Shown here one piece after another: positions 1 through 64,000 of a stretch of 64,000 nt of DNA (the first letter of the stretch is position 1; each line of letters starts with the position of its first letter). The notes beneath the pieces were generated by a model. It was not told the origin of the DNA. It was given only the letters and a program-made list of their open reading frames with translations, and searched no databases. This DNA comes from Eledone cirrhosa (lineage: Eukaryota), in NCBI GenBank assembly GCA_964016885.1, contig OZ024750.1, positions 6,262,001 through 6,326,000 on the forward strand. The letters run 5' to 3'. The translations under genes and the position numbers were made by a program.

Positions 1-324
1 TTACACTTGTCTATATAATAAGCTCTAATGTATATCTGTCTGTCTTAAAACAACTTTGCCAGGTTTCTAAGAATCATTACCAAATATAGCGCAGTGATTC
101 AAATCCATTCCAAAATAATCGATGAATAAAGAAATCCCAAGTCACGTACCCTCTGGGGGTAAAACAGGAAAATTCAATACAGTAGATTGAGAAAGACTGA
201 AAGATCTAATGGAGCGGGATGCGTGAAAGAAGAATCACATACAGCTGAGGAAGATTAATAATACGAGTTAGCAAAACATTCTTTTTATCTCCTCCTCTGT
301 TTCTCTCTCTCTCTCTCTCTCACG

Positions 325-378
<54 letters not shown>

Positions 379-417
379 TAGACAGATAGATTTGCATAGT
401 AAATTGTAAGTCAGTGA

Positions 418-489
<72 letters not shown>

Positions 490-862
490 CTTTCTTAATC
501 TGTCGGCATAAAATCTTGCTATAAGTTAAATCATTTAATACTATCAATATGAACATTTTCTGATTCAGCAACCTGGCAATGCCGAGTGATACTTCGAGTA
601 TCCAACAGTACTTTCTTACATTCGGCTTATGGTGTATATTGAATGTATTTTATTCTATATGGTATAAAGTTTTTACATAAATATTTGTTGTTATAGAATT
701 ATATATTTCTTAAACAATCGCTTGTAAGACTTGTTTCTTGTTTGTACCGTTTTGGGTTTGTTTTTATACTTATATTAAGCCTATTCTACATTGTCATGGT
801 ACTGCAGTGGTTGCTTTAAAAAACATAACTTCGGATATATTTATACTACATAGGTTTCTTTC

Positions 863-1600
863 AGTTGTTGTTGTTGGTGTTGTGGTGACAATGCTGGTTT
901 TGGTGGTGGTGGTGGTGGTGGTGGTCGTTGTTGTGCTGGTGTTGGTGGTGACATTGCTGGTTTTGGTGGTGGTGAAGGTGGTGGTGGTGGTTGTTGTGCT
1001 GGTGTTGGTGGTGACAATGCTGGTGGTGGTGGTGAAGGTGGTGGTGGTGGTTGTTGTGCTGGTGTTGGTGGTGACAATGCTGGTTTTGGTGGTGGTGAAG
1101 GTGGTGGTGGTGGTTGTTGTGCTGGTGTTGGTGGTGACAATGCTGGTGGTGGTGGTGAAGGTGGTGGTGGTGGTTGTTGTGCTGGTGTTGGTGGTGACAT
1201 TGCTGGTTTTGGTGGTGGTGAAGGTGGTGGTGGTTGTTGTGCTGGTGGTGACAATGCTGGTGGTTGTGGTGAAGGTGGTGGTGGTGGTGAAGGTGGTGGT
1301 GGTGGTTGTTGTGCTGGTGTTGGTGGTGAAGGTGGTGGTGGTGGTTGTTGTGCTGGTGTTGGTGGTGGTGGTGGTGGTGAAGGTGGTGGTGGTTGTTGTG
1401 CTGGTGGTGACAATGCTGGTGGTTGTGGTGAAGGTGGTGGTGGTGGTTGTTGTGCTGGTGTTGGTGGTGAAGGTGGTGGTGGTGGTTGTTGTGCTGGTGT
1501 TGGTGGTGGTGGTGAAGGTGGTGGTGGTGGTGACAATGCTGGTGGTGGTGGTGAAGGTGGTGGTGGTGGTGGTCGTCGTTGTTGTGTTGGTGTTACTGGA
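863..1600. repeat. (GGT)n-based higher-order minisatellite, units of about 60-66 bp
   Basis: Recurrent blocks GGTGACAATGCTGGT(TTT)GGTGGTGGTGAAGGTGGTGGTGGTGGTTGTTGTGCTGGTGTT; length variation occurs in triplets. Confidence 0.9.
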
Positions 1601-1927
1601 GGTTGATGGTTTCGGTTATGTTCAAGTCAAGTCATGATTGAAAAAAAAAAAATCCCTAGAATCAATGTTATTTAGTCTTTATGTTTTCCGAAACAGTCTA
1701 CTGGATACCACACCACCAGTGGTGCGTGATTCCAGAGAAGAGTTGGCTACTATATCTAGAGGTTGATTGACCTAGTAGGTGTTGCAATTCACCATCACTA
1801 CCGCTGTTATACATCATACTCCCACTGTAGCAAAATAGAAATATATAATATATAACGAAACTATTCTGCAGGAATATATATCCTCGTCATTTAAAATATT
1901 TTCTTTAAATTAAATACAATCCTTTTC

Positions 1928-2122
1928 CTTCTTCTTCTTCTCCCACTTATTCCTGAGAGGGTCGTGGGGGAAGAGTCCTCAACTACTTCTTCCAGCGGGT
2001 CCTGTCAGAAGCAACCATCTCCAACTGATCCGGCTGAATCCCCAAGTGAGACCAGCCAAGCTCATGGATGTTATTCAACCATCTTTCTCGGGGTTTACCC
2101 CTGAGTCTCCTACCGGCTGAAT
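1928..2122 (-). mobile_element. 3' fragment of an RTE-clade LINE (Rex3/Expander-like C-terminus) with (GAA)n tail
   Basis: Minus strand reads AGRRLRGKPRERWLNNIHELGWSHLGIQPDQLEMVASDRTRWKK*LRTLPPRPSQE*, matching the RTE C-terminal GRRxRGRPRxRW...LPPRP pattern, then GAAGAAGAAG. Confidence 0.75.
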
Positions 2123-2835
2123 AGAATCCACTGCGATAAATATCTAATAGAAATGGGTCGGGTTTATGTATAAAATCCTATGATATATTTATAGAATCTA
2201 CTGTCAAAAGTAAACGTTGAGTGATTAAATCATTTGGCGCTGCTATTTGCCTGCATTGATTCTACGTTAGTGATTTAACAGTTAAAATTGCCAGAGCATA
2301 ACGATTGGAAACTGTATAGCATTAATATTTATATTTTGGATTGTATTTCACCTATATCCCTAACATTTGTTGATTGCGCTAGGCATCTGAAATTTTCATT
2401 AAAATTGTTTGCATAAGCCAATGGTCAGAGTTTTACATTTGAAATTGAAATTATCCTCAAGCATTGTGTGATAACTTGCATCTCAATAAACGCTGATGTT
2501 TTCAGTGGAGCTTATTCACTATATCTTCCATAGCATGATTTGATATATTTAAGAGCTGTTATTTAACAACATCTCTCCTAATATTCTATGCTATTTCTCT
2601 TGTCAAAAGACTACGTGCAATTAATGAAATTTATGAAGACAGCAACATATATAACAATAAATTTCACGCTGTCGACAATTAAACTGAATAGATGCGGGAA
2701 AGCAGACAGATAATAGGAGTAAAATTGAATCAACATGTAATAATTGTCAAAGAAAATTATATTGAAAGGAAATACGTCTCAGAACCAAGGTAGATAGTGT
2801 TATGTAATATGACTCACAGTAACTTGTAGACGACG

Positions 2836-2877
<42 letters not shown>

Positions 2878-3324
2878 CCCACCCCATGCTGTGCATAAAA
2901 GCTCCTAGCAACATGGAATTTTAACATCTACCAATGTTTGAACTATTAAAATTACTTGGTCGTCGGCGTGTACATTATAAATAAGGTGATATGTAGCTTG
3001 CTACTTTATAAGAATTAGACGTTTCTGTGATTATAAACCATATTGTAGTATATGTTATGAAAGCCGAAAACAATGTGTGATAGAAACCTTTTTTTTTTTA
3101 AAAGAAACAAAATAGATAATAGGAAGGACTCACTGTCTAATGTAGTCAGGATACATGTAGCGATGGCAGGTAGTCTGAGTGTATAAGTATTATAGTTGTG
3201 CGAGAGAATACTCAAACATTGCTATCCCAATGGTACGAGTTCGGACGATATTGGAGAGAACTCTTTGGCGTGCAGAACAGCGGGTGTAAGACGTTTGGTA
3301 GTCCAAGGGGAGAGAATGGAGAAA

Positions 3325-3480
3325 GTATTTCTCTGGATGATGGCGGGGGAAATACGTTGAACTAGCAGCTATTCCAGCCCAAGTAGCTCACTTCCTTCTG
3401 CATGTGTACTAGTAGCAAGTTCTTATATGTACCCTTGGATGATGTTCGTGATACCCCAAATACACTTATCTTCGATCTCG
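3325..3480 (-). mobile_element. Decayed CRE-clade (RLE) LINE C-terminal fragment
   Basis: Minus strand gives QRISPAIIQRNTFSILSP, similar to the QRISxAIxRGNAxSIL motif and to the copies at 34590 and 39706. Confidence 0.5.
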
Positions 3481-4364
3481 TGAAATTTTAACGAGATGTA
3501 GAAAGAAATCCTACACGTGCTTCACTGATTTTAATTAGATACGGAACAAAATCAACATTAGTTGATATACGAATTCATAAATATATCATCTCAGTGTATC
3601 AATCTGATTGTATTTGATTAAATATCATTTCAGAATATTTACATTGGACATTAACACAGCTCATATGAAACCTAAAATATCTTTATGTATATATAAGCAG
3701 TCTATTTACATACTGTGTTTCACTGAGGATTAATGATTTACTTTAATGACATAACAGAGAAAATAGATAATATCTACTATACTTCTAATTTTGCTACGTG
3801 TCTCTACGGTGTAAAAAGGAAACATCGTATATAATAGATGGTTAAACTAACACAGAGAATCTTATTTGAAGCAATGACACCGACAGGAAGAGTTCAACAG
3901 ACACAAAGACTGAATCACACAAACGTCTGGAATCAATTTGTTAGGTTTAATTTCTTTATTTACTCCTATGATATTACTTCTAACAGTTTTCTATCCGAAA
4001 CAATAAATTTTCCAACAGTGTTTGGAGATTAATAACATCGACTCGGATTCGGAGTAAGAACAATTGATTTACAGTAATGTAAATTTCTACTAACTTACAT
4101 CGAAAGAGCCAACTTTTCATAAATATTTTACCAAAGATCATTTATACGAGCGAATGTGAATAAATGGTTATGGCTGTTTAGCCCAATATTTAGCTATTGT
4201 TTCAGCAGACCTATGATCAAATGTATTAGATTAGAGTCAATGATCAATTATGTACTCCTAGATTAAGTATATCTAGGAGTACATAATCGAATGTGTCCTT
4301 CCATTTCTTAAGACGATATGACTGCTATTTCACGCCGTAGGTTTGGATAGAGTGTCACGTAACA

Positions 4365-4556
4365 TAATGGTTCTGATTTAGGCACAAGATCAACAATTTT
4401 GGGGGAGGGGAAAGTCGATTAATTCTACCCCAGTATATTACTGGTATTTTATTTTACCAACCCCGTAAGGATGACAGAAAAAGTTAACTACGTCGCCATT
4501 TGAACTCAGAACGTAAAGGACCGTAACTCTATGCCACGAAGCATGTTATCAGACGT
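4365..4556 (-). mobile_element. tRNA-derived SINE family 1 copy
   Basis: Reverse complement contains B box GAGTTCAAAT, TCATCCTTACGGGG core and the TTGTGCCTAAATCAGAACC tail. Confidence 0.8.
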
Positions 4557-4584
4557 CAGTGTTGAAATCAATATATGAGTAGTA

Positions 4585-4760
4585 CATTGGCAGAATTGAC
4601 AGAGTGTCAGATAAAATGTAATTTTGGTATTTATTCCGGCTCTTTATATTCTGATTTCAAATCCTACCGAGGCCAACTTTCTTTTCATCCTTCTGAGGAC
4701 GATAAAATATAGATACCAGTGGTGAACTTCTGAGATTGGTTTAATCAGGTTTGCCCTTCT
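4585..4760 (+). mobile_element. Degenerate SINE family 1 copy
   Basis: TTGGCAGAATTG A box, TTCAAATCC B box, TTTCATCCTTCTGAGGACGATAAAAT core. Confidence 0.65.
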
Positions 4761-5949
4761 ACACATTTGAGCTTAGTTACACCAGATGTTGCATGTACAA
4801 GTCACGTTCGTCTACTTTATTTCAAAGCAGTATTGGTTTCGATAGGATTTGAACTCCAGGACATAAAAAGATGTATTTAAATGTACTAAGTTAATTGGTT
4901 ACACCAGACCTTGTTATGGTTTGTTATACTAGTTATTCTAACCAATCACTTCGGAATAGTTAATAAACATTGATTTGTTCATATTGGCATAAGACCAACT
5001 ACTAATAAATATTACTAAGGTAACAAATAAAGAATGCACCATTGAGAATATCGTGTGCCCCGCTATTAACGACCGCATCTCCTGTTTTTTCTTGTTTTTT
5101 AGGCATATAATTCACTTTCTACATGCAATTAAAACTTATTCACAGTTTACGCCTAATAACCAAAGTACACATTATACTTTTCGTTATAGCTTCGTCTGGA
5201 AATAAACCAAAACGCTTTTCCATTTGCCAGAACAAAAATTAGATCGTTTTTCTACCTTGGAATGAATACAAGTATCTTCATTTCTTCCGAAACATTTTCC
5301 CCCATGGGTTTCCATATCTACAAATCTAGCTCTCTTTCCCTCATTCTTTCCGTCTCTATCTTTCCCCCACCTCGAGGGAATTATTCAATATCGAATGGCC
5401 AGTTAGAAAATTGGATAATCCTTTTTACTATTTATATATTGATTTGACTTTTTAATTGTTCTCTCTCCTAATGTAATTACACTATGATGAAATATCTTTT
5501 ATTTGATCTGTTGATAACAGAGTTCGTTTATGTTGCTTTTTAGGGTTAGTTATGGAGCAAACATCTGCTGGATGACAGAAAGGGAACACAAGCATGTTTA
5601 CTCTATACTCTAACATGACAAAATATGTTGATCTTAGTTCAAGTTTTAGTTTATGAAAACATCGCTTGAAACTGTCCAAGGAGTCGCTAATGATAATACC
5701 TTACATTAAATAACTATCGTATCTCTTTCTAAATACAGATTTTAACCTCAAATATTTTACTTCAAATATAAGAAAAGTTCCATTGATGCGTTTTACTCAA
5801 GACCATGGGAGATAGGGATGGGGAAAAGAAAATGTATAAGGAAGCCCTGAAATAAACAGAGAAAGGGCGGGAGACAGACGGGCTGACTGATAGAGGATGC
5901 GTTGGACCTCCATCACTTTCGACGATAAGTGTTCCAGTTGTTCGGCGAA

Positions 5950-6200
5950 TGGAGTAGCTTGCACATGAGATTAACATGTAAGTGGCTGAGTATTCCACAT
6001 ACACCTGTACCCTCAGAGAAATCCTGCGTGTCCCAGTGTGTGACGAGGCTGAAACTTTCAATTACACGTGAAGTCCATCTGATGGGTTTTCAAACAGTTT
6101 CCGTATAGCGAACGTCATTCACAAGGTATAGCTTGAGCTGAGGGTCTGGGAAACGACACTTACCCAAGATGCCACGCAGAGGGATCGTACTCGGAAGCTA
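5950..6200. mobile_element. SINE-type interspersed repeat fragments
   Basis: 5950-6070 is similar to 59935-60110 (TGGCTGAGTATTCCACA...TGTACCCT...TGTGAC). 6081-6200 on the minus strand resembles a SINE head plus TCTTGGGTAAGTGTC core. Confidence 0.5.
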
Positions 6201-8199
6201 ATGATAGCAAAACTATAAAGATGGTACCATTCAAATATTGGGGTCGAGTTAGCCAACTTTTCCCTCCTCCCTCAGAACTACTTGCTGCTGTGTCTGTGTT
6301 AGAAGACCTTACTCTAATAGCTTCTTTTCACTGGTTACTATACGTATAGTTTTAAGTGTAACAAAATGAAATATTCTGAAGTCGACGCCTTTCTTGTGAA
6401 TTACAATCACTCTTTCGTTTTTATTCATCTCAATATTTATATATTCCGAGTGTTGAATGAAATAATAGATCTTTCTAGAAAACACTAGTCAATGCAAAAA
6501 AAAAAAAAAAGCAGAAAGATTAAAGATATTACAGTTATTTTTTTTTTACACATAGTTATAGAGCTGAAAGCATCAACATGTAGCAAACGTGTTGTACGTG
6601 CAACAGTGTCGGTTTAGAATAAGCAAAGTTTACTATTGTAGAAACTATTTCGGAAATAATGAAAGGGGGTGAAATTTTGAGTGAGTCAGACTTATTCCCA
6701 AAGGAAACTCATTACTTAAAAATGTAAATAAACCATTTGTCAAGCAACAACAAGAATATATGTGAGCTATATTTATCTTTCCTTTTCGTGTATTCGTGTT
6801 ATTCTAACCCCTGTTTCTAGAAGCTCTATACAGACCACATTAATATCAATCATCCGGATTATCCATTAAGCGCAAAAGTGTCAACAATGACTTTGGACGA
6901 TCAAATTCCTCATCCCTTATGATAGTTTAGTACAATCTATATAGTTCTAGCTTGCTTTCTCATCCATCCAATGTTATCAATGCTTCGATCGGTGGTTTGT
7001 TTTGATGCCAAAATATTATTCGTCTCAACAATATTCATGTAGTCTTATAAAATAAATATGAAAAAAAAATCCCTAGAAATCTTATCCATATTTATGTGCT
7101 AGGGTCCAAATATACTATACTGCCGTACTACACTTAGGTATAAAAGTTAGAACATTAAAACAAAACAAACCTCCAGGCTTTGGCAAAAAACGGGTAATGA
7201 ATTCAGTATAGGAAATCAACGAAACCCTCCTCAATATTTCAGTAATACTTTTGCTTACAGCGTTAAAATCTACCACTATGTACTAACAAATTGACCGTGC
7301 TGAAGAGAGCCAAGTACATTGGCACACAGCCGGAGTCAGGTTATGAATCTAAAGAAAACAATACATATATTGTATAATTACATTAGGCTTTAGATAACTA
7401 CCCTCATTTTAATCAATATCCGGAAATACCGACGTGGCGAAATTGATAATGTCAGCCATTTGTCTAAAGAAATCGTGATATCACTGGTTGCGATCTCTAT
7501 TCAAGACAAACAACTGGATATTTCTTGGCTTCGCCTATCTAGTAACGAATCATACGATAAAATAAAAATAAAAAATCACTTAATAGTGAAGTACTGAACG
7601 AACTAAAAATTCACAAGTACTTTAAATTGGCGAACATTATTCCTTTCAAACGAGAACAAAAAAATAATTCAATTTTCATGTTAAACAGCAGAACGAACGT
7701 TTCCACGTCTAAATAAATGTCTTACTACTGGTCAAACTATACGCAATTACTCGCTTTGTGGTAAATCATCTTACAGAATAGCTTTTATCGGGATGGTACT
7801 TCACGTAAGAATAAAAAATATAAGATAATTAACAAGCATTTTTTTTTTTTTGTATTATCAAAATTAAAATCTGGTAAAACTCAATGATGATAAAGTTTTG
7901 AAAATTCAGCTATTATCTAAATTATCTAAACACATCTTAGACTTCCCTTCAAATGAATAATTAAATGTAAAGATAATTTAATGCATTTTCTAGATCAGTT
8001 AAATTCTTTCAACACTTATAGTTCATATCTATATGTAATTCTATTTGGCGATATGAATACTAGATGGGAATAAATGGCGCTTATATATTTTATCCACTAA
8101 TTTCTATACATTAATTAAGAATAACATAACGACTATTCGAGGAGGGATTAATATATGAAGACGGCATTTATGTGCATGGAATACAAACAATTACATACA

Positions 8200-8620
8200 A
8201 GATGACATCGTTAACTGATATTACGTATGGAGTACAGTATATGCTATCAGAAAATGAGGTATTTGCAGATGGTACATGCAAATTACATAGGCAGATGTTG
8301 TAAACAAGTGTTGATCGCTAATAATGAGTGTTGATGATGTTACATGATAGTTGGTGATACCATCGGATAACCTACTCATATGAATATTAGTGTGAAAACC
8401 GTGACAGCAGTTTCTAATAAGAAGGAAATTGATGGGGATATATTCAAATATTCGCGGCTGATGATATTTGTATGGAATTTGAGTAGAGGTGTATCAGTGT
8501 GGTAGAAATGATGATGCATGTTTGTAAGGGATGCTGACTAAAAGAACTCTAATGTAATATAAACAGATCAAATTTACAGATAACATAAGTCATCTGGGTG
8601 AGAAGATTTAATGATGAGAA
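8200..8620 (+). pseudogene. Heavily decayed RT fragment of an R4-like LINE
   Basis: ADDICMEF followed, with a frameshift, by a CxxV-EM-like stretch resembles the R4-clade SxDIxMEFGxxKC motif; many stops. Confidence 0.3.
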
Positions 8621-8940
8621 TACTGTACTAGTCTTCAGTTTCTTCACAATTCCCTCTGTTGTGTTACGACAAGACCCGAGAAAGAAGTATATTATGTAAC
8701 ATTCAGGCCGTTCTGAAGCAATGTAACTAAACGAGAATGGCTGCCAAAAGAATTTGTGATGTTTTTAATCAACAATAGTTATTAAATCCCAGTTACAGAT
8801 AATTTCATGCCTACTGAAGTTAAAACAACATCAGAGAGGTATCATCAGCTTTCTCACTTTGGGACTAATTCAGACTCTTCTGGCTACCGAAAAGTGTTAT
8901 CGAATTACCAATGCAAGGAGAAATGGATTTGTAGAGAATA

Positions 8941-8982
<42 letters not shown>

Positions 8983-9154
8983 GGGGGGGGGGGGGGTCAG
9001 GTTGAGCAAAAGTAATTGAATGTTTTGTTTGTTTAATAAATAGCTATGTAAAAGAGATGTGGCTTATGCATCATAGATCCACACACACACACACACACAC
9101 ACGCACACACACACACACGCACGCACGCACGCACACACACACATATATATATAT

Positions 9155-9224
<70 letters not shown>

Positions 9225-9303
9225 ATAGTAAGAGCGATAAAGATAAATACATACATACACATAAATATATAAATATATATATATATATGTGCGTGTGCTT
9301 GTT

Positions 9304-9362
<59 letters not shown>

Positions 9363-9366
<4 letters not shown>

Positions 9367-9413
9367 GTTACTGAAGACAGATAACAATCCTGAAACACTA
9401 GATGCTGGTGTTT
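9363..9413 (+). ncRNA. Degenerate type I hammerhead motif (family G, copy 1)
   Basis: AAACGTTA-CTGAAGA-cagat aaca atcct-GAAA-CA ctaga TG-C-TGGTGTTT. Stem I AAACGTTA/TGGTGTTT pairs with wobbles; the U of the cleavage triplet is missing. Confidence 0.5.
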
Positions 9414-9632
9414 TCACATGTAACTGTAACATGATCATTATGTAAAATAATTTTGATGACAATTATATAAGATTATTATACATATACATAATTATGCTGC
9501 ATATTCTTTCACACACGCCTCCATTTTGTACCACACTATGTTCGTGCTACTGGTAATACTATCTCGTCAGGCTTAACAATAAGCAAGTAGTAATCTCCTT
9601 AAATACAAAAAAATCTACATAAGTGATGAATT

Positions 9633-9808
9633 ATAGGAAAAGAGCCAGGCCTCCGACGGCTTAGTTCGGATCTAGCTGTGAAAACGGCCGGAGCTCAGCC
9701 GTCGGGGTCCTGTCTCTTTTCCTATTACTCACTCTATTACCCTAAGTAACGAGTACTGTGGTGCGTTATGGTCCACCTGGTATCTTACCACACTTTCTTT
9801 GTTGTTTG
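9633..9808 (+). mobile_element. Fold-back hammerhead-bearing element (family B) with 15-bp target-site duplication
   Basis: 9633-9667 is an imperfect inverted copy of 9691-9725. Hammerhead 3' half GAAA(A)-CGGC-loop-GCCG-TC-GGGGT. Flanking direct repeat TAAGTGATGAATTAT (9620-9634) / TAAGTGATAAATTAT (9809-9823). Confidence 0.7.
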
Positions 9809-9844
9809 TAAGTGATAAATTATTTAGCCCCACCACATAGTAAA

Positions 9845-9896
9845 GAAACGTTACTGATGATGGATCAAAATCCTGAAACATAATGTTTGGCATTCG
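9845..9896 (+). ncRNA. Type I hammerhead motif (family G, copy 2)
   Basis: CTGATGA (9854), stem II GGAT/ATCC, GAAA (9875), stem III CA-taa-TG, GUU triplet, imperfect stem I. Confidence 0.6.
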
Positions 9897-10190
9897 TGAT
9901 TTGATCTCAGCTTAGAATACATAAAACTAGACTTATATTTTATTTATTTTGAATATACCTACTGTATATGCTTTCATGTGTACAGTATTAATACGGTTAC
10001 ATTAGTGGTACTGCTAATATAAATATATATAAATATATAGAGTGTCATCCACAAATATATTACATATATTTACTAAAATGCTGTTGAAGTGTGTATACAT
10101 TTTTAGGGAACACACTGTATATTTATCAACTTCCAATGGAAATACTTTTTCATCACCACCACCATCTTCAGCGTCATCATCATCACCACC

Positions 10191-10248
<58 letters not shown>

Positions 10249-10685
10249 TATACGTACATACATATATACATACATATGTACATATATATATATATATATA
10301 TATAGTTTTTTATATATAATATAAGATATATATATGTTTATATATACATATAAAATAATGTATAAGTTTGTATGCTGTGAGTGGGTGTAAGTGTGGGTGT
10401 AAGACTTTAAACGGAGAAAAGCTGCAAATATTTATCCAAGTTTTCTCATTTCTGATTTAGAGTTATCCCCCGTGAGTATTCAGACCTATATACTTCAAGA
10501 AAATAGAAATGATAAGTAAGACGTTGACATATTTCTCTTGGAGATAAACGACATGATTGAAGGAAGGCAGCTTCCACGGGGAATCAGACTTGAGTGGCAG
10601 CCATATACAACAAAAGATAGAAATAGCCTGCATGGTGTTGAATATAAGTTCCGTGTTTGATATATCTCTCTAAAGGTATTTTTTA

Positions 10686-10880
10686 ATAATAATTGTTTCT
10701 ACTTTTGGCACAAGGCCAGGAATTACCCAATGTATTACTGGTACTTTACTTTATCGACCCCCGTAAGGATGAAAGGCAAAGTTAACCTCGGCGGGATTTG
10801 AATTCAGAATGGCAAGGGCTGTAACTCTATACGTTAAGGCATGGCGTCCGACCCTCTACCGATACTGCCAATCCAATAAC
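10686..10880 (-). mobile_element. SINE family 1 copy (short internal-deletion subfamily)
   Basis: Head, CCTTTCATCCTTACGGGGG core and tail present; lacks the GTCGATTTAATCGAC hairpin segment. Confidence 0.85.
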
Positions 10881-13800
10881 AATGATTTTTGAAATTCGTG
10901 CAAAGTAATATGGGTAGAGAACTGTCTATGAAACCAACCCCACTAACTAAATAGTTCTGATTTTGTTCGAGTATGGAAGAATAAAAAGCAGCATTGTCCT
11001 TCACATGTTTTGAACATAGAACACAGAACACAAAGTGACGTCACTATAACTAACACAGCAAGGTACTTTGTTCAACGTTCTACCGATGCTTTCATTCCAC
11101 GGCCCTCTATTTCTTTCATATAATGATATCTGATATTGTTTTCGTTCTTGTTAATGAGCCCCAGATATACAGTTTATTATAAGATAAGCCGTGGCAATCC
11201 GGGGGCGGGTTCGAGCATATGTATCAAGGACTACACTATTCAATGTGTATTTCGCGTTTTCTTTTTATAAAACAGTATGTTCTGACATCGAAATTTGGCC
11301 GTGATTTCTACGAAATGGAGCAAATATGGTTTTTAAAATGGTTGTTGTGATGGTGACTATTCTAGATTTATTTGCAGGAACCGGGTCGTGGGCCTCTTTC
11401 AAGAAGATATTACCGTTTACACTACCCTCCATTATAAATAATGACATTTGAAATTTAGTGAGGAGAATGTGGGACATTTATACATTTATTAAGATATCTA
11501 TCTTTGCCTGGGGTTATAAACTTCTGATTATGTTTAAGTCCAGGCTGGTTCTAATCATGCTGATCTATGATCAACAATATTTCATTCATGGCCATTGGTT
11601 TAAATTCGTATGTAAGACTGTATTTTCTAAAGTATAATTCCTTTGTTAAGAGGCTATGGACTGATTTGAAAGAAACGTGACTGTTTTTTTTTTCCTACGA
11701 CAATCTAGAGGCTTTCTTGCTGACTCTTAATACTAATTACATATTTATCAAAGGTACCCCAAGAGGAACGATGTCAATGTTGTTATGAAGTACTCACATT
11801 GAAGAGGGAGATGAGTATATATGTGATAATATAATCACTTAAACTGAGAGAGAGAGAGGGGGATATATATATATATATGTATATATATAGAGAGAGAGAT
11901 CTATTATTTCGTTATCTCAAGAGGTTATATAGCAGCACGCCTTCATTTCTGAAACTTTCAAACTCACTTTGTCTTATAATCTATTTTAATATTTTATGGT
12001 ATACTTATAAAATAGCCACCAACATCGTTAGTTTCCTTTTCGGGGCTACAACATGGCCCCTCCAACCCTCCAACACTAGCTAACCTTTTCAAGACACAAG
12101 TGCGACTCGGATTAGATCGATGGAATTGCTTTACACATATCGGCCTCACATCAAGAAGAAGACGAAGAAAACGAAGTCAAAGAAGAATTAAGGAGACATA
12201 TCCTGCCAAAACAATAGTATCTGTGCTAATGGAATATTGATTTGTCTATGATATCTCACAGATATATATTGTGATATCTTATACTGTTTCATGTCGCGTG
12301 ACTATCTTACTATGATATCATTTATGTATTTATTCATTGGGGTAGAGTAATGAAACATAATGTCATATTAATATTTATAGACCAAGTGGTGTAATGTTCA
12401 AGTAAAACTATTCTAATTATAAAAAGATACTTATATAAGGAACAACAAAATATATAAAACAAAATAAGCACCAGAGAATGTTATCTCTTTATGGCGTAGT
12501 TTGGAACTTTTTTCTGATGAGAAATTCAAATTTGAGTCTAGATTGACACCTTTAACAAATGAAATGGTTATGTTTGTATCAGCTATATATAACATTATTA
12601 TATATATTTTTTATTTTAGGCTCAGCAACTGGTGTTTTATATCTCATTAAAATATATACCAGCGTGATATCTTAATTAAATATCGAATGTTGTTACAACA
12701 GTGATAAGCTTTAGTCGTATTCTGCGTGAAACTCAAATTCGATTACCCTCAGCTGATATTTTACTTAAAGTCATTTGCAAAGATAAAGAAGAAAAAAAAA
12801 AGAGAAATCCATTAAATTCACACAACTGCCATTCCCCACTCAAATTAACAAGAGGGTGGTGAATACTTGATCACCTGTTGTTGAATAATTGACTATATTC
12901 CCTATCACATGTCAAATAATCTCTTAGCCTAGAAACATGAGATACTATGACAGATATCAGCATGATATTCTAGACAAATTATCTCTAAACCTATAAATAC
13001 CAATATTACATTCTGCTTCAGGATACACCTTTTAGCAATTATATTTACAAAAAAGACATATTTATTCTCGCTGAATAAAAATGTTTAGGCGAAATACGTT
13101 AAGAAGAAGGCATATACAGAGCAATGATATAATCACCCCATGAGCTCTTGATCAGTTTTAAACAACGCACTGAGACTATACCTTCCGGTGTAGATAGAAT
13201 AGTACGGTAATTATTTTACTACACCCGGAGGTTTTATAGAAATTTAGAAACTAAGATGAACATTTAGAAATATTTTCTGTTTTTTTTTCTTTGTTAGATT
13301 ATATTCGTTTTTTTTTCCACAGAAGTTGTTATGATAAATAGATTTTAAGGCTTTCTTATGACATGGTATAACATTAGTATGTTAACTCATACCATCTGAC
13401 TAAACATCCATGCTAACATAAACCCCGAAATTCTGGAAATTTAACAACTATAAAAATACTAAAAATACCCTTCACACATTCTGCAATACCCTACTTACAA
13501 TCCGATAAACTTCGTGCAACACAAGTACACTGTTTATGGCCTGTTCCCCATTTGGTCAGTCGATAGAAACATTTTCATGCTATTTCTCATGAAAAGCAAA
13601 TTATGTCGGGCGCGAGACATCTGACAGACTACGTCTTGTTTATACTCTGCAGTCATATCGCTCACGCTATGTTTGTGTCGATTACATGAATTAATAATCT
13701 ACAACAGCAATAAACCGGACGAAGTATTAACGGAATGAACACTAAACAGCGAAGTCTGTAATCATAATGGCCATTGAAATAATCACTTTTATGTTCGTGG

Positions 13801-15020
13801 ATGTAATTTGCTACTGTAGCAAGATATATGAAACTGATTAGATTTGTAAATGATTTGTATTAGTTTGTAACAAATTTATTTTGAAGCACTTTCTAACTTG
13901 ACTATTAGTTACATCGGATTCCATGTAAGTTTGATATTTAAAGAGAACCGCTTAACTTGAAAAATATAACAAAACGTTATCTAAACATTATTTACTGTTG
14001 CTTTTATGGGAATGGAAACCTTTTTAAGAGAACTAGGGTGGCCTTTTATTTTTATTTCTTTCCTTTTAAAAGTATATATATATATATATATCATAGAAGC
14101 AATAACAGAGTGCGGAGAAGAATTAACTTCTTAAATGGAAATCTAGGTGAATGAAATAAGAAGCACAGTCTGATATCATTTTATTCTTTGATTATTTTCT
14201 ATATCAAACATTTAGTAACGTACTATAGTATGTCATTTTGTTATGAAGTCTTGTCTAGGTGCAGAGTATAGGCATGTTAGCTAACAAAATGTCGACCTTG
14301 AGAAGACCTTAAATAAAGTATTTACCTACCATAAATATTCCGATGATTTGTCAGACAATATATATATGTATTATCCACTGTGTTCTTTAATTAAAAAAGA
14401 AATATTAGTCTCATCTGGAGTCTTAGGTTGTGTCAGGACCAATAGGATTCATCAATGTCTTTTATAGGGCACATTATGCATTAATGGGAGAAAATGGTAC
14501 ATATTCTTTGACCAACAAAGTACTGGTGATAAATAATGGGAGTTTTTTCGGGCAATGTTATTTGCAACAGACTAGTTTTTACCCCAAGAAATATATATTA
14601 TCTCATTCAATGACTAGCAACGGATCTGAAAATTCAATTTAAAAAAAAGCAAGATAAGACGATATAAATAATATAAAAAGTATCATAAATGGGACTAATG
14701 GAGTCTAGAACTAATGAATGAGACAATGACTATCATCAGTCAGGAGAAGATGGGTTTTTTCTCGAGAAATAAGTAAAATGAATGATTTCTTATTTCAGAT
14801 TTACAGGGGACTGGCAAATACTGTATTGTTAAAGGTTTTTTTTTGTGGAAGAGTGGGGGTGTTTTCTATGGAATTCACATCATTAGGGTTAAGAAAACTT
14901 CTTAAAATAAATTTGAATTTCCTGCTGAGAAAGAAGAGTTTCTACATATACATATGTACCTACCTAAATGCATGCAAGAATATATATATACACTCATACA
15001 CACATACCTTACATATATAT

Positions 15021-15160
15021 AGACTATACTTTCAGATTTATACCTGATATTATTGGGGCTCTGGGATATGTTACTAACTGCCTCAATACAAATCTTGAGA
15101 AGCTGGACTTCACAGAACCAGAAAGAACACGACTACTTAGAAAGTTATAAGTACAATCCA
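15021..15160 (+). mobile_element. C-terminal fragment of an RLE-type (R4/Dong-like) LINE
   Basis: DYTFRFIPDIIGALGYVTNCLNTNLEKLDFTEPERTRLLRKL*VQS matches the PxIIGALG motif that follows the restriction-like endonuclease core. Confidence 0.65.
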
Positions 15161-15164
15161 GACC

Positions 15165-15252
15165 TTCAACTAGCTGTTGAGACGGCAAGAACTCAGCCGT
15201 CGGGCAACGACTCTTTATGATATATGATATAGCCATATCGAGTACTCTGTTG
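15165..15252 (+). mobile_element. Degenerate family B fragment
   Basis: CTAGCTGTTGAGACGGC...CTCAGCCGTCGGG and GAGTACTCTG align with 9672-9780. Confidence 0.55.
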
Positions 15253-15299
15253 ACTGTTGAGTAATAGTCTAACTAGTTTTAAACTGGTTGTACCCTGAT

Positions 15300-15326
<27 letters not shown>

Positions 15327-15331
<5 letters not shown>

Positions 15332-15505
15332 CAACAGATCAAAGTTTAAGCAAAGAATCGCTGCTTTCACCCTTAACGATTCTTTGTTTAACTTTGTTTA
15401 ATCTGTTATTTTAATAAATATTTGCTCTGGGGTTCTTATATATTTGATATATATTTATCCTTATCGAGCCCTCTTTGGATTTTAGTCTTCACATTTATTA
15501 TATCT
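15327..15505. mobile_element. Fold-back element family E in (TA)n
   Basis: 15328-15360 is an imperfect inverted repeat of 15377-15412. 15328-15379 is the reverse complement of the hammerhead 3' half at 56294-56342; tail similar to 56172-56252. Confidence 0.7.
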
Positions 15506-15631
15506 AATATATATATATATATATATAAGTAAGATGTATGGTAGGTCGTATGTGAATCGCGATGATCACGTCTGACTTACCAAATATGTGACGGTAGCTA
15601 GTTAAGCTCTATGCGTATACGCAGAGCAGAA

Positions 15632-15680
<49 letters not shown>

Positions 15681-15684
<4 letters not shown>

Positions 15685-16147
15685 ATTAAATAAATGGAAA
15701 ACTATATTTATAAAACCATATTTATTTCATTATATATATTTCGGGGATATCATATTAACAATATGCTATGCCTTCATCAGACAAAATACAATATAAACAG
15801 TTTTATAGATAAATATATTCGACATACCGTAATAAACATCAACTTCATTTGAAGAGGTTTACGCTAGCAGTCTAAACCTCTAAACCTCTTCAAATGAAGT
15901 TGATGTTTATTACGGTATGTCGAATATATTTATCTATAAAACTGTTTATATTGTATTTTGTCTGATGAAGGCATAGCATATTGTTAATATGATATCCCCG
16001 AAATATATATAATGAAATAAATATGGTTTTATAAATATAGTTTTCCATTTATTTAATATTGTAAATATACTCCAAATATTTGTCGAGTGCTTTTATATCA
16101 GTTATAAATATTTACTAGTTGTAACCCAACAATTTAAAATATAACTT

Positions 16148-16152
<5 letters not shown>
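15681..16152 (+). mobile_element. Palindromic hammerhead element family A (181-bp inverted arms plus ~90-bp tail) in (TA)n
   Basis: 15681-15861 reads as an exact reverse complement of 15881-16061 with a 19-nt loop; both ends abut (TA)n; related copy at 60771. Confidence 0.9.
15947..16026 (+). ncRNA. Minimal type I hammerhead ribozyme (family A); mirror copy on the minus strand at 15716-15795
   Basis: CTGATGA 15962-15968; long imperfect stem II (CATATT/AATATG inner helix); GAAA 16000-16003; palindromic stem III TATATA; AUA triplet with predicted cleavage after 16011; stem I TATATT(G)TATTTTGT pairs with ATGAAATAAATATG. Confidence 0.75.
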
Positions 16153-16208
<56 letters not shown>

Positions 16209-16509
16209 TATATACATATATAACTGGTTCTATCCTGATATATATAAACAGAAGAGAAAGAGAGAGAAATGGAGGGGAAGGGAGTGATGTGATGTGACTG
16301 AGAAAGAGTGAGAAGTGGAACAGCCCTTCAGAATGCTATCTTCAGCTGCGATCACCAACCCCCTACTTGCCATATGCTCTCCTATCCCCATTTTCCTCCT
16401 TTCCACAACCTTAAACACAATAAAATCAACCAGTTTGGTATGTCTAGTATTTCTTAATGTAAAGGTTTTCCATTGCTCCACATTTTTATGCACTTACACC
16501 TACACACTT

Positions 16510-17320
<811 letters not shown>

Positions 17321-17689
17321 GCATATTTGTATACAACTTGGGTGGTATGTGTGGAATTTTAATCAATCGTTGTCTTTTAAAATGAAGATGTCGCCCAGTT
17401 TAGGTGATGACAACTCAGGAAATTAGAATTGTAAGGTCGTTGCTGTTAAAATATCACAAACTTAGCTTGAGCGGGGAAGATCAATTCATACATGAAGAGT
17501 CTGAGTCGGTAAAGCATAGGGCGAGATGTCCCATTGTATTTGTATCGCTGTCTGCGATTTTAGTTCAAATCCCACCATAATTAAATTTCTATTTCATTCT
17601 CTCTAGGTATATAAAATAATCTACCATTTCATTGACAGAATTGTTCGGATGATGGATATGATACACTGTAGTATTCTTCCCGGTGTTTG

Positions 17690-17792
17690 CGTGACCAGAC
17701 GAGCTCATGGATGTTATCAAGCCATCTTGCTCAGGGTCTACCCCCCTGGGTATCCTGCCAGTTGGTTTTGCCCGTAAAATCTATCCAGCGAT
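17690..17792 (-). mobile_element. RTE-clade LINE fragment, same family as 1928-2122
   Basis: Shares GACCAG.C.AGCTCATGGATGTTAT...CCATCTT.CTC.GGGT.TACCCC with 2050-2105. Confidence 0.65.
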
Positions 17793-18363
17793 AGTCCTTT
17801 ACAGACAAAATATCTGGTTTGTCATGGCTGGGACGTCTTATAGGTAAGCTCTGGTCTAGCAAAGCTAGATATAAACAATAGTAACAACAACAACACTAAC
17901 AACAACAATCAGAGTCAGCACCAACAGTACGTATTTCATCGACTCCTGAGAAATGAAAGTCAAAGTGGTTTCGAGAGGTATTTAGACAGTATACAAAGGG
18001 ACGTAACTAAACACAAGTCTGTTTAGTCCGGAGAAAGCAATTAGTGTAATATTTTGCCTCCTTTCCGGTAGTTTATCATTATGAACTTTGAGCCAAATAT
18101 GCTTCAAAGACATACCTAACACAGTTTAAAACTTTGATGTGGTTTGTTTTTCATGTGCTTTTGTTTTGTCTATCTAAATCTACATTCTCTGATATTTCTT
18201 GCCATATTCAAAGGCAGTATCCTATTCTATGGAGTTTGGCTGCTGTTTATAGCACAGCAAGTTATCATGTAGAGGCTCGTTGCTTCGTTAAAGATGAATT
18301 ACTTTCACCCAGGAAATAGTTTATGACAGTGTCAGGGGTTAAAGGTATATTAGTTACATAAGT

Positions 18364-18580
18364 GAAGGCGTGTGGCTGAGTGGTTAGAGAACTGGATTCG
18401 CAATCATGAGGTTGTGAGTTCGATTCCTGGACCAGGCGATGCGTTATGTCCTTGAGCAAGACCCTTTATTTCACGTTGCTCCTTCTACCTGGAGTTGCGA
18501 CCGATATATAGTATTAGCAATTGGAAAGACCAACGTAAACAGTTTTTCTTCGGTCCGATTTGACGAAAGTCGATCGACTG
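18364..18580 (+). mobile_element. tRNA-derived SINE family 2 copy
   Basis: A box TGGCTGAGTGG, B box GAGTTCGATTCC, core TGTCCTTGAGCAAGAC; body and tail nearly repeated at 38893-39090. Confidence 0.85.
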
Positions 18581-19135
18581 TCGATATAGTTACATTCATA
18601 ACAGTCCAACCATAGAGCCGACTTACTTAATTGCTTAGATTAGAAATTTGACTTTTTGATTGATTGACTAGCCTACTGACTAATTAATTGTTTCGTTGAT
18701 TGATTGACAAACGTTCTAGCTGACTGGCTGTTTGTTTATTTGTTTAGTTAGATGGTTTGTTGGTAAAAGGATTCACTAGAAGTGGTCATTTTTGGGGTAT
18801 TTTCATCAACATCATTCCAAATATAGAGTTTAACTTTACAACTGGAACTAAGGTTCCACAGAAGATTATTTGATCTATTGATGTATGTGAATCATTGGAC
18901 AATATATTGGAATAGCTGGATCAAAAAATATATATTTCATTATATTGGTTGATGGAGATAAAGAAGACATATTTCAATATTGGATTTACATGCGTAACAC
19001 TGAAACGACCGTATCAATAGATATTTCCTAAGTTGATATATTGATTTGCTGGATCAATAAAGACCATTTAGCAATACACACATTCATAGGAGATAGAGTT
19101 CTGTGTGTATACATGACTCTCTCCCTCTCTCTCTT

Positions 19136-19181
<46 letters not shown>

Positions 19182-19205
19182 AAGAGAGAGAGAGAGAGAG
19201 TATAT

Positions 19206-19237
<32 letters not shown>

Positions 19238-20114
19238 GCACAAAGAGAAAGGTGTTGTGTGTCTGTATATAAATATGTGTGTGTGTGTGCATGTGAGTGT
19301 ACAAACATACGTATGTATATACTATATAGACATATATATCTTATGTGTATCTGTGAAAGAGAAATATGAGAGTGACGGGAAAAGAGGTGGTGAATGGATC
19401 AAGAATGAGGGGCTTTAGTTTATATATCGGAGTGAATGAAATGAGATAGCATATTTGATTAGTTGATCTATACGATTCTGTAGATCAAACTATCGGAATT
19501 TATATTAGGATATTTGATTGGCTGATAAATCAAACGATAGAAATTCCCAAAAGTCAGCATGTGTGAAAGATAGATGACGAATCGATACAAAAAGTGGACA
19601 CATCCTGCACAGCTGGTTCAGCCACACTTTATTCATTGGAAAGATTTGTTGAATTATATAAAGTTTTAATTTATAACTTGAAGAACTTATTTCATTGTTC
19701 TATAAAACACCATTCGATACTTTCCCACTTTCGATAATTTAAAGTTATTATTAAGTTCGGAGTCATTGAAGAATTAAATGAAGCAAGTATAATATATTTA
19801 GTGTAAGTTATTTTGTATCCCATAAGGATATATTGTTGTTTGTAATCAATATCGGGACAATATGATTAGAATGCTGGTTTCTTCACCATACGGTTATATT
19901 TGCTTCAGTATTCTACCCCGAATCAATACTTGGTAACAGGAACATCTACATGGCAATTCAGACTACTAGAAATAGCAGCGAAATATCACTCAAATCAAAC
20001 CTTACTGTCCTAGAAAAAAGGACACGTTGTAGAATTAGGCGCTGGGTCTATGTTGCATAAGGAGGCGAGGTGAAGACATGGCACATGGAATGTTCTTTGT
20101 GATACACTACCCCA

Positions 20115-20825
20115 CAAAAAAAATTACTGGCCTTGTGCCTAAATCAGAAACCATTGTTGTTGTTGTGGTTGTTCGGTGGATTAGCAGTATCAGTAGAGCG
20201 TCGGACGCCATGCTTTGCAGCATAGAGTTACGTTCCTTTACGCTCTCAGTTCAAATCCCGTTGAGGTCAACTTTGCCTTTCATCCTTAAGGAGTCAATAA
20301 AATAAAGTATCAGTAATACACTGGGGTCGATTTAAGCGACTCCCCCCTCCAAAAAAATTGCTGGCCAATCAGAATTGCTGCCCAATCAGAAACCAATGTT
20401 ATTAATATTATTATGTGGATCGGCAGTATCAGTAGAGCTACAGGCAAAATGTTTTGCAGCATAGAATTATGGCCCTTTGCGTTTTGAGTTCAAATCTCGC
20501 CGAGGTTATCTTTGCCGTTCATCCTTACAGGGTCGATAAAATAAAGTACCAGTAATGTACTAGGGTCGATTTAATCGACTCCCCCCCCTTAAATTACTGG
20601 TCTTGTGCCTATACTAGAAATAATCATTATTATTATTATTATTTCGCAGCATAAAGTTACGTACCTTTATGTTCTGAGTTCAAATCCCGCCGAGGTTAAC
20701 TTTGCCTTTCATCCTTACAGGGTCGATAAAATAAAGTACCAGTAATACACTGGTATAATTGCTGGCCTTGTGCCAAACGTAGAAACAATTGTTATTATTA
20801 TTATTATTATTATCATTATTATTTC
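20115..20825 (+). mobile_element. Head-to-tail array of SINE family 1 (one tail, two near-full copies, one 5'-truncated copy)
   Basis: Repeated GTTCAAATC...TTCATCCTTA...ATAAAATAAAGTA.CAG units separated by (ATT)n or (GTT)n linkers. Confidence 0.9.
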
Positions 20826-21194
20826 AATTCTATGTTGTATTTTATGATTCTATAGTCTTGTAAAGTGAGACAGTAGACAAAAACCATAATTCTTCATTTG
20901 TATTGTTTCATGCACGTCCTACTGTTGGAGACGGGTAACGCAATAAACGTTGGACTAATTCGTTTAGCATATGCAAGCAGTATTTTGTGTGAGGAATAAA
21001 TATATTTAATATTTATAGTGAGTTTCTATCTGAAATCTATGCAGCCAAGCAAAGTTTTGGGCAGAGATTCGTGGAAAGACAGATATTTAATAATTTTGTA
21101 TTATTTCTCAACTTAACACATAATATGAATAATGTGTCCATCTGTTGAATTTAGATAAATAAATGTTCGCTGCAGATAAACGTGTGATTGTATG

Positions 21195-21310
<116 letters not shown>

Positions 21311-21370
21311 TAGATAGATATATATGCATATGTACATATATATATATATGCATATGTGCACACACACATA

Positions 21371-21438
<68 letters not shown>

Positions 21439-21478
21439 CGTGTGTGTGTGTGTGTGTGTATGCATATGTACATATATA

Positions 21479-21548
<70 letters not shown>

Positions 21549-22253
21549 CAATCACACATATATGTATATGTGGTATCAGTTTCTGTGTGGTTGTGAATTT
21601 ATAATATCAAAAAATTGATTTCACAGTCACCGAGGCTAGCTGTCCTACGAACCATTAAGAATTATTCTCTTCGTTGGTAAAAATCCTGTTGCTAAATTCT
21701 CGCAACTTAAATCTCGCCAATACTCTGTGCGGGACGTGATAAGTTAAAATGTCTCAAAACATTCACAGATTGTTCGACTATTGACAACACGTCCACCAAA
21801 ATAAAATAAAATAAAATAAAATAAAATAAAATAAAATAAAATAAAATAAAATATATAAAAAAATCTAACAAAAACAAAAGAAAACCTATGAGTAAAAACA
21901 ACAACATCAACACCACGAACAAAAGAAGTACTGCATAATGTGAGAAAACTCTACGCATGAATATTCCTAAATGAGATAAAATGTCTGAAACCACAAAGAT
22001 AAATATTCATTCAAGACGACATTAAATTTATTGGCGTATCATAAAGGGTTTTTCAAGCACCGCAGACATATGCTATTGGCTACAATCCTTCTTATATGCA
22101 GAGCAGATAATTACATAGGAAAGTCAGGTGGTGGGACTTGATACCACACAGCGATTCATTTATGCTTTAATAGATCAACTCATTATATTTTCTTTTTCTC
22201 AAACACTTCACATGATACGTCGGTCTTTTAGTGATAGTTTTTATATACTATTC

Positions 22254-22351
<98 letters not shown>

Positions 22352-22354
22352 ATG

Positions 22355-22406
<52 letters not shown>

Positions 22407-22586
22407 TGTGTGCATTTGATTAAATTTTTCCTCAAACACATTCTCACATTTTTATACACCACATAATCCTACATAGAGCAAGGGTAAAGGAACACGTACG
22501 AACACACATAGTAAAACACGTACCTTCACTCTTTCGTTCTTTGTGTCACATATACCTCACATACCCTCATATTTATCAAAATATTT

Positions 22587-22638
<52 letters not shown>

Positions 22639-22734
22639 TAGATATGTATAAATACATAGATAAACATACAAATACGTATATATATATTTATTATACACAC
22701 ACACATAGATATGTATAAATACATAGATACACAT

Positions 22735-22817
<83 letters not shown>

Positions 22818-22875
22818 CGTATATAATATATTATACACACACATAGATATGTATAAAAACATAGATACACATACG

Positions 22876-22910
<35 letters not shown>

Positions 22911-23366
22911 ATGTGTGTGTGTCTGTCTGCCTGTGCCTGTCTGTGTGTGTGTGTGTGTGTGTGTGTGCACGTCTACATATATGTTTACTCGTTTGTCTTT
23001 TCGTTTAACCAGTGATTACTGCTTATTTTTCTACTCATCGTCATCCACATCGATGGTTGAATTCCAATGCATATATTGAGAGTTTTTTTTACTTATTTCC
23101 CTTTGCTTTGAATATTTTACTTTTCTCTTTCTATTCTATTGCAACTTTCTGGCTGGTAGTTTTTCCTATTAAACCGATTTAAATATTCTTCCCGTGTATT
23201 TAGGTTTTGCCTATGTTTGTTGTGGTTTTAGTTTTATAACTAGTCACACTAAACCTAATTTAGTGTTATATATATTTTAAACGACAATAAATCCTAATGG
23301 TTTTTTAATACATATTTTATATATTTATGCAAGCACACGAGCATATATACAGAGCCTCATATGTAG

Positions 23367-23445
<79 letters not shown>

Positions 23446-23540
23446 TGTGTGAGTGTGTGTATCCATATAAATATATTTATATGTCAATGTTTAAAAGAAA
23501 TATTTTTTGCCCAAGATACTTTTGTGTCTCAATGTGTGTA

Positions 23541-23610
<70 letters not shown>

Positions 23611-23869
23611 CGTGTGTGAATCTGTATGTGTAATTATATGTGTATGTATGTGTGTTGTGTGTTTCTGAATGTATATTTATCAAAAGAAAATATATCAAAA
23701 ATATTATAGTCATCAAATACATCGAATGACATATTCGTCGAAAATTATTCATAGAAATTCTTATTTGTAGAAAAAATACAATGAATTGAGTCGTCACCAA
23801 CGACAAATTGTGAAATTCTTTGCCGCCTGGTGCAGATATTTATGTCTAGGGTGGTTATTTAGTCCTATG

Positions 23870-24130
23870 CATCACCCACACCACTTTTCTGACTTTGTAG
23901 GAGGGTATCCATCTTTGTGTCTATGTTGTTGTATCGATATGTCAGGACCTTAATCTTGGAGGACATGTTTGTACCTTTTACCCTAACCTGTGAGTAGTGT
24001 CCTTTGTTCAGATGGGCGAATAAGGGAGACTTAGAATTATGATCCTCATCCATACACGACATATGCTCGACTAAGCACAGCTCTGCTTCCTTGAAGATAT
24101 AATTCGATGGAGGTAGTGTGGCACATGTGG
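23870..24130 (-). pseudogene. Decayed RTE (BovB-like) LINE C-terminal fragment
   Basis: AELCLVEHMSCMDEDHNSKSPLFAHLNKGHYSQ resembles the RTE pattern QLRWxGHVxRMxDxRxPKxLLxGELxxGxR. Confidence 0.5.
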
Positions 24131-24402
24131 AAGTCACGTGGTTCGTGTCACATACTTTTAGATCAAATTTATGTTATACTTTAATGTTTTTGCTCAGTCG
24201 AACAAAACATTATGACCACAAATAAACAAATACACCGAAACTTAATCGCAAGTTACTTTCTTTAAGTAACTATTAAAGTTATAAATACAATATTTAATTA
24301 AATATATTCTCAATCACTTTGTATAGAAAAGAAATAAATGTAAGCATGAAAAATAAGGAAACATTCACGTATATCCAAGATTATATTCAGTGCCTTAGAT
24401 AT

Positions 24403-24618
24403 AATGGTTTCTTATATAGGCACAAGGCCAGCAATTTTGGGGGAAGGGAAAGTTGATTATATCGACCCCAGTGCATTACTGGTACTTTATTTTATCGACC
24501 CCGTAAGGATGAAAGGTAAAGTTAACCTCGGCGGGATTTGAACTCAGATCATAAAGGGACGTAACTCTATGCTGCAAAACATGGCGTCTGACCCTCTACC
24601 AATACTGCCAATCCACCA
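24403..24618 (-). mobile_element. Full-length SINE family 1 copy with apparent target-site duplication
   Basis: A box, B box, core and tail intact; flanked by TCAGTGCCTTAGATATAAT (24387-24405) and TCAGTTCCTTAGATATAAT (24622-24640). Confidence 0.9.
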
Positions 24619-24879
24619 CCCTCAGTTCCTTAGATATAATCCAACATGTTTCAATAGCATAGAGCAACATAGCTGTTACTTTTTTAAATTCAGTAAGGCT
24701 TTTAACGTTATTCTACATAACAAGAGCACCAGGTGAGAGAATAGTTAGCTATCCAGGATATACACACGATGCTATTCTTTACATACAGAATAAACAGTTG
24801 AGTTTGATCTATGCCAGGCTTCTACATTATTGTTTGCGCGGTTCTCCTCTTGCAAGATTCTACTGTATACATATTATGC

Positions 24880-25400
24880 AAGTTGATTGAATAACGATCC
24901 AATATACAGTTCAAGACACCTTCTTCCAACGAGGTAAATTTTGTATTAGAAATGGTTGCATTTCATTTGAAAAAGTTTTCTTCAGTTTATGAAATGCATC
25001 CTGGAAATAAGTTGGCGGAATAAATGCAAGTGCATTCACCATGCTCTACGATAAAGAACGAGTCCTAGATTCTCAATTTTTTTCTATACTGACCAACTGG
25101 GTTGCAACAAACAAAGGTAATATTTGAACCAAACACACGAATAAAAGAGTTGTTAACAATGAATCAGTGCTGATAGATTTCAGTTGTGTTGTCATACAGA
25201 ATACGATTAGAAAAAAATCTCAATAAGGATTTCCAGGATAATGGAGAACTGTTCTTCTGTATTTCTGAGATTAAATACACAGACTAAAAACTGGAATATA
25301 CAACTGGTAGAACAGACCATCCCTGCTGTCGAATGTTCCTTTGGCAAACCAGTGGAATTTCTGGCTAAGGAATTCAGGGGATGACTAGTATGAAAACACT
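24880..25400 (-). pseudogene. Mutator-like (MULE) transposase relic
   Basis: Minus strand gives, in order, WFAKGTFDSRDGLFYQLYI (WxxDGTF...FxQLY), NSFIRVFGSNITFVCC, KIENLGL and ALAFIPPTYFQDAFHKL, with frameshifts. Confidence 0.7.
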
Positions 25401-25569
25401 AGGATTCTATTTGAATCATCGGCAGAGTTCATATGAAATTAACATGAATTTCATGAGCAGGATTTTCGTATGTGTATGTATGTGTTGCTTAACATTCTGA
25501 AATAGCACTTCAGAGCTCTATGTTTGCACTTGTTCAAACGATACAGGAATATATATATATATATAAAAG

Positions 25570-25721
25570 AAATAGGATTTCGTTTCAAGCATAGCTTTAT
25601 ACAATATGTATATATATTTCGTATCTCCAGCAGTGCTTCTGCTGGACATCACCAGAGGGCGTTAACCCCCCGGTGTTTGCATAGCTACGGCTTCCTAAAA
25701 CCGTATTTCCTTGGAGATACG

Positions 25722-25730
<9 letters not shown>
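25570..25730 (+). mobile_element. Family H element lacking its hammerhead
   Basis: Reverse-complement similarity to 29200-29392; the ribozyme segment is replaced by an inverted copy of the 3' end. Confidence 0.75.
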
Positions 25731-25759
<29 letters not shown>

Positions 25760-25875
25760 GCCAGCACCAACAGTTTTGCAAGAGATGTCAACATGAATAG
25801 ACCTGTTATTTTTATCTAAAGACATTTTTTCCAACTCCGTCCCGCCCGTCCCTTCAATCTGTCTTATTTCTCATT

Positions 25876-25916
25876 CTTTCTTCTGATGAAGGACTAGCAT
25901 CCGAAAAGTTAAGACC
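25876..25916 (+). ncRNA. Minimal hammerhead-like motif (family I)
   Basis: TCTT-CTGATGA (25883)-aGGA ctagca TCC-GAAA (25903)-AG-TT-AAGA; stem I TCTT/AAGA. Confidence 0.55.
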
Positions 25917-26009
25917 CTCTTCCTGCTATATCAAACGTTAATCTAATATATCCCTTCCATATACTGTACCGATTGTGTTGTTATTTCTGTTTACCTTTTA
26001 CATACATAC

Positions 26010-26063
<54 letters not shown>

Positions 26064-26065
<2 letters not shown>

Positions 26066-26185
26066 CGAAGGAGTTGTGGTAAGGAACCACATGGACCATA
26101 ACGCACCAGAGTACTCAATACTTGAGTCCAGAAATAGCCATCGAAACGGGTTGAGCTCTGCCGTCGGGGTCATACTTTTCCTATA
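26064..26185. mobile_element. Rearranged family B element in (TA)n
   Basis: Left part is the inverted tail; right part is the hammerhead 3' half CGAAACGG...GCCGTCGGGGTC. Confidence 0.75.
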
Positions 26186-26828
26186 TATATATAGTGCGTG
26201 TGGTGTGTATTTAGTCATTTGTCTATAAAATATTTCCTAAACCTTTTAGTGCAGCAACTTCAATTTTCCCAAATATCAAACATTTCCATTTAGATATTTA
26301 GATACAAACACAAATCCGATAGAACTATGTTGTCATGGTAACACACTTGTGTCTAGTGAATTTTATATACAAACATAAAATAATTAACTTAAAAGAAACC
26401 AAAATTGTTTTAATTTCCCACGCACTACTTGAGTAAAGAAAATATATGATTTCTTACATGCATTTAAAGAAATATAACGATAGTATATATATATCTTAAA
26501 TTAAATGAAAAATAAAATCGGAAGGTCAGCCAGAAGAGATGAAGTTCAGGTTTTGTATCTATATTTACACAAAGATTGTCTATAAAATATAAATAAAATA
26601 TTTATAGATTATATTCCTACTATATGCCATTCTACTAGTTACGTGGAACATGATTGTATGTTGATGTTCTTTCTTGTAGACACAATATATACTTATAAGA
26701 AACTAATCCTTTGGAAATATAAAAATCTAGCGTTCTGTAGGCGGATTTGGAAAGATTAACAAGTGAAAGTTTCCCATGAAAAATTTCTAGAGAAATAAAT
26801 CACATTATGAATTGAAAAGATAAGATTC

Positions 26829-26905
<77 letters not shown>

Positions 26906-27558
26906 GAAACAAAAACATAATACTTTAATTTTAACTTCTATCTTATGCTTTTGTTTTTAAGTAATCTCTTGTTTTGAGGAGAATTTTAATCGTTGTTTTT
27001 AGTCCACTGTGGAGGGACATGGCCCTATTCTGTTCCTTTTCTTCAAAATTAGAAAGGACGATATTCAGCTAGTAGTTTGACCGTAAGCCCTTGAACCTAA
27101 CCAGGCAGCTTTGTTTAAAAATCATGTAATCTCTTTATCTCTCTCCATATATCTATCTATATATATATATAGATAGATAGATATAGTGAAAAAAAGTGTG
27201 GACGTTAGAAAACGTTCTATACAGATCACGTTTATATCCATGGGCTACAAGAACCAAGAGGGAGGAGACAAGCATTATTACCAAACATACCAGCAACAGC
27301 CTTGCACAATCTCCGGACTTGCTAGCAAATCCTTGGCAGGTCTATCTATGTATATATATATATTTTAATATTAATAACTCCAGAAAATTATTTTTCGTTG
27401 AGTGCTTCCAATCTACTGTAAAACTCATTCTTTGACATAATCATTGAATATTGTTTAACAATTTAATATATATATTGCTCCCAACTGGTTGAGCGCTTTT
27501 CTATACAATAGATTGCATATTCTATAAATATGGATTTCTTAAACTTCCCGACTTCCCT

Positions 27559-27593
<35 letters not shown>

Positions 27594-27669
27594 GTATCTA
27601 TGTATGTACATACATACAAATGTGAATTTTTGGCAAGAAAACAGAGTTATAATAACCAGCTCTATGTCC

Positions 27670-27880
27670 TCGATTATCAGAGGAGTTTCAACGTCGGATC
27701 AAGTTCTTTACTGTATTCATTCTGGTTGTCTGAGCTCTGCGTTCAAATCCCGCCGAGGTCAACTTTGCCTCTTGTCCAACAGATATCGATAAAATAAAGT
27801 ACCAATTTAGTTCTGCTGTCGATATAATCAGATTTCGTTTTCTCGCAAATTGCTGGTTTTGTGCCTAAATTAAAATCATT
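27670..27880 (+). mobile_element. Degenerate SINE family 1 copy
   Basis: GTTCAAATCCCGCCGAGGTCAACTTTGCC...CGATAAAATAAAGTACCA...TTGTGCCTAAA. Confidence 0.75.
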
Positions 27881-28805
27881 ATATGATCTCCTCGGATTAA
27901 TTAGAGAGTGAAGCACGCCTTCATCATCACAGATGACGTAAAATAATATAGAATTTATGTGGAAGTATCGCTAACCAAACGCTTTGTACAACTTTATGTG
28001 CAACACACATTTCATTTTGAAGAACTATTTTGTTTAGAAGTTTCTACACGGTTTTAAATCTTCAGATACATTTTTAAAAAATTTGTTTCTAAAATACGTA
28101 AATTTATCCTTAATATCGTATTAGCATCTCCCCCAAAATATTTTCTTTAACTATTGTCTTTATTGATTCATAAAATTAAATTTTGGAGTGATTAATGTAA
28201 GGTTATACGTTAAAAAATATTATATTTCAACTGTAGATGTAAATAGAAAAAATGAACATATTTTCCACGAACTTCAAAAGGCGTTTGGGAAAACTTAATG
28301 AACCAATAAAACTAAATGAAAATCTCAAGACATTTTTAAAAATAAAATTACACGGATGTTTCTCTAGTTAATTAAAATAAGATTGCTTGTTCTAAAGTGA
28401 ATTTATGACTTATACCATCTGCTGAAAAAAAGAACGCACTTTATATACTCACTATAGTGGAAAACAGCTTTGACTGAAATTCACTTTTTATTAGTTTATG
28501 ATATAAAACATACAGGAATTCATGATTATATATGACTGTTACTAAAATCATATATTAATGTTTAATGTATATAATATTTTACCTGCTATGGTATGTGTAA
28601 CATATAAATCAGTATTTGCTGAGAAAATATATTTAATTTTAAATTAAATCTGTCTTCTTTGAACGAGGCGATAAATTCAAGGAAATTCTAATTTGCTTTG
28701 TTTTGGTGTTTGCTACGTATAACGAAACGCTGATAAATTATATCTTATCATTAAGGAATTACAAGGCACATTCGTTTGTAGATAATATAGGTGCATTAGT
28801 ATTTC

Positions 28806-28882
<77 letters not shown>

Positions 28883-29143
28883 ATGTGTGTGTTTTGAATG
28901 TTCAGGATAATCTATTGCATACATAGGTCTGTATATATATATGTAGCTATGTTTTTTTTCGGGGGGTGAGTAGGTATAGATTGGCATGTATATAACTCAG
29001 TATATGTGTGTTTATGTATATCTGTTTCGAGGGTGTATTTACAGATACATGTATATGTCCGCATATATGAGTCTATGTATATCTTTTAGGTAGTGGTGTA
29101 TCTATTGACACGTATATATGTTTGTAATATGTGTGGAGTGTAA

Positions 29144-29195
<52 letters not shown>

Positions 29196-29199
29196 CATG

Positions 29200-29387
29200 T
29201 ATAGAAATTTCGTATTTCTAAAGAAAAACGGTTTTAAGAAGCCGTAGCTATGCAAACACCGGGGCAAACGCCCTCTGGTGGTGTCCAGCAGAAGCAAGGG
29301 GGACAACCGTCTATGTATTTCAGGCTTGACTGGCCTTCTTCAGAAATGTCTATACATATTTGTATAAAGCTATGCTGGAAACGAAAT

Positions 29388-29392
<5 letters not shown>
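29200..29392 (-). mobile_element. Family H hammerhead element in (TA)n
   Basis: Bounded by TA-rich repeat on both sides; second copy at 25570. Confidence 0.8.
29302..29350 (-). ncRNA. Minimal type I hammerhead (family H)
   Basis: GACATTT-CTGAAGA-AGGC cagtcaa GCCT-GAAA-TACA-TA-GACGGTTGTC; perfect 4-bp stem II, interrupted stem I. Confidence 0.7.
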
Positions 29393-29479
<87 letters not shown>

Positions 29480-29483
<4 letters not shown>

Positions 29484-29576
29484 AGGAGGTGTGGTAAGGA
29501 ACCAGATGGACCATAACGCACCAGAGTACTCAATACTTAGAGTAGTAGAGTGGGTAATAGGAAAATGTTGACCCCG

Positions 29577-29581
<5 letters not shown>
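29480..29581 (-). mobile_element. Family B 3' fragment in (TA)n
   Basis: Begins GCCGTC-GGGGTC at the predicted cleavage region and runs to the tail end CCTCCTTCAC. Confidence 0.8.
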
Positions 29582-29664
<83 letters not shown>

Positions 29665-30385
29665 CACGTGTTGTAAAACATTATAAAATGTCAACAAAGA
29701 ATTCTATAATTTTATTTATCTGTTGTAGACATTCAAAATTAGAAATATTTCAGTTCAAAGCAACTAAATATCTTAGCTGGACTATATTCCCAATCTTCCT
29801 ATTTTCAGGAATATTAATTGGCAAAACCCCAACAATTATTGAATCGGTGGAAGCGGAAGGAGCTATAGTTACAGTAGTAGTAGTAGTAGTAGTAGTAGAA
29901 GTAACGATAGAGATGGTGATGTGTTGGCAATCGGAAAGATGATGATTAAAAGGTCTGAATATCTCAATATAAATATGTTGGGTTTGTTTACAAAGGCGTA
30001 GACAGAAAGAAACTTTCAAACACAATTGCTAGAGAACTGTTCAAAAGCAACCATATAGATTTAACTTTCAGAAAGTTCTATTAATTATCTACTACGTAAT
30101 TTGTAGATATGTTTCATCTAGAGAAAGGCTAATTGAGTTTAAGACTTCCTTTTGCTTCTATACGTTCTTCATGTGTAAAGAAAGAGTAATTTAGATGTTC
30201 ATTGTGGGGCGATGGCGCATTCGTTTAATTTGAAGAAAACTTACCAAAGACGTATTTCTATATACATGTTTATTATGACACACATATAATTTTATAATTT
30301 AAATATATCTATGTTAACACATGTTAACACATACGTATATGTACATATATATATGTGTGTGTGTGCTTGCGTATGAGTTTGTCGT

Positions 30386-30437
<52 letters not shown>

Positions 30438-30804
30438 GACATACATACATACATATACATACACATACTTACATATATATATACATACATACATACATAT
30501 ACATACACATACTTACATATATATATACATACATATATACATACATATATATACATATATACATACAAACATACATACATACATACATATATATATCATA
30601 TATCATGATGTATATATATCTTGAGCGGACACGACATAATTAGTGCTAGCGAAAATAGAAGAGATATTTGATGAAAAGAAATTGCGAAAATATAAAAGGA
30701 AGACGGGGGAAAGATGGGAGAGACATACGGATCACATTAACAAAAGTGAGAAGGGGGAGGGGGGTGAAGAACACAGCAAACAAGTGTTGGTGAGGAAGGG
30801 GTTA

Positions 30805-31590
30805 ATAATGGTTTCTTATATAGGCACAAGGCCAGTAATTTGGGGGGGGAGGGGAAAGTCGATTAAATCGACTCCAGTGCGTGACTGGTACTTTATTTTA
30901 TCGATCCCGTAAGGATGAAAGGCAAAGTCAACCTCGGCGGGATTTGAGTTCAGATCATAAAGGGACGTAACTCTATGCTGCAAAGCATGGCGTCCGACCC
31001 TCTACCGATACTGCCAATCCACCGTTAATAATAACAATAATGATTTCTTTAGGCACAAGGCCAGCAATTTTGGGAGAGGAGGTAAAGTCGATTAAATCGA
31101 CCCAGTACATTACTGGTACTTTATTTTATCGATCCTGTAAGGATGAAAGGCAAAGTTAACCTCGGTGGGATTTGAACTCTGTGCTGCAAACCCTGTTGTC
31201 TACCGATACTGCCAATCCACCGCTCTTAATTAATAATAATAATTATGATTTCCGGTTTAGGCACAAGGCCAGCAATTTTGGGTAGGATAAAGTCGATTAA
31301 ATCGACCTCAGTGCATTACTGGTACTGTATTTATAGACCCCGAGAGGGAAAGCTAACGTCAGCGGGATTTGAACTGAGAACGTAATGTATGCTGCAAAGC
31401 ATGGTCTTCGACGCTCAACCGATTCTGCCAATCCACAATAATGGTTTCTTTATTAGCCACACACGGCTGACATAGAGGAAGGAGTAAAGACGATACAAGA
31501 CGACACTGGCTTTTTGTGTGTATAAAAAGGTTATAACACAAGCATGGTGTCCGGCGCTCTACCGATAATGCCAATCTATACAATATTAAT
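30805..31590 (-). mobile_element. Head-to-tail array of SINE family 1 (three copies plus fragments)
   Basis: Units at about 30805-31025, 31038-31222 and 31246-31437, head fragment at 31540-31577; (TAA)n linkers. Confidence 0.9.
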
Positions 31591-31624
31591 AATAATAACT
31601 AGAAGAGAAGAAAATGACAAGCAT

Positions 31625-31695
31625 CTACTACAACTACTACCACCACTACAACTACCACCACCACTACTACTGCTGCCATCACCACTACAACAACA

Positions 31696-31761
<66 letters not shown>

Positions 31762-31790
31762 GCTGCTGCTACTGCTACTACTAACATTAC
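31625..31790. repeat. (CTA)n/(CCA)n triplet microsatellite
   Basis: Direct reading. Confidence 0.95.
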
Positions 31791-32168
31791 TGCGAAAGCA
31801 ATGGTGATGCCGAGGGGGTGACCGAGAAGAGGTAGTTGTGGATCGTTAAAGGGGACAATAAAGACAAATAAAATCAATAATATAATCTCTAACATATTAA
31901 AGATATTGGAAAACAGCAGAATGTGAGGGAAATATTGACGTTCTACATTGGTAAAACCTAACAGAAATAGATTCCTTCTCATACATTATCTCACACACAT
32001 ACACACACAATGTGTTGTGTGTGTATGTGTATCCAACCCACCTCTCTATATATTTCCCTATCTCGCCCGCCAACCGTGACCTCCTACCTCAATCTTACCA
32101 GTTCTTCAGCTATGACCATTTCTCTTCTTTTTTTATCGGTTTTCTAACCGTACAATCCACCTTTTAAT

Positions 32169-32395
32169 GGATTGGCAGTATTGGTAGAGGGTCGGACGCC
32201 ATGCTTTGCAGCATAGAGTTACGTCCCTTTACTGTCTCTGAGTTCAAATCCCGCCGAGGTTAACTTTGCCTTTCATCCTTACGGGGTCGATAAAATAAAG
32301 TAAATAAAGTACCAGTAATGCACTTGGGTCGATTTAACCGACTTTTCCCTCCCCTTCAAATTACTGGTCTTGTCCAAAAGTAGAAACAATTATTA
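32169..32395 (+). mobile_element. Full-length SINE family 1 copy
   Basis: A box TGGCAGTATTGG, B box GAGTTCAAATCC, core GCCTTTCATCCTTACGGGGTCGATAAAATAAAG, tail TAGAAACAATTATT. Confidence 0.9.
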
Positions 32396-32483
32396 TATAC
32401 ACACACCGAGCCTTCCCCATATATATAAGTACCAGTAATACACTGGGATAATTGCTTGTGCCAAAAGTAGAAACAATGTTATA

Positions 32484-32660
32484 TGAGGGTCGTCTAAAAT
32501 GTCCATAGGCTAACTATGAAGGAGTGATGCTAGAGATGTGAAATCTTGCCTGCATCAATTTCAACTCTTACTTTCTAGGAAATATGTTAAAAAATATACC
32601 TCATTTGGTCATTCCATGATGTCATCTTAGACAGCCTATGAACCTTTCAGCCGACCCTCG
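32484..32660. mobile_element. Mariner-type MITE
   Basis: Imperfect 28-bp TIRs TGAGGGTCGTCTAAAATGTCCATAGGCT / AGCCTATGAACCTTTCAGCCGACCCTCG, flanked by TA and TG. Confidence 0.8.
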
Positions 32661-32675
32661 TGTGGCTGTGTGTAT

Positions 32676-32744
<69 letters not shown>

Positions 32745-32874
32745 TATGTGTGTAGTTTTGTATATACTTACACTTGAACATATATCATAAGAACTAGAGG
32801 TCTACATGCGAGTGGTTGTATAAATTTGTATATATTTATACCTACATGTATATTAGATTGTGTTTAGATAAACG

Positions 32875-32975
32875 TATATGTATATGTGTATATGTGTATA
32901 TGTGTATATGTGTATATGTGTGTATGTGTATATGTGTATATGTGTATATGTGTATATGTGTATATGTGTGTATGT
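32875..32975. repeat. (TGTATATG)n-type microsatellite
   Basis: Direct reading. Confidence 0.9.
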
Positions 32976-33049
32976 AGTTGTCTCTGAATACAGAGAAATA
33001 CACTTACATACACACATACACACACACATACGCACACACATTCATATAT

Positions 33050-33215
33050 ATATTCCACTGATTTGATCAGAGACACACACTGTATTCAAGGTCGAGTGAC
33101 ACAACTTCGAGTGACCAGCGACCTTTAGACTCACCTGATCAATGAAACAATTGTTAATACTGTAAATAAAACCCTTTTTTTTACAGCCGACCATCTTATT
33201 CTTCACTCTTTCACT
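33050..33215 (+). mobile_element. Family F element (hammerhead-like, long stem II)
   Basis: TTGATCAG...CTGATCAA stem, GAAA (33144), palindrome CAATTG, then TT-AATAC; reverse-complement match to 56699-56860. Confidence 0.7.
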
Positions 33216-33227
33216 ATATTATATGTG

Positions 33228-33258
<31 letters not shown>

Positions 33259-33259
33259 G

Positions 33260-33334
<75 letters not shown>

Positions 33335-33370
33335 ATATAATATAGTGAAAGAGTGAAGAATATATCATAT

Positions 33371-33414
<44 letters not shown>

Positions 33415-33436
33415 ATATATATATATATATATATAT

Positions 33437-33482
<46 letters not shown>

Positions 33483-33764
33483 ATATAAATATGAGTGTGT
33501 GTCTCGCTTTCCTCTTCTTTCTCTTTCTTTCTCACTCTTTTCTCCCTTTCTCACTCATCCATTTTTCTCTCTATCTCTCCCTCTCTCTGTCTCCCTTCGT
33601 CACTCTCTCTTCCTCTCTTGCTCTACAGTATCATACTTATTTTATTTACACATGATATTTGTTGTTGTTGTGATTGTTGCTGTAGCAGCATTATTCCTCA
33701 TACGTTTAAGGTGTGAATACATTCAGCGTCTGCTGTGCCTATGGTAAGCCTCTCACACAATCCT

Positions 33765-34120
33765 TCCTTAGAAAAATATTGTAAATTGTTCGGGCTTCAA
33801 TGTTACGTCTGGTGGAATGGTATTACTTTGCAGACATTTCTTTTGGCAGCTGATGATGATATGAGTGATATATCCTCCACATTGCTGTGGCACAATCAAC
33901 ATTTCCTATTATAACGTGCTTGTTTGGAAAGCATCCTTATCGCTTTTATTGGTGAGTTATTTAGTAACTATCTCCTATTCGAGAATAGCAAAGGTGTAGA
34001 CTTGTTTCTAGTTGGGATGTAATATGTCTATCATACTTCTAGGAGTGGCCATTCTTCCTGTCAATGTCGTTGTTATCATCTAACTTGCTAGATATCTACC
34101 CATGCATAACTTACTGATAT
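33765..34120 (-). pseudogene. Decayed R4-like LINE fragment with CCHC zinc knuckle
   Basis: Minus strand: MHG..., TFAILE*EIVTK*LTNK, KC*LCHSNVEDITHIIISC, RRNIEARTIY (AxQEQ, CRLC...HI...C and RHD-like motifs in order). Confidence 0.7.
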
Positions 34121-34382
34121 TGGGAGTATTTCTCCAGTAAATATCGAAATAGGTTAGTTCACTGGCCTTTCAGTCACATACAACATATCTACACCTACTC
34201 TCACGATGTTATATTCTCCGTACAACACACACGTACAAGTACTAACGTCTTTATTTACTAGTAATCTCTTAACTATGAGATGTGGCACTGAACATTCATA
34301 TGGACACAGCTTACCCCTCTGCCTCTCACCCACGTCTTTATATAAATTATGTTAATGACAGTGATCTGTTTGTGTTACCATT

Positions 34383-34550
34383 AGCATGGCTTAGTGGTTA
34401 GAGCGTCGGACTTACAGTTGTGAGGTTGTGAGTTCGATTCTCGGACCGGGCCTTGCGTTGTGTTCTTGAGCAAGGCACTTTATTTCAAGTTGTTCCAGTT
34501 TATTCAGCTGTAGAAATGAGCGGTGACGTCACAGGTGTCAAGCTGTATGC
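34383..34550 (+). mobile_element. SINE family 2 copy
   Basis: TGGCTTAGTGG A box, GAGTTCGATTC B box, TGTTCTTGAGCAAGGCAC core. Confidence 0.85.
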
Positions 34551-34589
34551 GTTTTTCTACGTTTATACTTATATACTCATGCATACACT

Positions 34590-34765
34590 CAATGTCCTTG
34601 GTCCTAGGGCTACTCCCTTATTCACCACCATAGGCGCTGAGTTGGCAAGCCGCAGGTGTGAGCCTCGCGAGTTGGAATGAATTTTCCAGTGCATCTCCCT
34701 TACCATCTTCCGGGGAAATCCCTTCTCCACCCTGCCCGACAGGGCTGTGGGGAGGCCAGCACGTG
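34590..34765 (+). mobile_element. CRE-clade LINE 3' fragment
   Basis: VLGPRATPLFTTIGAELASRRCEPRELE*IFQCISLTIFRGNPFSTL; GC-rich; paralogous to 39706-39930. Confidence 0.7.
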
Positions 34766-35805
34766 GGAAAATACTTTTAAAAAGAAACTTATATACTCAT
34801 GCACATATTCAATTGTAATGAATTGTGCGTGTGTGTATGTGTGTGTGTGTATGTGTGTGTGCGTGTGTGTGTGTGTGTGCGTGTGTGTGTGTTTACAGAG
34901 ACGTGAGGAATTGAATGACGAACTTAGACGTATTGTTTTAGAACAAGGTAGACCAAGATAACAGGAGAGATAATACACAACTAGACGAGCGTCTCTTAAA
35001 TAGGTCCACTTAATCTTTTCGTCCGTAGAATGTCCATGGGTCCCTCTACATAGATTTTCAGTTCTATTAATACTTTGGCGATATTTTCTAATTACTTGAG
35101 TCATTCCCGTTTTCCAGTTGGGAAAAACAATTTCGAGAACGAACAAAAAAAAAAAAAAGAAAAAAAAAAGAAATTGATGAAGTTAATTATATAACCGATA
35201 TCGTATTAATTAGAATTATAAATTAAAAGTTTTGATAAGGATTATATAATTAAATGCCTCAATGATAATAACTACTATGGTAAATATAAATAATCTAAAT
35301 AATGCTGTCTTTGTATCTAGCGGCCTTTCATTAATATAATCCATCTTCTGTATCTCTAGATTTCTCATTAGTTAACCATTGGTAATTCCATTTTCTTTTG
35401 TCATTAAACATTATGTTAACGTCTCTTGACAATATTGTATTCCGTTTCAGATTATCATGCTTGTACTATTCTATTTATTGTGTAGACGGTTAATTAGCAG
35501 AGTCGTTAGAGCGTCCGATAGAATGCTTTGCGGTGTTCTTTCAGGCTCACTGTACTTTCATATGACAATCTATCGAGGTCATCTTTGCATTTCACCATTT
35601 CGAGATCGATAACAAAAAATACCAGTCAAATACTGGAGTCGATTCATCGCCTATATCTCCTTTTTTCTCACTTCCTCTTTAACACATCGACACTTAATTT
35701 TCTTTCTTTACTTCTCAGGAAGAAATCGGTTCTTTTCATATACGTATGTGTATATCTGAATATATATGTCCATGTTTTTCTAATATTAATCTTGACTTTA
35801 AAGGT

Positions 35806-36025
35806 GGGTAGATTGGCAGTATCAGTAAGGTGTCGGGTGATATACTTTGCGGTGTATAGTTACGTCTCCTTAAGTTCTGAGTTGAAATCCTGCCGAGGTT
35901 AGCTTTGCCTTTCATCCTTACGTGATCGATAAAATAAAGCACCAGTAATGTACTGGATTCGATTCAATCGATTTTCCCCTCCCCTAAAATTGCTAGCCTT
36001 GTGCCTATAGTAGAAATCATTATTA
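35806..36025 (+). mobile_element. SINE family 1 copy
   Basis: Head, core and tail recognisable; further decayed copies at about 35488-35660 (+) and 36170-36340 (-). Confidence 0.85.
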
Positions 36026-36406
36026 ATGTTGAGTTTATTTTTAACCGGCCACCTTCCTGGTGGGAAGGTTGTGGTAAAAAAGAAAAGTTTCATCTTCCCA
36101 TGTGCTGTTGTTCATCCTCTCAGTCATAGGAATGTTTTACAGATCTTGAAGTTTCGAAGATATCGCCCCAAAGAAACAGGGGGATTGGGATCGAATTATT
36201 GACACCAGTACATTACTGGTATTATATTTATTGACCCCAGAAGAATGCAAGTGATATCGTTAGAATCTGAAATCAAAGCGTAAAGAACCGGAACAATTAT
36301 CCTGTTGTTAAATCTAGCTTACGAATCTGTTAACCAATCGTCCTCTGTGTATATACATCTAAATCTATAAATGTGTGTATGTCAGTGGAACTATATAAGA
36401 ATGTGA

Positions 36407-36472
<66 letters not shown>

Positions 36473-36531
36473 TGAGAAGAACTCAATGCAAGAAATATAT
36501 ATATATATACAATGAAAACTCAAAGCAAGAA

Positions 36532-36581
<50 letters not shown>

Positions 36582-36764
36582 TTGTGTGTGTATCTATATG
36601 CGTATGGGTTTGGGTATGTATAAGTAAGTGCGTATGTGCTGATGGGTGCGTGCGTAAATGTGAATTGACTGGTGTGTTCTATAGTATATATGTACACATC
36701 TGCCCGCATCAATATATATATATGTGTACGTCTGCATATGAGAGTGTTTGTCTATTCAAATATG

Positions 36765-36799
<35 letters not shown>

Positions 36800-37053
36800 A
36801 TATGAATGAAAGATATGAAGCTTTGAGCAGTCAGCTGATCACGTGAAGATCGGTCAGCTGTTGAATACAATGGCATTCAGCCGATGTGAAATACACTAGA
36901 CAACTCCTTTACAAGTGTTCCAAGTTTGGGGACAAAAATGGTCGAAGATCTCTTCTTTCCCACTTTACCTTCACAACAAATTATTTCCTGTCTATCAATT
37001 GCATTCTTCCTTTGTTATAATTCTTTCTGTCTACTTCTTTCCTATCCCCCTCT

Positions 37054-37084
<31 letters not shown>

Positions 37085-37198
37085 GCTATGTATTTTGGTC
37101 TCATTTGCCATAGGTCTCTTTGTTGATTCATTTCGATCTTCCATTCTACTATTAAGTCTTCACAAAATGTTCTTTCTCTTTTAAATTGTGTGTCTCTT

Positions 37199-37265
<67 letters not shown>

Positions 37266-37343
37266 ATACATAGCTAAATATATATATATATATACATGTG
37301 TGTGTCTACGTATAAATGTGTGGCTGTATGTCTACACACACAC

Positions 37344-37383
<40 letters not shown>

Positions 37384-37458
37384 AAACACAGAGAATTATC
37401 CATATGATTATTTTAAGAGGTTTTCTTTGTAGTTGTGTGACATATGATATGTGTCTGC

Positions 37459-37523
<65 letters not shown>

Positions 37524-37525
<2 letters not shown>

Positions 37526-37585
37526 AAAAGTGTCAGGAGCACGACGGCTGAGCTCCGGCCGTTTCGACAGCTAGATCTGAACTAT
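37524..37585 (-). mobile_element. Family B fragment (hammerhead 3' half)
   Basis: Minus strand AGATCTAGCTGTC-GAAA-CGGC cggagctca GCCG-TC. Confidence 0.7.
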
Positions 37586-37595
37586 ATAAATTTTA

Positions 37596-37648
37596 AAACT
37601 TGACTGACGAGCCTGTTAATACATAGGTGAAACTCCAGTTACAAAACT
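37596..37648 (+). ncRNA. Type I hammerhead-like motif (family J)
   Basis: CTGACGA (37604)-GCCTGT taatac ATAGGT-GAAA (37629)-CT cc AG-TT; stem I weak. Confidence 0.6.
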
Positions 37649-37668
37649 CATCGCTTAGCCATCACGAA

Positions 37669-37736
<68 letters not shown>

Positions 37737-37872
37737 AGGGAGAGAGAGAGGGAGAGAGAGAGAGAGAGAGAGATTGAGATTTTCTACATGAAGCCTAATT
37801 CTGATACATTCTGGTCATACGTACTCACACTCACACATATTCATCTAAATTTTCTCCCCCTCCCCCACCCAC

Positions 37873-37943
<71 letters not shown>

Positions 37944-38043
37944 CATATATTATATTGATTATTAGACAATCATATATACGCAGAGAGAAATATATTTAAT
38001 TTACTCCAAAACATATACTATATGTGCATGCATATATATATAT

Positions 38044-38092
<49 letters not shown>

Positions 38093-38769
38093 CATATATA
38101 TATTTTCATATATATACATTCATTCATATATATGTGTGTGTGTGTGCGTGTACATATGTATACGTACACGTCCATACATATTCATAAATTCTTATAGGAA
38201 TATGTGTGTGTATACATACACACATATATACATACATACACATATATAAGTAGATAGACAGACAGATAGATAGATATAATTTACATCACCCTCATTGATA
38301 TTTAGAATTTGTCTTATTATTAAAATGATTTATCTGTGTGTTTTTTTAGTGGTCGATATTTAATAATTTTCTGTGAAGTAGCTGGAGGAACATTTCTATG
38401 CAAAGTAGAGAAAAAAATGGGGTAATAATAACGAAGAGTTGAAGACTGAGAGAATTCTAGATAGAAGCGATTGTAGATTAAAGTGATGAACTATTTCATA
38501 TAAATATGTTATTCAAATAATATCATGTAATTTTACTTTCTTCTCATATGTTCTTATTTAAGGTGTAATTTGAAGTTGTAAGAAAGAGAACATTTTATTA
38601 TTATATTGAGTCGGTGAATACCTCTTAGTCTGTGTCTATATATGGTATATGTGTCTGTGTATGTATCTGTGAGTGTGTTTGTGTGCGTGAATATATGCGT
38701 TAAAGAGAGGGGGCTAGAGAGCGTAACTCTCTCTCTCTATCTATATATATATATATATAAATATATATG

Positions 38770-38851
<82 letters not shown>

Positions 38852-38892
38852 CATATATATGTATATATATATATATTTATACACATATATAT

Positions 38893-39202
38893 GTGGTTAG
38901 AGAATTGGATTCGCAAGCGTAAGGTTGTGAGTTCGATTCCTGGACCAGGCGATGCGTTATGTCCTTGAGCAAGACACTTTATTTCACGTTGCTCCTTCTA
39001 CCTGGAGTTGCGACCGATAGATAGTATTAGCAATTGGAAAAACCAACGGAAACATTGTTCCCTCGGTCCGATTTGACGAAAGTCGATCGTTTCAAAAAAA
39101 GAAGTTGACTTTACCTTTCATCCTTACGGGGTCGATAAAAAATAAAGTACCAGTAATGCACTGGGTAATTGCTGGCCTTGTGCCTAAAGTAGAAACAATT
39201 AT
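38893..39202 (+). mobile_element. SINE family 2 body followed by the 3' half of SINE family 1
   Basis: 38893-39090 matches 18378-18578; 39103-39202 is the family 1 core and tail. Confidence 0.8.
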
Positions 39203-39585
39203 ATATGTGGTACATAAATATTTTTATCACTTCACGAATCAACCACTGTGATCTTTCTTATTAATTACTGTTTACAAAGAAAAAGATATATTCTTGGATA
39301 AAAAAATCACTACATTATCACGGGTAGCATTTTTCTCCAGAAGACAAGAAATGTTTCCTAATCATTCTTTTGGGCTATCTCGTCATTCGGTTGTTATTTA
39401 CTGAAATCATTATGAGAACCGTCAGTGATATTAGGTTAGGCTCTGCTGGTATAGTCTAATGAGACCAAATCATATCTAGGATTTTACCGTACTGACAAGC
39501 ACCAAGCTCTCTTCTAATTTAATTTGGTGAAGTATATTACCTAAGAACTATAAACTGATCCTATATCAGTGGGGGATATATGAAC

Positions 39586-39662
<77 letters not shown>

Positions 39663-39705
39663 CATTAGAAAATCTGACTGATAAAATGACAAGTCAGTCA
39701 TATTG

Positions 39706-39930
39706 GTGCCCTCCCCACAGCCCCGGCGACAGAATGGAGAAGGCGTTTTCCCGGAGGATGGTAAGGGTGATGCGCTGGCAGAGCCATTCCAGCTCGCGAG
39801 GCTCACAACTGCGGCTGGCCAGCTCAGCGTCTATGGTAGTGAGTAGGGAGGTAGCCCTAGGGCCAAGGACATCAGAAGTCTCCACTGCCAAGGGCACGAC
39901 TGCGAACCTGTCGGAGAGCGACCGGTATTT
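39706..39930 (-). mobile_element. CRE-clade LINE 3' fragment (RLE domain end)
   Basis: KYRSLSDRFAVVPLAVETSDVLGPRATSLLTTIDAELASRSCEPRELEWLCQRITLTILRENAFSIL contains the KY...PxAVETxG...QRIxxxIxRxNAxSIL motifs. Confidence 0.75.
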
Positions 39931-40657
39931 TGTTTGTAAATAATGTTGTTGTTTTTATTAATCATTAAGATAATGACTGTTTCACATCATTTATTAATTA
40001 AAACTTCTTGACTGGTTAGATTAACAATTTTAGCTCCTACTTTATGTATTCTTTTGAAAAACGTAGAACACTTTGAATTTGTTTGTTTCTTTGTGACTAA
40101 TCACATAGCTACAAATTTATTGAATATAACGAAGGAAAGAATACAATTGTGAAAAAGATCATGTTTTACTCGAAATATTAGTGTCATAAGGTAAAAGAAT
40201 ATGGTTCCACCCATGACACGAGATTGATAGAATTCTTCAGTCATTCGATAATATTAGTACCGAAGGAATAAAAGCAGCGAACAAAACGAAACAAAATAAG
40301 AGAAAAAGAAAAGAATATTCTTGTAAATGCTGCTAATTAAGTAGTTCGCCCTCTGTTCAAAGTTTGCTGTTTGGAAGCAAAATCAATCGAAGAAATCAAA
40401 CATTTCGGCACCTTAAGAAGTAATAATTCATTTCCTCTAAATACGAACTGTAGCTAGAATAAAGGAGACATCAGGCTTAGAAGGGTTTAACGAAAATGGC
40501 ACATATTCCTCTTTGTTTTGTTCTTCATTGTAAGAAGATCGAAATATTTTCCTGTGAAGAAAGCTTCTTTTAAGTATAAGATTGTTGCTGCGCAGACAAA
40601 CATCTAGGTTCCACAGGGATAATTTCCGCAAACAGAAACACACATACACGTGCTATT

Positions 40658-40715
<58 letters not shown>

Positions 40716-40784
40716 CACACACACACATATATTATATATATATCACTCAAAGGGACACACACAGAAATAGACACACATATATAT

Positions 40785-40881
<97 letters not shown>

Positions 40882-40993
40882 ATGTGTATGGATTCGTAAA
40901 ACATGGTCAGTTTAGTGATGGGGGAGAGAGAGATAAATAAATAGATATGTTGGAGGAGAGGGAGAGAATGCTAGATGTGTGGATAGATAGATA

Positions 40994-41230
40994 AGTTTCT
41001 TTTATTTGCCACTAGGGCATCAAAAGTGGGACAAGTACAAAGGGGGGAGTTTACACAAAAAGGCGTCCTCAATAAGGAGGAGGCAATAACAAAATATAAA
41101 AATAAAATAAGATATAACAAAAATAAAATTTTTAACAAAATCCTCAATAGAGAGGAGGCGCCTTGGGGGTCGCACACACCCCCGAAAAAAGTGTGCAACC
41201 CTTTTCCTCAGGAGCACAGAGAGGGGGTGC
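40994..41230 (-). mobile_element. 5'-truncated copy (3' UTR only) of the Tx1-like LINE
   Basis: Near-identical to 41286-41524; flanked by (GATA)n on both sides. Confidence 0.95.
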
Positions 41231-41286
<56 letters not shown>

Positions 41287-41549
41287 GTTTCTTTTATTTG
41301 CCACTAGGGCATCAAAAGTGGGACAAGTACAAAGGGGGGAGTTTACACAAAAAGGCGTCCTCAATAAGGAGGAGGCAATAACAAAATATAAAAATAAAAT
41401 AAGATATAACAAAAAATAAAATTTTTAACAAAATCCTCAATGGAGAGGAGGCGCCTTGGGGGGTCGCACACACCCCCGAAAAAAGTGTGCAACCCTTTTC
41501 CTCAGGAGCACAGAGAGGGGGTGCTCCCTCGTTCCTTCCTCTTTTCCAC

Positions 41550-44500
41550 CTACAGGCTTATGTAAAGAGAAGGCCCATTCACACGGGCCATTCTCGCCAC
41601 TTTCACCCACCTTTCATAAAAACGACTGGGGTGCAGCACCTCTCTCTCCATCCTGATCCTTCTTCCGAAATGATATCGGAAGAAACGGACCAGTTGTTGG
41701 CCAGAGAGAAAGGCGCCCGACCTCAGTCCTTTCAGACGCGTCCACCATACAACCTCTTTCGCCATGGCTATTACGCACAGAAACACCGCCTCTGCTTCAT
41801 CTTTGAAGGGGGGAGGCGGCTTGATCATTACAATAGACTCGGTGGTCAACCGGATCGGTCCCACCCTTGACAGCAGTTGTTCGACATAGCCCCACAGATC
41901 GGCTACGCCCGAGCAGTGTACCAATGCGTGTGCAACGGTTTCCTCGTCGCACACGCATCTGGGACAGATCTTTTTGGCGGGGTCCCTACCCGGGCGCCCG
42001 TGTCTGTAGAGCCTTTCTCGAACGGGTAAAGCCCCTCGGTAGCACTGCCAGGCCAGGGACTTCTGGAAGTTGTCCATAGGTCCCGGGCTGAATGTCCTAC
42101 CGAACAGGCTGGCCAGTTCGTCCTCCTCCATGTCTAGGGCTTCTCCGAGGGCGTCGTCGCACCTGCTGCGTACCAGCCCTCTATAGAATGTTGCGGTGGA
42201 GTCTCCACTGATAACCGGATCCGCCTGCCAGAGGGCGGTGAGCGCCTGGGCACACTCAGTGTGCCAGGCGCCCAGTTTTCTCGGTCTCTGCTTGACCCAG
42301 GATTGCAGTTCGGTGAGTGAGACGAGTCTGGGAAAGGTTCGTCTCACAAACGGGGCCCACACCGGTTGTCCGGTGAGGAATACGTAGAGGTGCCGTAGCC
42401 TTAATGCGTGTTTACGCATCATTAGCCACGGCATCCCCAGCCCTCCTTTCGAAGGGTGTTGACAGCAGATGGATCTCCTCACCATAGGAGCCCGCCCCTT
42501 CCAAAGGAATTGGAAGAGCGCGCGCTCCATCTTGGTGAGGGTTTCCCTTGGGCAGGGCACTACGGTCAGGCGGTAGTAGATGACGGACGCTATATAAGTG
42601 TTCGCCACCTCCGCCCGACCTTTCAGGGATAGTTTGCAACTGGCCCACTTCTGGGTCAGTGCAAACACCCTGTTCGTAACCTCCGCCCAGTTTTTCTCCA
42701 CCTGGAGGTCCGGTCCGAACCAGACCCCGAGCAACTTCACCGGGCCCTCCGTCCAGCGTCCGACGACGCCATCGGAGGGCATCGGTCTGCCCCTCCACGT
42801 GCCGAGTTGCAAACCGATCGACTTGTCCCGGTTCAGCTTAGCCCCTGTGAACTTTTCGTACTCCTCCAGTAAGGTGCCGACCGCCTCGATTTCGGAGGCC
42901 GTCGACACCATTACTGTCACATCATCGGCGTAGGCTGACACCGCTTTCCGCAATCCCGGTTCCAAAGGGATGCCCTGCAACAACTCCAACTTCCGCAGTA
43001 GTGGCTCGAGAGTCAACACATACAGAAGGGAGGAGAGAGGGCACCCTTGTCGGATGGACCGCGCGATTTTGAACGGCTCCGAGAGGTAGCCGTTCACCTT
43101 GACCCTAGAGCAGATGCGGCTGCTGTGCATAGCAGTGATCCAGCCCCTGAAAACGGGTCCGAAGCCTGCCGCCGCTAGCACCGCATCCAGGTAACCATGG
43201 TCGACCCTATCGAACGCCTTAGATTGATCCAAGTTGATCAGAGCCCCACCAAAGCCGGGTTCGTTCCCAACCCTCTCTATGATGTATCGCATGAGGTGGA
43301 GGTTGTCATGGATGGACCTGGACGGGATAGCGCATGTCTGCGCATCTCCCACCAGGTTGCCCACGACAAGCGCCAACCTCTTTGCTAGCACCTTGGCCAA
43401 AATCTGTAACTCTGTATTTAGCAGAGTTATGGGCCTGAAGTTACTTATTTCGTCCCCCTTGTTCTCGTCCTTCCTCACTAGCGTGACTACGCCCTTGGTC
43501 ACAGTACAGGGAATTCTCCCGTTCTGTTGCCAGTTGCAGTAGACCGCCTCGAGGAGATCGGGGAACAAGTCCGGCATAGCTAGATATAATTCGTAAGGAA
43601 GACCATCGAGACCCGGGGATTTGCGTTTGCCGCATTGGCCCAGCACGTCCTCTATCTCAGCGGCCGAAATCGGCTCCTCGCAAGACTTCGCTTCCCTGTC
43701 CGAGAGGCGCGGCAGGCCGTCGAGGTATGGACCGAAGTCCACGTTTCCAACCGGCTCCCCGCCCCTCCCGAACAGTCGGGCAAAGTGCCTTTGAAAGGCC
43801 TCACACATCTGCTTAGGCTCAAGAATCGCCCGTCCATCCAGGTCTCGCAAAGACCGGATGGTGGATTTAGTTCCACTGTTGGCCTCTGTCACGCGGGCCC
43901 AGCTAACAGCTTTGGCCCCCTCGTTTCCTAGAGCACGTATTTTACTTCGGACAACGCAGCCTTCGTGCTTCGCGTCGAAAAACTGGCTCAAAGCCGTTCT
44001 CGACGCTAGCACTCTGGCCACGTCGCCGCTTCTAATTGCCTCTTCTACTCTATCTATTAGCTCCCTTTCCTTCCTATTCCTATCCGCAGCTAGAACCTTA
44101 CTAAATTCAATCGAGACTACTCTAATCTCTCTCTTTAGAGATACCCACCACCTGCTGTTGACGATCGCTCCAGTCAACCGTTCCTTAACTAACGTACTAA
44201 TCCGATTCCTGTAGGCTCTACTTGCCGGCAAGGACAAGTTGAGCTTCCAGTAACCGGGGCCCTGTCTATGCGTTCTATCAAGGTTGACCATGCAGGTCAC
44301 CAACTTGTGGTCTGAATAGCCAACCATGAGCATTTCTGGACAACTTAAAAAGTCCCTGTCCTTATTTCTAACTAAAAATCTATCTAGGTACGATCTAGAT
44401 GATCCGCTGCGATTTGACCAAGACCAGGTTGGCACCGTCGGAAAATCTAGTCGAAATCTATCGGCCAGGTCAAATCGGCCGAGTAACCCCTTGAGGCTGT

Positions 44501-44987
44501 TGCACCCCTCTCTATCGGGACATGCCCCTGCATAGTCCCAACGTGCATCCAGGATACCATTCCAATCCCCCACTAAAAGCAGGGAACGGGACGTCCCTAG
44601 AAAAGACTCCAGACGCTGGAAAAAGTCGGGCCGCTCTGTCCCAAAAGGGGCATATGCGGCTATCAGCCTAAAGGCTCTACCTTCACCACTGCCAAGGTCC
44701 AGCACCACCAGTCGACCCCCTGGGTCCAAGTGAACTATCTGTGTTGCAAGGCCCATATGTTTTTGCAGCAGAACGACAACCCCACCCCCACCTCCGGGCT
44801 GACAGAGAGATGCGTGCATCTCAAAGTCGTCAAAGGTGGGGGCTAGCTGTCGCATGCTGCTGATCCGGGCCTCGCAGATAACCATCACATTTATAGATTG
44901 TGACCTGAGGTCATTTAGAAGCATTGCTTGCTTCCAAGACGAGCCCAGGCCACGCGCATTTAGACACCCTACTCTTAGCACAGCCAT
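41550..44987 (-). CDS. LINE ORF2: APE endonuclease, reverse transcriptase and C-terminal CCHC finger (1145 aa from ATG 44987)
   Basis: APE motifs LNARG, YAP, GDWN, LDRF, SDH; GPGYWKLN linker; RT motifs SPGLDG, FRPITLLN, LDQSKAFDRVDH, RQGCPLS, YADD; CPRC...ETVAHALVHC. Confidence 0.97.
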   Translation of the reverse strand: MAVLRVGCLNARGLGSSWKQAMLLNDLRSQSINVMVICEARISSMRQLAPTFDDFEMHASLCQPGGGGGVVVLLQKHMGLATQIVHLDPGGRLVVLDLGSGEGRAFRLIAAYAPFGTERPDFFQRLESFLGTSRSLLLVGDWNGILDARWDYAGACPDREGCNSLKGLLGRFDLADRFRLDFPTVPTWSWSNRSGSSRSYLDRFLVRNKDRDFLSCPEMLMVGYSDHKLVTCMVNLDRTHRQGPGYWKLNLSLPASRAYRNRISTLVKERLTGAIVNSRWWVSLKREIRVVSIEFSKVLAADRNRKERELIDRVEEAIRSGDVARVLASRTALSQFFDAKHEGCVVRSKIRALGNEGAKAVSWARVTEANSGTKSTIRSLRDLDGRAILEPKQMCEAFQRHFARLFGRGGEPVGNVDFGPYLDGLPRLSDREAKSCEEPISAAEIEDVLGQCGKRKSPGLDGLPYELYLAMPDLFPDLLEAVYCNWQQNGRIPCTVTKGVVTLVRKDENKGDEISNFRPITLLNTELQILAKVLAKRLALVVGNLVGDAQTCAIPSRSIHDNLHLMRYIIERVGNEPGFGGALINLDQSKAFDRVDHGYLDAVLAAAGFGPVFRGWITAMHSSRICSRVKVNGYLSEPFKIARSIRQGCPLSSLLYVLTLEPLLRKLELLQGIPLEPGLRKAVSAYADDVTVMVSTASEIEAVGTLLEEYEKFTGAKLNRDKSIGLQLGTWRGRPMPSDGVVGRWTEGPVKLLGVWFGPDLQVEKNWAEVTNRVFALTQKWASCKLSLKGRAEVANTYIASVIYYRLTVVPCPRETLTKMERALFQFLWKGRAPMVRRSICCQHPSKGGLGMPWLMMRKHALRLRHLYVFLTGQPVWAPFVRRTFPRLVSLTELQSWVKQRPRKLGAWHTECAQALTALWQADPVISGDSTATFYRGLVRSRCDDALGEALDMEEDELASLFGRTFSPGPMDNFQKSLAWQCYRGALPVRERLYRHGRPGRDPAKKICPRCVCDEETVAHALVHCSGVADLWGYVEQLLSRVGPIRLTTESIVMIKPPPPFKDEAEAVFLCVIAMAKEVVWWTRLKGLRSGAFLSGQQLVRFFRYHFGRRIRMEREVLHPSRFYERWVKVARMARVNGPSLYISL

Positions 44988-45011
44988 GTTGGTGGTAAAG
45001 AGAAAAGGCAC

Positions 45012-46654
45012 TTACCTCTCTGCGTCCCGGGAAACGGGCCGCTCAATTTCCATGCTGGTTGGGGATGGGTTGTTGGGTGGGGTTGTGGTTTGTGGAAGTG
45101 AAGGGGCATCGGTGTGTTGTGGGGTTGGGGTGTTTGTCGTTGAGTGGGTGTCTGGGTGAGGTGGGGGGGTGAAATTTTTTAGGAGGACGCGGTTGATTGG
45201 TTTGGCGCAGGGGGGGCCCACGTCCTCCGTGAAATTTATTTTCAGTGTTTTGTACAAGTGCATTGGGACTTTTATCATTTTCAAATGAGGTAGTCCCACA
45301 GCAGTTATAAAGTTTGGCCCTTCGGTTTGGACCGAAGGGTTTGCTGAAATTGTTTTCCGTAATTCTTTGTTGTCTGTGTTCATGTATGTGTATTGTAATG
45401 TCTTTTTTTGTGTAGCAGTTAGTGTTGTGTGACAGGGAGGGGTGGTTTGTGTGTAGTTTGTGTTCTCTTGGGGGGGATTAAAGTTAACATGTGTGTCTGT
45501 GGTGCGTCTCCTCTTCTTTCTTTTTACTTGTTGGAAGGGATCTTTTTCGTCTTGCGACGAAAGAGGTTCGTCTTCCTTGTTGGGTGGGAGGGGTATGTTT
45601 TCTGGTAGTGTTTGCGGTGTGCGTGTTTTTGTATTTGTTTTGGGTGGGGAGGGATTGGGTGGGACAGTATTCTGTGTTATTTTTTCACGTGTTTGTTGTT
45701 GTTGTTGTTGTGGTGGTGGTGGTGGGGTTGTTGGTTTTTGTTGTTGTTGTGGTTGTTTTTGTTGTTGTAGTTGGGGTGGTGTTGGTGTTGGTAGCAGTGT
45801 TTTTTTCTGTGTGAGCTGGGGACAGGCAGCCCTCAGGTGACCTCTATTGCCACAGAGGTAACAGGAGGGACGCCTACCCTCCACAATAATGTTGAGGTGG
45901 GTACGGTCATCCAGCATGACGCGCTCAGGGATTTGGGCGATGCGTTCTGGCCTTATTTGGGTCAGAACTTCGATGCTCGTTCCACTGAACGCGTCGCCGG
46001 ATGCCTTCCCTATTGAGATGAGGTTGTCCTCGTCTAAATTGAGGAAACCGGTTAGTAACCACCAGTAGTTTATGTTTGGGGTGATGGTGGTTATCCATAT
46101 CCTCTGGGTTTTTTTACCCATGTAGGTAGGGAAGAAGGTGTAGTGTGTGGACCGAATTGGCGACACAGAGTATTTTTTTGCCGCCAATTCGTCTTTCATC
46201 AATATGGATAAACTCCCATAGAGTTTATCCTTTTGTATGAAAGTGATGTCTCTCATCGCGTCTTTCAAGACTAACTGAGTTTCCGCTTGAGATGGTTGCG
46301 CTGGTTTCTTTGTTTTATTTAAAATTGTTCGGAATACGACAGTTCGTAATTCCGTCTGTCTTTTTAGCTCCGGAGGTGAATGTATAGAAAACGATCCGTT
46401 TTCGCCAAAAGACACATATTTCTTGGCTTTTTCCAGCATTTCTTTTGCTTTTGAAATATCTTCCAGCATATAAGCGACTGATAATTTAGCCGTTTGTGCA
46501 AAAGATATTTTGTTTTCGTTTTGGATATTAGTATTGTTTTGTTTCTCGTCGTTTGAGTTGTTTTCATCTTTGTTGTTGTTGTTGTCTTTCTCGTTTCGTG
46601 TGTGGATACTTGTGACGTTTGTGTTGTTGTTGTTTTTGTTGTCTTTATTGTTGC

Positions 46655-46685
<31 letters not shown>

Positions 46686-46859
46686 TTCAAATTCTTGTGT
46701 AGTTGTGGCTACATCTAGTGGTCGGTCAACAGGTGAAGACAATTCTTCCTCTCTCTGACCTCTGCCTTTGGCATCTGCTGCTGTGACAGTGGCAGGGGGA
46801 AGCTGTGAGTATGACTTCCCCTTTCCTTCTTTGATTGATGGTGAAGATGATTCAGCCAT
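45012..46859 (-). CDS. LINE ORF1 nucleic-acid-binding protein with gag-type zinc knuckle (615 aa from ATG 46859)
   Basis: CYLCGNRGHLRAAC (CX2CX4HX4C); basic VKRKKRRR patch; Asn-rich and Pro/Gln-rich tracts; lies directly upstream of ORF2. Confidence 0.92.
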
Positions 46860-47076
46860 TTTTCTCAAAATAGGGTTTTTCGAAGTTTTTCGAAAGATAA
46901 AATGTTCACAATACTATTTCGCCCAAAGGCGCAGAATATTTTGAGAGACCGACCAGATCAAAATTTGACCTGGCAGTCCCTCTACAAAATGATACAAAAA
47001 TGAAAGTTTACAGTTTACAATTTCCGTATGAATTTAAACAAAAACTTACCGAGCGAGCTCAGCACATGTGTCCATC

Positions 47077-47112
<36 letters not shown>

Positions 47113-47113
<1 letters not shown>

Positions 47114-47437
47114 GTTTCTTTTATTTGCCACTAGGGCATCAAAAGTGGGACAAGTACAAAGGGGGGAGTTTACACAAAAAGGCGTCCTCAATAAGGAGGA
47201 GGCAATAACAAAATATAAAAATAAAATAAGATATAACAAAAAATAAAATTTTTAACAAAATCCTCAATAGAGAGGAGGCGCCTTGGGGGGTCGCACACAC
47301 CCCCGAAAAAAGTGTGCAACCCTTTTCCTCAGGAGCACAGAGAAGGGGTGCTCCCTCGTTCCTTCCTCTTTTCCACCTACAGGCTTATGTAAAGAGAAGG
47401 CCCATTCACACGGGCCATTCTCGCCACTTTCACCCAC
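47113..47437 (-). mobile_element. 5'-truncated copy of the Tx1-like LINE (end of ORF2 plus 3' UTR)
   Basis: Near-identical to 41286-41610; flanked by (GATA)n. Confidence 0.95.
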
Positions 47438-47471
<34 letters not shown>

Positions 47472-47539
47472 GGTGGCTATGTAGCTAAATAGGTAGGTAA
47501 CTTCAAGAAGGTGTCATTCGACAATGACAGGAGTCAAAT

Positions 47540-47855
47540 ACTATATAAATTTCATCAACCTTTTCTATTCAAACGAAGTAATATTTTTGAGCAAGGCTAT
47601 CTATAAATAAACTACTATACCACATATCATACAGTATATACATTTCAACATCCTTTTCTATGAGAACGAAGTAATATGTTTGAGCAAGGCTATCCATATA
47701 TATGCTACTACACCAGACATCATACAGTATATAAATTTCAACATCGTTTTATATCAAAAGGAAGTAATGCTTTTGAGCAAGGCTTCCATATATAAGCTAC
47801 TATACCACATCGTTTTCCATTTGAAGGCAGTAATATTTTGAGCAAGTCTATATAT
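47540..47855. repeat. Diverged tandem repeat, ~93-bp unit, a little over three copies
   Basis: GAAGTAAT...TTTGAGCAAGGCT recurs near 47575, 47668, 47761 and, shortened, near 47828. Confidence 0.85.
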
Positions 47856-48869
47856 ATGATGAGAAAGGCAGTGGTGAAATTTATCAAGGTCATATTGATT
47901 GTTGTTGAATTGTTATGAGGGATTTTCTATCAAGGTTTTTATTAATAACGACGTTCAAATCACTCAGGTTATGCAAAGCTATTAGAGAATTCGTTGATGG
48001 AAGCTAGCAGTGTTGTTTTATCTTATCTGCCTAGCAGAACTGAAGGCACTAACATTCCTACACTTTTATTTGCATATGCTTCCGTTCAACTACGTTTATA
48101 GTGACATGGTAATATGAATAGAACATTTTGTGGCCGGATTTTACTACTTAAATTTCTATATATATATTTTCTTTATTTTTTATTATAATTTAACTTCATC
48201 GGAAGCTGGTGAAGTTCTTTTTGTTATCGAAGGCAGTCAGAACTACGTTGAAGGCAAACATATTCACCAACAACTCAAAATAGTGGTCCATAATTCACAT
48301 CAAGATCGATCAATTTTTTACGAGTTTTGTAATGCTACATAGAAGTATTAGTAGGATCTTTGTTATTCGTCTGAATATTCATAAATTTCTACGTGTTTTT
48401 ACAGATATATAGATGGTCAGCCCAAACAATTTGAAACGCACTTCTTCAGCTCTGTTTCTGATCGACAACAAGAACATGTCAGGTAAATCATACTCCAATC
48501 TAAATACTTAGTTTCTGAAAATGTTAGGAAGGAACATTCCCAAGGGCCATCCTCTTCGACCCTTTTCTCCTCTCGCACCCCAGACTTGCTTTGAAAAAAC
48601 TTTGCCGAAATTCTTTGAAAATTTCTACGAAGACATCTCGACTGTTGGCAGAAATCGTATTGTGGACTTTTTCATATCACGTGTTGGTCATTTGTAAACT
48701 AGAAATGAAAACACAGGCTCATGTTATACTAAAGACGCAGGATGAGTCGAAAGCTTCGTGAGCGAAGGAATTTCTAAAACAAAAATCGATTCTAAAATGA
48801 ACAATATATTATCATTTTCATTTAAACATTGCCGAGTCTAGCAGTTGCATATCCTACTATTACTACAAC

Positions 48870-49420
48870 TGTTCCTTTCATCCCAACGGGGTCGATTAAA
48901 TAAAGTACCAGTCACGCACTGGGGTCGAATTAATCAACTTTCCCCTCCCCCAAAGTTGCTGGTCTTGTGCCTATATAAGGGAGCACTATTACCACAAATG
49001 ATATTTCTATTTCTCTGCTATTAATAATGGTTTGTGATTTAGTCACAGAACTAGTAATTGGAGGAGGGTAAAGTCGATTAAATTGACCTCAGTACGTGAC
49101 TGGTACTTTATTGCATTGACCCCGAAAGGATGAAAGGCAAAGTTAAACTTGACGGGATTTGAACTCAGAGCATAAAGGGGCGTAACTATGCTAGAAAGCA
49201 TGGCGTCCAACCCTCTACCGACACTGCCAATTCACCCCAGAACGTATAATAATGATTTCTTATGGGAGGGCAAAGTTTATTAAATTGCCCCGAATGCGTT
49301 ACTTTAATTGCGGATAAAAGGTAACAATAACCTTGGTGGGATTTAAACTCAGAAAGTAAATAATGACATAATTCTGTGTCGTAAGACGTGTTGTCCGACG
49401 CTCAACGAATATTGACAATC
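48870..49420. mobile_element. Cluster of three SINE family 1 copies (one +, two -)
   Basis: Core and tail at 48870-48990 (+); copies at 49025-49235 and 49250-49420 (-). Confidence 0.85.
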
Positions 49421-50006
49421 TGTAACCCTACAACACTTGAATAATAATAAATATTATCGTTGCAGCAAAGCTGCAATGCAAAATAGAATCAGGTGAGATT
49501 TGAATTACCAAAATGCATTTGTCCAACACCATAAAGAACTCTGCCAGATCACAATAAAACAAACATATGGACCTATCAAAAACGACATAAATTCTTATGG
49601 AATATTTTTGGAAAGTGTTTCCGATTCTATATTTGAACAGATTTTGTCTGTAATATTGATCACATGTTCTGCAACAAGTCACAAACAAGCAACAATATAA
49701 TCCTCATCTTCTTCCAGTATCCCGTATCATGATTTGGCAGCCTCAGTATTTCGTACCTTGCACGTATAGAATTTATGATAAGCAAACAAGCAACAAGACA
49801 TTTGGATTACGTGCAATCCTGTTAGTTTCTGCCTAGGCTCTCTAAGCCAGTGGCTTGCGTGTATCTCGGCTCTACTTTCTATTATTCCTTCAGTTTTCCA
49901 TTCACTCATCGACTATAAAGGAACTAGTGCCAGCCATCGTTGATTGGATTAAATTACCCCGACCCTCTCCTCCATATCTATATATATATATGCATATATA
50001 TATACA

Positions 50007-50063
<57 letters not shown>

Positions 50064-51704
50064 GCATATACATGCATATACACACACAGATATATATATA
50101 TATATGTATATATATACACATGCATATATACACATACACACACATATTTATACACATGCACAAACACACACACACATATATATATATATGCATATAAATA
50201 CATATATATTTATATGATACCTATTATAGTGTTCACTTCATTCACGTAAATATAGATATACAATTGATGTACAACATTCATAATACATATTAGATGATTA
50301 GATACAGCTAAGCTACGGTGAGACGGTCTACTAATCTTTTCTTTCGATCACACTATTGACATTTCTATTCAGAATTTGTGTGTGTTTGTGTGTTTTTCTG
50401 TATTACGTGTGTGTATATATGTGCTCGTGTGTGTGTTTGTGTGCATGCCTATGTGTATTTCTGTGTACGTGTCTCTCGGTCTATGTGTAAGTATAAGTAT
50501 AAAATATCTCTGTGTTCAGTTTAAATATGTTTGCGAGTGTATTACATGTTTTCAAGTTTGATGGGTGTTTAGGGGTTTTATATTGTCTTGTTTTTGTTTT
50601 TTTGTCCTCGGATGCTGTTGCTTCTCTCCATGAACATTAATCACACAAGGAAGCCTTTATGTAGTTATATATCTGACAGAAATAGTAGTTAAATTCCCCT
50701 CTATTCTCATCCTGCCATCTTAAACCAAATAAGACACATTGCATAGGGCGTCTTCCATACACTATCTGAAAATAATACATGGACCTGACTGGAACGCATT
50801 GATTTGTTGACCAATGGAGAATTTTGTTCTATAAAAGCAACGCCCTATGCTTTTTTTTCTTCTCATTTCTATATTTCAAAAAGCTCTCTCCAAAGGGCCT
50901 TCACTCTCTTGCCAACAGCAAAAGATTTCTCTGAACTTCTTCCTTTCATTCTACTGACTGTAGTTGCCAAAACCCGACTAGTTTATCTGTATGCAAATGA
51001 GAGGAGCTTACCTTCAGATCGAACTAAGGAAACAATGTTCTAATTAGTCTTTTAATTGATGCTACTATCTGCCGAATGCAACACGTAGCAGAAAGAGCAA
51101 CGTAAATAAAGATCGTATGTCCAACATCTTTGCCACCAGGGAAGGAACTTTCAACCTTTATACAATTCTCTTCAAAAAATAGTATTTGGAAAGCAGGAGA
51201 TTTGTGATTTCGGGCCTTGCTTTTCCGTTTAAAGCAGTTACTATGTAAGTGTGTGTGTGTGTGTGTGGGGGGGGGTTAACGTTTGCTGCATTAGACTGTG
51301 AGAAGCAAGGATCACTTGATCCCGTAGCATATTATACTGATATAGATAACTGAAATACACCTATGAATAAAACAGTATATACTATGTAGTGAGACGGATG
51401 AGGTTGGTGTGTGAGCATGTGGGTTAAATCAGTTTATACAGATATTCATTCTGATGCCGTAACTTTGAACGAGCAAGAAACAATGTTGCTATTTATAGAA
51501 TCTTGCTCCAGATGTCTAAATGAGATCGAAACCTGATCCTAATGATTGTGAAGCGAATCTCTTAAACTTTTTAGTATACTGCATCCACCTTTGAAGTGTA
51601 GCAAAACATTATAAATTCTCATGTACTCCAGCAATGAACCACGAAGTATATGGAACACTCACACACAGACACATGAATTGCATGCATGTTTCCCAGAGCC
51701 TGTG

Positions 51705-52410
<706 letters not shown>

Positions 52411-52939
52411 GTGGGGCTAATGTAATGTATGTACAACATACATCAGACTCAGAAATAATTACTCTACATAAATAGTGCTCTTCAAACATTTATAATATTT
52501 CTTAATTTCGCGAGTATTTATTCGTCATGTCCCTAGAGTATATATTTAGTATTAACCTAACATACCTGACATTATAATATCTTCACCAAGGCAAGCTCTC
52601 GTTGTCATTTGCAACATAAAACATTCATCTTTCGCAAATGCTAGTATACTGTTCTTCTTTTCTTTCGACACGTTTCTCAATCAAAAGCTATTTTTTCATA
52701 TGACGCCGTGAGTTCTGAGTTCTTGTTGGATTTCATTACATTGGAATACTGTAAACCAGTTGCACAGCTCCGGTTACTGCTGACGACTTATTGGCGTCTA
52801 CTAACTATCAGAGCTTGCTGCTACAACAATTTAAATTACGATATTGCTCCCAGGTAATGGTTTATTCGTTTCAGTTACATAACCACCCTATTTTTTTTTT
52901 TATTCTTAATACTTTCACGTATCAGTAACAGCATGAGGT

Positions 52940-53157
52940 CGGTGAATTCACAGGATCGGTAGTGCGTCGGACAACGTGTTTTATGGCATAGGGTTATACC
53001 CCTTTACAATCCGAGTTCAAATCCTGCTGAGGTTAGCTTTGCCTTTCATCCTTACGGGGTCAATAAAATCAGGTACCAGTAAAGCGATTGGGTCTATTTA
53101 ATCGACTTTCTCCTCCCCCAAAATCGTTGGCATAGTGCCTAAATCTGAAACCATTAT
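52940..53157 (+). mobile_element. SINE family 1 copy
   Basis: GAGTTCAAATCC, GCCTTTCATCCTTACGGGGTC, GTGCCTAAATCTGAAACCATTATT. Confidence 0.85.
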
Positions 53158-53260
53158 TTTCGTTAGACATTAAAAATATCTTAGCGGAGCTTAAAGGATT
53201 TTTATTATACAGCCCTTGTTACCTTTCACGCTAGGTCTGAGCATTACCACCACACATCGA

Positions 53261-53300
<40 letters not shown>

Positions 53301-53304
<4 letters not shown>

Positions 53305-53475
53305 GGCTTCAATAGTACTAGAACTGTTTCATTCGGGAGAAATAATCGGGAAGCGTTGATGGGCTTCCTGATGATTTCTCCCGAATGAAACAGTTCTAGT
53401 CCTGTAGAAGCCATTTCTATATTAAATATTTATACTCTGCTATGTATTGAGTACCTTACTTACTTTGGTTACTCC
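53301..53475 (+). mobile_element. Fold-back hammerhead element family C
   Basis: 53301-53354 is an imperfect inverted copy of 53363-53416; tail follows; starts at (TA)n. Confidence 0.85.
53362..53412 (+). ncRNA. Complete type I hammerhead ribozyme (family C)
   Basis: GGCTTC-CTGATGA (53368)-tTTC tccc GAAt-GAAA (53387)-CAG ttctagtc CTG-TA-GAAGCC. 6-bp stem I, stem III ACAG/CTGT, GUA triplet, predicted cleavage after 53406. Confidence 0.85.
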
Positions 53476-53505
53476 CCCCCCCCCCCCGATTGAACCCGGG
53501 ATAAA

Positions 53506-53544
<39 letters not shown>

Positions 53545-53546
<2 letters not shown>

Positions 53547-53657
53547 CGAAGGAAATGTGGTAAGGAACCAGGTGGACCATAACGCACCAAAGTACTCAAT
53601 ACTTAGGGTAGTAGAGTGGGTAATAGGAACAAGTAGGACCCCGAGGGCTGAGCTCAT
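53545..53657 (-). mobile_element. Family B 3' fragment in (TA)n
   Basis: Aligns with 29480-29581 and 9691-9803. Confidence 0.8.
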
Positions 53658-54257
53658 ATATAGAAAGAGAGAGAGGGGTACATAGAGTAATGTGGTAGTA
53701 GTTTCAGATAAAACAATATGTGATATACATCACCATATGTAATGTAGAACCAAATAATTTATATTTGTAGTACTAAACATTGTTTAACTCACTCATCTCT
53801 TTCAACCAATGTCATTTTTTAAACATCCCCTTATCCATGTTTTGTAAAAGCTCAGGTTATTTTAATCAAACAGAACCCATTTTTCCACGGTGAATTATTA
53901 TCATAAATTTCTTATGCTGTATCTTCCAGCATATGCTTCTTTTTAGATATTTGCTTGAACTAGTGCTCCCTATGTTAAATGTTTATGGAAATTAAGAAAA
54001 AAAACATTTTATCAGCCATGGTTTTACTCATTGAAAGTACAATATTTTTCATATTCTAATAGTCTGCAATAAATCTTTGAAAATGTGTTTAGAATATAAG
54101 TGTTGTATATGATTTAAATATTTATTCCTAGGAAATAACATCACTATTCTAAACATCCAGCGCTCTCTATAGCATCCTCCTGTATGCATGCTGCCCCCTT
54201 ACGAGCTCACACTGCCCTCGAGAGTGTGCTATCGCATAGGGTAAGAACCATTAATTT

Positions 54258-54343
<86 letters not shown>

Positions 54344-54369
54344 TGTGTGCATTAAAGTATAAGATAAAG

Positions 54370-54402
<33 letters not shown>

Positions 54403-54756
54403 AATACGATTTATGCATAAAATATATCTACGTACATGCCTTTAGTTTTTATCTTGAATAGCTTTTTTTTTAAATACTTTTTCGGCTTGCATAATCTAAC
54501 TGAATAATGCAATACTTCTGGTCATTCCAAATCAGATTTGACAATTTGATTCAAAGCACCCTTATTCATTTCCACGATTGTGCGTGGAAACATAACAGGC
54601 CAATTACGTTGAAAAAGTTTTTCCTGCATCTAACAGTGTTCCTTTAATTCAACACACAATTGTTCCCCTAACTACAATACCTCTCGAATTCCTCCCCGCC
54701 TAATATTGAGTCGTATCCATGGTCGTAATTATTCAAATAATAGCACATCTATCTCG

Positions 54757-54902
54757 GTGAAGGCGCATGGCTTAGTGTTTAGAGCATTGGGCTTGCAATC
54801 AAAAGGTTGTGAGTTCAATTCTCGGACCGGGTGATGTATTGTTTCCTTGAGCAAGATACTTTATTTCACGTTGCTCCAGTTTACTCAGCTGTAGAAATGA
54901 GA
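54757..54902 (+). mobile_element. SINE family 2 copy
   Basis: GAAGGCGCATGGCTTAGTG head, GAGTTCAATTC B box, CCTTGAGCAAGATAC core. Confidence 0.85.
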
Positions 54903-55902
54903 TGATAGGGATTGGGGTCCTTATCATTAAATTACCCAAGACACCTCCAACGAGATATACCTTGGAGGAGGCCGGCTAAACCTGCATAGGTGTGAGCTGT
55001 AACACACACACACGCACATCTACCTCACCACCTTACGTATGAAGAAAATACTTGTAGAAAGTTGAAAGAAAACAAACATTGAAGCAGAGTAGTATTGAAG
55101 CATTTTTTAAATCGATCCCAGAGGAATACACAAACGTTGATCCTAGCATAAATTGAACGCAGAAGAATAACTCTGGATATTTTAATATATTTGGTATGAC
55201 ATTATAATACCCTAGACGCATTAACCGCCCTAGACTATAAGGTATTAAAATAACTTTAGAAATAAATGAAAAAGTTAGAAGAAAGTTAGACTAAGTTCTG
55301 TTTTGGTAAACCATGAACTAACTCGATCTATATCTTTGGGCGATTAAATAAAATGAACAATCACGTTCTCTTTTTATTGTTTGCATCACATCTTTTCTTC
55401 TCTAATCGATATTTTCCATGAGGATGATTCTCAGATACTACGAAGCTTACAACTCTTCCAAACATACACGCACATTCATATTGACAAACATATAGACGTT
55501 AAATCACTCCAAAACAGAAACGTACAAAACCTTCACACATTGAACACTGTGAATTTCCAAAATCAAATTATATCACTTTTATCATGATATGTGGCTTTCT
55601 AGCCTCGGGGAGACAGTTGTTTATATTTAAAGACATCTCTGACCTTCGCATGCGTATAAAACTCGGAAAACCAGATTCAAAGCTTCGTATCTCAAGCTAA
55701 CTAACTACTCACTTCTTCCTGTGTCTCGTAGGAAATCGTTCACTGACAAAAGAGCTTATTGCTGTAGCCGCCAGAATAACAAAATTGACGCTATACAAAG
55801 GGAATGAATTCACGTCTGAATTCCGAAGTCGAAATAAACTAGTTCAAGATAGTGTTTTTTTATATATGAAGAATCTAACTTTAGTTTTCTGTAAATACAC
55901 TA

Positions 55903-55937
<35 letters not shown>

Positions 55938-56171
55938 TGTACTTGTTTGGTATGTGTTTATTTGTGTTGCTACACGTGTGAATGATGCCAGATATTTTTG
56001 TCAATTTGTTTTGATATTCATCCTTGGAGTAACCCATCGATCTATGTATACATCGATCTACGAATCCATTCAAAACATTCCTATCTAACTATTTATTTAT
56101 ATGCACCTGTCAATTGACCGTTCGATCAATTAGTCGACCTTTGTGTATATATATATATATATATATATACT

Positions 56172-56340
56172 TATTAAATATTTCCTCTACGGGTTTATAT
56201 ATACTACGTGTTTACATATATACACAATTCTTATCGAACCCTCTTCGCATTTAATTATTATTACTATATATGTAACGGGATATTCTGAAGATCTCGTTAA
56301 GGGTGAAAGCAGCAATTTTTTGCTTAAACTTTAATCTGTT

Positions 56341-56345
<5 letters not shown>
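56172..56345 (+). mobile_element. Family E element with tail placed before the hammerhead segment
   Basis: CTGAAGA (56285)-tCTC gttaa GGGt-GAAA (56305)-GCA...TGC-TT; 56172-56252 matches the tail at 15410-15485. Confidence 0.7.
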
Positions 56346-56375
<30 letters not shown>

Positions 56376-56698
56376 ATTTACATATACACAAACTAGACAA
56401 AGTCACAGATATATATGTTTTGGCAACCATTCACGATGTGGCTCAATGATGAATTAATAAATTAAATAATCAGAGCAATATACTGTTGGGTAAATATTCT
56501 ATAGCGGTTGGTCGCAAATAGATTGCTGTCGTTTATTTATCTACTATTTCTTCATAGGTGCCTTTTAATCTTATAGCCTGGTTTAATTGATTTTTTTGTG
56601 TGGTTAATTATGCTAATTGGGAGAGGAAATGGTGTATATATATTATCAAATGATTCTATGGACATACTTTATAGTATATATATATATATATATATATA

Positions 56699-56860
56699 GT
56701 GAAAGAATGAAGAGTAACATGGTTGGCTGTACAAGGCGCTTTATTTCAGGTATTGACAATTGTTTCATTGATCAGGTGAGTCTAGAGGTCGCTAATCGCT
56801 TGAAGTTGCGTCACTCGATCTCCATTACATTATTTACCTCTGATCAACACATCAGAATAT
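56699..56860 (-). mobile_element. Family F element with long-stem-II hammerhead motif, in (TA)n
   Basis: Minus strand TATT-CTGATGT-GTTGATCAG...CTGATCAAT-GAAA-CAATTG-TC-AATA; one core mismatch (T for A). Confidence 0.75.
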
Positions 56861-56932
56861 ATATTTATATATATATATTTATATATATATATATTTATAT
56901 TTATATATATATATATTTATATATATATATTT

Positions 56933-57135
56933 GAAAATGAAAAACACAAAATATAACGACTCCATTACCAAAGGTTTCTGGATCACAGACGATAATAACA
57001 TACGTTTGGATGATCCAGAAACCTTTGGTAATGGAACAGTTATAGTTTGTGTTGTTCACTTTCTAATTAAATAGCTCTGTTCTATACATAGAGCACTCTT
57101 TTTCCCCTTTTTTTCCTTTGCTTTTCCTTCGGAAT
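56933..57135 (+). mobile_element. Fold-back element family D with hammerhead 3' portion
   Basis: Imperfect arms 56933-56985 and 57011-57063; TGGA tga TCCA-GAAA (57018)-CC ttt GG-TA; CUGANGA lost at the inversion point. Confidence 0.7.
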
Positions 57136-57139
57136 TACC

Positions 57140-57141
<2 letters not shown>

Positions 57142-57225
<84 letters not shown>

Positions 57226-57595
57226 CAGCAGTAACAACAACAACGGCAACAACAACAGCAACAATAAGAACAACAACTACTACAACAACAACAACTACTA
57301 CAACGACAACGACAACAACTACTACAACAACAATAACAACGACAACTACAATAACAACGACAACTACTACAACAACGACAACGACAACAACTACTACAAC
57401 AACAATAACAACGACAACTACTACAACAACAACAACTACTACAACAACAACAATAGAAACAACAATAAGTCAATACTTGATTTACTTATTACTTCAACAG
57501 ACATTTCAACGTTGTGTAAAAACTCCCAGAGAATCTCTCCCTCTCTCTCTACCCCACCTCTCTCTCTCTCTCCCCACCTCTCTCTCTCACTCTCT

Positions 57596-57643
<48 letters not shown>

Positions 57644-59000
57644 GTTCGCTCTGTCTTTTAATCTTTCACTCACCCCTCTGTCTCTCTCCATCTCCCTTTC
57701 TCTTTCTCATTCTCTAAATCTCTCTCTTTATCTTCCTATATCTCCCCCCTCTCTCTCTACCTCTCTCTATTTCCCTCTCTCTACCTATCCCCCTCCCTCT
57801 CTCTCCCCCTCTCTCTTTACCTCTCTCTATTTCCCTCTCTCTACCTTCCCCCCTCTCCCCATCTCTCTTTACCTCTCTCTACTTTTCCCCCTCCCCTCTC
57901 TCTACCCCACCCCTCTCTCTCCCTCTCTCTCCCCTACCCAATCCTCCTCACGTTTATTCCCCCAACATTGATTCCTACAATGACACTCGTTTGAAATTGG
58001 AAAGTTACCCACTTAACTCCATTGAAACAGATAGTGTAGTGAAATAACTACCACTACCACTACTACTACCACTACTACCACTATCACTACTACAACTACT
58101 ACCACTACTACCACTACCACTACCACTACTACCACTACTACCACCACTACCACTACTACCACTGAACCACCACCACCACTACTACCATCATTACAACCAG
58201 CACCAACACCCTCATCACGACCACTACAACCACCACCACCACCACCACTACTACTACTACAACCACCACTACTACAACCAACCGCCAGCACCACCACTAC
58301 CACCACTACAAACACTACCACCACCACCACCACTACTACAACCACCACTACTACAACTACCACTACTACTTTATCGGTACAAGATGGCTGACTTAAGAAT
58401 CTCTTCAATGAACCGAGAATTATTTCCGTCATTTGATACTCCTCGAGCTAAAAATAAACTTTTAAATAACCTAACGTTTACCTTGGAGTAGTTGTTGTTG
58501 TTTATCGTTGTTGTTGTTATGGTTGTTGTTGTTGTTGGTGGTGGTGGTGGTGGTGGTAGTGTCGTTGGTGGTGGTGGTGGTGGTAGTGTCGTTGCTGGTG
58601 GTGGTGGTGGTGGTAGTGTCGTTGCTGTTGTTGTTGGTGGTGGTAGTGTCGTTGCTGGTGGTGGTGGTAGTGGTGGTAGTGTCGTTGTTGTTGGTGGTGG
58701 TGGTGTTGGTGGTGTTGTAGTAGTTAATCTTGTTTACCTTTCGTTGTTGTTGTTGTTGTTGTTGTTATAGTTGTTGTTGGTGAAGGTCGTGTTGCTGTTG
58801 TTGTTGTTATTATTATTTTTGTTGCTGTTGGTGTTCTTGTAGTTGTTGGTGTTGGTGTAGTTGTTGTTGGTGGTGTTGTTGGTGTTGGTGTTGGTGTTGT
58901 TGTTGTAGTTGTTGTTGTTGCTGTTGGTTAAGATGTTGTTGTTGTTATTATTTTTGTTGGTGTTGTTGTTGTTGTTGTTGTTGGTGGTGTCGTAGTCGTT
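57142..59000. repeat. Run of simple repeats: (CA)n, (CAA/CTA)n, (CT)n-rich, (CCA/CTA)n, (GGT/GTT)n
   Basis: Direct reading. Confidence 0.95.
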
Positions 59001-59308
59001 GTAGTCATCGACGTCTTTGTTGCTGAGAGTCAGCTCGGGGTGGTGTAACAGTAATATATTTATGTGTTTAGTTCAGAAGGTGTATGGCTGAGTGGTAAGG
59101 GTGTTCGTCTCACGGTTGTGGTAAGGTGAGTTCAATTTCTAGCGATAGGGTGACCTCAGCTATAAGTATACACGGTCCATCTTGTAACGTTTTATCCCCC
59201 AAGAGATAGATATACTAAGTAACAACCGTGTACTAAGGTCTGCTAGTTAATGGTTGAAGTGGGACTAAACAACAACAACAACAACAACAACAGCATCATT
59301 ATTATCAT

Positions 59309-59492
59309 CGGATTAGCAGTATCGGTGGAGAGTTGGACGCCATGCTTTCCAGCATAGTTACGTCCCTTTGCGGTCTGAGTTCAAATCCCGTCGAGGTTAA
59401 CTTTGCCTTTCATCCTTACGGGGTCGATAAAATATAGTACCAGTAATGTACTGAGATAATTGCTGGTCTTGTGCCAAAAGTAGACACAATTA
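59309..59492 (+). mobile_element. SINE family 1 copy (internal-deletion subfamily)
   Basis: Head and core intact; GTACTGAGATAATTGCTGG deletion junction. Confidence 0.85.
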
Positions 59493-60315
59493 TCATCATC
59501 ATCAACATCATTACTTTAGGATTTCTTTAAGTGCTTTACTCTTTCGAAACAGGCTTTTTGTTAGAAATAAGATTCGTTATTTATGAGTGTGTGTGTGTGT
59601 GTGTGTGTACATGAACACACTATATAACAAGCAAACACACGATCATACAAATATATTTAAACACAGTCATTATCAACACATATATGCATACCCCAAGGAC
59701 GCACAGAGAAACATGCTCACACGAATGCGTAAACAAAATGATCAATAAAAACAGCAACAGCAAAAGCTAGAGCATAAAGAGCAGCGACAGCAGCAGCCAC
59801 AACAACAGCAACAACAACAGCAACAACAACACCATCTACAACAATAACAAAAATAGCAACATTTACGAGGAATTTGTATGTGTGTTTAGGACCTCCGACG
59901 GTTTCCAACGACGTGTGTTCCAGTCGTTCGAATAACGGAACTACCTGGTCGTGAAATTAACGTATAATTGGCTGAGCATTTCCACAGACACGTGTACCCT
60001 TTAATGTAGTTTTCAGAGAGATTCAGCGTGACACAGACTGTGACATGGTTAGTCCTTTGAATAACAGGTACAACACATTTTTGCCAGCTGAGAGGACTAG
60101 AGCAATGTGATATAATTTCGTATGACTTTCAAAAAACCGTCATATAAATACATATTTTTTCTTTTTGAATTCCGGATAAATAATCTTTTCTGATTTAGGC
60201 ACAAGACTAGCAATTTTGGGGGAGGGTAAAGTCGATTTTAAATCTTCCCAGTGTATTACTGGTACTTTATTTTATCGATCAAATTATGGATAAAAAAATA
60301 CACAGTATACACCCT

Positions 60316-60420
60316 ATTTCATTCACTTGAAATCACCTGTCCTGGTGATTTCAAACGAATGAAACAGTTTTAGTCCAGTAGAGGATATTTATATTTGAAA
60401 ATATATATGTATCTTCTTAT
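60316..60420 (+). mobile_element. Degenerate family C fold-back element
   Basis: CTGGTGA-TTTC aaac GAAT-GAAA-CAG ttttagtc CAG-TA-GAGG, preceded by a short inverted copy. Confidence 0.7.
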
Positions 60421-60551
60421 TATAAATACATGAATTTGTTTTAGAAATACGGATAAAATATACACAGCGTGTTTTAATGAATGTAGTAAATAAATAGAGT
60501 TTAGTGTTAGAGAAAGAGAAGTGATGAGAGTAAACTTCATATTTAAACGAA

Positions 60552-60700
60552 TTCTACATGATTAGAACTGAAATCACTTTTCGTCTGAAATCATCTTTCC
60601 TGATGCTTCCAAACGAATGGAACAGTTCTAATCATGTAGAAGTTATTTCTCTATAAAAATATATGTATCTTCTCTACTAATGTATCTTATTTTCCATTCC
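60552..60700 (+). mobile_element. Degenerate family C fold-back element
   Basis: TTCTACATGATTAGAACTG (60552) pairs with CAGTTCTAATCATGTAGAA (60623); core decayed to CTGATGC and GGAA. Confidence 0.7.
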
Positions 60701-60727
60701 TCTTCGAAAACCCATTCTTAATCATAC

Positions 60728-60770
<43 letters not shown>

Positions 60771-60774
<4 letters not shown>

Positions 60775-60927
60775 ATTAAATAAATGGAAAACTATATTTA
60801 TAAAACCATATTTATTTCATTATATATATTTCGGGGATATCATATTAACAATATGCTATGCCTTCATCAGACAAAATACAATATAACCCAACAATGTAAC
60901 CCAACAATTTTAAATATAACTTTCCAT
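60771..60927. mobile_element. Internally deleted copy of family A in (TA)n
   Basis: 60771-60886 reads identical to 15681-15796; 60895-60927 matches the tail end 16120-16152. Confidence 0.9.
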
Positions 60928-61053
60928 ATATATATATATATATATATTATTATATTACAATCTGTCTAGCTCTACACCTCTCTACTGACGTGAACCTAGA
61001 TATCGGATGCTCATCAGGGTGAACCTACAGTCACTTCACGTTACATCCCTTGG

Positions 61054-61095
<42 letters not shown>

Positions 61096-61779
61096 GGGGG
61101 GGGTTAGAAAAGGAGAGAGGGGGGGAGGGAGAGGGGTAGATAGCGAGAGAGAGAAAGCGGGAAGAGATTATATGCGTATGTATGAATGATGGTAAATATA
61201 TACATATCGTACATATCTTGTTATTTTCGAAATCGGAGGTTTTTTGTGAGGGGTCGGGGAGGCTGGAGGGACGGGGAGGGGGGGGGGGGGGGGGGGGGGG
61301 GGGGTTGTCGCTATCCGCTGTGCTTTCGACATAGATTTATGCGGTTGGAATACTTCGGTGTCAGGTGATGGCAGCATGTGATATCGATCTAGACATGCTT
61401 TCAATTGATTTCTGGTTCCACAGACTGTCTTCAGATTCCTGCTTCTATTTCCTCTTTTTCTTGTTTTATTTTTCTTCCTCTATCACCCCCCCCCCCCACA
61501 CTCCATCTCATTTTTTCTATTTTTTTTTACCATTATTATTGATGTCTTTGAAACAAATTTCCTTATAAAATAAATATACAAATACAAAAAAAAAATGAAT
61601 TAATAAATAAATAGATAAAGTAATACCATTCCCCCAACGCCCCCCTCTCTCTCTCTCTCTTTAATATATCACTTCTCTCTTCTTTCTCTTCTGTTGGTCG
61701 GTCGATGATATAATTTTTCATTACCAACATCATCTATCACCATCGTCCATTGCCAATATCGTTATTATGATATTTTTAT

Positions 61780-62222
61780 AACCATCATCATCACCATCAT
61801 CATCATCATCATCACCGACGTTATCATCACCATCATCACCCCCACCATCATCATCACCATCATCATCATCATCACTTCCACTATCGTCATCACCACCGAC
61901 ATCACCATCATCATCATCATCATCGTCATCATCGCCATCATCATCATCATTGTCATGATCGCCATCACCGTTATCACCATCATCACCGACATCATCATCA
62001 TCATCATCCTCACCACCATCTTCATCATCATCGTCATCATCATCACCTCCCTACCACCATCATCCCCCCCTCCTCACTACCTCCACCCCCCCCCCCCCAC
62101 TATCATTACCTCCACCACCACCACCGTCATCATCACTACCTCCACCTACATCATCATCATCATCGCCTCCACAATTATCATCATCATCATCAACATCATT
62201 ACTATCACAGTCACTATCACCA

Positions 62223-62282
<60 letters not shown>

Positions 62283-62406
62283 TCTCTCACTCTCCCTCTC
62301 TCTCTCTCAATAATCGTCACGACCTTCCTGTAGCAATTGCACTCCCTGCCAGCATACCACCACAACATCACCAACAACAACATCAACTGTCTTACCACTA
62401 CTACTA

Positions 62407-62466
<60 letters not shown>

Positions 62467-62845
62467 TCACAGCTTACATAAATAACATCAACAATAACAA
62501 CATCAGTACCACCACCCTCAGTACCACTAGTACAATACCACTACCTCACCATTAGTACCATCAGCAATACCGCCACCACTACCTCACCACTGGTACTACA
62601 ACCACCACTACCTCACCACTGGTACTACAACCACCACTACCTCACCACTGGTACTACAACCACCACCTCATCCCTAGTTCCATTACCACCACCTCACCCC
62701 TAGTACCACCATCACCACCACCACCACAAGTACCACCACCACCACCACCACCACCACTAGTACCACCACCACCACCACAAGTACCACCACCACCACCACC
62801 ACCACCACTAGTACCACCACCACCACCACCACCTCACCACTACAT
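61780..62845. repeat. (CAT)n/(CAC)n/(CT)n/(CTA)n simple repeats with a 30-bp tandem unit at 62575-62670
   Basis: Direct reading; CCACTACCTCACCACTGGTACTACAACCA-type units. Confidence 0.9.
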
Positions 62846-63019
62846 ATTCAGTCATTGGCGTCAATGTTATCGATATTTTCAGATTCTTCTCTGGCAGCTT
62901 TACTTCCACTTCCAATCGAACCCAACAACCTTCACCCAGTAAATTGAAATAAACTGATACGCTGCACACACTTTGTTGACTTGCTTGTTTGTTTAACTGT
63001 ATGATTGGTATGCTGGGTA

Positions 63020-63570
63020 GCTGGATGGTTGGGTTGGTTAGCTGGTTGGGTGTTTAGTTAGTCAGTTGGCTGGTTGGTTGGGTAGTTGGGTGTTTAGTTA
63101 GTCAGTTGGCTGGTTGGTTGGGTAGTTGGTTGGGTGTTTAGTTAGTCAGTTGGCTGGTTGGTTGGGTAGTTGGTTGGGTGTTTAGTTAGTCAGTTGGATG
63201 GTTGGGTTGGTTAGCTGGTTGGGTGTTTAGTTAGTCAGTTGGCTGGTTGGTTGGGTAGTTGGTTGGGTGTTTAGTTAGTCAGTTGGCTGGTTGGTTGGGT
63301 AGTTGGTTGGGTGTTTAGTTAGTCAGTTGGCTGGTTGGTTGGGTAGTTGGTTGGGTGTTTAGTTAGTCAGTTGGCTGGTTGGTTGGGTAGTTGGTTGGGT
63401 GTTTAGTTAGTCAGTTGGCTGGTTGGTTGGGTAGTTGGTTGGGTGTTTAGTTAGTCAGTTGGCTGGTTGGTTGGGTAGTTGGTTGGGTGTTTAGTTAGTC
63501 AGTTGGCTGGTTGGTTGGGTAGTTGGTTCGTTGGTTAGCTGGCTGGCTGGGTAGTTATCTGGTTGGTTGG
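63020..63570. repeat. ~44-bp GT-rich minisatellite
   Basis: GGGTGTTTAGTTAGTCAGTTGGCTGGTTGGTTGGGTAGTTGGTT repeated about 11 times with some shorter units. Confidence 0.95.
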
Positions 63571-63577
63571 TGGTTAA

Positions 63578-63820
63578 AATTAAAAAAGGCTGCTCAAATA
63601 TTGATGAAATTCTCAGACAATTAAAAAAGGCTGCTCAAATATTGATGAAATTCTCAGACAATTAAAAAAGGCTGCTCAAATATTGATGAAATCCTCAGAC
63701 AATTAAAAAAGGCTGCTCAAATATTGATGAAATCCTCAGACAATTAAAAAAGGCTGCTCAAATATTGATGAAATCCTCAGACAATTAAAAAAAGGCTGCT
63801 CAAATACTGAGGTAATCCTC
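63578..63820. repeat. 41-bp tandem repeat, about 5.5 copies
   Basis: AATTAAAAAAGGCTGCTCAAATATTGATGAAATYCTCAGAC with no spacers. Confidence 0.95.
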
Positions 63821-64000
63821 ATAGAGAATTGAACGAGTACAGCTGATACTTCTTCTATCCACGAAATCATTGTATATGAAAGCCAAGTGTTTAAGTCTAA
63901 TATATAGTATTGGTTAAATATATCTAGATATATATTGTAGTAACGTATAGCATTGGAACAAAACACTGTTAACGCACCAGTAATTTATGAAATGTTTCTT

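Follow-up and report, generated by a model that had tools for sequence, protein, structure and literature searches.

Elements of the Tx1 clade carry an ORF1 with a CCHC knuckle rather than a vertebrate-L1-type ORF1; L1 itself nicks at TTTT/A and primes on poly(A), and the repeat-targeting elements SART1/TRAS1, Waldo/Mino, Dong and Togen belong to clades other than Tx1. Several Tx1 elements insert into microsatellites, i.e., the teleost families Kibi in (TC)n and Koshi in (TTC)n and crocodilian Tx1 in (TTCC)n/(TTTC)n (PMC4494074, PMC3812793), and a Tx1 family is classed as microsatellite-specific when more than 20% of its flanks are of one repeat type (PMC4494074). Other repeat targets described are telomeric repeats for SART1/TRAS1, (AC)n/ACAY for Waldo/Mino, (TAA)n for Dong and (TG)n for Togen (PMC3812793, PMC4640811). 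For SART1, poly(A) is joined to the target and annealing between target and RNA guides initiation (PMC7265360). A repeat library of Octopus vulgaris lists 421 insertions of 13 L1-Tx1 families that were recently active, and the main text of that report does not use the word "target" (PMC13282606).

The window analysed here, a 64,000-nt stretch of Eledone cirrhosa DNA, contains three LINE copies embedded in (GATA)n (Table 1). It is highly probable that they represent three likely independent insertions of an intact APE/RT LINE that targets TAT(C/A)T, mainly as (TATC)n, with a predicted nick on the GATA strand. The preliminary description of this locus proposed same-orientation, head-to-tail copies of 237 bp, 5.8 kb and 325 bp with nothing but (GATA)n between and around them, and this arrangement holds: all three copies lie on the minus strand, they measure 237, 5,791 and 325 bp, and the repeat runs comprise 3, 13.8, 9 and 8.5 units. 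The 3' ends it gave as AATAAAAGAAACT|TATC without poly(A) are seen in 3/3 window copies, and the A/G differences at 41149, 41442 and 47269 and the A at 47344 are all present.

Table 1. Features of the three-copy array, in positions of the window.
Feature	Position	Strand	Remarks
GATA run, 3' flank of copy 1	40982..40993	.	(GATA)3, about the size of one target-site duplication
Copy 1	40994..41230	-	237 bp, 5'-truncated, 3' UTR only
Spacer between copy 1 and copy 2	41231..41285	.	(ATAG)13.8
Copy 2	41286..47076	-	5,791 bp, near full length, without ~3 nt of the usual TAC head
3' UTR of copy 2	41286..41549	-	264 nt; weakly structured (z -2.3)
ORF2 of copy 2	41550..44987	-	1,145 aa: APE endonuclease, RT (YADD), zf-RVT
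ORF1 of copy 2	45012..46859	-	615 aa, one CCHC knuckle, N/Q/P-rich linkers
5' UTR of copy 2	46860..47076	-	217 nt
Spacer between copy 2 and copy 3	47077..47112	.	(GATA)9
Copy 3	47113..47437	-	325 bp, 5'-truncated, alternative allele at 47344
5' flank of copy 3	47438..47471	.	(ATAG)8.5

Only 13 of 5,698 background 20-mers in the window hold two TATC units, which excludes flanking by the repeat through chance. At 41442, G occurs in the long copy alone (0/88 scorable other copies), whereas the A at 47344 is polymorphic and shared by 49/85 copies, and because of these diagnostic bases the short copies are not fragments of the long one assembled a second time. Tandem duplication at the locus, or an artefact of assembly, would fit copies that are ~99% identical, the one base missing from each of two homopolymer runs in copy 1, a deletion pattern typical of long-read error, and a 99.95% identical adjacent pair in another array; however, the 5' ends differ among the three copies, their diagnostic bases are incompatible, and stacks of different families are common genome-wide, so that such an origin is very improbable. 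Independent insertion, as claimed in the preliminary description, is likely on the same incompatible bases and different 5' ends, and the assembly artefact that it considered is unlikely as judged from the diagnostic bases. Across four contig sets compared with the array, no piece spans all three copies. Neither an empty allele nor RNA of the element was observed, the latter carrying no weight in either direction.

The junctions themselves required some correction. The 5' junction of the long copy, originally read as CGAT|G, is actually TATC|GATGG, in which GATGG is element sequence, and TAC|GATGG occurs at 25/30 other full-length 5' ends in the genome. A fixed register, also proposed, applies at the 3' end but not at the 5' end: of 100 sampled copies, 45 are truncated and have a TATC run at the junction, and in these the repeat ends in TATC in 9, ATCT in 13, TCTA in 11 and CTAT in 12. 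The 5' register is therefore free family-wide, and the window's two CTAT|G junctions agree by coincidence.

In copy 2, ORF1 and ORF2 are both intact, and an AATAAA lies in the 3' UTR at 41298-41293, 7 nt short of the element end. The element has the architecture of the APE-type L1 group, i.e., ORF1 followed by ORF2 with an APE endonuclease, RT and a C-terminal zinc motif, and the endonuclease catalytic motifs N, E, Y, GDWN, YLDR and SDH are intact. ORF2 matches human LINE-1 ORF2p by sequence (phmmer E 5e-48) and, on an AlphaFold model with a mean pLDDT of 63 that confirms only the L1 ORF2p fold, by structure (Foldseek E 3.6e-42). The zf-CCHC of ORF1 has a Pfam E of 0.0034, under the curated cut-off, and its protein-atlas neighbours, a weak test, are CCHC and ZCCHC3-like clusters at 0.90-0.92. 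Human LINE-1 shares with the element domain order, fold and 10-20 bp duplications, whereas the present element uses TAT(C/A)T, normally omits poly(A) and has a CCHC-bearing ORF1. The endonuclease hairpin loop equals its human L1 counterpart in length (9 residues between anchors). Its residues 183-201 have a pLDDT below 50; the model is unreliable there and so provides no direct tie between the specificity and the endonuclease. A comparison with L1-EN, which has an equal loop length and another target, would test the basis of APE specificity. The LINE is young, with intact ORFs: 202 exact 5' ends occur in the genome, 5 or 6 of the 14 full-length sampled copies keep both ORFs, and the two copies closest to the window copy are 99.76-99.85% identical to it. 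Such intact, very young copies are suited to biochemistry, and from these sequences we infer that the LINE is probably active at present.

The 3.0-Gb genome contains 1,112 exact 3' ends of the LINE, followed by WTATMT in 1,053 cases, by WTATCT in 907 and by TATAT in 146. Among 100 sampled copies, T stands right after the element end in 98, TATCT is found in 76 and TATAT in 20, the latter matching their (TA)n surroundings. TAT is the invariant part of the junction (98-99% per position in the 100 copies), and positions +5 to +15 are strongly TATC-periodic. Because TATAT is ~18x commoner than TATCT in the window background yet receives fewer insertions, TATCT is preferred roughly 100-fold per site, as estimated from the window background only. 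The (TATC)n specificity put forward in the preliminary description stands in that insertion is mainly into (TATC)n; the target proper, however, is as short as TAT(C/A)T, insertion spills over into (TA)n, and some copies occupy single, non-repeated sites.

The 5' flanks were analysed in 100 copies chosen by position, of which 86 do not align to the 5' end of the window copy, indicating 5'-truncation (median length 2,186 bp). At least two TATC units occur in the 5' flank of 61 copies, or 64 after end refinement, versus a background of 0.2-0.4%, and at least four TA units in 11-12; 24 copies have neither repeat on the 5' side, and 8 have the array at the 3' side only, 7 of these without duplication. 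Counted more strictly with perfect units, at least two TATC flank 54 copies on both sides and 29 on neither. Among full-length copies, 28/30 have the repeat at the 5' end. One repeat type accordingly makes up 64/100 of the 5' flanks and 907/1,112 of the 3' junctions, well above the 20% used for microsatellite-specific Tx1. Non-repetitive targets carry 10-20 bp duplications that are identical on both sides, start with TAT and hold zero added TATC (n=8, clear cases picked by hand; perfect repeats do not allow duplications to be measured), and in 4/8 the base before the duplication differs from the last base of the element. The presence of the repeat at the 5' side too, together with duplications lacking added TATC, argues that the repeat is the target, not a tail. 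If (TATC)n were instead a tail written from the element RNA, with insertion otherwise loose, the T and TATCT that directly follow the element in 98 and 76 of 100 copies and the 8 copies with a 3' array only would be explained, but not the repeat at 64/100 5' sides, the exact duplications with zero added units, the 19 loci with poly(A) directly at the element end or the 20/100 TATAT junctions matching (TA)n surroundings; this reading is the least probable that we considered, with hardly any weight left. The pattern that would have spoken for it, TATC only at the 3' end with random 5' flanks, is not what the copies show, as most of them carry it on both flanks or have a genuine target-site duplication. 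Regeneration of the target, another early claim, holds by way of the 10-20 bp duplication, but no new units come from the RNA.

Genome-wide, 25 matches at 19 loci represent poly(A)-bearing copies, in which the A-run begins within ~3 nt of the element end, after GAAA plus C, T, TAT, CAT or TTT, and is followed by the usual target in 14/19. Since 19 loci carry poly(A) there, the RNA is likely polyadenylated at the element end and the tail normally skipped. These rare copies are genomic evidence of how a polyadenylated RNA can insert tail-free, and they place 0-2 nt of target sequence in the RNA. The five poly(A) copies at non-TAT sites hint that the start mode and the target are linked but not identical. 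Two loci among the 100 matches listed have an imperfect TATC-like stretch before the A-run and could be read-through RNAs. In the mechanism that we propose, the endonuclease would place its nick on the GATA strand, exactly at GATA|G or no more than 2 nt away, and reverse transcription would likely begin where the RNA passes into poly(A), not in the tail, with the primer end (..ATA-3') presumably pairing over 1-3 nt with the last RNA bases (U/UA). Nascent cDNA may occasionally slip into the poly(A), giving (A)n-TA-TATC junctions; every new copy would end up between TATC units, with its orientation set by the strand of the repeat. Alternatively, targeting might come mainly from RNA-primer annealing or pre-existing microsatellite nicks, with a weakly specific endonuclease and only ..ATA-3' nicks productive. 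A pairing of 2-3 nt would pick out just the invariant TAT, (TA)n also receives insertions, the hairpin loop does not differ in length from its human L1 counterpart, and initiation in SART1 is guided by annealing (PMC7265360); nevertheless, the TATC periodicity at +5 to +15 and the ~100-fold TATCT preference extend beyond the 0-2 nt in the RNA, the five poly(A) copies mentioned occupy non-TAT sites, and the Tx1L endonuclease alone is described as sequence-specific (PMC1950540), leaving this alternative unlikely.

The Tx1-like assignment made at the outset is likely but moderately supported, by trees without named Tx1 or animal L1 sequences. Grouping with U2-flanked, 5S-flanked and fish elements receives FastTree 0.79, SH-aLRT 95 in a quick tree and 85/96 in a 17-row tree, while the backbone of a careful 36-row tree is without resolution, all of these trees being built without named Tx1 or animal L1. 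Union with plant-type L1 is rejected (p-AU 0.0085, 17 rows), and the element's own lineage has a support of 100/100. Among named homologues, one from Argonauta hians is the closest (67%), and the nearest outside relatives are metagenome proteins (40-54% identical). No TATC run occurs in the 1.5 kb after ORF2 among the metagenomic relatives covered (80 of 530, all distant), four distant hits checked against the PDB gave no animal L1, and the cluster annotations contain no Tx1 name. Metagenomic relatives flanked by U2 (L240, L243, L247) or 5S (L248, L252), as identified by Rfam, are among the best outside the own lineage (317-385 bits vs 112-151 for plant/Dictyostelium elements). They are comparable to Keno (U2) and Mutsu (5S), labels assigned from the targets, and those next to 5S have a similar AATAAAAGAC at their end; however, the U2- and 5S-flanked elements have an A-run at the 3' junction, found here in only 3/1,112 exact copies, and the present element differs in its microsatellite flanks, a dispersed repeat, and in forming a separate clade from them. 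A derivation of TATC recognition from the U2 site, which reads ..GTATCTG.. after the A-run in L240 and L247, had no tree support.

Like Kibi, Koshi and crocodilian Tx1, the element is an APE-type non-LTR element inserted preferentially in a microsatellite; unlike them, it uses (TATC)n with leakage to (TA)n in an invertebrate host, and TAT(C/A)T lies outside their set of (TC)n, (TTC)n, (TTCC)n and (TTTC)n. The nearest fish relatives are 28-31% identical over EN+RT and not sister, in a comparison that leaves out named Kibi/Koshi sequences. With SART1/TRAS1, Waldo/Mino, Dong and Togen it shares repeat-specific insertion and an orientation given by the repeat strand. It operates as Kibi/Koshi do, on a new target, and varies a known strategy without being a new kind of system, Repbase lying outside this comparison. 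In line with the preliminary description, which knew of no described GATA-specific Tx1 family, the literature searched contains no TATC/GATA-targeting LINE, with Repbase/Dfam outside the comparison; the tetranucleotide (GATA)n joins the short list of sequence-specific APE retrotransposon targets. The findings also bear on reports of young L1-Tx1 families in octopods, and relatives of the GATA-targeting group may be among those of Octopus vulgaris.

The LINE was initially taken as one family, and it belongs to a group of at least five related families that are 75-89% identical and share the target. This group shapes the GATA microsatellites of its host, which bears on microsatellite marker behaviour: a 3' end of the group marks the beginning of 5,421 long TATC arrays, and of 24 among 100 long arrays listed (hand count). 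The early suggestion that the element builds arrays is confirmed, as mixed-family head-to-tail stacks are common genome-wide; in an array of five units at C1:63.9 Mb, neighbouring families share 77-81% identity, with the exception of one pair at 99.95%. With TATC on both sides and a strand-fixed orientation, reuse of an array would yield head-to-tail stacks by no special mechanism. The balance tips slightly towards an undescribed, deep Tx1-like lineage whose nickase reads GATA|G with precise priming at the poly(A) junction, comprising at least five co-existing families, occupying the start of about a quarter of long GATA arrays and building SART-like head-to-tail arrays of up to 30 kb. A neighbour within 250 nt has the same orientation in 55/100 copies and the opposite one in 1/100. 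An upstream neighbour is present in 33/100, close to the 24/100 arrays, and an extra preference for occupied arrays is not needed; given a downstream neighbour in 43/100, there may be modest extra clustering.

The three LINE copies of the window lie in one orientation (see table), flanked and separated by GATA runs alone (3, 13.8, 9 and 8.5 units), and the 3' end of each reads AATAAAAGAAACT|TATC. The long copy encodes an ORF1 of 615 aa with a single CCHC knuckle (Pfam E 0.0034, below cut-off) and an ORF2 of 1,145 aa with APE, RT and zf-RVT domains, whose endonuclease retains the catalytic motifs when aligned to L1-EN. The base differences listed among the copies in the preliminary description are present: none of the 88 other copies that could be scored shares the long copy's G at 41442, and the A at 47344 is a polymorphism common to 49 of 85 other copies, both of which fit with three separate insertions, as proposed there. 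The 5' junction given for the long copy was misread; its true start is TATC|GATGG, and TAC|GATGG is read in 25 of 30 other full-length copies. In full-length copies L313-L342 (10 nt upstream of GATGG), a variable pyrimidine-rich stretch of 3-7 nt separates the TATC run from the initial TAC, representing either source-locus read-in or untemplated bases. No further long complex ORF was found in the 64-kb window. Minisatellites occur at 864-1594 (60/63 bp period; frames open but low-complexity), 47542-47810 (93), 63022-63528 (44) and 63578-63821 (41).

Positions of the window copies and of RNA-gene junctions in metagenome LINEs
Feature	Position	Strand	Length	Source
Copy 1	40994-41230	-	237 bp	
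Copy 2, long copy	41286-47076	-	5,791 bp	
Copy 3	47113-47437	-	325 bp	
U2-abutting metagenome APE LINEs	L240:5806, L243:4675, L247:5815			Rfam
5S rRNA-abutting metagenome APE LINEs	L248:5495, L252:5892			Rfam
U1 snRNA match adjoining metagenome APE LINE	L264:9202			Rfam

The 3.0-Gb genome holds 1,112 exact 3'-end matches (query, the last 24 nt preceding the variable final base), followed by WTATMT in 1,053 and WTATCT in 907, the remaining junctions being TATAT (146) or other (59). We retrieved 8 kb around the first 100 exact matches on host contig C1 in positional order, hence blind to flanks; two of these, L091 and L092, are a single event duplicated 14 kb apart. In this sample the base after AAAGAAAC is T in 39 (mostly the youngest subfamily), A in 59 and C in 2, and TATCT (76) or TATAT (20) follows. 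Because TATAT is ~18 times commoner than TATCT in the window background, the per-site preference for TATCT comes to about 100-fold, a rough figure tied to that background.

Were TATC a tail, it would be confined to the 3' side. At least two TATC units, however, lie within 20 nt of the 5' end in 61 of 100 copies and (TA)≥4 in 11, against a TATC background rate of 0.2-0.4%; after end refinement, the 5' sides are TATC in 64, (TA) in 12 and other in 24, and TATC precedes 28 of 30 full-length 5' ends. Eight readable target duplications (10, 12, 12, 16, 17, 17, 17 and 20 bp), picked by hand at targets other than perfect repeats, are identical on both sides, all start with TAT and have no extra TATC units 3' of the element. 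These observations argue against a tail and bear out the earlier proposal that (TATC)n is the insertion target. Arrays at the 3' side alone occur in 8 of 100 copies, 7 of them without duplication, and a strict count finds at least two perfect units on both sides in 54 and on neither in 29; thus a short motif within a repeat context is strongly preferred, and specificity is not absolute. The 5' register, previously thought fixed, is free (TATC 9, ATCT 13, TCTA 11 and CTAT 12 of 45), as variable duplication length predicts. Minisatellite units holding a TAT(A/C)T-like site were hit by insertions L005, L071, L091/L092 and L131. A (TATC)7-10 run without an adjoining element end, at 37055-37093 on the opposite strand of the window, is a potential unoccupied target 4 kb from the three-copy array.

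The end motif is common to related families: 5,421 arrays (at least five TATC units) start immediately downstream of AATAAA(A)GAAA and 1-3 further nt, with upstream homology to the element in 28 of 30 loci checked. Array starts of this size not preceded by C total 17,144 in the genome, and by hand count the group's 3' end coincides with 24 of the 100 first listed. In the 100-copy sample, same-orientation neighbours lie upstream of 33, downstream of 43 and on at least one side of 55; one copy has a neighbour in opposite orientation. A 30-kb array at C1:63.9 Mb contains five full-length units, with neighbours 77-81% identical except one pair at 99.95%, and the window copy together with ten units drawn from three arrays sorts into five or more families that share 75-89% identity. 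Tandem duplication cannot produce such mixed-family arrays. Head-to-tail order arises because one strand of the repeat is targeted and each insertion duplicates the repeat. A separate repeat family (L343-L371) consists of rearranged fragments 71-84% identical to the group's 3' region and a conserved part of 190-460 bp with 87-98% identity from one locus to another, frequently as inverted pairs 0.4-3 kb apart (for example G000:C1:71266688 and 71267910; C1:57995939 and 57999135); it is possibly a non-autonomous derivative of the group.

A genome search found an A-run directly after the group's 3' end in 25 matches at 19 loci, only 3 matches belonging to the 1,112 exact copies. These runs (7-34 nt) begin after GAAA plus TAT (11), C (4), T (2), TTT (1) or CAT (1), and the usual target follows at 14 of 19 loci, often as (A)n-TA-TATC. 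Among the listed 100 of 317 matches with an A-run 3-28 nt downstream, no perfect (TATC)n-then-poly(A) and at least two imperfect cases were seen. From these junctions we infer polyadenylation of the mRNA no more than ~3 nt from the end of the element, with reverse transcription normally beginning at the element/poly(A) junction, aided by 1-3 nt of primer pairing; the predicted nick then lies at GATA|G or no more than 2 nt from it. Copies that carry poly(A), rare as they are, would reflect occasional slippage into the tail. The junctions offer genomic evidence for poly(A) skipping.

The LINE group is real, young and target-preferring. Its youngest subfamily has 202 exact 5' ends; of the 14 sampled copies that are full-length, five retain both ORFs near full length, a sixth has a shortened ORF1, and two match the window copy at 99.76-99.85% identity. 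The element is likely active at present. In L114 (G000:C1:147124245-147132244), an internal deletion joins ORF1 and ORF2 in one 1,514-aa frame.

Reported Tx1 targets include (TC)n, (TTC)n, (TTCC)n, (TTTC)n, U2, U5, 5S, satellites and transposons (PMC4494074, whose main text lacks TATC and GATA). Retrotransposon targets given elsewhere are ACAY, AC, TC, TTC and TAA (PMC3812793) and (TG)n (PMC4640811). Octopod L1-Tx1 families are recorded without target analysis in the portions available of PMC13282606 and PMC8967140, those of PMC3706591 and PMC5753468 contain nothing on a (TATC)n/GATA target, and precedents for endonuclease and annealing exist (PMC1950540, PMC7265360). No GATA-targeting LINE was found in the literature searched, which took in neither the Repbase and Dfam databases nor the founding paper of 2004 and a 2025 survey; the strategy itself is already known.

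Among named homologues the nearest, at 67%, comes from Argonauta hians, pointing to an octopod host; the element forms a single 100/100 lineage with unnamed metagenome proteins at 40-54%. A metagenome scan kept 80 of 530 relatives; Rfam, run on 20 of the 80, placed some in U2 snRNA and 5S rRNA genes, and these, which carry A-runs at the 3' junction, served as Keno-like and Mutsu-like anchors in trees. The element clusters with them and fish elements (FastTree support 0.79, 101 rows after near-duplicate removal from 270; SH-aLRT 95 in a second, quick tree; 85/96 in a 17-row tree), in a careful tree of 36 rows the backbone stays open, and a topology uniting it with plant-type L1 is rejected (p-AU 0.0085, 17-row set). 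From trees that include neither named Tx1 nor animal L1 sequences, the element probably belongs to the Tx1 clade. It works like Kibi/Koshi in targeting a microsatellite; judged by its target, it lies outside Kibi/Koshi, Keno and Mutsu. The U1 at L264 may be an unlisted target. U2-like Rfam matches also lie upstream of ORF2, within or beside Keno-like elements (L233:701-817, L235:554-716, L240:782-896).
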